Assembly: GCA_903905585.1 (NCBI GenBank)
Contig: CAIVHB010000051.1
Coordinates: forward strand, 8,856-72,855
Direction of reading: 5' to 3'
Source: an uncultured Ferrovum sp.
GTDB lineage: Bacteria; Pseudomonadota; Gammaproteobacteria; Burkholderiales; Ferrovaceae
DNA length: 64,000 bases
Part shown: piece by piece, positions 1-64,000 of the stretch
Position numbering within the stretch: the first letter of the stretch is position 1
How the letters are laid out: the number at the start of each line of letters is the position of its first letter
Translations under genes and position numbers: made by a program
Notes under the pieces: model-generated
What the model saw: only the letters and a program-made list of their open reading frames with translations
What the model was told of the DNA's origin: nothing
Databases searched by the model: none

Positions 1-661
1 GAAAGGCGGGGGGTACACGAAGCCCATGTACATGGAGCTCTTAGCTTTGATGTATGACATTTTAGCCAAAGTGCGTAAAGAGGGTTTGATGTCGATTGAG
101 AACGACGTCGAGAATCCGCACGATAGCCCGATTTTTTCTAAATACCCAAATGTTTCTAAAGACCATCACATCATTGAATTCATGACCGATTACTTGCGGC
201 TGATGGTGGGCGGAAACTTAAATGCTTTAGAAATCGAAAATTTGATGGAACTTGAGATTGAAACGCACCATCAGGAAGGACATCTGCCCGCAACCATCGT
301 TGCATCTGTGGGAGATGCGATGCCGGCATTCGGAATTGTTGCAGCGGTGATGGGGGTGGTACACACCATGGAATCCGTCGGTATTCCACCCGCTGAACTT
401 GGAATTTTGATTGCGCATGCGCTGGTGGGTACTTTCTTGGGTATTTTGCTGGCTTATGGCTTCGTGGGCCCATTGGCTTCTAAGCTTACCCAGAATCTAG
501 AAGCCACCACCAAAGTTTTCCAGTGCGTTAAAACGACGCTTCTGGCGAGTTTGAATGGCTATGCCCCAGCTGTGTCAGTGGAATTTGGTCGCAAAGTACT
601 CTATAGCACCGAGCGTCCGACCTTTGCTGAGCTGGAAGAACACGTTAAAGGGCCGCGCTAA
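1..661 (+). CDS. motA: Flagellar stator protein MotA, C-terminal part (5' end lies outside the window)
   Basis: The reading frame is open from the window edge (KGGGYTKPMYMELLALMYDIL...). It matches the conserved MotA core and the C-terminal TM3/TM4 plug region (PAFGIVAAVMGVV, LVGTFLGILLAY). motB follows 3 nt later. Confidence 0.92.
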   Translation, partial: KGGGYTKPMYMELLALMYDILAKVRKEGLMSIENDVENPHDSPIFSKYPNVSKDHHIIEFMTDYLRLMVGGNLNALEIENLMELEIETHHQEGHLPATIVASVGDAMPAFGIVAAVMGVVHTMESVGIPPAELGILIAHALVGTFLGILLAYGFVGPLASKLTQNLEATTKVFQCVKTTLLASLNGYAPAVSVEFGRKVLYSTERPTFAELEEHVKGPR

Positions 662-664
662 CCA

Positions 665-1681
665 ATGGCCGCCGCACCGGGCAAAGGCGGAGAAGCCGCT
701 CGGCCAATTATTGTTAAAAAAATTAAGAAGGGCGGTCATGGTCACCATGGCGGCGCTTGGAAGATTGCCTATGCCGACTTCGTGACGGCCATGATGGCGT
801 TTTTTTTGTTGATGTGGTTGCTGGGGTCTACATCAAAAGGTGATTTGAATGGCATTGCTGAATACTTTAAAACGCCTATGCAGGTTGCCATGCAAGGTGG
901 CAGTGGCTCAGGGGATTCTTCTAGCGTGATCCCGGGTGGGGGGCAGGATCTGACCCGAAAATCAGGGCAGGTGAAGCGAGGAGAAACCGAAGCTCCGCGC
1001 AAAAGTTATACCATCAAACAAGCTGAGGCAGCGATCGAAAAAGAGGAGCGTACCAAACTGGTCTCCCTCAAAGAAAAAATAGAAGATCAGATTAATGCGG
1101 ATGTCAAAATGACTGATTATAAAAATCAGATCAAGTTAGACATCACCACTGAGGGATTACGCATACAGATTGTTGATGATAAGAATCGCCCCATGTTTGA
1201 TTTGGCGAGTTCAAGACTGCAACCCTATACCAAGAATATTTTGGCGGTGATTACCAAAAGTCTTAATGATGTGAGCAACAATATTAGTATCGCCGGGCAT
1301 ACGGATGCGCACGCTTATGCAGGAGGCGAAAAGGGTTATAGCAACTGGGATTTATCGGCGGATCGCGCCAATGCAGCGAGAAGATCTATGATTGAGTCGG
1401 GCTTGCAAGACAGTAAAATATTACGTGTTGTGGGTTTAGGTGCGTCGTCCATGTTTAACGAACAAGATCCTCTTGACCCCATGAACCGACGAATCAGCAT
1501 TGTTGTAGTCAATAAAAAAACAGAGAATTCAATTCGTCATCAAGCCCCTACCCTTGTTGAGGATGCCGAACAAGCCAAAGAAGTGATCAAAGGTATTAAC
1601 CCGCCTAATATCGCGCCTGGAGGGGTAGATGATGTAAAAGCAGTATCACCCCCTAAGCCAAAGGTGACCAATGCACGGTAA
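665..1681 (+). CDS. motB: Flagellar stator protein MotB (OmpA-like peptidoglycan-binding C-terminal domain)
   Basis: The N-terminus has the MotB TM helix with the proton-channel Asp (WKIAYADFVTAMMAFFLLMWLL). The C-terminus has OmpA-like motifs (GHTD, NWDLSADRANAARR, NRRISIVV). Confidence 0.93.
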   Translation: MAAAPGKGGEAARPIIVKKIKKGGHGHHGGAWKIAYADFVTAMMAFFLLMWLLGSTSKGDLNGIAEYFKTPMQVAMQGGSGSGDSSSVIPGGGQDLTRKSGQVKRGETEAPRKSYTIKQAEAAIEKEERTKLVSLKEKIEDQINADVKMTDYKNQIKLDITTEGLRIQIVDDKNRPMFDLASSRLQPYTKNILAVITKSLNDVSNNISIAGHTDAHAYAGGEKGYSNWDLSADRANAARRSMIESGLQDSKILRVVGLGASSMFNEQDPLDPMNRRISIVVVNKKTENSIRHQAPTLVEDAEQAKEVIKGINPPNIAPGGVDDVKAVSPPKPKVTNAR

Positions 1682-1941
1682 CAAAATTTATTATTAGTCT
1701 TTCAAGATTTAGGTTGTAATATTTGTTTGGTTAAATCTTAATATTTGCTTGGTGGATGATGCATCCAACGACCAAACATGAAATGAATGAAGTTTAGGCC
1801 TCGAAATACAGGGGTGTATCATGTTAGAACACTACATAGTTATTAGGCTTGCCTGTTATGCTTAACGTAGTATTTCAATGAGTAATACCTGCTAATTGAA
1901 TGTCATAGGGGTTCACCCCTCATCAGCACTGGGAATAATGC

Positions 1942-2898
1942 ATGTCTGAACTGCTAAAGAGCATCGATGCCCGTACCCGACTCGCCGGGACGAATAAGCT
2001 TGAAATTTTGCTTTTTACCCTTGGGCTGGATCAACGAACGGGCCGCCGTGAAACTTTTGGTATTAATGTTTTCAAGGTTCGCGAAGTCATGCGCACCCCG
2101 GAAATCACGCGTGCGCCTGATATGCCTCCCGGTATTGAAGGTATGGTGAGTTTGCGCTCTCAGTTGACCGCGGTGATTGATTTAGCAAAGTTCGCTCGAG
2201 TTCAGACCGCCACGCCTCCGGAGATTATGATTGTCACGGAGTACAACGGACATTCCCAAGGTTTTTTAGTCGAAGCCGTTGACACCATTCTTCGACTGGA
2301 TTGGGCCATGATGAAAGTCCCTCCAGACATGATGAGTGCGGAGATGGGGGGGATGGTCACCGCAGTGACAGAACTAGAAGATGGTCGCATTGTAATGATG
2401 TTAGATGTCGAAAAAATTCTTTCTGAGACGATGCATTCAGATCACGAGATTATTTTTCGTAACATCAGAGCCATCAATCATGAGTCTGAGCGAACGGTAT
2501 TTTTTGCTGATGACTCTAGTGTGGCCAGAAAGCAAATGGAGCGCACGCTTGATGCAATGCATGTGAAGCATTTGTCCGCGATCAATGGAAAAAAAGCATG
2601 GGAAGAACTCAAGCGTGTTGCTGAGTACGCCGATGCGCAAAATATTACCGTCAGTGAACTCATTCAGCTCATCATCACTGATGTCGAAATGCCAGAAATG
2701 GATGGATATACACTGACCAAACTCATTAAGAGCGATGCACGATTTGCTCATATTCCAGTCCTCATGCATTCCTCATTGTCGGGTGACTCTAACGACAAAC
2801 ATGGAAAAGATAATGGAGTGGATGAGTACATCTATAAATTCGAGCCACAACGCCTTGCAGAAGTCGTTACGCGCTTTTTGGTTGGAGGTTCTAACTAA
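1942..2898 (+). CDS. cheV: Chemotaxis coupling protein CheV (CheW-like domain plus receiver domain), copy 1
   Basis: The N-terminal CheW-like fold is present (LEILLFTLG...FGINVFKVREV). The C-terminal REC domain has DDS...ITDVEMPEMDG...HSSLS. Confidence 0.9.
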   Translation: MSELLKSIDARTRLAGTNKLEILLFTLGLDQRTGRRETFGINVFKVREVMRTPEITRAPDMPPGIEGMVSLRSQLTAVIDLAKFARVQTATPPEIMIVTEYNGHSQGFLVEAVDTILRLDWAMMKVPPDMMSAEMGGMVTAVTELEDGRIVMMLDVEKILSETMHSDHEIIFRNIRAINHESERTVFFADDSSVARKQMERTLDAMHVKHLSAINGKKAWEELKRVAEYADAQNITVSELIQLIITDVEMPEMDGYTLTKLIKSDARFAHIPVLMHSSLSGDSNDKHGKDNGVDEYIYKFEPQRLAEVVTRFLVGGSN

Positions 2899-3854
2899 TG
2901 GCTTCTACCGCATCCTTTGAAATTCCATCCTCAGGGAATTTGCTTGAATCCGTTGATGCAAGAACAAAACTTGCTGGTTCTAATAAGCTTGAGATACTTC
3001 TGTTTTCATTAGGCACTTCCGAGATATTTGGTATTAATGTCTTTAAGGTGAGAGAAGTTTCTAAAACCCCTTTCATTACTAAAACACCCAATATGCCTTT
3101 TGGCATGGAAGGCGTCATTTCTTTACGTGGAAAAATTGTTCCTGTTGTGAATCTGGGCAGCATTGTGAAATTGCGCTCTGAAGCTGAATCTGCAGGCGCT
3201 TCAATGTTAGTCATGGAATATAACCGCAGAGTATTGGGCTTCTTGGTTGATCAAGTCGATCGAATTATTCGTGTCGAATGGTCTGATGTGAAACCCCCTG
3301 AATCTTTGTTGACCGGTGATCATGGGATGATCACGGCGATTACCCATCTTGAGGGCGGTAAGCTCGTGTCTATTCTAGATGTGGAAGAAATCCTGGTGAA
3401 TACTTTTGGTGAAGAGCACAAGCCAGAACTAGAACCCATGGATTCTGCTGAGAACTGCACAGTATTCTTCGTTGACGATTCTAATGTTGCACGACGTCGT
3501 ATCATTGAAGTGTTAGAAAAAATTGGCGTGAAGCACAAACAAGCTACGAATGGCTTAGAGGCCTGGGAGCGCTTGCAAGGTGAGGCTGCTTTTGCAGAAC
3601 AGCATGGTATGCCATTATCAGATCAAATCAGATTGATCATGGTCGATGCTGAAATGCCTGAAATGGATGGTTATGTGTTAACCCGAAATATTAAAAGTGA
3701 TCGGCGCTTTCAAGGTATTCCCGTTGTGATGCACTCCTCTCTCTCCTCCGAAGCAAACCGCACTATGGGGCAGAGTGTCGGGGCAGATGCGTACGTGGCA
3801 AAATTCGATCCACAAATCCTTGCAGAGACTCTGCGTCCCTTACTGTCGCGATAA
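2898..3854 (+). CDS. cheV: Chemotaxis coupling protein CheV, copy 2 (tandem paralog)
   Basis: It has the same 318-aa length and architecture as copy 1 (LEILLFSLG...FGINVFKVREV; VDAEMPEMDG...HSSLS). Its start codon overlaps the copy 1 stop by 1 nt (TAATG). Confidence 0.9.
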   Translation: MASTASFEIPSSGNLLESVDARTKLAGSNKLEILLFSLGTSEIFGINVFKVREVSKTPFITKTPNMPFGMEGVISLRGKIVPVVNLGSIVKLRSEAESAGASMLVMEYNRRVLGFLVDQVDRIIRVEWSDVKPPESLLTGDHGMITAITHLEGGKLVSILDVEEILVNTFGEEHKPELEPMDSAENCTVFFVDDSNVARRRIIEVLEKIGVKHKQATNGLEAWERLQGEAAFAEQHGMPLSDQIRLIMVDAEMPEMDGYVLTRNIKSDRRFQGIPVVMHSSLSSEANRTMGQSVGADAYVAKFDPQILAETLRPLLSR

Positions 3855-3879
3855 ATGATTGCAAATCTTGGAGTGTTGA

Positions 3880-4269
3880 ATGGCTGACCCAAACATGCGT
3901 TTTTTAGTCGTTGATGATTTTTCAACGATGCGCAGAATTGTGAGAAACCTTCTCAAAGAGCTAGGCTTCAATAATGTTGAAGAAGCTGAAGATGGGGCAG
4001 TAGCGCTCACTAAGTTGCGTGCAGGTCGCTATGATTTTGTGGTTGCAGATTGGAATATGCCTAATATGGATGGGCTCACCATGTTGCAAACTATACGTTC
4101 TGACGATAGTTTGAAGCATTTGCCAGTTTTAATGGTTACCGCAGAGGCAAAAAAAGAAAACATCATTGCTGCTGCCCAGGCGGGTGCAAGTGGTTATGTT
4201 GTTAAACCTTTCACGGCTGCTGTGCTGGATGAGAAACTCGGTAAAATTTTCGCCAAAATGGCGAGCTAA
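3880..4269 (+). CDS. cheY: Chemotaxis response regulator CheY
   Basis: A 129-aa single REC domain ([14 protein letters not shown]...[12 protein letters not shown]...[11 protein letters not shown]...GYVVKPF). A GGAG Shine-Dalgarno sequence lies upstream. Confidence 0.95.
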
Positions 4270-4298
4270 TAACCTAATAAGTTAGGAATCTTGAATTT

Positions 4299-5087
4299 AT
4301 GAGTACTGCTGCAGAACGCGATTCCGATGAGCTAGAGGCTCTGTTTGATAGCATCTCTTCAGCTGTTGCCCCAGCTGCTCCCACCGTTGCAAAAACTGAC
4401 GCTGCACCTGCCGTCAATGCCGCGGTGAGTGATGGTGACGAGGAAGTCGTGTTTCCCGATCAAGCAATAAGCAGCACAGAAGACATCGTTCAACGCTTGG
4501 GTCAAATGACCAGAGCATTGCATGACAACCTGCATGCATTGGGGTATCACTCCAAAATTGAGGAAGCTGCCAAGGCGATTCCAGACACCCGTGAACGTCT
4601 CGATTATGTTGCGAATTTAACGGGTCAAGCTGCAGACAAAGTGCTGACACTGACTGAGGCTTCAATCCCTGTTCAAAATAAAATTGCTACGGATGCTGCA
4701 TTTCTTTCTCAACGTTGGCAGGCTTTGGTTTCGAATCAGTTAACCGTTGAAGATTTCCAAATGTTAGTGCAGCAGACCCGTGATCACCTCAACATGTCCG
4801 CGGTGAAATCTGAAGAGACTGCACAAAATTTGCGTGACATTATGTTAGCCCAGGACTTTCATGATTTGACGGGTCAGGTCTTGCGTAAGGTGACTGACAT
4901 GGCACAATCTTTAGAGATCGAGCTCGTCACCTTGCTGGTGGATAGCGTAAGTCCAGAAGCCAGAGCAACGATAGACATGGATACGGGAGAAGGCTTAATG
5001 AATGGCCCCGTCACCAATACTAATCGCTCCGATATTGTCGCAAACCAGTCTCAGGTTGATGACCTGTTGGCCACGCTAGGATTCTAA
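4299..5087 (+). CDS. cheZ: CheY-P phosphatase CheZ (long, 262-aa form)
   Basis: The gene sits between cheY and cheA. The CheZ catalytic helix region is present (MLAQDFHDLTGQVLRKV), as is the C-terminal CheY-binding peptide (QVDDLLATLGF). Confidence 0.88.
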   Translation: MSTAAERDSDELEALFDSISSAVAPAAPTVAKTDAAPAVNAAVSDGDEEVVFPDQAISSTEDIVQRLGQMTRALHDNLHALGYHSKIEEAAKAIPDTRERLDYVANLTGQAADKVLTLTEASIPVQNKIATDAAFLSQRWQALVSNQLTVEDFQMLVQQTRDHLNMSAVKSEETAQNLRDIMLAQDFHDLTGQVLRKVTDMAQSLEIELVTLLVDSVSPEARATIDMDTGEGLMNGPVTNTNRSDIVANQSQVDDLLATLGF

Positions 5088-5088
5088 A

Positions 5089-7152
5089 TTGAGTGATTTC
5101 GCCGGCAATGAAGAGCTATTACAAGACTTTCTCACGGAAGCCACCGAGCTACTTTCTGACGTCGATAATAAATTAGTTGATCTTGAAAGACGTCCCGCCG
5201 ATCGGGCCCTCTTGAATGATGTATTTCGTGGTTTTCATACCATTAAAGGTGGTGCAGGGTTTCTTTCGGCCACAGCATTGGTTGAACTGTGTCACCGTAC
5301 TGAAAATCTTTTCGACAAGCTTCGCGTCGGAGAACTCACCTTATCTCCAGAGCTGATGGACATCATCATGGCGGCTACCGGTCAGGTCCGCTATATGTTT
5401 GGTGCTTTAGGTCGTTCAGTGCAGCCAGATCCGGCAGAACCTGCTGTATTAGCTGCACTCGATGCGGTTCTTGCTGGAGAATCTGTCTCTGCTGCAGCTG
5501 CGCCTGCTGAGGCAAAAGCTCCCAGTCTTGCTGAGACTGCCCCTGCTACGGTTGCTGCTATCACGCCAAACAAACAAGCTTCACCAGAGGATCCTTCTAG
5601 ACCTATCCCCCAAAAAGAGGGTCAGCCTGATTGGGCTTATTTACATGGAGTGCTTACAGGAACGCCTCAAGCATCTGCTGCTTCGGTGCAGCCATCCGTT
5701 TCGAATGCACCCCCTGTCGCTGCCTCACCTGCGCAACTGTCCTCGCCTCCGCAACCTTCACCACCTGCCCGACCAGAAAAGTTGGAGCCACCCAAAATGG
5801 ATACTCAGTCATCGTCATCCGATACAGAACAAGCCAATGGTCGTGCACCAAAAGCTGAAAAACCCGCTGATGCGCCTGCGCGTCCGCGTCGTGAACCTTC
5901 AGCGTCGGCGCCCCCGGCTGCTCGTGAGACCACGGTTCGTGTCGATACAGAACGTTTAGACCATGTATTGACCCTGTCGGGTGAAATTGGCTTGATCAAA
6001 AACCGCCTGACCCGCTTGCGTTCCGATTTATTAGGCGGAAGGACCGATGCAGATACCTTACGCGCTTTGGATGAAGCCGTAAGCCAACTTGATTTATTAG
6101 TTGGAAACTTGCAGAACGCGGTCATGAAGACGCGTATGCAACCGATTGGTCGCTTGTTTAATAAGTATCCCCGTTTGGCTAGAGACTTGGCGCGTCAATT
6201 GGGTAAAGAAGTCGACTTGGTTCTGATCGGCGAAGATACAGAAATTGATAAGACCATGCTGGAGGATCTGGGTGATCCTCTGGTGCACTTGGTCCGAAAT
6301 GCCGTTGACCATGGTATCGAGAAACCTTCAGAGCGTCGTTCGGTTTCAAAGCCAGATAAATGCTTGGTGCAGTTGTCTGCGCGCCAAGAAGGTGACCATG
6401 TGGTCATTGAAGTCACGGATGATGGACGCGGAATGCGCCCCGATGTGATTCGTAGCAAAGCCATTGAAAAAGGGGTGATTTCTGCAGAAGACGCCAATAC
6501 CTTAGATGCGCGCGGTTGCTTGAACCTGATTTTCCTGCCAGGGTTTTCAACCAAATCAGAAGTCTCTAGCGTTTCTGGACGTGGTGTAGGGATGGATGTC
6601 GTTAAAACCAATATTCAGAAATTGAATGGCAAGATTGACGTGCATTCCGAACCAGGCAAAGGCTCACGTTTCACGATTTCCTTGCCTCTGACTATGGCCA
6701 TTCTGCCTGTATTGGTCGTGCGTTTGGGGCAGCAGCCATTCGCCGTACCTTTAAGCCTGGTTCGTGAAATTTTGCCTATGATTCCTGGCGAATTACAACA
6801 GGTCACGGGCAAAGCAACGATGGTGGTGCGTGGAGAGGTACTGCCAGTGATTCCTTTATCCAATTTACTCGGTTGGGAGCACCAAGGCCCCAACTTGGGC
6901 GGGGTTTTACTCGAGTTCTCGGGCGTAAAATTTATTCTTGCGATCGATTCTTTTGCGGGTCGTGACGACGTGGTCATTAAATCACTCGAAGGCTTTAAGC
7001 CTCGTGGCGTAGCGGGTGTCACCCTTTCTAGTGAAGGCCAGGTGGTATTGATCCTTGATCTCAAAGAGTTGCTGGACGATACAGGCTGGACCAATGGTGG
7101 TATTGGTCAGCAACAAGCTCGCGACTGGCTCACTTCGATGGATGTAAATTAA
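5089..7152 (+). CDS. cheA: Chemotaxis histidine kinase CheA (P1-linker-P3-P4-P5; no recognisable P2)
   Basis: TTG start 7 nt after an AGGA. The Hpt domain carries FRGFHTIKGGAG. A ~160-aa Pro/Ala/Ser linker follows. HATPase motifs are present (HLVRNAVDHGIE, DDGRGM, GRGVGMDVV), then a C-terminal CheW-like P5. Confidence 0.93.
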   Translation: MSDFAGNEELLQDFLTEATELLSDVDNKLVDLERRPADRALLNDVFRGFHTIKGGAGFLSATALVELCHRTENLFDKLRVGELTLSPELMDIIMAATGQVRYMFGALGRSVQPDPAEPAVLAALDAVLAGESVSAAAAPAEAKAPSLAETAPATVAAITPNKQASPEDPSRPIPQKEGQPDWAYLHGVLTGTPQASAASVQPSVSNAPPVAASPAQLSSPPQPSPPARPEKLEPPKMDTQSSSSDTEQANGRAPKAEKPADAPARPRREPSASAPPAARETTVRVDTERLDHVLTLSGEIGLIKNRLTRLRSDLLGGRTDADTLRALDEAVSQLDLLVGNLQNAVMKTRMQPIGRLFNKYPRLARDLARQLGKEVDLVLIGEDTEIDKTMLEDLGDPLVHLVRNAVDHGIEKPSERRSVSKPDKCLVQLSARQEGDHVVIEVTDDGRGMRPDVIRSKAIEKGVISAEDANTLDARGCLNLIFLPGFSTKSEVSSVSGRGVGMDVVKTNIQKLNGKIDVHSEPGKGSRFTISLPLTMAILPVLVVRLGQQPFAVPLSLVREILPMIPGELQQVTGKATMVVRGEVLPVIPLSNLLGWEHQGPNLGGVLLEFSGVKFILAIDSFAGRDDVVIKSLEGFKPRGVAGVTLSSEGQVVLILDLKELLDDTGWTNGGIGQQQARDWLTSMDVN

Positions 7153-7180
7153 CCCTCCTTTTGTTTCATCAGAAAACCTT

Positions 7181-7206
7181 AAAACGGGCTTGCTGAGCCC
7201 GTTTTT
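7181..7206 (+). terminator. Rho-independent terminator after cheA
   Basis: AAAACGGGC-ttgctga-GCCCGTTTTT gives a 9-bp stem followed by a T-run. It begins 29 nt after the cheA stop. Confidence 0.75.
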
Positions 7207-7346
7207 AACGCGCTGAATAAGCCCGTTTTTCACTTCTTCCTCTGACCTTTGTTTTTTGAGTTGGCACTTGATAATCGTTTCACGATGATCGTGTTAACCG
7301 AGCCATGGGGGGTCGGAGCCGTCATCGTGACGGAGTCTTGGCCACC

Positions 7347-8597
7347 ATGGCTGAAGAAAGTGATTTAGAAAAAACGGAATCGCCCTCACCGCGAAGACTA
7401 GAACAAGCGCGAGAAGAGGGACGTGCGCCACATTCGCGAGAGCTGGCATCGTTCTCGGTTTTATTTTCCGCAATTGTAGGCCTTGCCATCATTGGCGAAT
7501 CGCTGGCCTCTGCGATGCGCCGCGATCTAAAAGCTGGCCTGACCTTTGATCACAGCTTAGTGCTGCATCCAGAGTGGATGACTGAGCGCTTGGGTGAAAT
7601 GTCCATGTCTACGGTTGGCTCGCTCCTACCTTGGTTAGGCGGCATCTTCCTTTTCGGCAGTCTGATTCCCTTGACCATGTCCGGTTTTCTTTTTTCTACA
7701 AAAAATTTCATGCCCGATTTCTCGCGCCTTTCTCCTGCGCGTGGCTTGGGCAACATGATGTCAGTATCTGGTTTGGTGGAATTGGTTAAAGCCATTCTTA
7801 AAGCCGCATTGATTGGTGGTTTGGCCGCATGGTTTCTATGGAGCAGCGAGGGGACAACCCTAGGACTGGCCAATTTGGATGTTGGTCAGGGCGTGACAAC
7901 GGGGATTGATTTAATGCGTCGCTGTATGTACGTATTACTTGCTGGCTTAGCTGCGGTAGTGGCGATTGATGTGCCTTTTCAGCTTTGGCGTCATCACGAT
8001 AGTTTGAAAATGACGCGCGAAGAGTTAAAGCAAGAAGCCAAAGAAACAGATGGTGATCCCCATGTGAAGGCCCGTATTCGCCAACAGCAACGTGCCGCAG
8101 CGCGCCGTCGCATGATGAGCGAAGTGCCCAAAGCGGACTTTGTGGTCACTAACCCAACTCACTACGCCGTCGCATTAAAATATGATTCAACCATGCGCGC
8201 ACCTAAGGTGGTCGCTAAGGGCGGTGATCTGATTGCGCTCAATATTCGTGCACTAGCTGAGAAGCACAGCATTCCAATTCTTGAGCAACCGCCACTTGCC
8301 CGTTCACTTTACAAACATACTCAACTTGAGCAAGAAATACCTCCAGCATTGTATTCCGCTGTGGCAGAGGTACTTGCCTATATTTTCCAACTGCGTGCCT
8401 TTGAGAGTGGTAAAGGCGCCTATCCTAATCAACCCCGTACAGTTGATGTTCCTGTTGAATTAGCGGTGCCCGCCACCCCGGGTGTCATGGATGAAGACTC
8501 CGAGTCTTTGGATGCCTCTAGCACCAGCCTACAGACCCCGAGCGGTACCTTAGGTGCGATCTCTAGTATTCAAACAGGTGGGGTACTGAGCGTATGA
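7347..8597 (+). CDS. flhB: Flagellar export apparatus switch protein FlhB
   Basis: The canonical N-terminus MAEESDLEKTESPSPRRLEQAREEG begins at ATG 7347 (the tracked ORF starts earlier, at 7305). The NPTH autocleavage site is present (VVTNPTHYAVALKYD). There is a ~60-aa acidic/Ser-rich C-terminal tail. Confidence 0.92.
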   Translation: MAEESDLEKTESPSPRRLEQAREEGRAPHSRELASFSVLFSAIVGLAIIGESLASAMRRDLKAGLTFDHSLVLHPEWMTERLGEMSMSTVGSLLPWLGGIFLFGSLIPLTMSGFLFSTKNFMPDFSRLSPARGLGNMMSVSGLVELVKAILKAALIGGLAAWFLWSSEGTTLGLANLDVGQGVTTGIDLMRRCMYVLLAGLAAVVAIDVPFQLWRHHDSLKMTREELKQEAKETDGDPHVKARIRQQQRAAARRRMMSEVPKADFVVTNPTHYAVALKYDSTMRAPKVVAKGGDLIALNIRALAEKHSIPILEQPPLARSLYKHTQLEQEIPPALYSAVAEVLAYIFQLRAFESGKGAYPNQPRTVDVPVELAVPATPGVMDEDSESLDASSTSLQTPSGTLGAISSIQTGGVLSV

Positions 8598-17304: not shown

Positions 17305-18873
17305 ATGGATTTCGGAATCGCAATTAGTGGACTCAATGCGTCTTCAACCAGCATTGATACCATAGGAAATAATATTTCTAATGCCAGCACGGTAGGTTTT
17401 AAGACGGCCGTGACCGAGTTTGCTGCCCAGTATTTACCTCCCATTGGTGGGGGCTCTGCACAATCAGGTGGAGCAGGGGTGAAAGTACAACAAGTTGCGC
17501 AGCAATTTACCCAAGGCAGTATTACCAACACCGGCAACAGCTTGGATGTTGCGATTGATGGTAATGGTTTTCTTCAACTCAATAATAACGGAGCCACGCA
17601 ATATACGCGCAACGGACAGCTTCAGGTAGACGCCCAAGGCTATCTGGTTTCTAGCAATGGCGCCCGAGTGCAAGGCTATGCCGCGAATGGAAGTGGTGGA
17701 GTCATCGCTGGAACAGTGACAGATCTTAAAATACCTACCGTTGAAAGTGCGCCAACGGTCACCTCAGTCGTTAAGGGAAATCTGAATTTAGATTCGCGTA
17801 GCACTGTTCCTACCACGACTGTTTTTAGCCCAAGTGATCAGACTTCATTTAATAATGAATCGTCTGTGGTCGTCTATGATTCGCTGGGTAACCCACACAC
17901 CCTATCCAATTATTTCAAACTATCCGCTACCCCTGCAGCGGGTGGACCTTCTATTTGGGACGTGTATTCTTACCTAGATGGTAAATCTGCAACTTCATCT
18001 GCGGGGGTACCTAGCGTCACACCGCAATCGAGCAACACAGGGATTACTTCAACCACTGATGTCACGACCACCGCAGGCAGTGGAACGACTGCATACGATG
18101 CCATTAATCTTTTATACAGTGATGCAAATGGCTGGACAGGAACCGATGCAACGCAAACAGGCGCAGCCGTTACGGTAACATCGACGACCAATGCTGACGG
18201 CTCAACGACTTTGGCCCTTTCAACGCTGCTGAATGGTGTGACAGAAACCGGACCTACCGTCACATTATCTGCTTCTGATATTCCTTCAGCGGGTGATCGA
18301 CTTTCGGTGCAGCAGGCGCCAGCAACGTTGACCTTTAATGCTTCAGGGGCGCTCGTAGGAGCCAATGGCAGCACGAGTTCAAATATTGTTTCTTTGGCGG
18401 CGCCATTGACTGATGGATCTACCACTCCGTTGGCGATCAATTATGATTTTACGGGCACGACTCAGTATGGTTCATCTTTTGCGGTGACGGCATTAAGCCA
18501 GAATGGCGGTGGGCCGGGCATACTAACCGGCTTTTCATTTAGTCCGGATGGAACGATTACCGGAACCTATAGCAACGGAAAAACCGGAGCGCTGGGTCAG
18601 GTGACGCTGACTAACTTTGTGAACCCACAAGGTCTTCAGCGAAACGGAGATAACACATGGGTAGCGACGGCTCTTTCAGGAACGCCTATCGCTGCAGCAC
18701 CTGCTGGATCTAACGGAACCGGTTCATTGCAGGGATCTTCTTTAGAGTCTTCTAATGTCGATCTTACAAAAGAACTGGTGAATTTGATTACTGCGCAGCG
18801 TGATTATCAAGCAAGTGCGCAAACCGTCAAGACATTGGATGCTATGTTTAACACCATTGATACCCTGCGCTGA
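17305..18873 (+). CDS. flgE: Flagellar hook protein FlgE (enlarged, 522 aa)
   Basis: N-terminus (GLNASSTSIDTIGNNISNASTVGFK), the FlgE C-terminus (LESSNVDLTKELVNLITAQRDYQASAQ), and a large Ser/Thr-rich central insert. Confidence 0.94.
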   Translation: MDFGIAISGLNASSTSIDTIGNNISNASTVGFKTAVTEFAAQYLPPIGGGSAQSGGAGVKVQQVAQQFTQGSITNTGNSLDVAIDGNGFLQLNNNGATQYTRNGQLQVDAQGYLVSSNGARVQGYAANGSGGVIAGTVTDLKIPTVESAPTVTSVVKGNLNLDSRSTVPTTTVFSPSDQTSFNNESSVVVYDSLGNPHTLSNYFKLSATPAAGGPSIWDVYSYLDGKSATSSAGVPSVTPQSSNTGITSTTDVTTTAGSGTTAYDAINLLYSDANGWTGTDATQTGAAVTVTSTTNADGSTTLALSTLLNGVTETGPTVTLSASDIPSAGDRLSVQQAPATLTFNASGALVGANGSTSSNIVSLAAPLTDGSTTPLAINYDFTGTTQYGSSFAVTALSQNGGGPGILTGFSFSPDGTITGTYSNGKTGALGQVTLTNFVNPQGLQRNGDNTWVATALSGTPIAAAPAGSNGTGSLQGSSLESSNVDLTKELVNLITAQRDYQASAQTVKTLDAMFNTIDTLR

Positions 18874-18882
18874 GGTGACTAA

Positions 18883-19647
18883 ATGGATCGCATGATTTAT
18901 ACGGCTATGACCGGTGCCAAGCAGACGATGGAGCAGCAAGCCACCGTTTCCAATAACTTGGCCAACGTCAACACCACCGCTTTTCGCTCGGAGCTTGCTA
19001 CATTTCGTGCGGTCCCTATTCTTGGAAAAGCACAACCCACCCGAGCCTTTGTAACCGATTCAACCCCCGGGGCCGATTTTACGCCAGGTAATTTTCAGCA
19101 GACGGGTCGCGCCCTCGACGTTGCGGTTCAAGGCACGGGTTGGATTGCGGTAAGAGCCAATGATGGTTCAGAGGCGTATACCCGAGATGGAAATTTGCAA
19201 GTACAAGCTAACGGACTATTAACTACACACAATGGGACAACCGTCCTGAGCGATCCTGGCCCCGGCGCACCCCCCGCTCCTATCACTATTCCTCCTAATA
19301 CAGTGGTGACCGTAGCCCCTGATGGAACGGTTTCAGCAACTACGTCGCAAGGCGGGAATATTCCTCCCATCGTGACAGTGGCCGGAAAAATTCGCTTAGT
19401 TGATCCTCCTGCAAGCAACATGATGCGCCGCGATGATGGCTTGTTTCAAACCCGTGATGGTCAAGCAGCCGCTCCGAGCGCACGTGTGCAAGTTGCATCC
19501 GGAAACTTAGAGAGTAGTAATGTCAATTTAACGCACCAAATGGTGCAAATGATCGAGCTATCTCGACAGTACGAACTGAACACAAAAATGATTACCACCG
19601 CGAGTGACAATGAAAAATCTGCTAGTCAGTTATTGACCTTAAGCTGA
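18883..19647 (+). CDS. flgF: Flagellar proximal rod protein FlgF
   Basis: MDRMIYTAMTGAKQTMEQQATVSNNLANVNTTAFR...LESSNVNLTHQMVQMIELSRQYE. Confidence 0.94.
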   Translation: MDRMIYTAMTGAKQTMEQQATVSNNLANVNTTAFRSELATFRAVPILGKAQPTRAFVTDSTPGADFTPGNFQQTGRALDVAVQGTGWIAVRANDGSEAYTRDGNLQVQANGLLTTHNGTTVLSDPGPGAPPAPITIPPNTVVTVAPDGTVSATTSQGGNIPPIVTVAGKIRLVDPPASNMMRRDDGLFQTRDGQAAAPSARVQVASGNLESSNVNLTHQMVQMIELSRQYELNTKMITTASDNEKSASQLLTLS

Positions 19648-19686
19648 TTCATTCAACCCAAATAACTTAACGACGAGACCCCAGCC

Positions 19687-20469
19687 ATGAACCGTACTCT
19701 AGCGATCGCAAAAACAGGAATGGACGCCCAGCAAACGCAAATGGATGTTATTTCAAACAACCTAGCCAACGTAGGAACTAATGGCTTTAAAGCTTCGCGC
19801 GCAGTGTTTGAGGATTTGATTTATCAAACCATTCGTGCTCCGGGAGCGCCTAGCAGTACGCAGACTAATTTGCCCTCAGGATTGCAACTGGGTACAGGTG
19901 TGCAACCCGTCGCCTCAGAGCGGATTCTTACGCAAGGTAACCTCACTGCTACTGGAAACCCAAAGGATGTTGCAATCAGTGGTAATGGCTACTTTCAGGT
20001 GCTGATGCCGGATGGCACAACGGGTTATACCCGAGATGGCGCCTTTCAAACCGATGCAACCGGGCAACTTGTAACCGCAAATGGTTATGTGATTCAGCCG
20101 CCCATTACTATTCCTGCAAATACCTTAACAGTAAATATTGCTGCAGATGGCACCGTTGCTGTGACGCAACCTGGAACAGCTACCCCAGTTCAGATTGGCA
20201 ATGTGCAGTTAGCGATGTTCCAAAACCCCGCAGGCCTGAACGCATTAGGTGGAAATATCTACCAAGAAAGCGGTTCATCCGGCAATGCAGCTACGACTGC
20301 ACCAGGTCAAAATGGGGCAGGCTCTTTGCAAGCAGGATATATCGAAACCTCCAACGTGAATGTGGTTGAAGAACTGGTGAATATGATCCAAACCCAGCGT
20401 ACTTATGAAATCAATAGCAAGGCGATTTCAACTGCCGATCAGATGTTAGCCAAACTTTCTCAGATGTAA
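19687..20469 (+). CDS. flgG: Flagellar distal rod protein FlgG
   Basis: A 260-aa protein with [13 protein letters not shown]...[19 protein letters not shown]...[23 protein letters not shown]. Confidence 0.96.
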
Positions 20470-20472
20470 ACC

Positions 20473-21168
20473 ATGAAAAAATTAATTTCACTTCACTCGC
20501 TTAGTATTGTTTCTGCGCTTGCTCTGGGCTTATCAGGGTGTGCTCATGAACCCGCTCCTCATTCCATTATTTCCCAGCCATCAACAGCACGTCCTGCGCT
20601 GGCTGTCGAGGATCCCGAGCCTACCGGAGGGATTTATCAAACCCGTCCTGGTTACGGATATCGCCCCATTTTTGAAGATCGGCGTGCACGCCAAGTGGGC
20701 GATACGATTATCGTTACCTTAAACGAAAGTACAACAGCAAGTAAGAAGTCTTCAGCAGATGCTTCCCGGGCCACTTCTTCTGCTTTAACGATATCCCCTA
20801 TCACGGGTTTGCCGACTTTGGGTTTGGCAAATGCGAGCTTAACCGGAACCAATACCACCAAATTTGCCGGTGCAGGGGATGCTGCTGCGACCAATACTTT
20901 TACTGGCACCATTACCGTAACGGTCATCGAGGTGCTTTCCAATGGAAATATGGTGGTGAGTGGAGAAAAACAAATTGCGGTGAATCAAGGAACAGAATTC
21001 ATACGCTTGGCGGGTATTGTGAATCCAGCAAATATCTTGTCTGGAAACACCGTTTCTTCTACCCAGATTGCGGATGCAAAACTTGAGTACAAGGCAAATG
21101 GCTTTGTCAACGATGCCCAAGAAATGGGTTGGATGCAACGCGCATTCTTAAAAGTGTCGCCTTTCTAA
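20473..21168 (+). CDS. flgH: Flagellar L-ring lipoprotein FlgH
   Basis: Lipobox LSGC and the FlgH core (ARQVGDTIIVTLNE...MVVSGEKQIAVNQGTEFIRLAGIVNP). Confidence 0.95.
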   Translation: MKKLISLHSLSIVSALALGLSGCAHEPAPHSIISQPSTARPALAVEDPEPTGGIYQTRPGYGYRPIFEDRRARQVGDTIIVTLNESTTASKKSSADASRATSSALTISPITGLPTLGLANASLTGTNTTKFAGAGDAAATNTFTGTITVTVIEVLSNGNMVVSGEKQIAVNQGTEFIRLAGIVNPANILSGNTVSSTQIADAKLEYKANGFVNDAQEMGWMQRAFLKVSPF

Positions 21169-21175
21169 GAGACTA

Positions 21176-22333
21176 ATGAACATGTTTTCAACTGCCCACT
21201 CGATCATGAACCGCTTAATGAGCGGTGTTGCACAACCCATCAATATTCTATTCACCACTTTAATGGTCTTGATGTTGAGCACTCCTTGCTATGCCGAACG
21301 GATTAAAGATATTGCCAATATCCAGGGGGTACGTCCCAATCAATTAGTGGGGTATGGTTTGGTGGTGGGTTTGGATGGAACGGGTGACCAGACGACGCAG
21401 ACGCCTTTCACGGTTCAAAGTTTGATCACCATGATGGGGCAGTTAGGGGTGAATCTTCCTCCCGGAACCAGTTTGCAGTTGAAAAATGTGGCTGCTGTAG
21501 CGGTAACGGCTGAACTTCCTGCCTTTGCGCAACCGGGTCAACGCTTGGACGTCGTGGTGGGATCCATTGGTAACGCAAAGAGTTTGCGAGGCGGAACACT
21601 TTTGATGACCGCACTGAAAGGGATTGATGGTCAAGTGTATGCCTTGGCCCAAGGTAACGTAGTGATTGGTGGATCAGGGGCTTCATCGGGTGGTGCCTCA
21701 AAACAAGTCAATCAGCTTTCCGCAGGGCGTATTTCTGAAGGGGGCACAGTGGAGCGCGTGGTTCCTACGAAGGTTGGAACCAATGGTATTTTGCACCTAG
21801 AGCTTCACAAAACAGATTTCGGTACTTCACAGAAGATTGAAGAAGCCATTAACAAGAAATTTACGGGTGATATTGCACGCGCAGTGAATGGCCGAACCAT
21901 TGATGTGCGCGTACCTGAGGCGGCGGATGATCTTGTGAAATTTATCTCTGAGCTTGAGTCACTCTCTGTCACCCCCGCCCAAGGCTCTGCGCGCGTGGTG
22001 GTGAATGCGCGCAGTGGTGCAGTGGTGATGAATCAGAATGTCATTCTAGAGCCCTGTGCTGTCGCTCAAGGCAGTCTCTCAGTAACCATTACGCCGGATC
22101 CTTCTGTTAGCCAACCCAATCCTCTTTCGAATGGGGTCACGGCGGATACAACCAAAACCAACATTGATATTAAGCAAGAGGGGGGGGCGCTGATTAGTTT
22201 GAAAGGGGGCGCAACCCTCAATGATGTGGTGAGGGCCTTGAATACCTTAGGCGCAACACCTGGTGATTTGATTTCGATTCTGGAAGCATTAAGGGCTTCT
22301 GGAGCACTCCACGCTAATTTAGAAATTATCTAA
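21176..22333 (+). CDS. flgI: Flagellar P-ring protein FlgI
   Basis: Signal peptide followed by ERIKDIANIQGVRPNQLVGYGLVVGLDGTGD...LRGGTLLMT.L.G.DG.VYA.AQG. Confidence 0.96.
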   Translation: MNMFSTAHSIMNRLMSGVAQPINILFTTLMVLMLSTPCYAERIKDIANIQGVRPNQLVGYGLVVGLDGTGDQTTQTPFTVQSLITMMGQLGVNLPPGTSLQLKNVAAVAVTAELPAFAQPGQRLDVVVGSIGNAKSLRGGTLLMTALKGIDGQVYALAQGNVVIGGSGASSGGASKQVNQLSAGRISEGGTVERVVPTKVGTNGILHLELHKTDFGTSQKIEEAINKKFTGDIARAVNGRTIDVRVPEAADDLVKFISELESLSVTPAQGSARVVVNARSGAVVMNQNVILEPCAVAQGSLSVTITPDPSVSQPNPLSNGVTADTTKTNIDIKQEGGALISLKGGATLNDVVRALNTLGATPGDLISILEALRASGALHANLEII

Positions 22334-22344
22334 GGCCCATCCTC

Positions 22345-23319
22345 ATGGCTATTGATCCTTCTCACAAACTTGGTCTGTCGATTGACCCTGCTTCATTGCA
22401 GGCCTTGAAAAATCAATCTCACAATGCACCTGAGGCGTCATTGAAGACGGCTGCCAAGCAGTTTGAAGGCGTCTTTTTGAATATGATGCTCAAGAGCATG
22501 CGAGATACCGTGCCCCAAGATGGCCCAGGAAATAGCCAACAAACTAAAATGTTTCAGGGCATGTTAGATGAGCAATATGCTTCTGCTTTGAGCCAGGGGC
22601 GAGGTTTAGGTCTGGCTGATATGATTGTCCGACAATTTAAGGCTAATGGTCAGGTGGCTGCTTCAACGGATGATGTTTCTGGTGGATCGCCCAGTACTGG
22701 GGCGTCATCAGCGAGCTCAAGCGTCGACGCTGCTTTATCTGCTAAGGATAGTGTTCCCGTTCGTTTGCCTAGCGTATCTCTTCCAGCGGGTATTTCGTTG
22801 CCAAGCTCAAACGCAACCTCTCCTGCAAATACGGAAGCTTTAGGTAAAACCTCTTCTTCAGCCCCCGCTTCTTTTAAAGAAAAAATGGCTGATTTTGCTG
22901 CCTCAGCCAGCAAGGCAACGGGTATTCCAGCACATTTCTTAATTGCTCAAGCCGGACTAGAAAGTGGTTGGGGTAAACATCAACCTTTAAATACGAATGG
23001 TTCGCCTAGTTTCAACTTATTTGGTATCAAAGCCGGAGCGAATTGGAATGGTCCCGTGGTGAAGGCGACCACTACTGAGGTAGTGAATGGCGTGGCGCAA
23101 AAAGTCGTTCAGACTTTTAGAGCGTATAGTTCTTACACAGAAGCTTTTCATGACTATGCTTCTTTGCTGAGTGGTAGCGCCCGCTATGCCAAAGCCTTAG
23201 CCGCTAATACCGCGCAAGATTTTTCAAGTGCTTTGCAAAAAGCAGGTTATGCAACGGATCCCGCCTATGCTCAAAAAATTAAAAGTGCTATTAGGATGAT
23301 AGGAGGGGTATCAGCGTGA
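22345..23319 (+). CDS. flgJ: Rod assembly protein / peptidoglycan hydrolase FlgJ
   Basis: N-terminal rod-binding domain (AAKQFEGVFLNMMLKSMR) plus a C-terminal glucosaminidase domain (AQAGLESGWGK...NLFGIKA...FRAYSSY..F.DYA.LL). Confidence 0.93.
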   Translation: MAIDPSHKLGLSIDPASLQALKNQSHNAPEASLKTAAKQFEGVFLNMMLKSMRDTVPQDGPGNSQQTKMFQGMLDEQYASALSQGRGLGLADMIVRQFKANGQVAASTDDVSGGSPSTGASSASSSVDAALSAKDSVPVRLPSVSLPAGISLPSSNATSPANTEALGKTSSSAPASFKEKMADFAASASKATGIPAHFLIAQAGLESGWGKHQPLNTNGSPSFNLFGIKAGANWNGPVVKATTTEVVNGVAQKVVQTFRAYSSYTEAFHDYASLLSGSARYAKALAANTAQDFSSALQKAGYATDPAYAQKIKSAIRMIGGVSA

Positions 23320-23343
23320 TTCGCTTCCTCAGTCAGTGTTGCT

Positions 23344-23370
23344 TCAAGTTTCACCTCAACCTGCCGTTAG
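23344..23370 (+). promoter_or_regulatory. Sigma-28-type promoter for flgKL
   Basis: TCAAGTTT-N11-GCCGTTAG. The -10 element ends 62 nt upstream of the flgK ATG, in the 113-bp flgJ-flgK gap. Confidence 0.6.
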
Positions 23371-23432
23371 TCTCGGTGAGCCATGATGAAATGGTTCTGA
23401 AGATTTATAGCTGCTAAATCAGCGGATACACT

Positions 23433-25382
23433 ATGAGCGTTGTTAACCCCAATTTTTTTAATACCGCCGTAACGGGCTTGAACTACGCAAGCTCTGCATT
23501 GGCGGTTGTGTCAAACAATATCTCCAATTCAAGCCAGGCTGGCTATACGCGTGAGGTCGTTACCAACGTGAATCCGACCGGGGGTGGGGCGGGTGGGGTT
23601 CTTGTGGGGGAACGCCAGACCAGTGTGTATTTAAACGCCAATTTAATTAATGCTCAATCGAATGCCAGCGAGCAGGGTGCCTATGCACAGTATGCAACCC
23701 AATTAAACACAATCCTTGCTAGTACTACCGCAACTGGTACTTCAAACAATATTGCCACTGATATTGGCGGCTCGATTCAGAATTTCTTTTCTAGTGTGAA
23801 CACATTGGCGACAACAACAGGAGATGCGACGGGGGCTGCGCGGAATGCGGTGCTTACCAATGCCACTATTTTAACCTCGCAATTTTCTTCTGTTGGAAAC
23901 CAAATTAATAGCTTAAGTTCTCAAGTAGAACAAAACATTAACAGCGACATCGGAAGCATTAACGCGCTCGCCAAACAGATTGCTTCCGTCAATCAAAACA
24001 TACAGCAAGCACAAGGGCAAAGCCTGATTCAACCTCCCAATAATCTTCAGGATCAGCGGGATCAGTTGCTTCAGCAACTCAGTAAATTGGTTGGGGTCAC
24101 GACCTTACCCCAAAGCGACGGCACCTATTCTGTTTTTATTGGTCAAGGGCAAGCGCTGGTGTTGGGGACCACAGCTCAGAATTTGCAAGGTGCTACCTCT
24201 TCCACGGATCCTAGTAAGACCATATTGTCTTATTCCTCTCCCAATGGCCCGATCGCCATTCCAGATAATCAAGTGGTAGGAGGAGAACTCGGTGCTTTGG
24301 TTCAGTTTCGTGCGCAAACCTTAGCGCCAGCTGCCCAGGCTTTGGGCCAATTGTCTACCAGCTTTGCCGCGACTATTAATAATCAGCTTGCACTCGGGCG
24401 CGATCAGAATCAAAAACAGGGCGCCCCAATGTTTGGTTTGCCCCTGATCCCTAGCTCGGCCGCAACGACCAATACGGGTAATGGGGTGTTAGCCGTGACC
24501 ATGACTAACCCTGCGCTCACCTATCCTAGCGACTATTCCGTCAAATTTGACGGGACAAACTATACGATCACACGCATCTCTGATGGTTCAGGTGGCGTGG
24601 ACACGAATGGAAGCGCGATCTCTGCTGCGACCACCTATTCATCCTTGCCACAAACTGTTGATGGTTTAAATTTTTCTTTGAGCAGCGGTCAGATGCAAGC
24701 CGGAGACGCCATTACTGTATATCCCTATGACCAGACGATGGGTGGGGTTAAGGTGATCATGACCAATGGTGCCAACATTGCTGCGGCAGGGGGGGCCATT
24801 GCTGTTTCTGCCAACGCTACGAATGCAGGTTCAGGATCGCTCGCCATCACCGGATTAACCGGAACACTCGCAAGCAATCTGCCTTCTAGTACTGCCAATG
24901 TTAAATTTGTAGATAGTACGCATTATCAAGTGCAGCAAGGAAGCGGAAGCTATGGCGAAAGTACAGCGCTGGTGAATAACCAGGTCACTGTCAATGGCGT
25001 TACGATGACTTTGACGGGTTATCCTAAGTCAGGCGATACCTTTTCTTTGGGCCCCAATAATTTTGGTATCGCTGATAACAGCAACGTTGCGGCACTGGAT
25101 ACCCTTCAAACCTCAAGTACTTTGCTGGGTAATACCACAAACTTTAGTTCTTATTATAGTTCTATCATCGGCACGGTTGGTTTGGCAGGGCAACTGTATC
25201 AAGCGACGAGCCAGGCAGCGAACAATTCATTGACTACCGCTACCACATCACAACAAACTGTTTCTGGTGTGAATCTGGATGAAGAAGCTGCAAACTTGTT
25301 GAACTATCAGCGCCAATATCAAGCTTCTGCCAAAGTGATTACGGTCGCGAGTTCATTATTCCAATCCTTGCTTCAAATCTAA
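23433..25382 (+). CDS. flgK: Hook-filament junction protein FlgK (HAP1)
   Basis: N-terminus (GLNYASSALAVVSNNISNSSQAGYTRE) and C-terminus (VSGVNLDEEAANLLNYQRQYQASAKVI). Confidence 0.94.
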   Translation: MSVVNPNFFNTAVTGLNYASSALAVVSNNISNSSQAGYTREVVTNVNPTGGGAGGVLVGERQTSVYLNANLINAQSNASEQGAYAQYATQLNTILASTTATGTSNNIATDIGGSIQNFFSSVNTLATTTGDATGAARNAVLTNATILTSQFSSVGNQINSLSSQVEQNINSDIGSINALAKQIASVNQNIQQAQGQSLIQPPNNLQDQRDQLLQQLSKLVGVTTLPQSDGTYSVFIGQGQALVLGTTAQNLQGATSSTDPSKTILSYSSPNGPIAIPDNQVVGGELGALVQFRAQTLAPAAQALGQLSTSFAATINNQLALGRDQNQKQGAPMFGLPLIPSSAATTNTGNGVLAVTMTNPALTYPSDYSVKFDGTNYTITRISDGSGGVDTNGSAISAATTYSSLPQTVDGLNFSLSSGQMQAGDAITVYPYDQTMGGVKVIMTNGANIAAAGGAIAVSANATNAGSGSLAITGLTGTLASNLPSSTANVKFVDSTHYQVQQGSGSYGESTALVNNQVTVNGVTMTLTGYPKSGDTFSLGPNNFGIADNSNVAALDTLQTSSTLLGNTTNFSSYYSSIIGTVGLAGQLYQATSQAANNSLTTATTSQQTVSGVNLDEEAANLLNYQRQYQASAKVITVASSLFQSLLQI

Positions 25383-25398
25383 GGACTAGGTTTTTATC

Positions 25399-27207
25399 AT
25401 GAGAATTTCTTCTTCTACTATTTTCACCAATGCTGTTGCTGCGATGAATCTGCAAGAAAATATTATTGCTAAAGATCAGCAGCAAGTGTCTTCAGGGTCA
25501 AGGATTAACTCACCGCAAGATGATCCTTTTGCTGCCGCTACTTCGGTTATTTTGAATCAGCAAGTGTCGAGAATTAATGATTTCACCCAAAATCGGAGTT
25601 CGGTTGAGTCTAATTTAAATCAGTTGGGATCGACCTTAAGTTCGATCACTTCAACCTTGCAAAGCGTTTCACAGAGTTTGGTGCAGGCAGGGTCTCCCAC
25701 ATTGTCTGGTAGTGATCGTCAGAGCCTAGCTACTGCGCTGCAGGGTAATTTAGATTCATTGGTGAGTTTTGCCAATATTCAGGATGGAAATGGCAACTAT
25801 GTTTTTAGTGGCTATCAGACTTACACACAGCCCTATGATAAGGGTAATTTCATCAGCAGCTCTGCGAATTCTGCCAATACAGGAACAGCCAGTATTGCAC
25901 TCACAAACACATCCTTAAATGCTCCTTTGCCCGGCTCAGCAACGATTACTATCAATTCGTACACGGCTGCAGATCCCACCACTATTCCTGTGACACCTCA
26001 GCAGTTCACATACAGCATTACTGGATTACCGAACGCGAAAGACAATGTGACGAATGCGTCTTCTGATAGTAATGGTTTGATTGATCTCACAAACGGCGGA
26101 ACTGCAATAGGAACGCTCAGCTTGAGCGGAACCCCCACCGTGGGAGATAGTTTCACGATTATTCCCAAGCCCGTCACCTACCAAGGTGATCAGGGGGCCC
26201 GTTCTGTAGAAGTCAATGATGGGCAGTTTGTGAATACAACCCTAGTAGGCACAGACGTATTTGGTTCGATTCCTACTGGGAATGGAACATTTGCAACCTC
26301 ATCTTATGGATCAAACACGGGTTCAGGTGTCATTAGTCCCGGATCTGTTACCACTTCATCTGCGTTAACGGGTAATCAGTATGCGATTACCTTTAGCGGT
26401 AGTGCGGGCCAAGTCACTGCTGGTAACCAGAATACCGGGTCTGTTTCGTATAACCAAGGCAGTGCAAGTGGAACCCCCACCACTAACGATCAATATAATG
26501 TTGTTTTTTCTATAACAAATGGAGAAACACAATTCACCATTGCTGATATGAGTACGGGTGTGACCTCTGCTGCACAATCGTATACATCAGGTTCCGCTAT
26601 TTCACTGCCGAATGGCGCCTCTTTTTCTCTGAGCGGAAATCCCGCTTCAGGCGATAGCTTCTCTTATGTTCCGGGTCCAGCGACTACTTACAGCATTCAG
26701 AATTTGACAACGGGCCAACCGGTATCAGGTCAGACCAATGTGAGTTTCAAATCAGGGAATGCCATTCAGTTTGATGGGATGAGCATGACTATTAATGGGG
26801 CGCCTAGTTCTAATGACACGTTCTCAGTGAATCCTTCAACGACTACGGATGTGTTCACTGTTATTCAGAATGCGATTAATGCGCTTAAAGCGCCCGCTGG
26901 ATCTGCGCAGCAAAGTGGCTCTCAGCTCTCAAATGCTATCTCAATTGCGCAGCAGGGCATTTCGGGTGCAATCACCCAAGTAGATCTGGGGCAATCACAA
27001 GTGGGTGGGCGCACGAATGTGTTAACTGCACTCGACAGCGCTACAGCGCTCAATAAAATCAGTTTGCAAAAACAAATTTCCGTCCTGACGAGCACCGATG
27101 AGGCGGCTGCCATTAGTGATCTTTCTCAGGCAACAGTGGCATTAACGGCGGCCCAAAAATGCTTCGTGCAGGTTCAGGGATTAAACCTCTTCTCTTTTAT
27201 TCAATAA
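25399..27207 (+). CDS. flgL: Hook-filament junction protein FlgL (HAP3), unusually long (602 aa)
   Basis: Flagellin-like N-terminus (MRISSSTIFTNAVAAMNLQ...SSGSRINSPQDDP) and C-terminus (AAISDLSQATVALTAAQKCFVQVQGLNLFSFI). A ~330-aa Ser/Thr/Gly/Asn-rich insert lies between them. Confidence 0.9.
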   Translation: MRISSSTIFTNAVAAMNLQENIIAKDQQQVSSGSRINSPQDDPFAAATSVILNQQVSRINDFTQNRSSVESNLNQLGSTLSSITSTLQSVSQSLVQAGSPTLSGSDRQSLATALQGNLDSLVSFANIQDGNGNYVFSGYQTYTQPYDKGNFISSSANSANTGTASIALTNTSLNAPLPGSATITINSYTAADPTTIPVTPQQFTYSITGLPNAKDNVTNASSDSNGLIDLTNGGTAIGTLSLSGTPTVGDSFTIIPKPVTYQGDQGARSVEVNDGQFVNTTLVGTDVFGSIPTGNGTFATSSYGSNTGSGVISPGSVTTSSALTGNQYAITFSGSAGQVTAGNQNTGSVSYNQGSASGTPTTNDQYNVVFSITNGETQFTIADMSTGVTSAAQSYTSGSAISLPNGASFSLSGNPASGDSFSYVPGPATTYSIQNLTTGQPVSGQTNVSFKSGNAIQFDGMSMTINGAPSSNDTFSVNPSTTTDVFTVIQNAINALKAPAGSAQQSGSQLSNAISIAQQGISGAITQVDLGQSQVGGRTNVLTALDSATALNKISLQKQISVLTSTDEAAAISDLSQATVALTAAQKCFVQVQGLNLFSFIQ

Positions 27208-27215
27208 ATTGCTTT

Positions 27216-27995
27216 TTACATTGCTGCCGCTGCGCGAGTAATCCCATCTAAAGAGACCTCCCAGAGCTTGTCAAAAGCCCTCAACCAACCGGGCATGCCA
27301 ATCATCATTAAGAACAGGCCTGCTGCAAGGGTAATAGGAAAACCAATCGAAAAAAGATTGAGTTGTGGTGCGGCTTTTGAAAGCATACCCAAAGACAGAT
27401 TTACAATAATCAGGGTAATGGTGACAGGGAGGGCCATCACTAAACCATGTAAGCAGAGCACCCCTCCATACGCCGAGAGCATTTTTATTCCTTCTGTTTT
27501 AAATCCTATTTCTGCAATAGGTAGGGTTTTAAATGTTTGGGCGAGTGCGCCAAACATGGCGAGATGACCATCAATCGCAAAAAAAACCAGACCTGATAAG
27601 GCCACCATCAAGGCGCTTAATGAAGTTGCAGAAGATTCGCTATTAGGATCATATAAAGTGGCAAAGCCAAGGCCCATTTGCGTTCCCGCTAACTCAGATG
27701 CAAGGCTCACTGAAGCAAACAGGATTTGCATCAGCATGCCCAAAGAAACCCCTATGAGGATTTCTCTGATCAGTACTCCTATCCCTTCCCAAGATCCTAC
27801 TGTCACAGCTGGCAGGGGGCCAAGTGAAGGCGAAATAGCCAGTGTAATGACCGTACCCAGCAAGATACGAGCGGGGACGGGTATTCCTGTGTCGGAGATA
27901 AAAGGTGCGGTCATGATCAGCGCCAAAACCCGGGCGAGCGGCCAAATCAGCATGGCAAGCCAGAGCTGAAGCTGCGCATCTGTGAAATTGATCAT
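27216..27995 (-). CDS. fliR: Flagellar export apparatus protein FliR
   Basis: A 259-aa polytopic membrane protein that ends the fliL-R block, with a FliR-like N-terminus (WLAMLIWPLARVLALIMTAPF). Confidence 0.92.
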   Translation of the reverse strand: MINFTDAQLQLWLAMLIWPLARVLALIMTAPFISDTGIPVPARILLGTVITLAISPSLGPLPAVTVGSWEGIGVLIREILIGVSLGMLMQILFASVSLASELAGTQMGLGFATLYDPNSESSATSLSALMVALSGLVFFAIDGHLAMFGALAQTFKTLPIAEIGFKTEGIKMLSAYGGVLCLHGLVMALPVTITLIIVNLSLGMLSKAAPQLNLFSIGFPITLAAGLFLMMIGMPGWLRAFDKLWEVSLDGITRAAAAM

Positions 27996-28014
27996 GGGGA
28001 TTTGAGCGTGCCGC

Positions 28015-28284
28015 TCAGTTCACCATAGTAGGCAAACTGATGAACAGTTGCCTTGTGTAATCAGTGAGCTGCGCAAGCATCCAAGAACCCGCTAATGCGA
28101 GCGTGAGAAAAACAGCAACTAATTTGGGTATAAATGACAAGGTGCTTTCATTGATTTGTGTGGCAGCCTGAAAAATACTCACCAGAAGGCCAACCCCTAG
28201 TGCCACCAGCAACATAGGTGCTGAAATCATCAGGGTAACCTGTAAAGCCTCTCGGCCCATTGTTAATACACTTTCTGGTGTCAT
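28015..28284 (-). CDS. fliQ: Flagellar export apparatus protein FliQ
   Basis: The canonical 89-aa FliQ starts at ATG 28284 (MTPESVLTMGREALQVTLMISAPMLLVALGVGLLVSIFQAATQINE.TLSFIPK). The tracked ORF extends upstream into fliP. Confidence 0.93.
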   Translation of the reverse strand: MTPESVLTMGREALQVTLMISAPMLLVALGVGLLVSIFQAATQINESTLSFIPKLVAVFLTLALAGSWMLAQLTDYTRQLFISLPTMVN

Positions 28285-28303
28285 CGTTGATCTCTTAATG
28301 CTT

Positions 28304-29080
28304 TTAGGTTGCAAAACTTGAGGCGAGAGAGCCCAAGAGGAGTTGCCAACCATCTACTAGAACAAACAACATCAGCTTTAACGGCATTGAAATGATACTA
28401 GGTGAAACCATCATCATCCCCATGCTCATCAATACACTGGCAGTGACCAAGTCGATGATGAGAAAAGGAATGAAAATGGCAAACCCTATCTGAAAAGCTG
28501 TTTTTAATTCGCTTGTGATAAACGCGGGAACAAGTAAACGCATGGTTACCGACTCTGCATCAACAGGGGCAGGGTCATGCGAAATCTTTACGAATAAAGC
28601 CAAATCTGATTGACGCGTTTGCTTAAGCATAAAAGCTTTCAGTGGAACACTTCCTTTGGCAATGGCTTCATCAAAGCCTATTTTATTTTGAGTGAAGGGT
28701 TGCCAAGCTTCACTATAGACCTTGTCAAAAGTAGGGCCCATTACAAACATAGTCAGGAATAAGGACAAGCCAATAATGACCTGATTGGGTGGCGAGGTTT
28801 GAAGCCCTAATGCATGTCGGAGAAGTGATAGAACGATCACGATGCGGGTGAACGCGGTGGTCATCAATAGCAGGGCTGGAAGGAATGACAGTGCACCAAA
28901 AAACAGAAGCGCTTGAACACTCAAGCTATAGGTTTGTGTGCCCCCAGGGCCTGGTGCAGCGGTTAGCGCTGGCAACAGTGCAGAGTTTTCCGCCTGGCAA
29001 TTCCCCACAAATAGCACAGGCAGAACACATAAAACACTAAAAATAATTAGGGTGGCTTGACGCTTCAATATTGCTTGCAT
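28304..29080 (-). CDS. fliP: Flagellar export apparatus protein FliP
   Basis: Signal peptide from ATG 29080, then FliP motifs ([61 protein letters not shown]). Confidence 0.95.
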
Positions 29081-29084
29081 CGTC

Positions 29085-29429
29085 TTAGAATCTTTTTCTA
29101 GGCTTAGGTTTTGCTGAGAATTGAGATAGCCATTGGGAAAAGCTGGATTTCTGAGGCGCAATTTGAAATTCGCTGACGTTCACTTGGCGAGGTAGGGTAT
29201 GCAGGGTATTCATTTGACCGTTTGCAACGCCCACGACCAGCCAGGTATCTGCAATCTCAAGGAGCACTACCCGTTCCCTTGCTCCCAGACGCACGCCACT
29301 GACAATTTTAAGAGGGTTTTTCTTAACATCGGGTAAGCCACCAAAGCGACGGAACAGCCATGCGCCAATAAACATGACCGCGACTACAATGACCAGACTG
29401 CCAAAGGCCTGCAGAAGTGCAGAACTCAT
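29085..29429 (-). CDS. fliO: Flagellar export apparatus protein FliO
   Basis: A 114-aa single-TM protein between fliN and fliP, with a 4-nt overlap with the fliN stop. Confidence 0.85.
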
Positions 29430-29836
29430 CGATTGAGTTTCCTGATTCGCTCACTGGGGGTAATCACATCGGTGATGCGAATACCAAATCGTTCATTGAC
29501 CACGACAACTTCACCTTTTGCGATCAAACAGTTATTGACATATACGTCCATGGGCTCCCCTGCTATCCCGTCTAGTTCAACTACTGAACCGGGTGCCAAT
29601 TCTAACAAGCCTTTAATGGGTAGTTTGGTTCGACCTAACTCCACCGTAATTTGAACCGGTATATCGAGAATCATATCGATATCTCGAGTGGAAGATGGAG
29701 GAAGATCTCCCGTTAGAGGTTTGAATATATCAGCCTTAGATGCCTCAGCTTCTTCAACACTAGCAAAAGACTCTTGTTCTGCGAGTGCTGCCGCCCAGTC
29801 GTCAAGTTCGTTAGCAGTTTCTTCGTTTTCAGCCAT
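29426..29836 (-). CDS. fliN: Flagellar C-ring/switch protein FliN
   Basis: The SpoA domain is present (ILDIPVQITVELGRTKLPIKGLLELAPGSVVELD...GEPMDVYVNN.LIAKGEVVVV.E.FGIRI). Confidence 0.95.
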   Translation of the reverse strand: MAENEETANELDDWAAALAEQESFASVEEAEASKADIFKPLTGDLPPSSTRDIDMILDIPVQITVELGRTKLPIKGLLELAPGSVVELDGIAGEPMDVYVNNCLIAKGEVVVVNERFGIRITDVITPSERIRKLNR

Positions 29837-29841
29837 GGTGT

Positions 29842-30837
29842 TTAGTCCTCGAAGTCATCTTGTCCGTTATTACGAATGAGCTTATTCACCTTCAGTGAAT
29901 AGCGATTACGATGGGTGCCATACGTTGCCTCAAGTACGGGTACCCCATCGACCGTGGCGCGAATGGTCTCATTGATTTCAATGGGAATGATATCGCCCGA
30001 TTCAAATCCAATCAGTTCTTCAACCGTCAGCTTTCTTGTGGCCAAAGGGGCCACGAGCTCAAGGGTGCTAGATTCGAGTTGGTGACGCAAAGTCTGATGC
30101 CACCTTGCGTCAGTTTCCATCGATTCACCGTGTAGTGAAGACATTAACTGATCGCGCACGGGTTCAATCATGGTGTAAGGCATGCAAATGTGCACGTTGC
30201 CGCTGGCTGATCCCATTTCAATCTGGAAACTGGTACTCACAACAACCTCTGCTGGAGTGGCAATGTTCGCAAATTGTGGATTAATTTCACTGCGTAGGAG
30301 AGTAAATTCTAGTGGTCTGATGGTTTTCCATGCAGTTCCGTAATCCTCCCATACAAGCTTTAACATGCGAAAAATGATTTTTTGTTCAGTGGGCGTGAAT
30401 TCTCTCCCTTCAATACGGGTGTGAAAACGACCGTCTCCACCAAACAAGCTATCTACCGTTAAGAAAATCAAGCTTGGATCAAAAATAATGAGGCAACTGC
30501 CATGCAAAGGTTTTGCAGTGCAAATATTGATGTTGGTGGGGACAACTAAGTTTCTTAAGAATTCGCTATATTTCTGAACTTTAATGGGGCCCGTTGTGAC
30601 TTCATGACCTCTTCGAGTAAAGCTATACATAGAGATTCTAAATGCGCGTGCAAATCGTTCATTAATGATTTCAAGCGCGGGCATGCGACCGCGGACGATA
30701 CGTTCCTGTTTAGCGAGGTTATAGGGCTGAATTCCTGTCAGAAGCGGCGCTTCGGATGGAATATCCTCGTCCCCTGTTACCCCTTTAAGGAGTGCATCTA
30801 CTTCCTCTTGCGAGAGGATTTCGTCACTCATTGTCAC
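29842..30837 (-). CDS. fliM: Flagellar C-ring/switch protein FliM
   Basis: N-terminal CheY-P binding peptide (LSQEEVDALL), the middle domain, and the C-terminal SpoA-like domain. Confidence 0.95.
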   Translation of the reverse strand: MTMSDEILSQEEVDALLKGVTGDEDIPSEAPLLTGIQPYNLAKQERIVRGRMPALEIINERFARAFRISMYSFTRRGHEVTTGPIKVQKYSEFLRNLVVPTNINICTAKPLHGSCLIIFDPSLIFLTVDSLFGGDGRFHTRIEGREFTPTEQKIIFRMLKLVWEDYGTAWKTIRPLEFTLLRSEINPQFANIATPAEVVVSTSFQIEMGSASGNVHICMPYTMIEPVRDQLMSSLHGESMETDARWHQTLRHQLESSTLELVAPLATRKLTVEELIGFESGDIIPIEINETIRATVDGVPVLEATYGTHRNRYSLKVNKLIRNNGQDDFED

Positions 30838-30857
30838 GGCGCTGTCTCCTGTAACTT

Positions 30858-31448
30858 TTACTGAATGATGAAAGAAGTAAAAAAGATCTTGCTGATTTCT
30901 GGAATTTCAATCCCATCATCCTCTGCGGCTTCAGCAATCTGATCTGCAATTGTATCTGCAAGTTTTTGCTTGCCTTCGGTACTGCGAAGTTCTGCAGATT
31001 TAGTACTGGATAATATTTTTAGACATTTGTCCCGGATCATGGCCATATTTTTTTTCATTTCTTCAGCTGCAGCTTCACCTGGCACCTGAAGCGTGATACC
31101 GACTTGCAAAAAATGCTCTTGTTCGGTGTCGGCCAGGTTGACTGTGAAAGGATCTAAAACTAAGTAGGCAGGAGGTTCTTCTTTCTCTCCTTTTTTCTTT
31201 TTCTTTTTCTTTTTCTTTTTATGTTCGCCTGTATCTTCGTCACCCTCTTTTTTGGCGTGTATAGGCTTGGCTTCATCCTCATCGCTCGCACCTTCAGCGC
31301 CTGCTGCTGCCGGTTGCATGACTAAAAAGTAATAGGCGGCTCCGCCAACCATAGTGAGCACAAGGACTGCAGCAACAATAATGAGTAGCAGTTTTCCTTT
31401 CTTTTTAGGGGCTTCTTCCCCTGCTTCAGCAGCTTTTTCTTCGGCCAT
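30858..31448 (-). CDS. fliL: Flagellar basal-body-associated protein FliL, with a poly-Lys linker
   Basis: One TM helix and the FliL domain (YLVLDPFTVNLAD...HFLQVGITLQV). An acidic-then-K10 linker lies between the TM helix and the domain. Confidence 0.88.
   Translation of the reverse strand: MAEEKAAEAGEEAPKKKGKLLLIIVAAVLVLTMVGGAAYYFLVMQPAAAGAEGASDEDEAKPIHAKKEGDEDTGEHKKKKKKKKKKGEKEEPPAYLVLDPFTVNLADTEQEHFLQVGITLQVPGEAAAEEMKKNMAMIRDKCLKILSSTKSAELRSTEGKQKLADTIADQIAEAAEDDGIEIPEISKIFFTSFIIQ
31191..31220 (-). repeat. In-frame hexanucleotide tandem repeat, (AAAAAG)4 plus AAAAAA on the coding strand, encoding K10 in FliL
   Basis: The plus strand reads tttttt c ttttt c ttttt c ttttt c ttttt. The unit length of 6 nt preserves the reading frame if copy number changes. 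Confidence 0.9.
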
Positions 31449-31576
31449 GACTTCACCTCAATATGAATGAATGCATTATTACTTGTATTTTTTACGGTTC
31501 ATGCACTAAATAAGCCTAAACCTACCGGGTATATTCCGATTTTGATTCATGATGTCTTCTGTAAATGAATACAGTC

Positions 31577-32947
31577 TTAAGCAAAAGTATCCAATAGGCC
31601 ACGGTAAATCTTTGTTGCGCTACCCGAAGCAACCAAGCTGGGCACCGCTGTTGCGCCTTCCCCTATGGTGTTTAAAGAGGATGCACTTGATCGGCTACCG
31701 GCTGCGTCTTGATCTTGATTTTGTTGCGAAGATTGGGCAAATTGGCCGCTTAAGTCAGGCTGAACCTGAGTTTGCCCTAATTCTAGTCCTGCTTGGGTAA
31801 ACATATCTCTGAGCTGGGGTAAGCTGGCTTCAATGGCTTGGCGAACTGCTTCATGCGGGGATACGAAAACGGCAGAAGCTTGGTCGTGTTTTAAATCTAA
31901 GGTGATTTGAATAGGCCCTAAGTGCTCAGGGTTGAGGTTGAGTTGTGCAGAACCCATCTGGTTTTTTGCAATAAATAGCGCTTGTTGTCCTAATGCAGCA
32001 GCCCAAGGCCCTTCTCCTAATGCGGGTGCGATGGAGAGCGACGAACTGCCTGTTGGGCTCGTTAAGCTTGCAGTCTCACCCATGGTGTTTGCTGCGCTAT
32101 TTTCTTGCAGCCCCTCTGCGTAGATCAGATCTTGAGATGCATCAGGCTGAGCGCTGAGATGGTTGAGCCCGCTTGTGTTGCTCAATGCTGAACTGCCTCC
32201 AATACTAGCCAGCGCGCCTCCTGCCACTGGCAGAGAGTTTGAACCGTTGATCGCTGGGTTTTGAATGCTCGTTACCATGGCTTGTGCAAAATGACTTGCG
32301 TTCATGACTTCAGATTGGCTTTCTGCTAAAACATTGTTAGGGTTATTTGTTGCGCCATCCATAGGTAGCCCTGCTAAAAAAGCTTCTTGGCTTGCACTTA
32401 ATCCATGCACGTTGGACTGAGCAGCCCGGGTGCTGTTGTCAGGGGTGGGAGCTGGGTTTTGAGTGGGGTCGGTTTGTGTTGCATTTGCTTGGGCCGTTTG
32501 CGTATTGCCCATCGCTGAGCTTGAATCGTTGGTTGCAGATGAGGGAGCAGAACTAGATTGACTGGTATCTGCTGTGGGGGAAGCGGTGCTAGATGCGTCA
32601 TGATTGACTGGGGTATGGGTTTTATCTTTAGTCTTTTTGGGGTCATGAGGTTTATGAGCCTCATTGGCTTGCTTAAGGGTGGATTCATTTGCATTTTGAA
32701 CCGATCCATCTTGCAGATTTGCGCCAGCAGAAAAAGAGGGATTTGGTCGATGCGCTGCATGGGTTGAAAAACGAGAAGCATCGGCGAGTCCCAAAGATTG
32801 AGTCATGTTTATCTGGGATTGGGAGTTGACTAAGGCATCGGAAAACAGGCTGCCAAAAGAAGTGTTTGAACTCGCAGTCTTATCCATTAAATGGGTCTTA
32901 TTCGAGACATTAACTGCAGGCGCTAAAGATGAAGCAATGGTTGTCAT
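31577..32947 (-). CDS. fliK: Hook-length control protein FliK
   Basis: Position between fliJ and fliL. The N-terminal and central regions are disordered and Ser/Thr/Ala/Gln-rich. The C-terminal Flg_hook/T3S4 domain is present (AQLNLNPEHLGPIQITLDL...ASLPQLRDMFTQAGLELGQTQVQP). Confidence 0.88.
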   Translation of the reverse strand: MTTIASSLAPAVNVSNKTHLMDKTASSNTSFGSLFSDALVNSQSQINMTQSLGLADASRFSTHAAHRPNPSFSAGANLQDGSVQNANESTLKQANEAHKPHDPKKTKDKTHTPVNHDASSTASPTADTSQSSSAPSSATNDSSSAMGNTQTAQANATQTDPTQNPAPTPDNSTRAAQSNVHGLSASQEAFLAGLPMDGATNNPNNVLAESQSEVMNASHFAQAMVTSIQNPAINGSNSLPVAGGALASIGGSSALSNTSGLNHLSAQPDASQDLIYAEGLQENSAANTMGETASLTSPTGSSSLSIAPALGEGPWAAALGQQALFIAKNQMGSAQLNLNPEHLGPIQITLDLKHDQASAVFVSPHEAVRQAIEASLPQLRDMFTQAGLELGQTQVQPDLSGQFAQSSQQNQDQDAAGSRSSASSLNTIGEGATAVPSLVASGSATKIYRGLLDTFA

Positions 32948-32958
32948 GGTAAATATCC

Positions 32959-33408
32959 TTAATATGCAGATTGTTTAATCAGCGAAGCGCGGGCTGCAAA
33001 AGCATCCATCTCACGTTGCTCGCGTCGCAATTCAGCGAGTTCGGCCACTTTGCGTCTTCGCTCTAATAAAATTTCCAGGGACTTCATTTTTCGATTGGCT
33101 TCGCGCCACTGTTCTTTAGATAAATCTAAGTGACGTTCACTCATGAACAGCGCACGTTTTTGGAGTTCAAAAGCGTCTTGTAGCTTGGCAATAAAACCTT
33201 GAAAGTTAATCAGGTCTGCTACGGTTATTCCGTTTTCTGAACCCGATCGCAAGCGATCGTGGTATTCCTGCAAATAGTTTTGAAGCATGTTTGTTTTGTG
33301 TGTTTCTTGGTCACGCTTTTGTGTGGCTAGGCCTAGTTCGCGCGTGCGTGATTCGTATAACTCTTTGGCCTGTTCTAATAAAAAGTTCAAAGTGGCGTTG
33401 GGTTTCAT
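32959..33408 (-). CDS. fliJ: Flagellar export chaperone/stalk protein FliJ
   Basis: A 149-aa coiled-coil protein between fliI and fliK, with a 4-nt overlap with the fliI stop. Confidence 0.88.
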
Positions 33409-34844
33409 GACAATACCTCTGCTAAGCGCTGGCGAGACTCTAAGTAGTGAGTTGATTCGCGCAGGTTCTGCTGGAGATAACCTTCAATGCGAGGGAATAA
33501 ACCGATAGCGCGATCTAACTGTGGGTCAGATCCAGGGCTATACGCTCCAACACTAATGAGATCGCGCGCGCGTGAGTAACGCGAATAGAGTTGCTTAAAT
33601 TCCCTTACCTTTAAGAATTCATCGTCAGAAACAAGTTGATTCATTGCACGACTGATGGAGGCTTCCATGTCTATTGCTGGGTAGTGACCTTGCTCGGCTA
33701 AAGACCTCGACAGAACAATGTGTCCATCAAGAATGGCTCTTGCCGCATCAGCAATAGGATCTTGTTGATCATCCCCTTCTGTGAGGACGGTATAGAAAGC
33801 AGTGATAGAGCCACCCCCTTGTTTTCCATTTCCAGCGCGCTCGACCAATTGAGGAAGCTTGGCAAATACGGAAGGAGGATAACCTTTAGTTGCAGGGGGT
33901 TCACCAATGGCTAGCGCGATTTCTCGTTGAGCCATCGCGTAGCGGGTCAGTGAATCCATAATCAAGAGTACATTTTTACCTTGATCTCGAAAGTGCTCGG
34001 CAATGGAAGTAGCATAGGCAGCACCCTGCAGTCTCATTAAAGGCGGGCTATCGGCTGGGGCTGCGACGACAACAGAACGTGCCCGGCCTTCATCTCCTAA
34101 AATTTCTTCAATAAATTCCTTTACCTCGCGTCCACGTTCACCAATTAAGCCCACCACAATGACTTCGGCTTCGGTATAGCGGGCCATCATACCAAGGAGA
34201 ACGCTTTTACCTACGCCGCTTCCGGCAAAAAGTCCCATGCGTTGGCCGCGGCCTACTGTGAGCATGCCATTAATTGCGCGAATGCCTACATCTAATACTT
34301 GCTTGATGGGCGCGCGGTCTAGAGGGTTAATTGGGGTGGCATACAGCGATCCCCATTCAGGTTCAAGCAGGGGGCCAAGACCATCGATAGGGTTACCTTG
34401 AGAATCTAAAACACGTCCAAGTAAGGTTTCACCTACCGGAAATTGTCTGGATCGGTCAGAGCGTTTTTTTCTATGAGGGTTGATACCGTTCAGGCTCGGG
34501 GCGGTCATAGAGATGGGATCGGGTATGACAACGGCTCCGGGAGTCAGCCCAAAGACATCTTCATGGGGCATCAAAAAAAGCCGATGATCAGAAAAACCGA
34601 CTACTTCAGCGGCGACAGAACGTCCATTTTCTAAAGCAATGGAACAAGTACTGCCAACCGGTAAGCGGGGTCCTACGGCTTCTAGAACCAAACCTGCCAC
34701 GCGCGTGAGGCGTCCTGAAATGCTGAGTGGTTGAGTGAGTTCAAGTAACTCAGCGCAACTTTGTAAATAATTTCCCCACCGGGCTGCATGCTTTACAGCA
34801 TGGCCTAAATTTGAACTTGGGTTGAGGGGAGGGGAGGCGATCAT
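33405..34844 (-). CDS. fliI: Flagellum-specific ATPase FliI
   Basis: Walker A ([13 protein letters not shown]), Walker B ([11 protein letters not shown]), and the F1/T3SS ATPase core. Confidence 0.97.
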
Positions 34845-34845
34845 T

Positions 34846-35643
34846 TTAGAGTTCGGCTTCTACTTGGTCTTGGATCGCTTCTGAGGTCTCTAATTTTTTA
34901 TCTGTATCTTCATCTGCATCTTCAGCTGCAGCTACAGCTACAACTTCAGTTTTTTTTCTATTGGGAAGCCCTTGCCAGTCCAGTGCGTCTAGGCTTGCGG
35001 TGACCCGCTCCCAGCGTGTTTCAAAAGTACCGTCGATATCTGTGGTGGCGGTCATTAATTTAAGACCTCCGCGCGAGATGCTTGCCTCAGAGATAAAACT
35101 CAGTTTGCGGCCAGCAAAATCTTCGCTGAGATGTTTTTCAACCACAGCGAGATCATCGGGGTGCATGAGTACACGTGTGGGTTCCATGCTGGCGGGGAGG
35201 GCTTGAATAGCGTGTTCCACCATTTTGCTGACCAGTTGCTCATCCATTCGGTAGGTGAATCCGAGAACCCGACGCGCAATTTCGAGGGAAAAAGCTGTTA
35301 ATTCTGCTGCGACGACTTCATCTAGGCGAGACAATTCAGTCTGAAAGTTCTCGCTCATTTGGCTCAATATTTTTCTCTGATTTTCGCCATCTGAGAAACC
35401 TTCCCGATATCCTTCGTGATAACCCTCTTGGTATCCTGCTTGGCGCCCTTCTTGGTGACCTTCTTGCCTTGCCATTTCCTGCATGGCTTCAATTTCCTCG
35501 GCAGTGGGTAACACTACTTTTTCACTGGACTCTTCTTCTAATATTTCTTGTATTCGCGCAGAATCTGGGGCATCGAATGCCTGCATTTGCCATAGCTCAA
35601 CACCATCTTGTTTGACAGGTTTGCGCTTAGAGGTAGGCATCAT
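34846..35643 (-). CDS. fliH: Flagellar export ATPase regulator FliH
   Basis: The glycine-repeat segment typical of FliH is present ([25 protein letters not shown]), with a FliH C-terminal domain. ATG 35643 follows AAGGTGG; the tracked ORF begins at TTG 35661. Confidence 0.88.
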
Positions 35644-36631
35644 CACCACCTTGGCCTGCAATCATAATCTGACCGTCATCTGAAAGCTGACGCACAATCG
35701 CGATGATCTCTTTCTGTGCTTCTTCGACCTCACTGACTTTGACAGGACCTCTGTTTTCCAAATCTTCTTTCATTGATTCAGCAGCACGTTTGGACATGTT
35801 TCGCAGAATTTTATCTTTCAGTTCATCAGGTGCTCCGCGCAGAGCTGTAATCAGCATGTCAGAGGAGACTTCGCGCAAGAGCGTTTGGAATCCTCGATCA
35901 TCAATACCAATCAAATCATCGAAGGTGAACATTTCATCTTGAATCGCTTGCGCAAGGTTAGCGTCATGAGATTCGATGCTGGAGATAATAGAAGCCTCTG
36001 ATTCTTTGCCAACGAAATTCATCAATTCTGCAGCAGCTTTGACGCCACCTAGTTTGGCTTTTCTCATTGACTCTCCGCTGGACAGTATTCGGCTGAGTGC
36101 CTCATTCAGTTCTATAAGTGCCGCAGGTTGCACACCATCAAGCGTGGCAAGGCGGAGAATGGTGTCGTTGCGTAAGCGTTCAGAAAAATTACGCACAATG
36201 TCACTCGCCTGACGAGGCTCAAAATGCGCAAGAATGGTTGCGATGACTTGAGGATGTTCGTTTTGTATGAGTTCAGAAACGGAGATGGGCTCCATCCATT
36301 TTAGACGCTCAATACCATCGCTATCATGATCGGTGATGATGCGATCTAATAAACTATTCGCCTTGTCCTCACCTAGAGCCATGTTCATCACCGATTTTAA
36401 ATATTGGTTTTGATCTAAGGCGGCCAGAGGAGAAACATTACCAATGAGGGACCGGAATTCTGCAATGACAGCGCTGATTTCCTCTTTTTCAATGTTTTGC
36501 ATGGAAACCATTGCCGTACCAATATCCTGAACTTCGTTAGGAGTGAGTTGTTTTAGAACATCGGCAGCGCCTTTTTCGCCAAGCGCCATCATCAAAATTG
36601 CGCTTTTTCTTACGCCCTCGCTAGTACTCAT
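35627..36631 (-). CDS. fliG: Flagellar rotor/switch protein FliG
   Basis: A 334-aa protein with GVRKSAILMMALGE..AA.VLK.L, the EHPQ motif region (EHPQVIATILAHF), and the C-terminal torque helix region. Confidence 0.96.
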   Translation of the reverse strand: MSTSEGVRKSAILMMALGEKGAADVLKQLTPNEVQDIGTAMVSMQNIEKEEISAVIAEFRSLIGNVSPLAALDQNQYLKSVMNMALGEDKANSLLDRIITDHDSDGIERLKWMEPISVSELIQNEHPQVIATILAHFEPRQASDIVRNFSERLRNDTILRLATLDGVQPAALIELNEALSRILSSGESMRKAKLGGVKAAAELMNFVGKESEASIISSIESHDANLAQAIQDEMFTFDDLIGIDDRGFQTLLREVSSDMLITALRGAPDELKDKILRNMSKRAAESMKEDLENRGPVKVSEVEEAQKEIIAIVRQLSDDGQIMIAGQGGDDAYL

Positions 36632-36641
36632 CTCATCATCC

Positions 36642-38435
36642 TTATTCGTTAGCCCAGATTCTTACAATCCCAGAAATTAACTGAGGATATTTTTCATGCA
36701 ATCTGCGTAACAGTTCCATTTCGCGCTCAACAGGATCAACAGGCAGGGTTTCGTCCACTTCTTCTTCCTCAATACCTTCTTCAGATGTGGCTGTCCCTGC
36801 TTCACCCGTTGCCCCCGCTTCTCCTTTTGCTAGGGCACGTTCAGCGGCAGTTTTTGCATCCAAACCATTCAGTTCATCTTCTTCACCGGCAATAATTTCA
36901 CGGCCAGCCAGAGCTTTCATTTCTTCTGCATCGACCACCCGTATAGGGGGTCCGCTCACTTTGTTTACCGCTGGGCGAATATAACCAAACCATAGGTAGG
37001 CCCCAACAATAGCCAGCAGCATGTAGCGTCCCACTTCTTTTGCCAACTCAATGTTCTCGGGTTGTTTCCAGAGAGGAAGTTCGGGGCCTGTGTCCTCTTT
37101 AGGCAAGTTGAAAGCGGTATTCACAACATTGACCGAGTCGCCACGCTCTTTATCGTAACCTACAGCATTTTGGACTAATTCAAGCAGTTGGGCACGTTCC
37201 GGTTCAGTAAAGGGACGATACTTAACATTTCCCTTTGCATCGACTTCGCGTTTATTGTTGACCACGACTGCGACGGTCAGTCTTTTGATGATTCCACCCG
37301 GGCGCTGTTCATACGAAACTTCTTTGTCTACTTCGTAATTTGTGGTGGCCTCTTTGTTTTCACTCACGGGAACAGTTGATCCAGATCCGGTAGCAGGTTT
37401 TGGGGCATTGATAGGTGCAATAGCATTGGGCGTGGGCTGATTAGTCAGGGCACCAGGAATACCGCCATCTACTGGCTGAGAGGTTTTTCCTTCGCTATTT
37501 TGTTGACTGCGAATCGATGCTTGTTTTGGGTCTCCGTTAGGTTTGTAAGTCTCGTTGGCTTTCTCTGCGCGAGAAAAATCGACTTCAGCACTGACTTGGG
37601 CGCGCACATTGTCCACGCCAATAATGGGGCTCAGAATGCCCTCTACGCGTCGCATGAGGCCTTGCTCAACCTCGCGCATATACTTAAGTTGAGTATCGTT
37701 GAGTGAGTTGCCGTCCTCTTTGGGCATTTCAGAGAGTAAGGTACCGGATTGATCGACTACGCTGACATTTCCCTGGGGTAAATCAGGCACGCTATTGGAA
37801 ACCAGATGCACAATAGCCCTGACTTGACCGCGCTCTAAGGTGCGACCCCCTCTCAAGTTCAGTAAGACTGAAGCGGTAGGCTTTTGTTGATCTTTTAAAA
37901 ACACAGAGGGTTTAGAAAGTCCCAAATGAACCCGTGCCGATTCAACGGCTGAGAGTGCTTGGATGGTGCGTGCCAATTCTCCCTCCAGCCCGCGTTGGTA
38001 ATTGACTTGCTCTTGAAATTGACTAGTGCCTAGTTTTTGGCTTTCCAAGAGCTCAAACCCCACTGTTCCCCCTTTTGGGAGGCCTTGGCTGGCCAAAGCG
38101 AGGCGAGCTTCATGGACCTTGTTTGAAGGAACAATGATGGCGCCGCCTTCATTAAATTTGTACGGAATATTCATCTGCTGCAAAGCGGTGATGATAGACC
38201 CTCCATCACGGTCGCTTAAGTTGGCGTACAGCACGCGCATGTCAGCATTCGTTGAAGATGGCGCCGCGTTCCATATGATGGCTGCCACCGCCAAGCTAAT
38301 GATGGCGATGAGCGTCAACATCGCCCCAAATTTTGGGCTGTTCAGTATTTCGCTGACTATTGAGGGCTTAGGGGGTGCCTCTGGTGTTGCTACAGTCAGA
38401 TCGTCACCATTCAGAGTTAGTTCTTCTGTTGCCAT
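36642..38435 (-). CDS. fliF: Flagellar MS-ring protein FliF
   Basis: A 597-aa protein with two TM helices flanking the conserved periplasmic ring domains (DRDGGSIITALQQMNIPYKF, LPKGGTVGFELL). It is divergent from fliE. Confidence 0.95.
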   Translation of the reverse strand: MATEELTLNGDDLTVATPEAPPKPSIVSEILNSPKFGAMLTLIAIISLAVAAIIWNAAPSSTNADMRVLYANLSDRDGGSIITALQQMNIPYKFNEGGAIIVPSNKVHEARLALASQGLPKGGTVGFELLESQKLGTSQFQEQVNYQRGLEGELARTIQALSAVESARVHLGLSKPSVFLKDQQKPTASVLLNLRGGRTLERGQVRAIVHLVSNSVPDLPQGNVSVVDQSGTLLSEMPKEDGNSLNDTQLKYMREVEQGLMRRVEGILSPIIGVDNVRAQVSAEVDFSRAEKANETYKPNGDPKQASIRSQQNSEGKTSQPVDGGIPGALTNQPTPNAIAPINAPKPATGSGSTVPVSENKEATTNYEVDKEVSYEQRPGGIIKRLTVAVVVNNKREVDAKGNVKYRPFTEPERAQLLELVQNAVGYDKERGDSVNVVNTAFNLPKEDTGPELPLWKQPENIELAKEVGRYMLLAIVGAYLWFGYIRPAVNKVSGPPIRVVDAEEMKALAGREIIAGEEDELNGLDAKTAAERALAKGEAGATGEAGTATSEEGIEEEEVDETLPVDPVEREMELLRRLHEKYPQLISGIVRIWANE

Positions 38436-38640
38436 AGTATTTATGCCATTTGATGGTTATCTAGCGGGTCAGGGCATCAACTTAATGTGCCCTATTCGCA
38501 ATTCATGAATCACATTATTACGCATTGTCAGCGCATCCTAATTGCATGATAAGAAGGGAGTAAAACCCCTTTATTGAGCTCTAGATTCAAGGATTAGGGA
38601 GGCAAAATGGCAGTCATCGAACATAGAAAAGGTGCATCAC

Positions 38641-39129
38641 ATGCCCATTTCAGGAATCTCTAGCAGCCCCTCGGTTGGTATTGATCAAATTTTGGCTCAG
38701 ATCCGTCATGTCAAGGCTAGAACGCAATCTCCTACCCTGGGCGCTGAAGCCAATGGTGCTGGCCCTGCGGGTGCGGGGCCAGCGAGCATCGTGAACTTGG
38801 GTTCTGGGTCAGTTGGGCAACCCAGTCAGGCACTGAATGCGCTCAGAAACAACGCACTTAATGTGTCTGGCGTTCAAGGGGTGGGAGATGCTGCGCCCGC
38901 AGCCCCGGGTAGTTTTATGAGTTCGCTGAAAGCCTCGCTAGATCAAGTTAATAACAGTCAGAACAAAGCTTCAGAGTTAGGTCAATCGTTTGAAAAGGGC
39001 GATCCTAACGTGGATTTAAATGATGTGATGGTAGCGGTTCAGAAAGCCAATGTGAGTTTTCAAACTGCTGTGCAAGTAAGAAACCGAATGGTTTCTGCCT
39101 ACCACGACATCATGAATATGCAGATTTAA
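38641..39129 (+). CDS. fliE: Flagellar hook-basal body protein FliE (N-terminally extended)
   Basis: The FliE C-terminus is present (SFMSSLKASLDQVNNSQNKA...DLNDVMVAVQKANVSFQTAVQVRNRMVSAYHDIMNMQI). ATG 38641 is preferred; GTG 38632 is possible. Confidence 0.9.
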   Translation: MPISGISSSPSVGIDQILAQIRHVKARTQSPTLGAEANGAGPAGAGPASIVNLGSGSVGQPSQALNALRNNALNVSGVQGVGDAAPAAPGSFMSSLKASLDQVNNSQNKASELGQSFEKGDPNVDLNDVMVAVQKANVSFQTAVQVRNRMVSAYHDIMNMQI

Positions 39130-39136
39130 TGATTGT

Positions 39137-39559
39137 TTAGGTAAAACGCGAACGACTTTGCGCTTTCTTTCTTTCTTGGGCCTGAATGGTGCGTCTGACA
39201 AAGCGCTCGTCTTCTGCATTTAAGTCCTCTACAGAACACCCATAACGCCAAATGGTGTTGCCATCTGTTTGCAGCTCTTCTTTAACGTGCCGAAGTATGA
39301 GGGTGAGTGCCGCTCGATCAATGGCATTAAATTCTAGGTAGCAATTTGGAATGGGTTCTCCGACCGGAAGCGCCGTAATTTTTTCGGTGCTTTCAAAGCT
39401 AAGCCCCCCTTCGCTTAAATCCATCACTCTAAAAAAACAGTTTTCTCCCAGAACAGATTCCGGAAATTCGACGATGGGAACATTTCCTAAACCCAGCGCA
39501 ATACGATATGTTTCGCGTTTTTGCGCGATGCTTTCTGCGGGAGACGAGATATCTTTCAA
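39137..39559 (-). CDS. Stand-alone PilZ-domain protein (predicted c-di-GMP receptor)
   Basis: Both PilZ signature motifs are present: RxxxR (KRETYR) near the N-terminus and D-x-S-x-x-G (MDLSEGG). The TTG start has a strong GGAGG 5-6 nt upstream and overlaps the upstream stop (TTGA). Confidence 0.75.
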   Translation of the reverse strand: MKDISSPAESIAQKRETYRIALGLGNVPIVEFPESVLGENCFFRVMDLSEGGLSFESTEKITALPVGEPIPNCYLEFNAIDRAALTLILRHVKEELQTDGNTIWRYGCSVEDLNAEDERFVRRTIQAQERKKAQSRSRFT

Positions 39560-39930
39560 GTGACCTCCGGTTTGGGAAGGGAAAGGGTGGGGGGGGTGTC
39601 TTTGGCAGCCTGTCCCGAATCAAGATAATGCAACCAAGCAAGTAGTTCAGCTACGGCACGATATAACGAGGTGGGAATGTGCTTGTCAAGATCTACTTGA
39701 ATAAGCAGGGCCACGAGTTCTCTCGATTCATGCACATAAACGCCATGCGCTTTGGCGCGCTCAATAATGGCATCAGCAAGCATTCCTCTGCCCTTGGCGA
39801 CGACTCTAGGAGGCCCGCGTTCGGCGTCGTATGCCAGCGCTACAGCCTGCTGTCGCGCGCGCAGCCCCGCCTCGTCAAGATCAAAGTGCTCTTCAGACAA
39901 CTTTACTCTCGATGTCTTTAGGTTGAACAC
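39556..39930 (-). CDS. FlhB C-terminal-domain-like soluble protein (FlhX/YlqH-like)
   Basis: It aligns with this window's FlhB from just after the NPTH site (AVALAYDAERGPPRVVAKGRGMLADAII..A...........IPTSLYRAVAELLAWL versus AVALKYDSTMRAPKVVAKGGDLIALNIR...IPPALYSAVAEVLAYI). It has no TM region and no NPTH site. The start is uncertain (GTG 39930 or TTG 39900). Confidence 0.75.
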   Translation of the reverse strand: MFNLKTSRVKLSEEHFDLDEAGLRARQQAVALAYDAERGPPRVVAKGRGMLADAIIERAKAHGVYVHESRELVALLIQVDLDKHIPTSLYRAVAELLAWLHYLDSGQAAKDTPPTLSLPKPEVT

Positions 39931-40783
39931 TTAATTGTTCGGTGCGAATTCCTGCATCTTGCAGCCGTGTACCCAAAACAGGAAGGGCAAGTTTCATCTT
40001 TGAAACTTGCAAAGCATCGGTGATGAGACTGATTTGACAGCCTTGGGGGCCCAATCTTAATTCTGCTAAGACTTCTCCCAAATGGGGTAGCGAAAGTTTG
40101 AGGGTACTTTTCCAGTGGATGGGTGACGAGCCCGCACCATGTTCCTGGTCGCCATGCGGATATACATCATCCGGCTGAACTGACCATTGTAGGTCTTGCC
40201 CCGGCCAAATTTGGCCTTGCCAAGGAATCACTTGAGAGTCTAAGGATTGCAACTGTTGCTGCAAAACTCCCAGTGATTGAGGGTGAATGGTGCGGGTGAG
40301 GCTGGCGGTTAGCGTGTGAGCGTTTTGCAGAAGATCATGTGTTGGCCCTGAAGGAAGCACGTCTGGCCGAGGTTTTGTGGGGCGGTCAAGTTGCGCTTGC
40401 GGTTCTTGTAAAATCTGAGTTTGTGAGCGTAAGCCTGATACCCAGTCAGCCAGATGGGATTCATAAAATATCCCAGAATTTGAGAGTGCATGAGACAAAA
40501 CGTGTGCGAGATCGGCTGTGCTCTGATCTCCTGATACTGCAGGGCTGCCAAGCAGTGCTTGGGTTTTAACTGTTTCCTCATTTTGAGGAAGCGTGATGCC
40601 CAAAATAGATTCGATGAGTTGTCCTGTTCTGGAAAGTTCTAAGCCAGACAGTTCATTTGCTACCGCTTGAGATAATTCGACACCAGATGGCACGTTTTGT
40701 GGGGCAACGCTCAAGGCAGAATCTATTGCATGGCCAGAAACAACCGGGCCTACGGCAGAAACTCCCGAGAGCGCATCAACCAT
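39893..40783 (-). CDS. FliK C-terminal (Flg_hook/T3S4)-like protein, second copy
   Basis: The C-terminal ~65 aa (STLKLSLPHLGEVLAELRL...LALPVLGTRLQDAGIRTEQLSVQP) parallels the true FliK in this window (AQLNLNPEHLGPIQITLDL...ASLPQLRDMFTQAGLELGQTQVQP). The ATG lies 1 nt after the fliT stop. Confidence 0.65.
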   Translation of the reverse strand: MVDALSGVSAVGPVVSGHAIDSALSVAPQNVPSGVELSQAVANELSGLELSRTGQLIESILGITLPQNEETVKTQALLGSPAVSGDQSTADLAHVLSHALSNSGIFYESHLADWVSGLRSQTQILQEPQAQLDRPTKPRPDVLPSGPTHDLLQNAHTLTASLTRTIHPQSLGVLQQQLQSLDSQVIPWQGQIWPGQDLQWSVQPDDVYPHGDQEHGAGSSPIHWKSTLKLSLPHLGEVLAELRLGPQGCQISLITDALQVSKMKLALPVLGTRLQDAGIRTEQLSVQPKDIESKVV

Positions 40784-40784
40784 T

Positions 40785-41117
40785 TTAGTGCATACCTGAA
40801 CCGTAAGCCTTATTGAGTTTTTGTTGCGAACCCGTTGAATGGATCAGTTCTTGTAATTCATCCATCCAAGGTTGCGTTTCACGACGAATGGCGGTGTCGT
40901 CGGCTAAAATTTTGCGCAGTAAATCGAGTTTTTCAAGTTTCAAGGCAGGGTCTAGTTCAACCTCAGCCTCTGATTCCATCAGAGCATGTGTGAGGGGGCG
41001 GCACTGGTTTTCAAGATCTTGCAGGTGCTGCCAGTCTCGTCGCTTAGCCGCATTCACCATAGCGCCCATGATTTGAGAAATACCGTTGTAAATACTGATC
41101 ACTTCTACTGGGGTCAT
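40785..41117 (-). CDS. fliT: Flagellar chaperone FliT (FliD chaperone)
   Basis: It lies immediately downstream of fliS. The C-terminus (ILADDTAIRRETQPWMDELQELI...QQKLNKAYG) resembles enteric FliT ([23 protein letters not shown]...QKSVLSAYG, recalled from memory). ATG 41117 avoids overlap with fliS; the tracked ORF extends to 41198. Confidence 0.7.
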   Translation of the reverse strand: MTPVEVISIYNGISQIMGAMVNAAKRRDWQHLQDLENQCRPLTHALMESEAEVELDPALKLEKLDLLRKILADDTAIRRETQPWMDELQELIHSTGSQQKLNKAYGSGMH

Positions 41118-41125
41118 ATGAGCGC

Positions 41126-41566
41126 TCACACCGTAGCCGATTTCATCGATTGCAATCCTACAGGCTTTTGCCTGCGTTTGGGTGTGATTGCACTCCATGC
41201 CGATTCTAGTTCACCCAGTAATCCATCCACTTCAACTAGTTTTGAGCGATCGTTATGAATGTTGGCCTGAGAAAGACAAAATTGCATATATTCATATAGT
41301 GAAGAGAGACGATCTGCCATCTGGGGATCGGCTTTCCAACTTAAACTTTGATTAAGACCTTCAGAAATAATAGAGATTGCACGGCCAATATTTAAGCCTT
41401 TAGCTGCAATGTCCCCTTGTTCCAGCGCAAACATAGCTCTGCCCACCGCAAAGCGCGCTCCTTCAAACAACATGGCCACTAATTGATGGGGGTCTGCATT
41501 CATGACACCCGTTTCAACTCCAGTCTCTTCATACGCTCGTGCGCCACGTAAATGTGATCCAAACAT
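41126..41566 (-). CDS. fliS: Flagellin chaperone FliS
   Basis: The FliS core is present (YEETGVETGVMNADPHQLVAMLFEGA......A....I.AKG..I.RAISII.EGL..SL). ATG 41566 has GGGAG 9 nt upstream; the tracked ORF extends to 41662. Confidence 0.9.
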   Translation of the reverse strand: MFGSHLRGARAYEETGVETGVMNADPHQLVAMLFEGARFAVGRAMFALEQGDIAAKGLNIGRAISIISEGLNQSLSWKADPQMADRLSSLYEYMQFCLSQANIHNDRSKLVEVDGLLGELESAWSAITPKRRQKPVGLQSMKSATV

Positions 41567-41698
41567 CTTATCTGCTCCCGATCTGCTGGAAGGGTGTATG
41601 CGCTTCAGGGTTGCTCTCATTGCGGCCTTATATAAAAGAATACAATCTTTCGAGCCGTCCACTCAAACTACCCCGGCGCATTTGCCCAGGTAATTCAG

Positions 41699-41726
41699 CT
41701 TACGGCTACCCGCCCAATAAACTTGA
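41699..41726 (-). promoter_or_regulatory. Sigma-28-type promoter for the fliS-fliT-(fliK-like)-(flhB-C-like)-pilZ operon
   Basis: The minus strand reads TCAAGTTT-N12-GCCGTAAG. The -10 element ends ~133 nt upstream of the fliS ATG. Confidence 0.5.
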
Positions 41727-41853
41727 GGCTCTGCGCTATTCTGCCTAAGTTGCGCTTCATCTCTTATTAGAAGAAAGGCCATAAAATCCCATTACTTTTT
41801 TGGTTCTGGATGGATGATCCCCTGGAATTCTTTTGCTATTGAGCTCGAGTCTC

Positions 41854-41880
41854 TTAAGTTTTTTTAAGGCATGCCGTAAG
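41854..41880 (+). promoter_or_regulatory. Sigma-28-type promoter, fliC P1 (distal)
   Basis: TTAAGTTT-N11-GCCGTAAG, ~204 nt upstream of the fliC ATG. Confidence 0.5.
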
Positions 41881-41927
41881 TCAGCCATGCCAGACATTGG
41901 ATCTGACAGGAAAAAAATTTGAAGCGT

Positions 41928-41954
41928 TAAAGTTTTTTTTCTGTCATCCGTTAA
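41928..41954 (+). promoter_or_regulatory. Sigma-28-type promoter, fliC P2 (proximal)
   Basis: TAAAGTTT-N11-TCCGTTAA is the best match in the window to TAAAGTTT-N11-GCCGATAA. It lies ~130 nt upstream of the fliC ATG. Confidence 0.65.
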
Positions 41955-42015
41955 GGCTTACATCGGCGCTCATTGATTGCCGAGTTTGATAAGCGGCGAA
42001 ACCGGGCCACAGCAG

Positions 42016-42047
42016 GTGGACCACGCCGGAATCCCTCCGGGGTCCAC
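42016..42047 (+). promoter_or_regulatory. GC-rich stem-loop in the fliC 5' leader
   Basis: GTGGACC-acg-CCGGA-atccc-TCCGG-GGTCCAC forms 12 bp with one 3-nt bulge. It lies downstream of both predicted promoters and 36 nt before the ATG. Confidence 0.6.
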
Positions 42048-42083
42048 GAGCACTTTAATTGAGCTTTTTAGGAGACTGACAAC

Positions 42084-43691
42084 ATGGCTTCTTATATCAA
42101 CACCAACTATGCTTCGCTGCAGGCCCAGTATAATCTGACCCAGTCGCAATCGGGGCTGACCACTTCTATTCAGCGTTTATCCTCTGGTCAGCGTATTAAT
42201 ACGGCTGCGGATGATGCTGCTGGCTTAGCGATTTCTGATCGTATGACCGCACAAGTCAACGGTCTAGATCAAGCCGGCCGCAATGCAAACGATGGTATCT
42301 CATTGGTACAAACTGCTGATGGGGCTTTATCTTCTATCGCAGCTGACTTACAGCGTATGCGCCAATTGGCAGTGCAATCCGCTACAGGTACGCTGTCATC
42401 TGCAGACCGTCAGTCAGTGAACCAAGAGTCACAAAACCTCTTGGCGGAAATTAATCGTGTTTCAAGCACAACTAACTTTAACGGCGTGAGTCTCTTGGAT
42501 GGTACCTTTACGAACAAGAACTTCCAGGTTGGTGCTTCAGCCGGTCAGACTGTTGGTATGACTTTGAATGCGGCCAATACTAGCGACTTGGGCGCTTACC
42601 AGTTATCCGGTACAAGTAACTATTCATCAGGCTCGCAAGGTGCATCTACTGTCAGTATCACCAGTTCCTACAGCTCTTCTAGTTACCTCACTATTACCTC
42701 AGATAATACAGCGACGACGGGTGTTCAGATTGGTGCTTCAGTTGCTACCAACCCAACCACCAATTCGTACCTGGGCTTGAGCGCAACCAGTGCTTACGCT
42801 AAGGCTGCAGCAATTAATGCGCAGTCTTCTCTGACTGGAGTGAGTGCAAGTGCAGTGACCTACCTTGGTGGCCTTAACATCACTTCCACGTCCTCTATCC
42901 TCTCTACTGCCCCTACAGCTTTAAGCAATATGGCTGCAGGTGATTTGTACATCAATGGAGTGTCGGTAGGTTCTGCTATCGCAGGTACGGATTATGTCAG
43001 TGAGGGTACTAACGTCACTTCAGCCATTAATGCGATCTCTGCTAGTACGGGCGTCACCGCAACTGTGGATACCAGTTCTGGTGCAATTACGCTTGCGGCT
43101 GCTGATGGCAGGGATATTAATGTGAGCTCCACCGCGAATGGTTTGGTTGCAAGTGGATTAGGCTTTGGAACAAGAACAAGTTCTTCTACCGCTCCTGCTG
43201 CATCTGATACCTTAACAGCAGGGGGGATTTTGACCTTGTCTTCAGCGGTGAATTTTGCGGTCACCTCTACGGGCACCGCCTTGGCTGACTCAGGTTTGAC
43301 AGCCGACACGACGGCACCCGCGGCGAATACCATAGCGACTACATCGGGAACCACTGCGCTAGCTGAGACGTTTACAGGGATCACAAACGTTGACCTGACT
43401 ACACAAGACTTAGCAACGACCGCTTTGACCACTCTGGATGCAGCGATTCAGCAAGTTGACACACAGCGCGGTAACTTGGGTGCGATTCAAAACCGTTTTC
43501 AATTAACCGTGAATGACCTTGATACAAATTCGATTAACCTTCAAACGTCCCGTAGCCGAATTCGTGATACTGATTTTGCGGCAACGACTGCAAGCTTATC
43601 GCAATCACAGATCTTGCAACAGGCTGGAACTGCCATGTTGACGCAAGCAAACACCTTGCCCAACTCGGTATTGGCTCTGTTGAAAGGTTAA
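42084..43691 (+). CDS. fliC: Flagellin FliC (535 aa)
   Basis: Conserved D0/D1 termini (MASYINTNYASLQAQYNL...RLSSGQRINTAADDAAGLAISDRM and GAIQNRFQLTVNDL...SRIRDTDFAATTASLSQSQILQQAGTAML). The variable domain is Ser/Thr/Ala-rich. Confidence 0.97.
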   Translation: MASYINTNYASLQAQYNLTQSQSGLTTSIQRLSSGQRINTAADDAAGLAISDRMTAQVNGLDQAGRNANDGISLVQTADGALSSIAADLQRMRQLAVQSATGTLSSADRQSVNQESQNLLAEINRVSSTTNFNGVSLLDGTFTNKNFQVGASAGQTVGMTLNAANTSDLGAYQLSGTSNYSSGSQGASTVSITSSYSSSSYLTITSDNTATTGVQIGASVATNPTTNSYLGLSATSAYAKAAAINAQSSLTGVSASAVTYLGGLNITSTSSILSTAPTALSNMAAGDLYINGVSVGSAIAGTDYVSEGTNVTSAINAISASTGVTATVDTSSGAITLAAADGRDINVSSTANGLVASGLGFGTRTSSSTAPAASDTLTAGGILTLSSAVNFAVTSTGTALADSGLTADTTAPAANTIATTSGTTALAETFTGITNVDLTTQDLATTALTTLDAAIQQVDTQRGNLGAIQNRFQLTVNDLDTNSINLQTSRSRIRDTDFAATTASLSQSQILQQAGTAMLTQANTLPNSVLALLKG

Positions 43692-43692
43692 T

Positions 43693-43738
43693 CTGGGGAC
43701 GATGTTTAATTAAGCAAATCATCCCCAGGAGAATTTTT
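43693..43738 (+). terminator. Probable Rho-independent terminator or attenuator after fliC
   Basis: CTGGGGAcGAT...ATCaTCCCCAG forms a hairpin starting 2 nt after the stop. A TTTTT run lies 5 nt downstream of the stem. Confidence 0.55.
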
Positions 43739-43795
43739 CTCTTGGGGTGTTCTGGCTAAAGAGCCAGATAGATAAAGGGTTGGAGGAAATCCGAC

Positions 43796-44233
43796 ATGGA
43801 GATTAATACAGTTAATACAGCAATGCCAATGGTAAGAGAAATGACCACTGGTGCGTCAGATGCTGGCCATGGGAGAGCGCAAGTCGCTCTTGACCCCGCC
43901 TTTGCACCGACTCGGGTTGCGTCTTCACCACAGGCGACGACTGGATCACTTGCAACGAATGGAACGGGTGCGGATGTTCCTTCTGCCGAACAGAAAGGCA
44001 ACACGGCCAGACAGGCAGCATTGAAAGAGGCAATGGATGCAGCGACGCAATCTATTCAGCAGTTATCCCCGTCTTTAGAGTTTCAAGTTGACCCAGAGAC
44101 AAAACAAACAGTTGTGCGCGTGGTGGATACCACGAATAATGAGGTGATCAAGCAAATTCCTAGCGCTGAGTTTTTAAGAATTTCTAACGCAATCGAGGGT
44201 TTGCAAAAACATCTGCTCGACGAAAAGGCCTAA
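43796..44233 (+). CDS. flaG: FlaG family flagellar protein
   Basis: The FlaG C-terminal motif is present (LEFQVDPETKQTVVRVVDTTNNEVIKQIPSAEFLRIS). The gene sits between fliC and fliD and has a GGAGG Shine-Dalgarno sequence. Confidence 0.88.
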   Translation: MEINTVNTAMPMVREMTTGASDAGHGRAQVALDPAFAPTRVASSPQATTGSLATNGTGADVPSAEQKGNTARQAALKEAMDAATQSIQQLSPSLEFQVDPETKQTVVRVVDTTNNEVIKQIPSAEFLRISNAIEGLQKHLLDEKA

Positions 44234-44239
44234 AACGTT

Positions 44240-46474
44240 ATGTCATCATCCAGTGGGATCAGCGGTTTATTGAGCACATTAAACACGGGTGCTACTGGAA
44301 ATAGCGTGACTGGAAGCACAAGCGCTTCGGGGTCAACGGGAAATTCCAGCAATTCAAGTTCCACCAGTACGAATATTGGAAATATTGGTAACCTTTTCAC
44401 ATCTTCAAATCAAGGCACCTTAGCTTCCGCAGGAATTGGCTCTGGATTGGATGTGAATCAGTTGGTGAGCCAATTGATGTCAGTGGCACAAGCTCCTGTT
44501 ACGCAACTCAACTCCCAAATCAATACAGATCAAAGTAAGATCAGTGCTTATGGTCAGCTTAGTGCAGCGGTTTCTAGCTTTCAGACCACGTTAGGGGGTT
44601 TAACCGACTCCACACAATATAATTCTTATACTGCAACCCCCTCAAATACCACTGTGATGTCGGCCACCGCGAGCACAAAGGCGACGGCTGGCACCTACAC
44701 GATAGGGGTAACGCAATTGGCGCAAGCGCAAACCTTGGTGGCTACAGGCCAATCCAGTGAAACAAGTTCGATTGGTTCAGGCACCTCTACAACACTTTCG
44801 TTCCAATTTGGAACGGTGAGTACCTCTGGCAGCACGACCAGTTTTACCCAAGACTCGTCTGTTAGCGGTGGCTCCGTCACGATCACTTCAAGCAATAACA
44901 CTCTTCAAGGAATTGCCTCCGCAATTAATGCAGCAAGTATTGGGGTAAGCGCTACCATCGTGAATGATGGCGGAACCTCGCCGTGGCGTCTTGCCTTGAC
45001 TAGTGCTAAGGCGGGTGCAAACAGCAATATGAAAATTACCGTCAGTGGTGACGCTACCCTTGAATCATTGCTGGCCCAAGATCCAGCCGGAACTCAAAAC
45101 ATGACCCAGACCCAAGCAGCGCAGAGCGCGGCTTTAACCGTGAATGGTTTGTCTATTTCGAGTTCTACAAACACCATTACAAGCGCAATCCCGGGGGTCA
45201 CGCTGAATCTTGCCTCAACCACTACTTCATCGACTACTTCCGGTAGTTCAACTACCACGAATAACACCCCCATATCACTTGTGGTTGCTCAAGACACAAC
45301 GAATATTGCTACGCAGGTGCAATCGTTTGTGACGGCCTACAACGCAATGGATACTACGGTTTCTCAACTGACTGCTGCGGGATCAAGTGGAGTTTCCGCC
45401 GGCTTGCTCGCTGGGCAGTTCAGTGCCCAAAAAGTTCAAAGCCAAATGCGTAGCATGTTGGGTGGCTCGATGATTGGCCCTGGCGGAACCGCGGTATCTC
45501 TGAGTGATATTGGTATCACTTTTCAAAAAGACGGAACCTTAAGTTTAAATTCCACCACTTTGAATAATGTGATTGCGAGCAATCCAGCAAAAGTGGGTGC
45601 AGTGTTCGCACAAAACAGTGCCCCGAGCGATAACTTAATCAGCGTGGCATCCGTTGGAAGTGAGTCTTCTGCAGGAAAGTACTCAGTCAATGTGAGCCAA
45701 CTCGCGACCCAAGGTGTTCTTACCGCTGGAACAGATGTGACCGTTCCCTACACGGTCACCTCAGGAAGCAACGATACTTTGAGCGTCTCAATCGACGGCG
45801 TTGCAGCTACCGTAACGATCCCTTCGGGAACCTACAGCACAGCAAGTAGCTTAGCGTCTGCTTATCAGTCTGCGATTAATGGTTCCTCAACACTGCTTGC
45901 TGCAGGTAAATCTGTCTCAGTTGCTGCGGATTCTGATGGTTTAATGAGTTTTACCAGTTCAAGTTATGGCAGCAGCTCGTTTGTGAGCTTGGGCGGAACG
46001 GCCTCTTCTGGGGTACTGGGAACGAACTCGGTTTTTACTGAGGGAACGGATGTCGCAGGCACGATCAATGGATTTACGGCAACCGGAAAAGGTCAGAATT
46101 TGACTGCCACTGCAGGTTCTGCAGCATCAGGTCTGATATTAAAAGTTGAAGGCACATCAACAGGTTCGCGAGGCACGGTGAGTATTTCGCAGGGTTTTGC
46201 TAACACGCTCAATACCTTGGCTAATTCATTTGTGAGTGCTACTGGCCTCATTACGGGGGCTACGAATACCCTGAACAAAGACATTACCAATAATAATGCT
46301 GCTATTTCTCGTTTGAATTCTCAGCTTTCGCTGCTTCAAAGTACGTATCAAGCACAGTTTACCGCGCTGGATACGATCATCTCTTCCTTGAATAATACGC
46401 AGAGCTATCTGACGCAGCAGTTGACTTCCTTGTCGAACACAACGGGATATATCTACGGAAGCAGCAGTGGCTAG
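44240..46474 (+). CDS. fliD: Filament cap protein FliD (HAP2), enlarged (744 aa)
   Basis: The FliD N-motif (GIGSGLDVNQLVSQLM..AQAPV..L) occurs after a ~58-aa Ser/Gly/Thr/Asn leader. The C-terminal coiled coil is present (YQAQFTALDTIISSLNNTQSYLTQQL). Confidence 0.93.
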   Translation: MSSSSGISGLLSTLNTGATGNSVTGSTSASGSTGNSSNSSSTSTNIGNIGNLFTSSNQGTLASAGIGSGLDVNQLVSQLMSVAQAPVTQLNSQINTDQSKISAYGQLSAAVSSFQTTLGGLTDSTQYNSYTATPSNTTVMSATASTKATAGTYTIGVTQLAQAQTLVATGQSSETSSIGSGTSTTLSFQFGTVSTSGSTTSFTQDSSVSGGSVTITSSNNTLQGIASAINAASIGVSATIVNDGGTSPWRLALTSAKAGANSNMKITVSGDATLESLLAQDPAGTQNMTQTQAAQSAALTVNGLSISSSTNTITSAIPGVTLNLASTTTSSTTSGSSTTTNNTPISLVVAQDTTNIATQVQSFVTAYNAMDTTVSQLTAAGSSGVSAGLLAGQFSAQKVQSQMRSMLGGSMIGPGGTAVSLSDIGITFQKDGTLSLNSTTLNNVIASNPAKVGAVFAQNSAPSDNLISVASVGSESSAGKYSVNVSQLATQGVLTAGTDVTVPYTVTSGSNDTLSVSIDGVAATVTIPSGTYSTASSLASAYQSAINGSSTLLAAGKSVSVAADSDGLMSFTSSSYGSSSFVSLGGTASSGVLGTNSVFTEGTDVAGTINGFTATGKGQNLTATAGSAASGLILKVEGTSTGSRGTVSISQGFANTLNTLANSFVSATGLITGATNTLNKDITNNNAAISRLNSQLSLLQSTYQAQFTALDTIISSLNNTQSYLTQQLTSLSNTTGYIYGSSSG

Positions 46475-46510
46475 AAGTGTGGTGCGTTAGCGCATTCTCA
46501 TTCGCCTGAT

Positions 46511-47143
46511 TTATTGCCCTAGGCTATTCTCAAGAACGTAACGCGTGAGTTCAACATTATTCTTAAGCTGCATTTTTTCTAGAATGCGTGATCTGTAAAC
46601 ATTAAAGGTCTTGATGCTGATGTTCATGGTTTGAGCAATTTCTCCCGGCGGGGTACCCGCTGCAATGTGCAGTAATGCTTGATATTCGCGATCCGATAAC
46701 GATTTATGCGGCAACTCTTCTTGGTCATCATTCACACTATCTGCCAATAACTCGGCAAGATCAGGTGTGACATACCTTCTTCCTCTTGCTACAACATTTA
46801 AAGCCGTCATCAATTCTGCGGGCGCACTCTGCTTGTTGAGATAGCCTGATGCACCCGCTTTGATCGCTCTGACCGCATATTGTTCTTCGCTAAACATGCT
46901 GAGCATCAGTACTTTGAGCTTAGGAAATTCTCTGCGTAATTGCTTCAGCACATCAATCCCATGCCGATCACCCAGTGAGATATCAAGCAAAACAATATCG
47001 GGTTCGGTCTCTCTGGTTTTTTGGATGGCTTCGCTCCCACTTGAGGCTTCTGCCGCCACCATCATTTCTTCATTGCCCGCAACAATTTGCCTCAGGCCTT
47101 GGCGCACGATCGCGTGATCATCTGCAATCAGAATTTTTAACAT
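46511..47143 (-). CDS. NarL/LuxR-family response regulator (REC plus HTH)
   Basis: REC domain (ILIADDHAIVRQGL...VLLDISLGDRHG...LSMF) plus a LuxR HTH (LSDREYQALLHIAAGTPPGEIAQTMNISIKTFNVYRSRILEKM). Confidence 0.92.
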   Translation of the reverse strand: MLKILIADDHAIVRQGLRQIVAGNEEMMVAAEASSGSEAIQKTRETEPDIVLLDISLGDRHGIDVLKQLRREFPKLKVLMLSMFSEEQYAVRAIKAGASGYLNKQSAPAELMTALNVVARGRRYVTPDLAELLADSVNDDQEELPHKSLSDREYQALLHIAAGTPPGEIAQTMNISIKTFNVYRSRILEKMQLKNNVELTRYVLENSLGQ

Positions 47144-48213
47144 GGTGATGAAGAACCAGAGCTAGGAACAGTAAGAACAATCCGCGTACCTTCATCGGCA
47201 ACGCTATGAATTTCTAGGCTTCCATTCAGCACAGCAGCCCGCTCGAACATGCCACGTAATCCGAAGGCATCTGCTCTTTTGGGGGTGCCATGTTTAAATC
47301 CCTTTCCGTCATCAATGACTTCTAGTCGCAAAGATTGATCTTGTTGCTCGGTGAGGCGAACGGTTGCGGTGCGTGCTTCGGCATGTTTAAACACATTGTT
47401 TAAGGCTTCTTGGCATACTCTAAACATGGCGATTTTTTTGGGTTCAGCAATATCCATATCCTGATCAGGTGCATCAAATGCAACTACGATACCTGTGCGT
47501 AAACTAAAGTCCTCTAAGAACCACTCTAAAGCAGGAATTAACCCCAAATCGAGTGTTGGGGGCCTGAGATTAGACGCCAATCTTCGCGTTGAGTCGATGG
47601 TTCTGTCTACCAATTGCTCCAGCATGTCGAGATCCATCGAGATGACTTCCCGTTGCTCAGCGGATAACCGAGCGCTCATAAAGGATAACTGCATTTTGAT
47701 ACCAGTCAGATTGCCGCCTACATCGTCATGCAGTTCACGCGCTAAGCGCAGTCGCTCATCTTCACGCGCCTGCTCTTGGTGCGCCGCAAGTAAAGCCATT
47801 TGATCTCTGGCCGACAGCCCAGACTGTGGGGGATCTTTTCGTCTTTGATTGGGTAATCCATACCGCATCATGCCGTCCCAGGCAACGCGGCCATCAGACC
47901 GTTTGCGGGGAGTTGCACGAAGTGAAATGGCGCGCGAATCCACTCCGCCAGGTAGGCGGATTTGACCTTCCCAAACCCACTGTGACAGGGTGATACGCGA
48001 TGCTTCCATCGAAGCAAAAAGGCCATCCCGCTCTTCTTCGGTGACGAGATCAATGAAGCGTTGAGCCTGCGCGCACAAGGCTCGCGGAGACACACCTAGA
48101 ACCCGTTGGGCGCCATCACTGACGTAACTGAAATGACCAAAACCCTTATTGTCGCTGATGAATTTGAAAAGAATTTCAGGCGGTGATGCCGGAGTCAATG
48201 CAATCGTTTCCAT
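47137..48213 (-). CDS. Cytoplasmic PAS/HisKA_3 sensor histidine kinase (NarX/DegS type)
   Basis: H-box (LARELHDDVGGNLTG), HATPase_c (NNVFKHAEA...DDGKGF...GLRGMFERA), and an N-terminal PAS-like domain. No TM helix is evident. ATG 48213 is preferred; the tracked ORF extends to 48360. Confidence 0.88.
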   Translation of the reverse strand: METIALTPASPPEILFKFISDNKGFGHFSYVSDGAQRVLGVSPRALCAQAQRFIDLVTEEERDGLFASMEASRITLSQWVWEGQIRLPGGVDSRAISLRATPRKRSDGRVAWDGMMRYGLPNQRRKDPPQSGLSARDQMALLAAHQEQAREDERLRLARELHDDVGGNLTGIKMQLSFMSARLSAEQREVISMDLDMLEQLVDRTIDSTRRLASNLRPPTLDLGLIPALEWFLEDFSLRTGIVVAFDAPDQDMDIAEPKKIAMFRVCQEALNNVFKHAEARTATVRLTEQQDQSLRLEVIDDGKGFKHGTPKRADAFGLRGMFERAAVLNGSLEIHSVADEGTRIVLTVPSSGSSSPC

Positions 48214-48398
48214 CTCTTCAAGATAGCATTTTTTGAAAAAAACTGTAGAACTGCTTGTCGGATAATATCTCAATATGACCTGACTAAAATGACAGGTTTT
48301 GGTGATGCGCGCATTTTGAAGTTTGGCCACTTTGAGTTGGGGGGCTTGAGTTGACCCCACTTCTTGTCAGTGATGGCTCAAATTCTAAAATGGAGAAC

Positions 48399-48809
48399 CT
48401 AGTCTAAAAATACCGCACGCACCAATCGCCATTCTTGTTTGGCGTTCATGATGGTTGCGCATCCCAGACCTTCCGGCTCAGCTCCCGGTGGCAAATCAGT
48501 TCTTGAGCGGTCGCCTGTAGGCACATTTCGATAATAACGATCAAGCCAGACACGGATTGTGCGCTTAGGGTGAATACTATGAACAATGACATGTTGCGAT
48601 TCACGAGATTGGCAGTTGGCCTCGTCTTCCAGAATAAACTCTATAAAAGAGGCTGCATCATCGGCTTGGGTGGTGCTGGCAGCATCTGAAGCATTTATCA
48701 TTGCGGGCTGATCTGTTGCGGATGCAAGGGTAGATACCCACAAAGGGAAGAGAGTGGTGGCGCCAAGGGATAACATTATTCCGAATCGACGGATCATAGA
48801 ACAATTCAT
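48399..48809 (-). CDS. Hypothetical small secreted protein
   Basis: A 136-aa ORF with an N-terminal signal-peptide-like segment (MLSLGATTLFPLWVSTLASA) and two Cys. I recognise no family. Confidence 0.5.
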   Translation of the reverse strand: MNCSMIRRFGIMLSLGATTLFPLWVSTLASATDQPAMINASDAASTTQADDAASFIEFILEDEANCQSRESQHVIVHSIHPKRTIRVWLDRYYRNVPTGDRSRTDLPPGAEPEGLGCATIMNAKQEWRLVRAVFLD

Positions 48810-48911
48810 TACAGAGTCTCGTTAAATAGCAGATTCTCTTATTTTAGATGGAAGAACCCTACTAAAGGGTTAAAGTGCTGCTTTTAACGTATTTGTTGAG
48901 AGGTCTTAGGT

Positions 48912-49754
48912 ATGTCGAATCCTCTTGAGCAACTTCCGCGACTTTCAAAACTGATGGCAGAACGTGGCTTGTGTTCCCGCCGTGAAGCAGATGTATGGAT
49001 TGAACGCGGTTGGGTCAGAGTAGAGGGTGATGTGGTTCGCACTTTAGGGACACGTGTAGAGCCTGGCTGTTTGATCACGATCTCTTCAGAGGCGCGTCAA
49101 TCACAAGCCAAGCTTGCAACAGTGATTATGCATAAGCCCATTGGTTATGTTTCAGGCCAAGCTGAAGATGGGCATTTACCCGCGAGTGTTCTGTTTATAG
49201 CTGACAATCATTGGGAGCACGACCCTGCGGATAAAGCGTTTTCTCCCCGCGAACATTTGGGTTTAGCACCTGCTGGGCGTTTGGATATTGACTCAACGGG
49301 GCTTCTGATTTTTACGCAAGATGGGCGGATTGCGCGTGCATTGATTGGCGAAGACTCTCAGGTTGAAAAAGAATATTTGGTTCGCGTTGAAGGGGAATTG
49401 GATGAAGATGGCTTACAACGCTTGCGTCATGGCCTAAGCTTAGATGGTAAGGCATTGAAGCCCGCCATCGTGCGTTGGCAGAATGATGATCAATTGAGCT
49501 TTGTATTACGAGAAGGGCGAAAACGGCAGATTCGTCGTATGTGTGAAATGGTAGGTTTACAGGTAGTCGGGTTAAAACGAGTACGTATAGGGCCCGTTTT
49601 GTTGGGTGCTTTACCTTTGGGTCAATGGCGCTATTTGAGTGAGCAAGAAACTTTTGCGCCCCCCAAGCCTTCTTCTAAAAACAAAACGGTACAGGCTGAA
49701 CAATCACACCCACAGCGAGGCAAAATTGCGATTCAACGACCAGGTAGTCGATAA
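48912..49754 (+). CDS. RsuA/RluF-family pseudouridine synthase (S4 domain plus catalytic domain)
   Basis: S4 motif (GLCSRREADVWIERGWVRVEG), catalytic Asp motif (GRLDIDSTGLLIFTQDG), EKEYLVRVEG, and RKRQIRRMCE. Confidence 0.88.
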   Translation: MSNPLEQLPRLSKLMAERGLCSRREADVWIERGWVRVEGDVVRTLGTRVEPGCLITISSEARQSQAKLATVIMHKPIGYVSGQAEDGHLPASVLFIADNHWEHDPADKAFSPREHLGLAPAGRLDIDSTGLLIFTQDGRIARALIGEDSQVEKEYLVRVEGELDEDGLQRLRHGLSLDGKALKPAIVRWQNDDQLSFVLREGRKRQIRRMCEMVGLQVVGLKRVRIGPVLLGALPLGQWRYLSEQETFAPPKPSSKNKTVQAEQSHPQRGKIAIQRPGSR

Positions 49755-50485
49755 CACAGTATTTGATCGCTTGGGCTGTTTCCATACCGAATCACTTGAT
49801 CTGCTTTGACGTTTGGAATCGCAAAAGCATTCACGATAAGCAGCGAGCCAGAAGGCATCTCGTTCCTGGCTTTAATCCACAGTGACTCCATGGCTTCAGG
49901 GGATAAAAAGGCATAGACAACTTGATAGTTTTGGAGTGAGGTTTTCCACAAATCCCCCCATTGGATTGCACCAGCGTGATGCAGTTTGCAGCGCATATTG
50001 CCGAGCAAGCAGGTGAGTGGCGCGCGTTCAATTCCTTCGAAGATGAGTTTTGGTCGAAGAGGGGCAATGTTCAATATAAAGCTGCCTATTCCCGCGCCCA
50101 CATCCAGACATTTTCCTTCACAGTTTTCGGGGATGCAGGACAGGATGCCCTCGAAAGCTTTCTGTTGAGTGAGATACAGTGGAGCGCGTCGGCCTGTAAT
50201 CCCTCCTCCAAAAAGCAGGCTCGCCATCAATAAGGCAATCAGCCAAAGAAAATGAGGGATTGACTCAAAATGTAGGCCTACCCATACCAGCAAGCAAAAC
50301 CCACCCTGCATGGGGGTTCGCCAGAAGGGTTCTTTGAAAAGCATGCTCAATAGCATTGCGAATACCGCAGCAAGAAAGGCTTCAATAAAAGTAGCATGAA
50401 GTTCTTGGTCTGCACTTTCAAGAATCATCATCGCAAGTAGCCATGCCAAGCCCTGTGCCAGTAATGCATAGCCCCACCGCCTCAT
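49733..50485 (-). CDS. Membrane-anchored class I SAM-dependent methyltransferase
   Basis: Three N-terminal hydrophobic helices are followed by SAM-binding motif I (CLDVGAGIGSF). The 3' end overlaps the convergent pseudouridine synthase gene by 22 nt. Confidence 0.7.
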   Translation of the reverse strand: MRRWGYALLAQGLAWLLAMMILESADQELHATFIEAFLAAVFAMLLSMLFKEPFWRTPMQGGFCLLVWVGLHFESIPHFLWLIALLMASLLFGGGITGRRAPLYLTQQKAFEGILSCIPENCEGKCLDVGAGIGSFILNIAPLRPKLIFEGIERAPLTCLLGNMRCKLHHAGAIQWGDLWKTSLQNYQVVYAFLSPEAMESLWIKARNEMPSGSLLIVNAFAIPNVKADQVIRYGNSPSDQILCYRLPGR

Positions 50486-52104
50486 CGTGAAAAATGCGCA
50501 GATGTGGTTGGCGCTGGGCGGATATCAAACGCAATGCAAATTCGATCTTGATCCGAATTGAAGGGTAAGGTTCGATGAAACAGTGAAGAAGGGAAAAGAA
50601 CAATATCTCCAACCTGTGGGCGAATGACTTTGACTGAAAAGCTTGCTGACTCTATGGGGTAGTCATCTCCATCCATGCTGAACTCGATACTGCCGTCTAA
50701 TCGCCCCTCAGGTACGTCAGGCATCGCTAAGTAAACGCTACCGCTGATCCAACCTTCTTCGTGTATGTGAGAGGTCAGATGGCCGCCCTTACGCATTTTA
50801 ATAAACCACGCGCTGGTAAACTGAGGATCTTCTGGGAATTGTTGGATGAGCGTGCAATCAGCCTGCGCAAAAGCCTCTTTATATTGATGCACCTGCTGCA
50901 AAATGCAAGCTGCTAATTGTTGAAACGAGGACTCCTCTCTTCTAAATAAATTTCCTGCTGATTGAACACCTTCATACAAACGACCTTGTTTACGCTCAGA
51001 GATATCCGTTTTGAGGATGACATTGAGGAGTTGCTCATTTAATCCTGCAACGGATGGATCAAGCTCCGGAATATGACCGTGGTAGACGAAATCCATGGGG
51101 TTTGGACAAAACGTATAGGGGTCTGGGGTACCAAAATTTGCAGCGTAGTGGGCGGTGAGCGTGGCAACAAAAGGATCACTATGAGGATGATCTAGGCTTT
51201 GGGATAGGCGGGTATTAAAGGCTGCATACTGTTTGGATTTATATAAGCAATATAGGCAGCGCGCTTTCCAATCGTGAATTTTTGAGGATTCAAAATGCGA
51301 AAAGGCACGGTCATATCCCTTTGCTTCCTGAAAAATGACACCCAGGTGATAGTGCGCATCGGCAAAATCCTTGTTGAGGGAAAGTGCATGATGATGGGCC
51401 TGCAATGCGGCATCTACTTTGCCTTGCGCCCACAATGCGCTGCCTAATTTGTCATGCGCCTCCGCGGAATGCGGGGCCAATTGAAGTGCAGATTGATATT
51501 GTTCAACTGCTGCAGATAATTTTCCTTGATTGTGCAACGCACTTCCTAAACTTAAATGAAGCTGCGCTTTAGGTTCAATGGATATCGCCTTTTCATAAGA
51601 AAGAATGGCATCAGAAAGCATCCCCGAGCGTTGTTGCGCTACGCCTAAATTTCCCCACGCTTCGGTATACCCGGGTTGTAAACGAATGGCATGGTTAAAG
51701 CACTGCATGGCCTCAGCCAGATCATCACACGCTAAATGCGCAACGCCCATATTGAAATACGCAACGGTAAATTCTGGTTTCAGCTTGATGGACTTTTCGT
51801 AAGCACGGATCGCATCTTGGTGTCTGCCTAGTCCTGTGAATGCTAATGCCAAGTTGAAATGGTGCTCTGCAATTTGAGGTTCAAGCTGGGCTGCATTCTC
51901 AAAAAAAGGCAGCGCTTCTTGGTCTTTGTTTTGAAGGGCAAGCGCAGACGCAAGAATACTTTGCACCACAGCAATTTTGGAATTCAATTTCAGAATATCT
52001 TTGGCGAGCGCAATCGCAGCATCGAGTTGCTTGTGATTAAACAACTGCAAAAGATGCTGGATCTGTTGCGGTGCGTGCTGAGTTGTACGTTGGGATCTCA
52101 CCAT
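50482..52104 (-). CDS. TPR-repeat protein fused to a putative 2OG-Fe(II) oxygenase-like C-terminal domain
   Basis: There are ~7 TPR units (repeated A..Y.KAI.L.P....A..NLG). The C-terminus (WFIKMRKGGHLTSHIHEEGWISGSVYL...GDIVLFPSSLFHRTLPF...RICIAFD) resembles the 2OG-FeII_Oxy_5-type fold. It has a 4-nt overlap with the downstream methyltransferase. Confidence 0.7.
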   Translation of the reverse strand: MVRSQRTTQHAPQQIQHLLQLFNHKQLDAAIALAKDILKLNSKIAVVQSILASALALQNKDQEALPFFENAAQLEPQIAEHHFNLALAFTGLGRHQDAIRAYEKSIKLKPEFTVAYFNMGVAHLACDDLAEAMQCFNHAIRLQPGYTEAWGNLGVAQQRSGMLSDAILSYEKAISIEPKAQLHLSLGSALHNQGKLSAAVEQYQSALQLAPHSAEAHDKLGSALWAQGKVDAALQAHHHALSLNKDFADAHYHLGVIFQEAKGYDRAFSHFESSKIHDWKARCLYCLYKSKQYAAFNTRLSQSLDHPHSDPFVATLTAHYAANFGTPDPYTFCPNPMDFVYHGHIPELDPSVAGLNEQLLNVILKTDISERKQGRLYEGVQSAGNLFRREESSFQQLAACILQQVHQYKEAFAQADCTLIQQFPEDPQFTSAWFIKMRKGGHLTSHIHEEGWISGSVYLAMPDVPEGRLDGSIEFSMDGDDYPIESASFSVKVIRPQVGDIVLFPSSLFHRTLPFNSDQDRICIAFDIRPAPTTSAHFSR

Positions 52105-52265
52105 ATACGAAAAGATAACATGCCGAATTCTCCGTGAATTCCTCTTTCTGTAACAAAAACGTTATAGATTCTTGATGCATTCACCATGATTAGTGCAAGC
52201 ATTTTAAGCCTTCTTTAGCTTATCGCATCAGGCCTTCAAGTATTACAAAAACATTTAGGGATGTT

Positions 52266-53891
52266 ATGAATAGCAGAAAAATGATTCGTACTTTGTTGAT
52301 GTATATCTGGTCTGGAAGTGCAGCGCTATTAGTGGCGGCGGCGCTCAGCGGGATTTGGTTATCTTGGAATGCTATTCAGGTTTTTGATCAGGATGTGAAG
52401 GCGCGCTATCAAGATCGTGCAGCAGTGAATCATATTCAACTTCAATTCAAAAAACAGGTTCAGGAATGGAAAGATATTTTGCTGCGTGGTGGGGATCCCG
52501 CTGCATTGGATAAATATTGGACAGCTTTCCAAACTCAAGAACGCGAAGTGCAAAAAGAAGGTAAAGCGCTTCTTGAAAGCCTTCAGCAACCCAAAGCACG
52601 CGAATTGGTCGAGAGTTTTCTTGTTGCGCATCAGCAAATGGGGCAAGCCTACCGAGCTGGCTTAGAAGCTTTCAAGCAGGAAAAATTTGACAGTAAGGTG
52701 GGTGATCGTGCGGTTAAGGGAATTGATCGTGAACCTACAGAGCTTCTCACTACCGCAGCGAAAGATATCGCAAGTTTTGCCGATCAGCGAGCAGCCGAAG
52801 CACTTCAGGATGCCAAACAATCCATCATTCAAAGCTTAGTCGCGATGGCGCTGTCTGTCCTGGTGGCGTTCCTTGTTTTCAATTGGCTCGTTCAGTCTCG
52901 GATTGAAGAGCCCGCGGCCCAATTATCCAAGGACTTAACGCGCCTGGCTGAAGGAGATTTCACCACGGCTATTCGACATTTTGCTGAAGATGAAATAGGG
53001 CAGATTGCAATGAGTGCCGAGCGGACTCGAAATGATTTAGGGAAGTTAATTGTCGAGGCGCGTCATGCTTCTAGTCAGGTTGCCAGAGCTGCTCAGCAGG
53101 TCTCTGAAACGGTGGCAGGGGTGACCAAAGCCTCCTCAGAGCAATCCAAGGCAACGACGGGATCGGTGTCTGCTGTAGAAGCGCTGAGTCATAGTGTTCA
53201 TGCGGTTTCAATGAATGCACATGAGGTAGGCGCCTTATCGCTTGAAAGTCAGCACCGAGCAGATCGTAGTCGGGAAAACTTAGATGAAGTGGCTCAAGAA
53301 ATTCAATCCGCCTTTCATGCTGCTGAGGGAATTATCACCACCGTCAATGGCTTTGCAGAAAATGCAAGAGAAATTGCTGAGATGACACAACGTGTTCGAG
53401 AGGTCGCTGATCAAACTAACCTTTTGGCCCTGAATGCGGCCATTGAGGCAGCACGTGCCGGAGAGCAAGGGCGGGGTTTTGCGGTGGTTGCCGATGAAGT
53501 TCGAAAGCTAGCAGAAAAATCTGGTCATACGGCCAGTGAGATAGATCGAATTGCGAGCACTTTGGCTACGGATTCGACTGCGCTGGAGCGAACGGTGAAA
53601 GAAGGGTTTGGCTTTCTGGCGTCTAGTGATCAACATTTGGCCGAGTTGGTAGAAAGTTTTATTGCTGCGAATGAAGCAATTAAACGATCTAATCAAGGAA
53701 TGTCTGAAATTACGGAGGCCGTAAAGCAGCAGCAACAGTCCAGCACTTTAATTGCAGCTAATTTTGAGACGATTGCTCAGATGGCGGGGGATATGCATGA
53801 ATCCATCCATCAAGCGGCTGACGCAATGGTTTCTTTGAGAGCGTTGTCTGAAGCGCTACACGTATCGACGAGCCAATTCAAAGTGGCTTGA
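52266..53891 (+). CDS. Methyl-accepting chemotaxis protein
   Basis: Two TM helices flank a ~170-aa periplasmic helical domain. A HAMP domain follows, then the conserved signalling hairpin ([39 protein letters not shown]). Confidence 0.93.
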
Positions 53892-53900
53892 AGAAAAAAA

Positions 53901-54206
53901 TTATTTAAACGCTTTCTCTTCAGTGAAGTATTGTTTTTCAAACTCTGCAGGATTGGTTGCCCCTGTTTTTAAGAGTTCTTGGTCAGTTGGGCTCAGTAAA
54001 AACTCTCTTCCGTCACTGACAAGCAGCGTGGGGCCCTCAGGTCTATCCCAATCCACACTGGGTTCTCTTTTAATTCCGCTGCCTGCCCCATTACCCTTAG
54101 CGCTTGAATATTTGTCATTCAAGTAGCTCCAGATGGCGTAGAGCAGAAAGCAAGACGCTGCAATGAAACCTACAAAAAGCAACAAAGGTATGTAATGGCG
54201 AATCAT
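53901..54206 (-). CDS. Hypothetical small membrane protein
   Basis: A 101-aa ORF with one N-terminal TM helix (IPLLLFVGFIAASCFLLYAIW). I recognise no family. Confidence 0.45.
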   Translation of the reverse strand: MIRHYIPLLLFVGFIAASCFLLYAIWSYLNDKYSSAKGNGAGSGIKREPSVDWDRPEGPTLLVSDGREFLLSPTDQELLKTGATNPAEFEKQYFTEEKAFK

Positions 54207-54378
54207 TCGTATCCTTTTTACACGCTATGGCACAGCCTTTTTAACGGCGCTTTGAGCACAAGCTTGAGATGATTAAACCCTTAAGAAATATTGAGTTAGG
54301 TGTGTTTTATATTTCTTATTGTAAGCTCCAATCCTATATATCTCTCTTTTGTAATGTTTGCAAATTTTTTCAGATTTT

Positions 54379-54861
54379 TTATAAGAATCGGTCTAGTAGT
54401 TTTCGGCTGTTTCGATCTAAGGCAAAGCGATCTCTAATTCGGTAAGACACCCCATGTCTATCCATAATCAAGAGTGCGCGATCAGGAAGACGTCGAATAT
54501 CTTCTTCTGCTTGAAGAATGAATTGGGTTTGTCCCCGGTCAGTATTGACGGTCCAGGTGGAGGGGGTAGAGAAACTGGCTACGGATACAATTTGCTGAAT
54601 CTCCGGCATCAATTCTCTGGCTTCTAGGGCGTCTTCAATGAGCGTCCGTGCGGGGGGGGGAATCGTGTCGATGTCTTCAATCCAAACCAGTTCAGTTCCG
54701 GTGGAAGAAACCAGTGACCAGTGCTGACGCGGGGCACTCAAAGGGTAAGCGCGTATAGGTGCAATCTGGTTATAACGAATACCTTCAGCGTCAGTCAGAC
54801 CAAGGTGGCCAAAGTGATCTAGCCAGACAGTCCAGTTTGAGGGGGTAAGTTGTCTCGTCAT
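54379..54861 (-). CDS. DUF1854-family protein (partner of the cyanophycin-associated ABC transporter)
   Basis: A 160-aa protein with a 4-nt overlap with the upstream ABC gene. The C-terminus (LDRNSRKLLDRFL) and overall pattern match my recollection of DUF1854. The family call is from memory, not from a search. Confidence 0.6.
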   Translation of the reverse strand: MTRQLTPSNWTVWLDHFGHLGLTDAEGIRYNQIAPIRAYPLSAPRQHWSLVSSTGTELVWIEDIDTIPPPARTLIEDALEARELMPEIQQIVSVASFSTPSTWTVNTDRGQTQFILQAEEDIRRLPDRALLIMDRHGVSYRIRDRFALDRNSRKLLDRFL

Positions 54862-57125
54862 GAGGTTTGATCCTCTAGATGCGTTTCAGTGGTTCTTAAT
54901 TGGGCTTGGTATAGGCGCCAATACGCACCTTTTTGTTCGATCAGTTCATCATGAGGGCCTACCTCAATAATACGACCGCGCTCCATGACCACAAGACGAT
55001 CTGCTTTCCGAAGCGTGGATAAACGGTGAGCGATGGCGATGGTCGTTCTCCCTTTCACCAGATTATCTAAAGCCCGCTGAATTTCTTTTTCTGTTTCGGT
55101 GTCGACCGAAGAGGTGGCCTCATCCAGGATTAATACTTTGGGGTTAATGAGCAGAGCACGAGCAATCGATATCCTTTGGCGTTCTCCACCTGATAAGCCC
55201 TGACCGCGTTCACCCACTACTGAGTCATATCCATGCGGAAGTCGCAAAATAAAATCATGGGCATGGGCTGACCGCGCAGCAGCAATGATTTCTTCGCGTG
55301 ATGCATCGGGGCGTCCGTAGGCGATATTCTCAGCAATGCTGCCAAAAAATAGAAAAGGCTCTTGCAACACGAGGCCAATATTTCGGCGGTAATCAGCGAG
55401 CGTAACAGAGCGAATATCGGTACCGTCAATCAGGATAGAACCTTCACTGACATCATAAAATCGACAAATCAGATTGACTAAGGTGCTTTTGCCAGAGCCA
55501 CTTTGACCTACTAGTCCAATCATTTCACCGGGTTGAATCACCAGTGATAGATCCCGAATGACAGAGCGGCTGCCATAACGAAAACCGATTTCTTTTAGGG
55601 TGATTTCGCCCTTTATATTTTCTAATGGTATGGGTTGGCTGGAATCGGGCACATTAGAAACATGATCCAAAATATCGAAGATACGTTTAGACCCCGCTGC
55701 CGCTTTTTGGGTTACGGATACGATGCGGCTCATTGAATCTAGGCGGCCATAGAATCTTCCGATGTAAGCCAAAAAGGCCGTTAAGGTCCCCACGGTAATC
55801 GCGCTGATGGATACTTGATATATTCCAAAAGCCCATACGACCAACAAGCCACCCTCGGTCATCAGCGATACGGTAGGGGAGAACAAAGACCAGGTTTTGT
55901 TAAGCCTGTCATTGATCAGCAAATTGTGTTGATTGGCTTCACGAAATCGCTGCGTCTCACGTTGCTCCTGTGCAAAAGCTTTGACCACGCGAATGCCAGG
56001 TATGGTGTCAGACAATACATTGGTGACTTCTCCCCAGACTCGATCAATTTTTTCAAAACCAGTTCGCAGCCGATCGCGTACCTGATGAATCATCCAGGCA
56101 ATGATGGGCAATGGCAGCAGCGTAACAAGCGCTAAGGCGGGGTTAATTGAAAATAAAATGACGGCAGTCATCACGATCATCAAAATGTCCGTAATGAAAT
56201 CCAGCGCATGCAAAGAGAGAAATACGCTAATCCGATCTGACTCAGAACCGATTCTGGAAATCAAATCTCCTGTTCGCTTGCTACCAAAATATTCAAGAGA
56301 AAGATGTAATAAATGTTCATAGGTAGTGGTGCGAAGATCCGCACTAATTCGCTCTGAAACCAAGGCAAGAATGTAGGTTTTAGCCCAGCCCAGTCCCCAC
56401 GACACCAGTGCTGCAGCCAATAGGCCGCCAAGATATAAACCTACTTTTTCGGGCTCAATGTGTTGACCGGATTGGAAGGGAATTAACACTTCATCCATCA
56501 GTGGCATGTATAGGTAGGGCGATACGAGTGTGGACGCCGTCGCCCCCAACATCAGCAAAAATCCAATCAGCAATTGTTGCCAATAGGGTTGAGCAAAACG
56601 CCACAACCTAAATAGTGTCCATGTGGAAGGGGGTAAAGTGACTTCTCTGCTACAAACCGGGCACTCGCCTTCTTCGGAGTTGAGGGGGGTTCTGCAAGTG
56701 GGGCAGAGCAGTTCACTGTCATCCTCGGGCCGCACTTGAGTTTTAAGGAATTGCTGCTCAATTTGAAACCGCTCTAGCAGTCTTAGTGATTGCTTATGCT
56801 GCCCTAAGGTAAAGCGCCAGAGCGCTAAGCGCGCTGTTTGGCTACGAAGCTCCAGGGTTCCGATCCCTGCGTAGTCAAATACCTTCAGTTCTAGTTCATC
56901 TGCGAGAGGCCATTTTTCCCAAGCGTTTTCAGCATGATTCCACGCTAATAAGTGTTTTTCTGTCACAGCTACAAGAGAGTGGATAAACTGACCATTAAGA
57001 TCAAGGTCAACCTGCAGTGCCGCTAGGGCGTTCTCTCCTGAATTGAGTTCAAGCGCCAAGCGCTTTTCCCAAAAGGTAGGCAGTCCAAGGTTTGTGTTGG
57101 AAACGAGGGTGACTTCAGTGTTCAT
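54858..57125 (-). CDS. Fused ABC exporter (TMD plus NBD) with an extra N-terminal domain and a Cys4 zinc ribbon
   Basis: Walker A (GQSGSGKST), signature (LSGGERQR), Walker B (ILILDEATS), and a six-TM exporter domain. An N-terminal ~165-aa extension carries CPTC...CPVC. Confidence 0.9.
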   Translation of the reverse strand: MNTEVTLVSNTNLGLPTFWEKRLALELNSGENALAALQVDLDLNGQFIHSLVAVTEKHLLAWNHAENAWEKWPLADELELKVFDYAGIGTLELRSQTARLALWRFTLGQHKQSLRLLERFQIEQQFLKTQVRPEDDSELLCPTCRTPLNSEEGECPVCSREVTLPPSTWTLFRLWRFAQPYWQQLLIGFLLMLGATASTLVSPYLYMPLMDEVLIPFQSGQHIEPEKVGLYLGGLLAAALVSWGLGWAKTYILALVSERISADLRTTTYEHLLHLSLEYFGSKRTGDLISRIGSESDRISVFLSLHALDFITDILMIVMTAVILFSINPALALVTLLPLPIIAWMIHQVRDRLRTGFEKIDRVWGEVTNVLSDTIPGIRVVKAFAQEQRETQRFREANQHNLLINDRLNKTWSLFSPTVSLMTEGGLLVVWAFGIYQVSISAITVGTLTAFLAYIGRFYGRLDSMSRIVSVTQKAAAGSKRIFDILDHVSNVPDSSQPIPLENIKGEITLKEIGFRYGSRSVIRDLSLVIQPGEMIGLVGQSGSGKSTLVNLICRFYDVSEGSILIDGTDIRSVTLADYRRNIGLVLQEPFLFFGSIAENIAYGRPDASREEIIAAARSAHAHDFILRLPHGYDSVVGERGQGLSGGERQRISIARALLINPKVLILDEATSSVDTETEKEIQRALDNLVKGRTTIAIAHRLSTLRKADRLVVMERGRIIEVGPHDELIEQKGAYWRLYQAQLRTTETHLEDQTS

Positions 57126-57225
57126 GTAAAGCTCGCTTTGTCAGCGCGCGATGAGTGGGTATCATGGGTCGAAACTGTAACATAGCGCTGCTCGGACTCC
57201 GACAGCTGTATTCGATGATAGGACG

Positions 57226-59436
57226 ATGAGCGACAAAGATATTACGTTCCTGAGGGTCATGCATTTGCGGGGCCCCAATATATGGACTTACCGACCTGTT
57301 ATCGAGGTTTGGCTCGATATTGGCCGCTTTGAACAGTTTCCTTCTCATACCTTGCAAGGCTTTAACCAGCGCCTCACTGATTGGTTGCCAGGCTTGGCTC
57401 AGCATCGATGCGGTGTGGGGGAGCCAGGTGGTTTTCTATTGCGCTTAGATGAAGGGACTTGGATTGGTCATATATTAGAGCATGTGGTGTTAGAGCTTCA
57501 GACGCTTGCTGGAATGAGAACCGGGTTTGGTAAAACGCGGCAAGTTAAAGAAGGCAGTGGCATTTACAAAATGGCTTTCCGAACTCGAAACGAAGCAGTG
57601 GGCAGAATGGCACTAGAAGAGGCCAGAGCGCTTGTTTTAGCTGCGGTGAATGATCAACCCTATGATGTTGCGGCAACCGTTATTAAGTTAACCGATATGG
57701 TGGATTCGCTCTGCCTTGGCCCCAGCACCTCTTGCATTGTTGAGGCTGCGGGTGAACAACGTATTCCCTTTATACGACTCACAGAAGGCAATCTCGTGCA
57801 ACTTGGTCATGGTTCTCGGCAAAGAAGAATCTGGACGGCTGAAACAGATCGAACCTCGGCCATCGCTGAATATATTTCTAGCGATAAAGATCTCACTAAA
57901 AGTTTACTTTCTTCCTGCGGTGTGCCGGTTCCTGCTGGCCGAATCGTTGAAAGTGCAGAAGAAGCGTGGGAAGAGGCTCAAGATTTAGGACTCCCTGTAG
58001 TCATTAAGCCTGTTGATGGTAATCACGGCCGGGGTGTGTCGATTGAATTAAGCACAAAAGCACATATTGAAGAAGCATTTGAACTGGCTCTCAGACATGG
58101 AAGCGAAGTGATTGTTGAGCGCTTTATTCGGGGTAACGAGCATCGTCTGCTGGTGGTGGGCGGAAAGGTGGTGGCCGCTGCACGCGGAGAGTCAGCTTGG
58201 GTAAGAGGTGATGGAGTCGCTAGTATTCAAGAATTGGTTGATCGCCAGCTGAATACAGATGGTCGCCGAGGTCATGGCGAAGATTTTCCTCTCAATCGAA
58301 TTGATTTAGACCAAGATGTTGCGATCCAACTTGAATTAGCTCGCCAAGGATTTGATCTTCATTCCGTTCCTGAAAATGGGACAGAGGTATTAATTCAGCG
58401 CAACGGGAATGTGGCGATTGATTGTACGGATGAAGTGCATGCAGACATTGAAGCGCTCGTAGTGCTCGCTACACAAGTTGTTGGACTCGATATTGCTGGC
58501 GTAGACATGGTGGTCGAGGATATTAGTAAGCCATTGGTTGAGCAGGGTGGAGCCATTGTGGAGGTGAATGCAGGCCCTGGGTTGCTCACGCATCTCAAAC
58601 CTGCGGTGGGCTATCCTAGACCGGTTGGTGGCGCCATTATTTCTCACCTCTTCCCTAAAGGTGATCGCGGAAGGATCCCCATTGTTGGGATCATGGGAAC
58701 TTCACACACGACAGAAATTGCCCGTTTGGTGGCTTGGCTGCTGCGTTTATCGGGTGAGAAAGTGGGCTTGGCCTGCCAGGAAGGTCTGTTCCTTGACCGA
58801 CGCCAAGTGAGTACACGCAATAGTGTGAACTTTGATGCAGGGCAGCGCTTACTGATGAATCGCACGGTTTCTGCCGTGGTGATTGAGAGTGATGTCAAGG
58901 CTGTTTTGAAAGAAGGCTTGTCTTATGACCGCAGCTCAGTCGCCATTGTGACGGATACGCATGGAGCTGAGTCTTTAAGTGAGTTTTTGATCTCCGAAGA
59001 CCAACAAGTTTTTGATGTCATGAGAACCATGGTGGATGTTGTCCTTCCAGATGGTTTCGCAATATTGAACGCCGCTGAGCCTTCGGTAATGGGGATGGCT
59101 CCGCTGTGCGATGGGACAGTTATTTTATATCACGCTTCTGAAAATCTGGCTGCCATTATTGAGCACAGGAGCAATCATGGACGGGCTGTATTTGTTCGAG
59201 AGGGACAGGTCATCTTGGCGCGCGGAAAAGAGGAATTGACCTTAAATGCCCTAGGAAGCTTGAAATTGAATGGGAGTGGGGTGCTCTTCGAAAATACTAT
59301 CTTGGCGGCAGCAGCAGCCACTTGGGCAATGGGACTTCCACCCGAACTTATTCGAGCTGGTATTGAAACTTTTGAGGCAGAACATGCTTTAGCTCAATCT
59401 CCGGAGTCTTCTGGAAAAGTGAAAAAGAAAAAATAG
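57226..59436 (+). CDS. Cyanophycin synthetase paralog with a truncated/degenerate Mur-ligase (M) domain (CphA'/CphA2-like)
   Basis: The CphA N-domain and an intact ATP-grasp domain are present (VVIKPVDGNHGRGVS). The M-domain P-loop GTNGKTT is replaced by GTSHTTE. The protein ends where the C-terminal Mur subdomain (DYGHNP) begins in the neighbouring CphA. Confidence 0.85.
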   Translation: MSDKDITFLRVMHLRGPNIWTYRPVIEVWLDIGRFEQFPSHTLQGFNQRLTDWLPGLAQHRCGVGEPGGFLLRLDEGTWIGHILEHVVLELQTLAGMRTGFGKTRQVKEGSGIYKMAFRTRNEAVGRMALEEARALVLAAVNDQPYDVAATVIKLTDMVDSLCLGPSTSCIVEAAGEQRIPFIRLTEGNLVQLGHGSRQRRIWTAETDRTSAIAEYISSDKDLTKSLLSSCGVPVPAGRIVESAEEAWEEAQDLGLPVVIKPVDGNHGRGVSIELSTKAHIEEAFELALRHGSEVIVERFIRGNEHRLLVVGGKVVAAARGESAWVRGDGVASIQELVDRQLNTDGRRGHGEDFPLNRIDLDQDVAIQLELARQGFDLHSVPENGTEVLIQRNGNVAIDCTDEVHADIEALVVLATQVVGLDIAGVDMVVEDISKPLVEQGGAIVEVNAGPGLLTHLKPAVGYPRPVGGAIISHLFPKGDRGRIPIVGIMGTSHTTEIARLVAWLLRLSGEKVGLACQEGLFLDRRQVSTRNSVNFDAGQRLLMNRTVSAVVIESDVKAVLKEGLSYDRSSVAIVTDTHGAESLSEFLISEDQQVFDVMRTMVDVVLPDGFAILNAAEPSVMGMAPLCDGTVILYHASENLAAIIEHRSNHGRAVFVREGQVILARGKEELTLNALGSLKLNGSGVLFENTILAAAAATWAMGLPPELIRAGIETFEAEHALAQSPESSGKVKKKK

Positions 59437-59456
59437 CCAAGCCACTCAGGAAATTT

Positions 59457-62051
59457 ATGGAAATCTCTAAAATACGTGCTTTGCGTGGCCCTAATCTCTG
59501 GAGCAGACATACCTCTCTAGAGGTCATTGTGAATTGTGATCAATCTGAGCAAGATATTTTTTCCTTGCCGCATTTTGAGGAACGTATTCGCAATCGTTTT
59601 CCTCAATTAGCCGATTTGCAATCTCGGCAACTTCCTCGCCCAGTCACCGTAGCGCATGTCTTAGAGCTTGCCATGCTGGGTTTGCAGGCTCAAGCAGGCT
59701 GCCCTGTTACTTTTAGCAGGACCCAAACGACGAGCGAATCAGGAACATACCAAGTCATCGTAGAGTACTCAGAAGAACCCGTGGGAAAGATGGCATTAGC
59801 GTCTGCCGAGGCTTTGATTCATGCGGCCTTTAATGACAGCACCTTCAATCTGGAAGAAGTATTGTCGAACTTACAAGAACTGGATGAGGATGTTCGTCTG
59901 GGGCCTTCTACAGGTGCGATCGTTCATGCTGCTTCTGCTAGAGGGATTCCCTTTCGAAGATTAACCTCAGGAAGCCTGGTTCAGTTTGGTTGGGGTTCGC
60001 GCCAACGGCGTATTCAAGCTGCAGAAATGGATTGTACATCCGCGATTTCAGAATCCATAGCGCAAGATAAAGAGTTAACCAAGCGCCTGCTGGAAGCAGC
60101 AGGTGTGCCCGTGCCCACTGGTCGCCCTGTGAGAGACGCTGAAGATGCTTGGGCTGCGGCACTTGAAATAGGTTTGCCGGTGGTGGTGAAGCCGCAGGAT
60201 GGTAATCAGGGAAAGGGGGTCACGGTGAATATCGATGATCGTGAGCCTTTAGAAATCGCGTACTCGGTTGCCAGTGAGTTTCGCGACGATGTGATGGTAG
60301 AAAAATATCTCGCGGGCCATGACTATAGGTTGCTGGTGGTCGGTGACAAACTCGTTGCCGCTGCACGTCGTGAGCCCCCTATGGTCGTAGGCAATGGCAA
60401 GCAAAGTATTCGTGAACTGGTTGAGCAAGTGAATGCAGATCCTCGAAGAGGAACGGGTCATGCCACCTCATTGACTAAGATTCGCTTGGACGAAATCGCT
60501 ACCGCTCAGCTTGCCATGCAAGGGTTCACTGCAGACTCCGTGCCCGATAAAGGGGAGCGCGTTGTTCTGAGAAATAACGCTAATCTTTCAACAGGTGGAA
60601 CTGCAACAGACGTCACCGATGATGTGCACCCCGAATTGGCAGCGCGTGCCGTGGATGCAGCGCACATGGTGGGATTGGACGTATGTGGGGTGGATGTGAT
60701 TTGCGATACCGTTCTTAAACCTCTAGAAGCTCAGGGCGGAGGCATTGTGGAGGTGAATGCAGCGCCTGGTTTACGTATGCATCTTTCTCCTTCGTTTGGT
60801 AAAGGCCGAGATGTAGGGGCAGCGATTATTGGTAATCTGTTCCCAGAAGGTGAAGATGGGCGGATACCTGTTGTGGCGGTAACCGGTACGAATGGAAAAA
60901 CCACCACGGTCAGGCTCATTGCGCACCTTTTAACGGCAAGTGGCTTGCGCGTTGGGATGACTAATACCGATGGGGTTTATGTGAATGGTAGGCAAATCGA
61001 TAGTGGTGATTGCGCCGGGCCTAAAAGTGCCAGAAATGTATTGCTGAATCCAACCGTCGATGCAGCAGTATTTGAAACCGCTCGAGGTGGTATTTTGCGA
61101 GAGGGCTTGGCCTTTGATCGATGCCAAGTGGGCGTGGTCACGAATATTGGAAGTGGCGATCATCTGGGCCTGAATTATATTAGTTCGGTCGAAGATCTTG
61201 CGGTGTTGAAGCGAGTGATTGTGCAAAATATTTCACCGGATGGTATGGCGGTTCTAAATGCCGCAGACCCTATCGTTGTTCCGATGGCTGAAAACTGTCC
61301 GGGCAAGGTCACCTTTTTTGCGGTGGATCGCCATTTACCGGTGATGGCTGCGCATCGTGCCCGAGGAAAGCGCGTCGTGTATGTGGAAGAAGGTGCTGTG
61401 ATCGCTGAAGAAGGCGCAAAAAAATTCGCTATTCCGCTCAAGAATATTTCAGTGACGCGTGAGGGTGCGATTGGCTTTCAACTGCAAAATGTGATGGCTG
61501 CAGTCGCTGCAGTTTGGGCCGTGAACTCCGACTGGTATTCCATTTCTCAAGGGCTTTTTACCTTTAGGGCTGAACAACACAACGTTCCTGGAAGGTTTAA
61601 TTTCTTTGATTACAAAGGCGCTACAGTGATTGCTGATTATGGGCATAACCCCGATGCCATGAAGGCCTTGGTCGAGGCAGTTGAGGCCCTGCCTGCTCAA
61701 CGCCGCATGGTTGTAATCAGTGGTGCTGGGGATCGTCGTGACGATGATATTCGCGATCAAACGCGCATTTTGGGAGCCGCTTTTGATCATGTATTGCTGT
61801 ATCAAGATGCCTGTCAGAGAGGGCGTGTAGATGGTGAGGTGATTGCGCTCTTGCGCGAGGGGTTAGAGGGAGCAACCCGCACTCAAACAATAGAAGAAAT
61901 TCGTGGTGAATTTGTAGCGATTGATATGGCTTTGCAAGCGCTACAGGCGGGAGATTTATGCTTGATTTTGGTAGATCAAGTAGAAGAAGCGCTTGCCCAC
62001 ATTGCGCAGCGCGTGAAGGCATCCCTCTCAGAAAATAACATGACCCACTGA
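59457..62051 (+). CDS. cphA: Cyanophycin synthetase CphA (full length, 864 aa)
   Basis: N-domain, ATP-grasp domain (VVVKPQDGNQGKGVT), and a Mur-ligase domain with an intact P-loop (VTGTNGKTTT) and C-terminal subdomain (DYGHNPDA). Confidence 0.93.
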   Translation: MEISKIRALRGPNLWSRHTSLEVIVNCDQSEQDIFSLPHFEERIRNRFPQLADLQSRQLPRPVTVAHVLELAMLGLQAQAGCPVTFSRTQTTSESGTYQVIVEYSEEPVGKMALASAEALIHAAFNDSTFNLEEVLSNLQELDEDVRLGPSTGAIVHAASARGIPFRRLTSGSLVQFGWGSRQRRIQAAEMDCTSAISESIAQDKELTKRLLEAAGVPVPTGRPVRDAEDAWAAALEIGLPVVVKPQDGNQGKGVTVNIDDREPLEIAYSVASEFRDDVMVEKYLAGHDYRLLVVGDKLVAAARREPPMVVGNGKQSIRELVEQVNADPRRGTGHATSLTKIRLDEIATAQLAMQGFTADSVPDKGERVVLRNNANLSTGGTATDVTDDVHPELAARAVDAAHMVGLDVCGVDVICDTVLKPLEAQGGGIVEVNAAPGLRMHLSPSFGKGRDVGAAIIGNLFPEGEDGRIPVVAVTGTNGKTTTVRLIAHLLTASGLRVGMTNTDGVYVNGRQIDSGDCAGPKSARNVLLNPTVDAAVFETARGGILREGLAFDRCQVGVVTNIGSGDHLGLNYISSVEDLAVLKRVIVQNISPDGMAVLNAADPIVVPMAENCPGKVTFFAVDRHLPVMAAHRARGKRVVYVEEGAVIAEEGAKKFAIPLKNISVTREGAIGFQLQNVMAAVAAVWAVNSDWYSISQGLFTFRAEQHNVPGRFNFFDYKGATVIADYGHNPDAMKALVEAVEALPAQRRMVVISGAGDRRDDDIRDQTRILGAAFDHVLLYQDACQRGRVDGEVIALLREGLEGATRTQTIEEIRGEFVAIDMALQALQAGDLCLILVDQVEEALAHIAQRVKASLSENNMTH

Positions 62052-62063
62052 TTTTTAGTTTAT

Positions 62064-63437
62064 TCAGTGGCAGAGGGTGAGTAGCAACCCAGCCGAGGCA
62101 CAAGCAAAGATCACATGCATCACTTTGCTGTTTAGCTTGAATAGAGCAATAGCAGCAAGGGCGGCAATACTGGCAGAGATCCCGTCAAACCGCCCATTCA
62201 GCCCTTGAGGCCATAGCACATGGTACCCAAAAAATAAGGCTAAATTTAGAATCACGCCCACGACAGCAGCGGTAATGGCGGTGAGCGGTGCGGTCAATTG
62301 AATATCATTGTGGGTGGCTTCAATCACGGGGCCACCCATAAAAATAAAGACAAAAGAAGGTAAAAAGGTAAACCACGTCACAACCAGTGCTGCAATCACC
62401 CCAGAAAGAAAGACTGAATCCGTACCCATGATGTGCTGGCTCACCCCGCTTAAAAAACCCACAAAAGTGACCACCATGATCAGTGGGCCCGGTGTGGTCT
62501 CCCCCAGTGCTAATCCATCCATCATTTGCGCAGCTGTGAGCCAGGAAAAGTCAGTGACAGCCCCTTGATAGACGTAAGGCAGCACTGCATAGGCGCCGCC
62601 GAAGGTAAGGAGTGCAGCTTTAGTAAAAAACCAGGCCATAAGGGTAAGGGGGCTGCGCCATCCAAATAAGAGCGCAATCAAGAAGAGGGATGCTAACCAA
62701 ATCACAATGCCTAAAAATCCAGTCATCACAACGTGCTGAATGTTGAGCCTTGCATGCTCTGGGGTTGGGGTATCGTCATCGATGACTGCCGGTTCAAATG
62801 CTTGGGCTTGTTTTTTATTTCTGGAAGAAGGCGCATGCCCGCCGCCCAAGGCGAAGATCCTTGGTGCAAAACGTCCGCCCATCCCTCCAATGAATGCAGC
62901 ACTCAAGACGATCAGTGGAAAAGGGGCGTCAAGAATTGTGATGGCGATGAAGGCGCAGGCTGCGATCATCCATAGCCAAGAATTTTTTAAAGCTCTAGAT
63001 CCAATTCTAAAGGCGGCATGCAGCACAATGGCGGCGACGGCAGGCTTAATGCCATAGAACAAACTCATGATCCAAGTTAAATGTCCAAAAGCCACATACA
63101 CCCATGACAGGGCAATGAGAATCAGCAGTGAAGGCAAAACAAAAAGCCCCCCAGCGATCAATCCTCCTGAGGTTCGGTGCATCAGCCAGCCCAAGTAAGT
63201 GGCCAGTTGTTGGGCCTCTGGGCCGGGAAGAAGCATGCAGTAATTCAGCGCATGTAAAAAGCGACGCTCAGAAATCCAGCGGCGATGCTCTACCAACTCT
63301 TGGTGCATGATGGCAATTTGCCCGGCGGGTCCCCCAAAACTAATGAAACCTAGCTTCAACCAAAACCAGAACGCTTCTCGCTGACTAATCTTGGGAGGTA
63401 GGGTTTTCACGGGCATGCATTGCAGAGTGATGTTCAA
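62064..63437 (-). CDS. chrA: Chromate ion transporter ChrA (two CHR domains)
   Basis: FLKLGFISFGGPAGQIAIMH in the N-terminal half and a repeated motif (TFGGAYAVLPYV) in the C-terminal half; ~12 TM helices. The start could be ATG 63416 instead. Confidence 0.88.
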   Translation of the reverse strand: MNITLQCMPVKTLPPKISQREAFWFWLKLGFISFGGPAGQIAIMHQELVEHRRWISERRFLHALNYCMLLPGPEAQQLATYLGWLMHRTSGGLIAGGLFVLPSLLILIALSWVYVAFGHLTWIMSLFYGIKPAVAAIVLHAAFRIGSRALKNSWLWMIAACAFIAITILDAPFPLIVLSAAFIGGMGGRFAPRIFALGGGHAPSSRNKKQAQAFEPAVIDDDTPTPEHARLNIQHVVMTGFLGIVIWLASLFLIALLFGWRSPLTLMAWFFTKAALLTFGGAYAVLPYVYQGAVTDFSWLTAAQMMDGLALGETTPGPLIMVVTFVGFLSGVSQHIMGTDSVFLSGVIAALVVTWFTFLPSFVFIFMGGPVIEATHNDIQLTAPLTAITAAVVGVILNLALFFGYHVLWPQGLNGRFDGISASIAALAAIALFKLNSKVMHVIFACASAGLLLTLCH

Positions 63438-64000
63438 GTTCTAAGGCAGCTTTTGTCACCAGGTTCTCAGGCAGTTCTGACTGAATTGAAACGCCTAGTC
63501 GCTCAAACTCTTTAGCTTGATTGATCAGATTCCCCTTTCCGGAGACCAATTGATTCATGGCAAGATTAAAAGATTCTTGAGCCTTATCGAGTTGTTTTCC
63601 AACACCCTCCATACTGTTCAAAAAGGTCACTAATTTTTTGTAGACCTTACCTGCACGATCCGCAAGCTCGGCGGTATGCACATTTTGTTCTTCAAAGCGC
63701 CAAAGTTGACGAACGATATTCAAGCTGGTGAGTAGGGTAGTCGGGGTAGCGACTAAAACATTTTGTTCTACCGCACGTTGAAAAAGCGCTTCATCTGCAC
63801 GTAATGCTTCGGAAAATGCAGATTCTACGGGTATAAACATGAATACCATTTCTGGGGTATTGAGACCCGGAAGCGCATAATAATTTCGATCAGAAAGCTC
63901 TTTAATACGGCTAGCCACGGCCTCAACGTGCTCTTTTAGGGCTTGCTGACGTAGGACATCCTCTTCCGCATTAACGTAACGGGTATAGGCGTTGAGCGAG
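63385..64000 (-). CDS. rmuC: DNA recombination protein RmuC, C-terminal part (5' end beyond the window)
   Basis: The frame stays open to the window edge (…SLNAYTRYVNAEEDVLRQQALKEHVEAVASRIKELSDRNYY...MFIPVESAF). The RmuC C-terminal nuclease-like region is conserved. Confidence 0.85.
   Translation of the reverse strand, partial: SLNAYTRYVNAEEDVLRQQALKEHVEAVASRIKELSDRNYYALPGLNTPEMVFMFIPVESAFSEALRADEALFQRAVEQNVLVATPTTLLTSLNIVRQLWRFEEQNVHTAELADRAGKVYKKLVTFLNSMEGVGKQLDKAQESFNLAMNQLVSGKGNLINQAKEFERLGVSIQSELPENLVTKAALELEHHSAMHARENPTSQD

Follow-up and report, generated by a model that had tools for sequence, protein, structure and literature searches.

The stretch of DNA analyzed here, 64,000 nucleotides from an uncultured Ferrovum sp. 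and referred to below as the window, carries a fliK2-flhX gene pair that is well supported as the local version of a conserved module, located within a late, sigma-28-type operon of the order fliS-fliT-fliK2-flhX-pilZ. It is equally well supported that FlhX is homologous to FlhB-CC, the C-terminal part released by FlhB autocleavage, but is free-standing and soluble, with neither the membrane domain nor the CN linker nor the NPTH site. FliK2 shares a T3S4 core with FliK, but it belongs to a separate large family, the hallmark of which is an FYE[S/A]H module that hardly varies. The pair as such is not new, as it has already been described in Pseudomonas putida.

Results

All five genes of the operon lie on the minus strand. 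The first, fliS (41126..41566; 146 aa), encodes the flagellin export chaperone (Pfam FliS, 7.8e-30; TIGR00208, 1.5e-23), its start being the one chosen by the gene callers on identical public contigs, and is followed by fliT (40785..41117; 110 aa), which encodes the FliD export chaperone and regulator (Pfam FliT, 1.3e-23). A gap of 1 nt separates the fliT stop from the ATG of the fliK2-type gene (39893..40783; 296 aa), the product of which carries the Flg_hook (T3S4) domain. At the next junction, fliK2 overlaps the flhX-type gene (39556..39900) by 8 nt when the latter starts at TTG 39900 and by 38 nt when the alternative GTG at 39930 is used, yielding proteins of 114 and 124 aa, respectively; the 114-aa version is the gene call on the identical public contigs. 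The coordinates and gene order given for the pair in the original prediction were correct.

A fifth, translationally coupled gene of the operon, overlooked at that stage, is a putative stand-alone pilZ gene (39137..39559; 140 aa) with a TTG start that overlaps the flhX stop (TTGA) and has GGAGG 5 nt upstream. Its product scores 21.0 bits (4e-4) against Pfam PilZ, where the gathering score is slightly higher at 22.5, and contains the motifs RxxxR (RETYR) and DxSxxG (DLSEGG). It also aligns (E = 5e-4) with the PilZ domain, including these motifs, of a Noviherbaspirillum YcgR that is encoded in the equivalent position.

A predicted sigma-28-like promoter, TCAAGTTT-N12-GCCGTAA, which matches the consensus, is found on the minus strand at 41700..41726, about 135 to 160 nt upstream of the fliS ATG. 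Within the 64-kb window, the pattern TCAAG-N14-16-GCCGWWA has three matches where 0.13 is expected, including one that precedes flgK. When relaxed to two mismatches, the pattern was not enriched in the window (13 matches versus 8.8 expected), and hence the exact motif alone is informative. In the relatives L088 and L089, the motif holds a constant position, -159 to -164 from the fliS ATG, and has been kept although synonymous sites are near-saturated. The proposal of a sigma-28-like promoter upstream of fliS-fliT and the co-located pair therefore agrees with an exact motif that is conserved in relatives. In the 17 loci in which the gap between fliT and fliK2 exceeds 120 nt, the strict pattern revealed no sigma-28 motif of its own for fliK2.

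The 124-aa version of FlhX matches Pfam Bac_export_2 (PF01312) with an E value of 2e-17, over profile positions 262 to 335 of 335 only. Its top-scoring NCBIfam model is TIGR00789 flhB_rel (3.5e-22), with a score of 78.4 bits that stays under the trusted cutoff of 117.35, so that FlhX resembles flhB_rel but is not an NCBI equivalog. In BLASTP, it aligns with the window's FlhB (7305..8597) at 39% identity (E = 4e-13) from FlhB residue 288. Given that NPTH occupies residues 283 to 286 of FlhB, the similarity begins after NPTH-Y, just past the autocleavage motif, as had been claimed. Among PDB sequences, FlhX matches the cleaved CC chain 3B0Z_B from residue 5 of that chain, and in Foldseek its model, which is of moderate confidence (pLDDT 70), finds the CC chains of FlhB, PscU, YscU, and EscU at TMt values of 0.71 to 0.75. 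The expectation that both products are of a soluble type, the second without NPTH, likewise held: neither contains a TM-like segment (maximum KD19 of 0.85 for FlhX, versus 2.12 for the window's FlhB, and 1.20 for FliK2), and NPTH is absent from the window's FlhX and from its homologues (0/120).

In Salmonella FlhB, residues A286, P287, A341, and L344 make up the docking pocket for early, rod-/hook-type substrates (PMC13344023). The FlhX equivalents of P287, A341, and L344 are invariant in the homologue alignment, while the position of A286 is occupied by Ala in most homologues and by Pro in the window's FlhX. By this alignment, FlhX retains the hydrophobic early-substrate docking pocket of FlhB. 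Also invariant among the homologues is the AVALAY strand, the one that pairs with FlhB-CN, and an invariant surface, VHES.EL..LL, is present in FlhX in place of the LEAPPLAR segment of FlhB.

The Flg_hook (PF02120) match of FliK2 (E = 5.3e-8; 33.0 bits, gathering score 29.8) covers residues 221 to 288 (39920..40123, minus strand), after which a tail of only 8 aa remains, and the domain was recovered in 50 of 50 FliK2 homologues. Searched against PDB sequences, the family profile finds FliK-C (2RRL, 6.9e-6) and PscP (5CUK, 1.1e-3). The AF2 model exceeds a pLDDT of 90 over residues 224 to 288, and its best two Foldseek matches are the PscP switch domain (5CUK; rmsd 1.5 A, TMt 0.63, prob 1.0) and FliK-C (2RRL; prob 1.0), which points to a compact alpha/beta T3S4 fold. 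Both domain assignments, Flg_hook for the first protein and Bac_export_2 for the second, were thus upheld by profile searches with which the folds agree. Outside the T3S4 domain, Foldseek with the full model returned just noise (metallo-beta-lactamase, rmsd above 10 A).

The predicted architecture of FliK2 comprises a disordered N terminus, the FYESH helical module, a variable linker, and a beta-hairpin plus the T3S4 domain. Approximately 85 N-terminal residues are predicted to be disordered by AF2 and have no family match in Pfam; an N-terminal block of ~70 aa that is present in longer homologues is missing from the window's protein. The family-specific module (residues 89 to 131; 40391..40519, minus strand) displays a near-invariant S-G-x-F-Y-E-S-H-x-x-x-W and E-P-Q, with columns that are invariant in alignments A1 and A2, and found no match in Pfam or PDB by profile search or Foldseek. 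The genome scan had been seeded on SG[LMI]FYESH[QL], with a ceiling of 600 matches, and is a biased lower bound, for which reason the motif was counted again in an HMMER search that was not word-seeded: among 145 representatives, FYESH occurs in 122, FYEAH in 22, and FYENH in 1. Clustered at 50% identity, the family comprises no fewer than 1,618 clusters. Its members range from 162 to 870 aa and differ greatly in the stretch that links the FYESH module to the T3S4 domain, which in one 870-aa homologue contains about 12 tandem 40-aa repeats. Pfam HpaP is touched by 13 of 50 homologues and does not match the window's protein. In RefSeq, the FliK2-type protein goes by the name "FliK".

Two possible links between FliK2 and FlhX were tried. 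That FYESH is an FxxxPhi gate-recognition motif for the FlhX pocket is not supported, save perhaps as a variant: its +4 residue is His, contrary to the published motif; the sole Phe of the window's FliK2 lies in FYESH, and no FxxxPhi motif is present. The idea that FliK2 supplies an FlhB-CN-like strand or linker to FlhX was rejected, as hhalign of the FliK2 profile with full-length FlhB gave a prob of 0.1.

The genuine FliK of the window (31577..32947, minus strand; 456 aa; Flg_hook, 5e-21) is encoded among fli genes at a different locus. FliK proper is typically the sole Flg_hook protein of a cell, encoded in the fliJ-fliK-fliL region, and FliK2 does not conform to this. The claimed parallel between their C termini stands by profile and fold, not by pairwise BLASTP, where the alignment was confined to the T3S4 stretch and not significant (E = 0.21), and the T3S4 assignment of FliK2 is consequently one of profile and fold only. 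Similarly, the notion of a second copy of FliK is true of a T3S4 core of ~65 aa and does not extend further. Profile and fold are common to FliK (2RRL) and FliK2 over the C-terminal ~65 residues only, whereas the ruler or N-terminal region of FliK has no counterpart in FliK2, and the FYE[S/A]H module is an extra feature of the latter. FliK2 is not a hook ruler. The T3S4 domain is followed by 54 aa in the window's FliK and by the mentioned 8 aa in FliK2. Across the FliK2 family, the LPxLG motif lies a median of 63.5 aa from the C terminus (65 aa in the window's protein), so that its members typically have the domain plus a short tail only. Switching by FliK, however, needs a disordered C-terminal tail of ~50 aa (FliK-CT), notably its last residues (PMC6972891, PMC13344023). 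In addition, the FliK positions V302 and I304 crosslink to FlhB-C, and I304 is critical for switching (PMC6972891). The equivalent of V302 in FliK2 is Val in the profile alignment and that of I304 is a near-invariant Ala, which suggests that the T3S4-CC interface may differ from that of FliK.

The belief that similar gene pairs exist in other Betaproteobacteria proved right in a survey of gene neighborhoods. Among the matches listed, flhX is directly downstream of fliK2 in 73 of the 75 loci that extend far enough to contain it, FliS and FliT are encoded upstream in 61/68 and 51/68, respectively, and YcgR/PilZ downstream in 43/67. The named relatives that were retrieved belong to Burkholderiales, Neisseriales, Salinisphaera, and Aidingimonas, and the order fliS-fliT-fliK2-flhX(-ycgR/pilZ) recurs in Noviherbaspirillum, Cupriavidus CH34, Burkholderia, Salinisphaera, and Aidingimonas. 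A gammaproteobacterial query, from Salinisphaera, returned Salinisphaera, Aidingimonas, and many Burkholderiales and no Pseudomonas, and a protein search of PLSDB returned three Cupriavidus chromids only, in which the region was annotated in the present analysis. Both exceptions without an adjacent flhX (L023 and L064) are from Accumulibacter, and in L064 a 983-aa protein comes after FliK2. Considering also that Helicobacter pylori has FlhX without a reported FliK2, the partners are not strictly obligate. Stop and start overlap by 1 to 17 nt in six of eight gene-called loci. Between relatives, FlhX is 82 to 86% and FliK2 55 to 59% identical, with dN/dS values of about 0.09 for flhX and about 0.14 for fliK2.

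Discussion

The translational coupling of fliK2 and flhX and their nearly constant adjacency are suggestive of contact between the products, and we infer a probable 1:1 complex, via the T3S4-CC interface by which FliK-C acts on FlhB-CC. The operon would be turned on only after sigma-28 activation, by which time, if Salmonella is a guide, the FlhB-CC of the gate would already have been ejected by FliK. At that point, FlhX might take up the CC position on FlhB-CN or compete for it, or else compete for ligands of CC. FliK2 would escort or regulate FlhX and, having no FliK tail, might bind without being capable of ejection. As a result, the state of the export gate might be tuned or stabilized during filament assembly, and the co-transcribed PilZ/YcgR possibly brings in control by c-di-GMP. 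We regard this proposal as a whole, a conserved late fliK2-flhX module that forms a T3S4-CC complex and targets the export gate once the hook is complete, as tentative, its chances falling a little short of even. In Salmonella, the loss of FlhB-CC permits late export, and the use of a CC copy that is made late is therefore not obvious. Nor does the proposed T3S4-CC mechanism explain what the FYE[S/A]H module, strongly conserved as it is, would do.

A more specific scenario, in which FliK2 delivers FlhX to FlhB-CN as a late replacement part after FlhB-CC ejection, would yield a distinct gate state that tunes filament export, with PilZ/YcgR as the link to c-di-GMP and the FYE[S/A]H module as a handle for the vacated gate or FlhA; we consider it rather improbable. 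Conversely, FlhX might never dock and might act in the cytoplasm as a soluble decoy that sequesters leftover rod-/hook-type subunits or FliK, with FliK2 as its cap or regulator, so that captured subunits or FliK are kept off late-mode gates or new basal bodies. The conserved early-substrate pocket residues would suit such a role, as would the lack of a membrane anchor or CN part and the late expression indicated by the FliA-dependent operon of P. putida and the predicted sigma-28-like promoter here. However, the invariance of the FlhB-CN-pairing strand fits docking at least equally well, and H. pylori FlhX is reported to be able to replace FlhB-CC functionally at the gate, which leaves the decoy unlikely in our view.

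Another possibility is that FliK2 is exported, as a substrate or ruler in its own right, and that FlhX would be its dedicated docking adaptor or chaperone. Most characterized T3S4 proteins are secreted, and this arrangement would account for the position of both genes next to those for the export chaperones FliS and FliT. The disordered N-terminal ~85 aa and the highly variable linker, with family lengths from 162 to 870 aa and the tandem repeats of one homologue, are in keeping with it. Yet the ~70-aa block at the N terminus of longer homologues has been lost from the window's protein, which also has no FxxxPhi motif, its lone Phe being part of FYESH, and T3S4 proteins that are not secreted are known, HpaC being an example (PMC3040844). 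On balance, secretion of FliK2 seems quite doubtful. Finally, rapid evolution of FliK2, with 55 to 59% identity between close relatives, and the N-terminal shortening of the window's protein might suggest that the genes are decaying remnants of an flhB/fliK duplication without a present function. This we find hardly credible: at the sequence level, it is effectively refuted by purifying selection on both genes (dN/dS ~0.09 to 0.15), by motifs that do not vary among 1,618 or more clusters, by fliK2-flhX adjacency in the 73/75 loci listed from Beta- and Gammaproteobacteria, and by intact and coupled reading frames.

How flagellar export switches its specificity is a classic question, and the 2026 model of FliK-driven FlhB-CC ejection makes fliK2-flhX more topical. 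A very widespread module that combines a free look-alike of FlhB-CC with a tail-less T3S4 protein, and that seems to be produced once the switch has occurred, is clearly an unexplained piece of the switch machinery. The window contains no new kind of element, and it is the survey that sharpens the question: FliK2 is separate from FliK despite its RefSeq label, FlhX retains the early-substrate docking pocket, and in Beta- and some Gammaproteobacteria the pair goes together with fliS-fliT and frequently with PilZ/YcgR. Cupriavidus metallidurans CH34, Burkholderia, and P. putida, all of which possess the pair, are tractable hosts.

Compared with FlhB-CC, which leaves the gate at the specificity switch through ejection by FliK (Chevance et al., mBio 2026, PMC13344023), FlhX is alike in fold and docking-pocket residues and differs in timing, FlhX being late and FlhB-CC early; since FlhX is encoded separately, it needs no autocleavage. 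HpaC and HpaP of plant-pathogen injectisomes are, like FliK2, of the T3S4 type and act on the C-domain of the FlhB/YscU family, as exemplified by the interaction of HpaC with HrcU-C (PMC3040844), whereas the context of FliK2 is flagellar. H. pylori HP1575, TIGR00789, and Bacillus subtilis YlqH resemble the window's FlhX in being stand-alone FlhB-CC homologues of ~90 to 125 aa without TM segment or NPTH. No gene for a FliK2-type partner is described for H. pylori in the FlhX literature surveyed. The original prediction knew of no functional study, which is true in part only: HP1575 has been studied and is reported to partially replace a deleted FlhB-CC, and the P. putida pair has been described and named as a FliA-dependent operon. 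PP_4328/PP_4329 were described in 2016 (Jimenez-Fernandez 2016, PMC5026340) and later named fliK2-flhX, a FliA-dependent (class IV) operon (Leal-Morales 2021 preprint, 10.1101/2021.08.29.457346). At the level of description, at which alone the two were compared, P. putida and the window both have the gene for a Flg_hook protein followed by that for a small homologue of the FlhB C terminus within a flagellar cluster. As in the P. putida type, flhX of the window is co-oriented with the Flg_hook gene and comes right after it, with the 8-nt overlap. In P. putida, however, the pair forms its own operon near cheW-flrD, whereas in the window and most Betaproteobacteria it is joined to fliS-fliT and followed by PilZ/YcgR.

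Results

The five genes of the operon in question lie on the minus strand and are closely packed. fliS (41126..41566; 146 aa as called on public contigs of the same sequence; Pfam FliS, 7.8e-30) is followed by fliT (40785..41117; Pfam FliT, 1.3e-23) and, after a 1-nt gap, by the 296-aa ORF fliK2 (39893..40783). The next ORF, flhX, ends at 39556 and begins either at TTG 39900, encoding 114 aa and overlapping fliK2 by 8 nt, or at GTG 39930, which gives 124 aa and a 38-nt overlap. This arrangement is as originally predicted, but the gene list stopped short of a fifth member, a putative stand-alone PilZ gene (39137..39559; 140 aa) whose TTG start overlaps the flhX stop codon (TTGA), with GGAGG 5 nt upstream. 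The 1-nt gap and the overlaps of 8 and 4 nt argue for a single transcript with translational coupling from fliT through pilZ. Around the operon, fliE (38632..39129, +) converges on it and fliC-flaG-fliD (42084..46474, +) diverge from fliS. Elsewhere in the window are the genes for the genuine FlhB, of 430 aa with NPTH at residue 283 (7305..8597), and for the genuine FliK, of 456 aa (31577..32947, -; Flg_hook 5e-21).

The PilZ protein has intact RxxxR (RETYR) and DxSxxG (DLSEGG) motifs and occupies the slot that a full YcgR (PilZN plus PilZ, ~250 aa) fills in most relatives. Since the short form is common to the close relatives L088, L089, and the P0002 contig, the PilZN domain of this flagellar brake homologue was apparently lost in the window's lineage.

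Upstream of fliS lies an exact sigma-28-like motif, TCAAGTTT-N12-GCCGTAA (41700-41726, -), a promoter predicted from the DNA rather than from a transcript. Matches to the pattern TCAAG-N14-16-GCCGWWA number three in the 64 kb against 0.13 expected, and one of them precedes the typical late gene flgK. The motif keeps its position, at -159 from the fliS ATG in the window and at -164 and -160 in L088 and L089, relatives whose pairwise dS to the window is ~1.4 or higher or too saturated for an estimate. The third exact motif (TCAAGCTT...GCCGTTA; 54242-54267, -) precedes an ORF of 101 aa (53901..54206, -) that has no Pfam match and is possibly an unrecognised late flagellar or chemotaxis gene.

The 296-aa protein matches Pfam Flg_hook over residues 221-288 (33.0 bits, E=5.3e-8; gathering score 29.8), and a profile of 19 homologues matches the FliK C-domain structure 2RRL (6.9e-6) and the PscP switch domain 5CUK (1.1e-3). 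Its AF2 model has pLDDT >90 across residues 224-288, and Foldseek places 5CUK (rmsd 1.5 A, prob 1.0) and 2RRL (prob 1.0) at the top of the matches to this model, with only noise below them. The T3S4 likeness thus holds by profile and fold, but the by-eye alignment to the window's FliK from which it was proposed falls short of significance in pairwise comparison (E=0.21).

The small ORF matches Bac_export_2 at 2e-17, in the last 74 profile positions only, and NCBIfam TIGR00789 flhB_rel at 3.5e-22, with a score under the trusted cutoff. As proposed, it aligns with the window's FlhB from just beyond the cleavage motif (39% identity from residue 288, after NPTH-Y). A further match, to the cleaved CC chain in the crystal structure 3B0Z_B, begins at residue 5 of that chain, and the model of the small ORF superimposes on the CC chains of FlhB, PscU, YscU, and EscU with a TM of ~0.7. 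The AVALAY strand, directly after the site of the missing NPTH, is invariant in FlhX; the CC polypeptide of FlhB starts at this position. NPTH occurs in 0 of 120 homologues, and neither FlhX nor the 296-aa protein has a TM-like segment, in agreement with the description of FlhX as lacking both features. Because both ORFs have significant profile matches, the observation of a T3S4-like and FlhB-CC-like pair stands.

What does not stand is the notion of a "second copy" of FliK: the 296-aa protein shares the T3S4 core alone, has a short tail, and carries a module of its own. Pairwise comparison with the window's FliK detects no similarity beyond that core. Residues 89-131 form a family-specific helical module with near-invariant S-G-x-F-Y-E-S-H-x-x-x-W and E-P-Q, and a W-Q-G-Q-I-W-P-G-Q hairpin precedes the T3S4 domain. 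As the first homologue search was word-seeded, an exhaustive HMMER search was run with residues 88-205, leaving out the T3S4 domain; it returned 1,618 clusters (50% identity) at E<=1e-3 and 497 at E<=1e-10, the motif reading FYESH in 122, FYEAH in 22, and FYENH in 1 of the top 145 representatives. Longer homologues begin with a conserved block of ~70 aa (GQ..A.V..LP.G.F.V.I...L.L.LP...KPGD.L.L.V) that is missing in the window's protein (columns 1-100 of the FliK2 alignment A1); the short form is common to its close relatives, and by this alignment the block is lost in the window's lineage.

Scanning genomes with the family motif as seed gave at least 600 matches, of which at least 597 were confirmed as relatives, and the best 80 loci were annotated. 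These 80 loci come from Nitrosomonadales, Rhodocyclales, Burkholderiales, Neisseriales, and three Geobacteraceae. Among them, an FlhX gene lies directly 3' of the FliK2-type gene in 73 of the 75 loci that extend far enough to show one, FliS and FliT lie upstream in 61/68 and 51/68, and a YcgR/PilZ gene then follows the pair in 43/67. The two exceptions are Accumulibacter MAGs (L023 and L064); in L064 a 983-aa protein takes the place after the FliK2-type gene. Independent gene calls recover this gene order in Noviherbaspirillum CP040128, a further contig of 2.2 Mb, a contig from Burkholderia, and the chromid of Cupriavidus metallidurans CH34. Similar pairs are indeed annotated in other betaproteobacteria, under the RefSeq names "flagellar hook-length control protein FliK" and "EscU/YscU/HrcU family ... 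switch protein." The gammaproteobacteria Salinisphaera and Aidingimonas have fliD-fliS-fliT-fliK2-flhX, then flhDC. The Geobacteraceae MAGs (L048, L068, and L079) carry the pair outside Beta- and Gammaproteobacteria, with no detectable fliS or fliT adjoining it, which suggests wider distribution or horizontal transfer.

The CH34 locus (L090; NC_007974.2 1951790-1961969, on the megaplasmid, a region without annotation in PLSDB) reads fliC-flaG-fliD-fliS-fliT-fliK2 (447 aa, FYEAH variant)-flhX (91 aa)-fliE(-)-fliF. This well-studied, cultured strain offers a convenient genetic system for the pair.

FlhX identity is 82-86%, equal to the conservation of FliS or FliE, and FliK2 is fast-evolving (55-59%). 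With dN/dS of ~0.14 for fliK2 and ~0.09 for flhX, at dS near saturation, both genes are, by these ratios, under purifying selection.

Discussion

The window's pair is securely a fliK2-flhX module, which is widespread, conserved, and very common, and it belongs to a known, named, and functionally uncharacterised kind. The Pseudomonas putida pair was named fliK2-flhX in 2021, when its FliA dependence (class IV) was demonstrated and it was expressly termed uncharacterised (10.1101/2021.08.29.457346); orthology to this pair (PP_4328/PP_4329) is proposed from architecture, order, and regulation. The same paper credits the name FlhX to Pallen 2005 and, citing Wand 2006 and Smith 2009, states that Helicobacter pylori HP1575 can take over part of the function of FlhB. 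The original prediction knew of no functional study; this holds for the pair, for which none was found in full-text searches (FlhX, fliK2, FlhB-like, FliK-like), but not for HP1575, going by those citations. So common a module is a fair target for experiments on function.

Could the two genes simply be decaying duplicates? The conservation data contradict this, and we consider it very improbable. A soluble decoy for early substrates would be a less implausible role, albeit an unlikely one. In Salmonella FlhB, A286, P287, A341, and L344 form the pocket where early substrates dock (PMC13344023); the equivalents of the last three are invariant across 45 FlhX sequences, and at the A286 position most homologues have Ala and the window's FlhX has Pro. 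As far as the alignment tells, FlhX keeps the residues that form this pocket, a feature that bears on gate docking as well. Slightly less probable still is that FliK2 is secreted, either as a ruler or as a substrate, and that FlhX serves it as an adaptor. The linker that joins the FYESH module to the T3S4 domain is of hypervariable length, reminiscent of ruler proteins; in one 870-aa homologue (P0251) ~12 tandem repeats of ~40 aa (…PPSAADAQKAQVLANHAEVI…) separate the two.

The interpretation first offered is partly supported. In the 2026 Salmonella model, FlhB-CC holds the export gate in early mode until FliK ejects it when the hook is complete, after which FlhB-CC is lost as sigma-28 genes switch on (PMC13344023). 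FliK2 and FlhX would be made after this switch as a T3S4-CC heterodimer, a complex that we slightly favour. FlhX might then take up the CC site on FlhB-CN, or it might compete either for that site or for CC ligands, though its docking at the export gate is a tentative proposal, and FliK2 would be a binder unable to eject. Switching by Salmonella FliK requires its disordered tail, specifically the last residues (PMC6972891, PMC13344023). The C-terminal tail measures 54 aa in the window's FliK but only 8 aa in its FliK2. The FliK2 equivalent of V302 in FliK is likewise Val, and that of I304 is a near-invariant Ala; in FlhX, the invariant segment VHES.EL..LL replaces the LEAPPLAR of FlhB.

Follow-up and report, generated by a model that had tools for sequence, protein, structure and literature searches.

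A PilZN-less YcgR-type PilZ protein encoded at the end of a late flagellar operon in a Ferrovum-related bacterium

A small gene for a PilZ protein ends a late flagellar operon in the window, the 64-kb stretch of DNA analyzed here, directly behind genes for export chaperones and an FlhB-like protein. The question raised by this locus is whether such a protein brings c-di-GMP into flagellar export or acts on the motor. The first-pass annotation had proposed an input into late export or chaperone traffic, or else an undescribed partnership between the PilZ protein and its FlhB-C-like neighbor. The genes concerned are as follows.

39137 to 39559, minus strand: pilZ/ycgR-C gene, encoding a 140-aa single-domain PilZ protein, a YcgR orthologue without PilZN
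39556 to 39568, minus strand: pilZ translation start region (GGAGG at 39564-39568, TTG at 39557-39559, flhX TGA at 39556-39558)
39556 to 39930, minus strand: flhX, paralogue consisting of the FlhB C-terminal domain only, directly upstream of and overlapping pilZ
39893 to 40783, minus strand: fliK2, short FliK-like gene with C-terminal Flg_hook (Pfam Flg_hook, E 5e-8; compare P. putida PP_4328)
40785 to 41198, minus strand: fliT, late export chaperone (Pfam FliT, E 1e-23)
41126 to 41662, minus strand: fliS, flagellin chaperone, first gene of the operon (Pfam FliS, E 8e-30)
38632 to 39129, plus strand: fliE, convergent with pilZ (Pfam FliE, E 8.5e-30)

The pilZ ORF codes on the minus strand, which the first-pass annotation had not named, and starts with TTG to give a product of 140 aa. 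The minus-strand sequence across the start is CCGGAGGTCACTTGAAAG, in which the TTG overlaps the TGA of the flhX ORF as TTGA, as had been described. The GGAGG noted earlier is also present, but its spacer to the TTG was counted as 4 nt (TCAC) rather than 5-6 nt. The gene is the terminal one of fliS-fliT-fliK2-flhX-pilZ, in which neighbors overlap or are separated by gaps of at most 8 nt, and the earlier description of pilZ as the translationally coupled last cistron of this operon was confirmed. The stop codons of pilZ and fliE are 7 nt apart and fliF and fliG come straight after fliE, so that pilZ lies near rotor genes, contrary to the earlier remark that it is not next to fliG. The FlhX assignment came from Pfam Bac_export_2 (positions 262-335 of 335, E 2e-17) and TIGR00789 flhB_rel (E 3.5e-22), and the name was taken from P. 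putida (bioRxiv 10.1101/2021.08.29.457346). Judging from the gene calls in relatives, fliT probably starts near 41117, which would make its product 110 aa long as in those calls, and fliS probably starts at the ATG near 41566, its relatives being called at 146 aa.

Both c-di-GMP signatures of PilZ domains were located in the product, the second following the published definition (bioRxiv 10.1101/814665).

39503 to 39517, minus strand: RxxxR c-di-GMP motif, R15-E-T-Y-R19, in KRETYRIAL
39404 to 39421, minus strand: [D/N]hSxxG c-di-GMP motif, D47-L-S-E-G-G52

The first also displays the hydrophobic pattern RxxxRhxh (R15-E-T-Y-R19-I-A-L), and the distance of 27 residues from R19 to D47 is normal for PilZ domains. 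Residues Q13, R15, R19, D47, S49 and G52 were invariant among 23 aligned sequences, and the two signatures reported earlier are thus intact. PilZ was the sole Pfam domain match (21.0 bits, E 4e-4), 1.5 bits short of the gathering cut-off of 22.5 bits. The relative P0006 scored 27.1 bits, and P0002-P0005 carry precomputed PF07238 matches, flagged 'weak' for P0002 and P0005. The sub-threshold score therefore indicates divergence and not a missing domain, since these relatives match PF07238 and a YcgR profile built without any member of the short clade matched the ORF with E 7e-29.

That match to the full-length YcgR profile covered HMM positions 131-256 of 257 only and Pfam detected no PilZN (PF07317) in the 140-aa protein, in agreement with the earlier statement that this domain is missing. 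The protein begins about six residues ahead of the conserved linker Pro, and neither the 64-kb window nor the regions flanking the orthologous loci contained a separate (split) PilZN ORF. It aligned end to end with the YcgR-type C-terminal PilZ domain plus C-tail helix. When the short clade was compared with 20 full-length YcgR proteins by hhalign, residues 12-134 aligned to columns 142-265 (99.7% probability, E 1e-26). The next relatives in an exhaustive profile search were exclusively proteins of about 250 aa which carry PilZN and PilZ and were matched through their C-terminal halves. Relatives of 139 aa are annotated by JGI as 'c-di-GMP-binding flagellar brake protein YcgR'. Against the PDB sequences the narrow clade profile gave nothing meaningful, and matches came from a broader profile and from searching by fold. 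The metagenome scan for relatives used the narrower alignment A3, and the profile scan of genome contigs identified one true relative, a Ferrovum MAG. Two other stand-alone candidates, considered as independent losses of PilZN, were rejected: P0021 is an artefact, its full-length ycgR behind flhX being interrupted by a gap in the scaffold, and P0016 is encoded beside pilMNOP and a LapD-like gene, not beside flagellar genes.

By sequence, the 140-aa gene is a cut-down YcgR which appears to have kept the signal- and stator-binding half and lost the rotor-binding half. The protein is a variant of the known YcgR type, and what is new is the PilZN-less form.

Such a truncated gene could be a decaying ycgR remnant without a function of its own, serving at most as a passive c-di-GMP buffer; function in E. 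coli depends on the domain that was lost, and the Pfam score is under threshold. The constraint on the gene makes this extremely improbable. The dN/dS against three orthologues was 0.11-0.17 at dS up to 2.6, indicating purifying selection, and the short form extends to lineages as distant as 41-43% identity (P0006, 141 aa) with all motif residues invariant. L001, L003 and L004 all retain the TTGA overlap; the Shine-Dalgarno sequence remains GGAGG in two of them (L003 and L004), and L001 has the weaker GGAGC. The remnant or pseudogene reading was rejected on the dN/dS values and motif conservation, and the 140-aa ORF described earlier is real by its dN/dS and its conserved start overlap.

The same slot was then compared among relatives. 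The order flhX-pilZ, converging on fliE, was found in all 17 short-form loci recovered, wherever the contig reaches that far, and the convergence of pilZ and fliE was conserved in all loci. Linkage to flagellar genes in relatives and co-occurrence with flhX-like genes, the checks proposed by the first-pass annotation, thus both proved positive, pilZ and flhX adjoining in the 17 short-form loci and in several loci with full-length ycgR. The slot is occupied by a full-length YcgR (PilZN and PilZ) in L009, L024, L025, L026, L015 and L028, in the layouts fliS-fliT-fliK2-flhX-ycgR or fliS-fliT-ycgR, converging on fliE. The full-length ycgR of L009 overlaps the upstream stop by 4 nt (ATGA). Therefore, both the linkage to flhX and the coupling predate the loss of PilZN. 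Sphaerotilus sulfidivorans displays fliS-fliT-ycgR converging on fliE without fliK2 and flhX, and Cupriavidus metallidurans (CH34, PLSDB record annotated here by phmmer) displays fliS-fliT-fliK2-flhX converging on fliE without ycgR in the slot; the linkage is therefore dispensable. The layout fliS-fliT-(fliK2-flhX)-(ycgR), converging on fliE, is conserved in betaproteobacteria, and no description of it was found in the literature searched.

The gene pair upstream of pilZ is the same as fliK2-flhX of P. putida (PP_4328/PP_4329), and its flhX is also comparable to FlhX of H. pylori. The P. putida genes are FliA-dependent late genes (bioRxiv 10.1101/2021.08.29.457346). They differ from the window pair in forming their own operon with no PilZ gene, flgZ being elsewhere in the cluster, whereas the window pair is located between fliT and a ycgR-derived gene.

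These comparisons bear on a role in export, in which the PilZ protein would bind FlhX, FliK2, FliS/FliT or the FlhA/FlhB gate to feed c-di-GMP into late export, affecting filament-type secretion or the substrate-specificity switch, not rotation. Such a role would fit the translational coupling of pilZ to flhX at the end of a chaperone/fliK2/flhX operon and the persistence of the flhX-pilZ order with both short and several full-length forms, and the loss of PilZN, which removes the rotor contact, might have left the protein open to a new partner. However, the coupling to flhX was inherited from a full-length YcgR ancestor (L009), ycgR and flhX each occupy the slot without the other in Sphaerotilus and Cupriavidus, the flagellar cluster of P. 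putida has fliK2-flhX at one end and flgZ at the other (bioRxiv 10.1101/2021.08.29.457346), and the conserved surfaces of the protein are the c-di-GMP and MotA surfaces of YcgR. We regard an export role as very unlikely. It is highly improbable, too, that a YcgR derivative freed from the rotor works with FlhX and FliK2 at the export gate, where c-di-GMP would tune the secretion of late substrates (filament growth) instead of, or besides, torque; if true, it would provide the first case in which a PilZ protein acts on the flagellar type III export switch. We know of no PilZ protein that acts on the export gate. The placement gives no pointer to a new export role because relatives carry full-length ycgR there, and for the same reason the input into export or chaperone traffic deduced earlier from placement was not supported. 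Neither was the dedicated FlhB-C-like partnership, as ycgR and flhX occur independently. The gene order at this slot reflects late-flagellar co-expression, not a new export function.

An action on the motor was considered from the predicted fold and the stator genes of the window.

39227 to 39475, minus strand: six-stranded beta-barrel core of the PilZ domain, residues 29-111 in the AF2 model
39149 to 39217, minus strand: C-terminal alpha-helix with basic end, residues 115-137 in the AF2 model, homologue of the YcgR C-tail helix
1 to 1681, plus strand: motA (cut by the window start) and motB (Pfam MotA_ExbB; MotB_plug and OmpA), predicted target stator

The AF2 model, of moderate confidence (mean pLDDT 75.6, from a six-sequence alignment), displayed a six-stranded barrel (strands at 29-31, 42-47, 52-57, 69-76, 82-96 and 102-111) followed by a C-terminal helix. 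The top Foldseek matches were all PilZ domains, the best being 5Y6G ('PilZ domain with c-di-GMP of YcgR', E. coli), followed by MrkH, PP4397/FlgZ, 5Y6F and MotI (5VX6). The hhalign coverage of the C-terminal helix runs to residue 134, and the protein ends in ...QERKKAQSRSRFT. The basic tail pointed out earlier is present and is better read as the terminal part of the YcgR C-tail helix, a helix that binds MotA in E. coli (PMC12713396, PMC10140304).

MotA binding by the YcgR PilZ domain involves F117 at RxxxR and E232 in the C-tail helix (PMC10140304, PMC12713396), and the MotA residues bound by the C-tail of E. coli YcgR are those which contact the FliG torque helix (PMC12713396). In the alignment with 5Y6F, Y18 corresponds to F117 of E. 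coli YcgR, a variable position at which relatives have Y, H, F or I. E129 aligns with E232 ('LERE'; 5Y6F reads ...SLEREAREK), and both E129 and R130 are invariant within the short clade. The motifs EFPES and LEFNAIDR are invariant and specific to the clade. The translated MotA loop of the window reads ...AKVRKEGLMSIEND... It matches the region of R90/G93/S96/E98 of E. coli MotA, and we take the MotA of the window to be of E. coli type with a conserved contact loop.

Several known systems resemble the window protein. [quoted passage not shown] The genomic setting is also alike: the window gene is located in a flagellar cluster among late genes, known ycgR belongs to the last tier, and flgZ of Pseudomonas is the last gene of flgAMNZ, adjoining the FlgN chaperone gene (bioRxiv 10.1101/2021.08.29.457346). 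The window protein differs in lacking PilZN (PF07317), hence the FliG-binding patch (D54 in E. coli), and in its length of 140 aa against about 245-260 aa. It also has Lys for the first Arg of the common RRxxxR (KRETYR). MotI/DgrA (YpfA) of B. subtilis would share the proposed action, as its c-di-GMP-dependent binding to MotA disengages or inhibits the stator (PMC8203827), but it has two domains (PilZNR and PilZ) and is distantly related in sequence (E 3.5e-4 against profile A2).

The flagellar PilZ effectors listed by the first-pass annotation did not include the stand-alone proteins MotL of Shewanella, DgrA of Caulobacter, McrA of Sinorhizobium and FilZ of Pseudoalteromonas, which are encoded in or beside flagellar clusters and regulate flagellar motility, MotL having 144 aa (PMC8203827, PMC10304486). 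By description, each consists of one PilZ domain, is about 100-145 aa long and retains the c-di-GMP motifs. The window protein shares this architecture (one domain, 140 aa, flagellar cluster), the group being one of function and architecture, not of descent. The MotL gene follows motAB, whereas the window pilZ follows flhX and is YcgR-derived, the nearest relatives found being all of YcgR type.

Such proteins raise the alternative of a stand-alone adaptor retargeted to another motility component, either a chemotaxis protein or FliL levels. MapZ binds CheR1, FilZ binds a CheW homologue, and FliL levels were proposed for Caulobacter DgrA; action via such partners is known for stand-alone PilZ proteins in flagellar clusters (PMC10304486, PMC8203827). 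FilZ does so when c-di-GMP-free. The window also encodes two CheV proteins, CheA, CheY, CheZ, an MCP and FliL-region genes, and the clade-invariant EFPES and LEFNAIDR could form a new interface. On the other hand, no specific linkage to che genes was seen, the equivalents of the YcgR MotA contacts are retained, and the protein is clearly YcgR-derived, while MotL is reported to be without noticeable similarity to YcgR (PMC8203827). Retargeting of this kind is rather unlikely in our view.

We consider it clearly unlikely that the protein has a positive motor role, its apo or bound form stabilizing or recruiting stators as FlgX does, or promoting the motor at low c-di-GMP as MotL does. There are precedents: the PilZ-family protein FlgX of Campylobacter binds the cytoplasmic face of the stator and is required for motility (PMC11725899), and at low c-di-GMP MotL promotes the function of the lateral motor (PMC8203827). 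MotA binding without a FliG bridge need not inhibit. However, proteins of the tetrameric FlgX/XCC6012 type have two extra helices, form tetramers and have usually lost the c-di-GMP motifs (bioRxiv 10.1101/814665), whereas the modelled fold here is canonical, with no inserted helices and with motifs intact. In addition, the C-tail of E. coli YcgR and the FliG torque helix contact the same MotA residues (PMC12713396), so that competition, not stabilization, is to be expected.

The explanation we favor, with moderate confidence, is that the protein arose from YcgR by loss of PilZN and acts as a c-di-GMP-dependent brake or clutch on the stator only. A brake or clutch that binds the stator alone, depends on c-di-GMP and is co-expressed with late flagellar genes is the most likely function. 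The ancestor would have been a full-length ycgR (PilZN and PilZ) forming the last translationally coupled gene of a fliS-fliT-fliK2-flhX operon, from which an in-frame deletion in a small Ferrovum-related betaproteobacterial clade would have taken PilZN and spared the start context. The half retained would consist of the interdomain linker with RxxxR, the canonical PilZ beta-barrel and the C-tail helix. Given the tight packing of the operon, the 140-aa protein would be made alongside late flagellar proteins. At high c-di-GMP it would bind the nucleotide via R15/R19 and D47/S49/G52, as suggested by the invariant motifs and by 5Y6G, in which the isolated PilZ domain of E. coli YcgR was crystallized with c-di-GMP. 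By homology to E. coli YcgR, the loaded protein would dock on the cytoplasmic loop of MotA with a surface formed by the flank of RxxxR (Y18) together with the C-tail helix (E129), and could compete there with the FliG torque helix, resulting in lower torque or stator disengagement. Without PilZN there would be no YcgR-N/FliG contact, and the protein would be a stator-only clutch or competitive inhibitor, not a bridge between rotor and stator. In E. coli, mutations in YcgR-N abolish the inhibition of motility despite an intact MotA-binding helix (PMC12713396, PMC10140304). Because of this, the PilZ-only form may be a poor brake or work differently.

In models of YcgR action, including the 'Texas 2-step', the MotA-binding step (PilZ and C-tail) is separate from the FliG-binding step (YcgR-N). 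The short clade has long kept the first half alone under purifying selection, which makes it a natural separation-of-function variant. It could show whether stator binding suffices for c-di-GMP control of the motor, and whether the effect is on speed or on rotational bias.

Some further observations were made in the window. No GGDEF or EAL domain was seen in the 26 window ORFs scanned, which comprise about half of the larger ORFs, those outside roughly 8.6-33 kb. The Rfam search detected no RNA family in the window, sigma-70 promoter and terminator scans performed no better than on shuffled sequence, and the search for FliA-type promoters gave none for the fliS operon. A candidate FliA-type promoter was identified upstream of fliC.

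The pilZ gene is located on the minus strand, which the first-pass annotation had left unstated. The minus-strand genes from fliS to pilZ lie close together: neighbours overlap or are at most 8 nt apart.

Flagellar features of the window discussed in the text
41126-41662, minus: fliS (true start probably near 41566)
40785-41198, minus: fliT
39893-40783, minus: fliK2, encoding a short FliK-like Flg_hook protein
39556-39930, minus: flhX, FlhB C-terminal-only (Bac_export_2 profile positions 262-335; TIGR00789 flhB_rel)
39564-39568, minus: GGAGG of pilZ, followed by a 4-nt spacer and TTG at 39557-39559
39137-39559, minus: pilZ ORF, 140 aa, TTG start
38632-39129, plus: fliE, convergent with pilZ, 7 nt between the stop codons
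31577-32947, minus: canonical fliK
7305-8597, plus: full-length flhB

Re-reading of the sequence confirmed the earlier description of the ORF, its motifs, start overlap and tail, except that the Shine-Dalgarno spacing is 4 nt rather than 5-6 nt. In the start region (coding strand, CCGGAGGTCACTTGAAAG), the TTG overlaps with the stop codon (TGA, 39556-39558) of the preceding ORF 39556-39930. The product contains RxxxR as R15-E-T-Y-R19, followed by I-A-L, and DhSxxG as D47-L-S-E-G-G52, and ends in ...QERKKAQSRSRFT. Compared with the orthologues in three related loci (L001, L003 and L004), the dN/dS of pilZ was 0.11-0.17 (dS 0.37 to 2.6). The TTGA overlap was kept in all three, and the GGAGG in L003 and L004, while it was weakened to GGAGC in L001. 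The dN/dS and the conservation of TTGA and GGAGG show that the pilZ ORF is a genuine gene. In its 3'-terminal part, flhX contains eight consecutive C (coding strand, minus; 39589-39596), some 30 nt ahead of the start codon of pilZ; the orthologues lack this run. Slippage there would alter the FlhX tail and disrupt the stop/start coupling to pilZ, but the run could equally be a sequencing-prone tract.

Four independent lines of evidence, namely hhalign, profile score, AlphaFold2 fold and PDB match, assign the PilZ protein to the C-terminal half of YcgR-type proteins. By Pfam, the 140-aa protein lacked PilZN, and its PilZ match (21.0 bits, E 4e-4) fell just short of the gathering score of 22.5 bits. 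A word-indexed search gave no more than five close homologues (59-99% identity, 139-140 aa); their profile, run exhaustively with HMMER, returned 108 proteins. Below one more short form, P0006 (141 aa), almost all of these were of about 250 aa and aligned through their C-terminal halves only; those checked displayed the PilZN+PilZ architecture of YcgR. When the short clade was compared by hhalign with a profile of 20 full-length YcgR-type proteins from outside it, residues 12-134 matched columns 142-265 of 275 (99.7% probability, E 1e-26). The window ORF matched the full-length YcgR profile only at HMM positions 131-256 of 257 (E 7e-29). The AlphaFold2 model (mean pLDDT 75.6) comprised six beta-strands and a C-terminal helix (115-137), in agreement with the definition of the canonical PilZ fold by Galperin and Chou (bioRxiv 10.1101/814665). 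Among PDB structures, the closest fold was that of 5Y6G, the E. coli YcgR PilZ domain with c-di-GMP, followed by MrkH, PP4397/FlgZ, full-length YcgR (5Y6F) and MotI. The 139-aa relatives carry the JGI label 'c-di-GMP-binding flagellar brake protein YcgR'.

The order flhX-pilZ-fliE, with fliE convergent, was found in 17 of 17 short-form loci wherever the contig reaches that far (L001, L003-L008, L016-L023; L030 excluded; 41-99% identity; some from the same contigs). L001, a Ferrovum MAG (Betaproteobacteria, Ferrovales), encodes the short form at 66% identity. P0007 (257 aa, PilZN+PilZ), the closest relative of full length, has its gene in the identical slot, fliS-fliT-fliK2-flhX-ycgR, where start and stop codons overlap as ATGA. 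Full-length ycgR was also located directly after flhX or convergent on fliE in L024, L025, L026, L015 and L028, and PilZN was confirmed in the first three. L015, a single metagenomic contig, carries two tandem full-length ycgR paralogues (655-2286; 276 and 263 aa) between flhX and fliE. The apparent 134-aa stand-alone PilZ P0021 was rejected: it results from a stretch of N in its scaffold, and its locus (L028, 702-1398) carries, after fliK2-flhX, the gene for a full-length YcgR with PilZN+PilZ. Sphaerotilus sulfidivorans (CP035708.1) displayed fliS-fliT-ycgR and convergent fliE without fliK2 or flhX, and Cupriavidus metallidurans CH34 (L030) displayed fliS-fliT-fliK2-flhX and convergent fliE without ycgR. 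The simplest history suggested by these arrangements is a betaproteobacterial layout fliS-fliT-(fliK2-flhX)-(ycgR) facing fliE, with the part coding for PilZN lost in one small clade. The short protein starts about six residues ahead of the conserved interdomain-linker Pro (PxxxxxQRRxxxR), thus the deletion of PilZN was clean and the coupled start was retained. The pilZ gene is a YcgR orthologue that naturally lacks PilZN; within the range of the searches, this form was restricted to a small clade related to Ferrovum. For this gene, homology, motifs, fold, synteny and purifying selection are all directly supported. The literature searched contained no description of the fliK2-flhX-ycgR synteny, a weak hint that this gene order is undescribed.

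The first-pass annotation had taken the position of pilZ in a late chaperone/flhX operon as suggesting c-di-GMP input into late flagellar export or chaperone traffic rather than a motor brake, or else a partner relationship with the FlhB-C-like protein. This position is no argument against a brake, because flgZ of Pseudomonas is the last gene of the flgAMNZ operon, adjoining the FlgN chaperone gene (bioRxiv 10.1101/2021.08.29.457346), because the coupling to flhX was inherited from full-length YcgR, and because ycgR and flhX each occur without the other at this slot. A role in export or as FlhX partner is improbable. Stand-alone PilZ regulators are already known in flagellar clusters, such as MotL, DgrA, McrA and FilZ (PMC8203827, PMC10304486). 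FlgX, a tetrameric PilZ of Campylobacter, binds stators (PMC11725899); in contrast to FlgX, the PilZ protein of the window lacks the extra helices, while the motifs are kept.

The YcgR PilZ domain has been crystallised alone with c-di-GMP (5Y6G), which exposes the C-tail helix; the MotA-binding site consists of the RxxxR region (F117) and this helix (E232), and the C-tail touches those residues of MotA that are usually in contact with the torque helix of FliG (PMC10140304, PMC12713396). YcgR-N binds FliG (D54), and inhibition in E. coli depends on it (PMC10140304, PMC12713396). In the alignment of relatives, Q13, R15, R19, D47, S49 and G52 were invariant. E129, in '...SLEREAREK', aligned with E232 and was invariant in the clade together with R130; Y18 aligned with F117, at a residue that varies among relatives (Y, H, F or I). 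The MotA loop of the window (AKVRKEGLMSIEND) matches the R90/G93/S96/E98 region of E. coli. Because of the YcgR literature, the invariant motifs, the E129/E232 and Y18/F117 alignments and the MotA loop match, we propose that the c-di-GMP-loaded product acts as a stator-only brake or clutch. We infer that it would bind c-di-GMP and MotA, compete there with FliG and affect torque, and that pilZ would be co-transcribed and its product synthesised alongside late flagellar proteins. The main weakness of the stator-only brake is that a PilZN-less YcgR is predicted to be inactive in E. coli. This predicted inactivity is what makes the variant interesting. It is a naturally occurring means of testing the two-step YcgR model, but no new kind of system is revealed.

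The fliK2-flhX pair (39556-40783, minus) is present alongside canonical flhB and fliK, and matches the fliK2-flhX operon of P. putida (PP_4328/PP_4329), whose expression depends on FliA (bioRxiv 10.1101/2021.08.29.457346). Beyond fliE lie, on the minus strand, fliFGHIJ and the canonical fliK. The window also encodes motA (cut by the window start), motB, two cheV, cheY, cheZ, cheA and an MCP. No second PilZ or PilZN ORF was detected in the whole 64 kb, and no GGDEF/EAL in the 26 ORFs scanned, which make up some half of the larger ORFs (those outside roughly 8.6-33 kb).

The convergence of pilZ and fliE at 7 nt (39129-39137) is conserved in the clade. With this gap, the terminator of either gene must sit inside the other, and the two transcripts probably overlap as antisense. 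FliE of the window is unusually long (165 aa; relatives called 150-162 aa, Sphaerotilus 112 aa), with the Pfam FliE match only at residues 87-165 and an N-terminal extension of about 85 residues rich in Gly/Ala/Ser/Pro. A FliA-type promoter-like site (TAAAG, 14-nt spacer, TCCGTTAA; 41928-41954, plus) lies about 130 nt upstream of fliC; nothing comparable was found upstream of the divergent fliS operon. The two tandem cheV genes (1942-3854, plus; 318 aa each, CheW + receiver domain) lie directly upstream of cheY-cheZ-cheA. Outside the flagellar region, 54379-62051 encodes a DUF1854 protein and a fused ABC transporter on the minus strand, adjoined on the plus strand by two cyanophycin-synthetase-like genes (736 and 864 aa).
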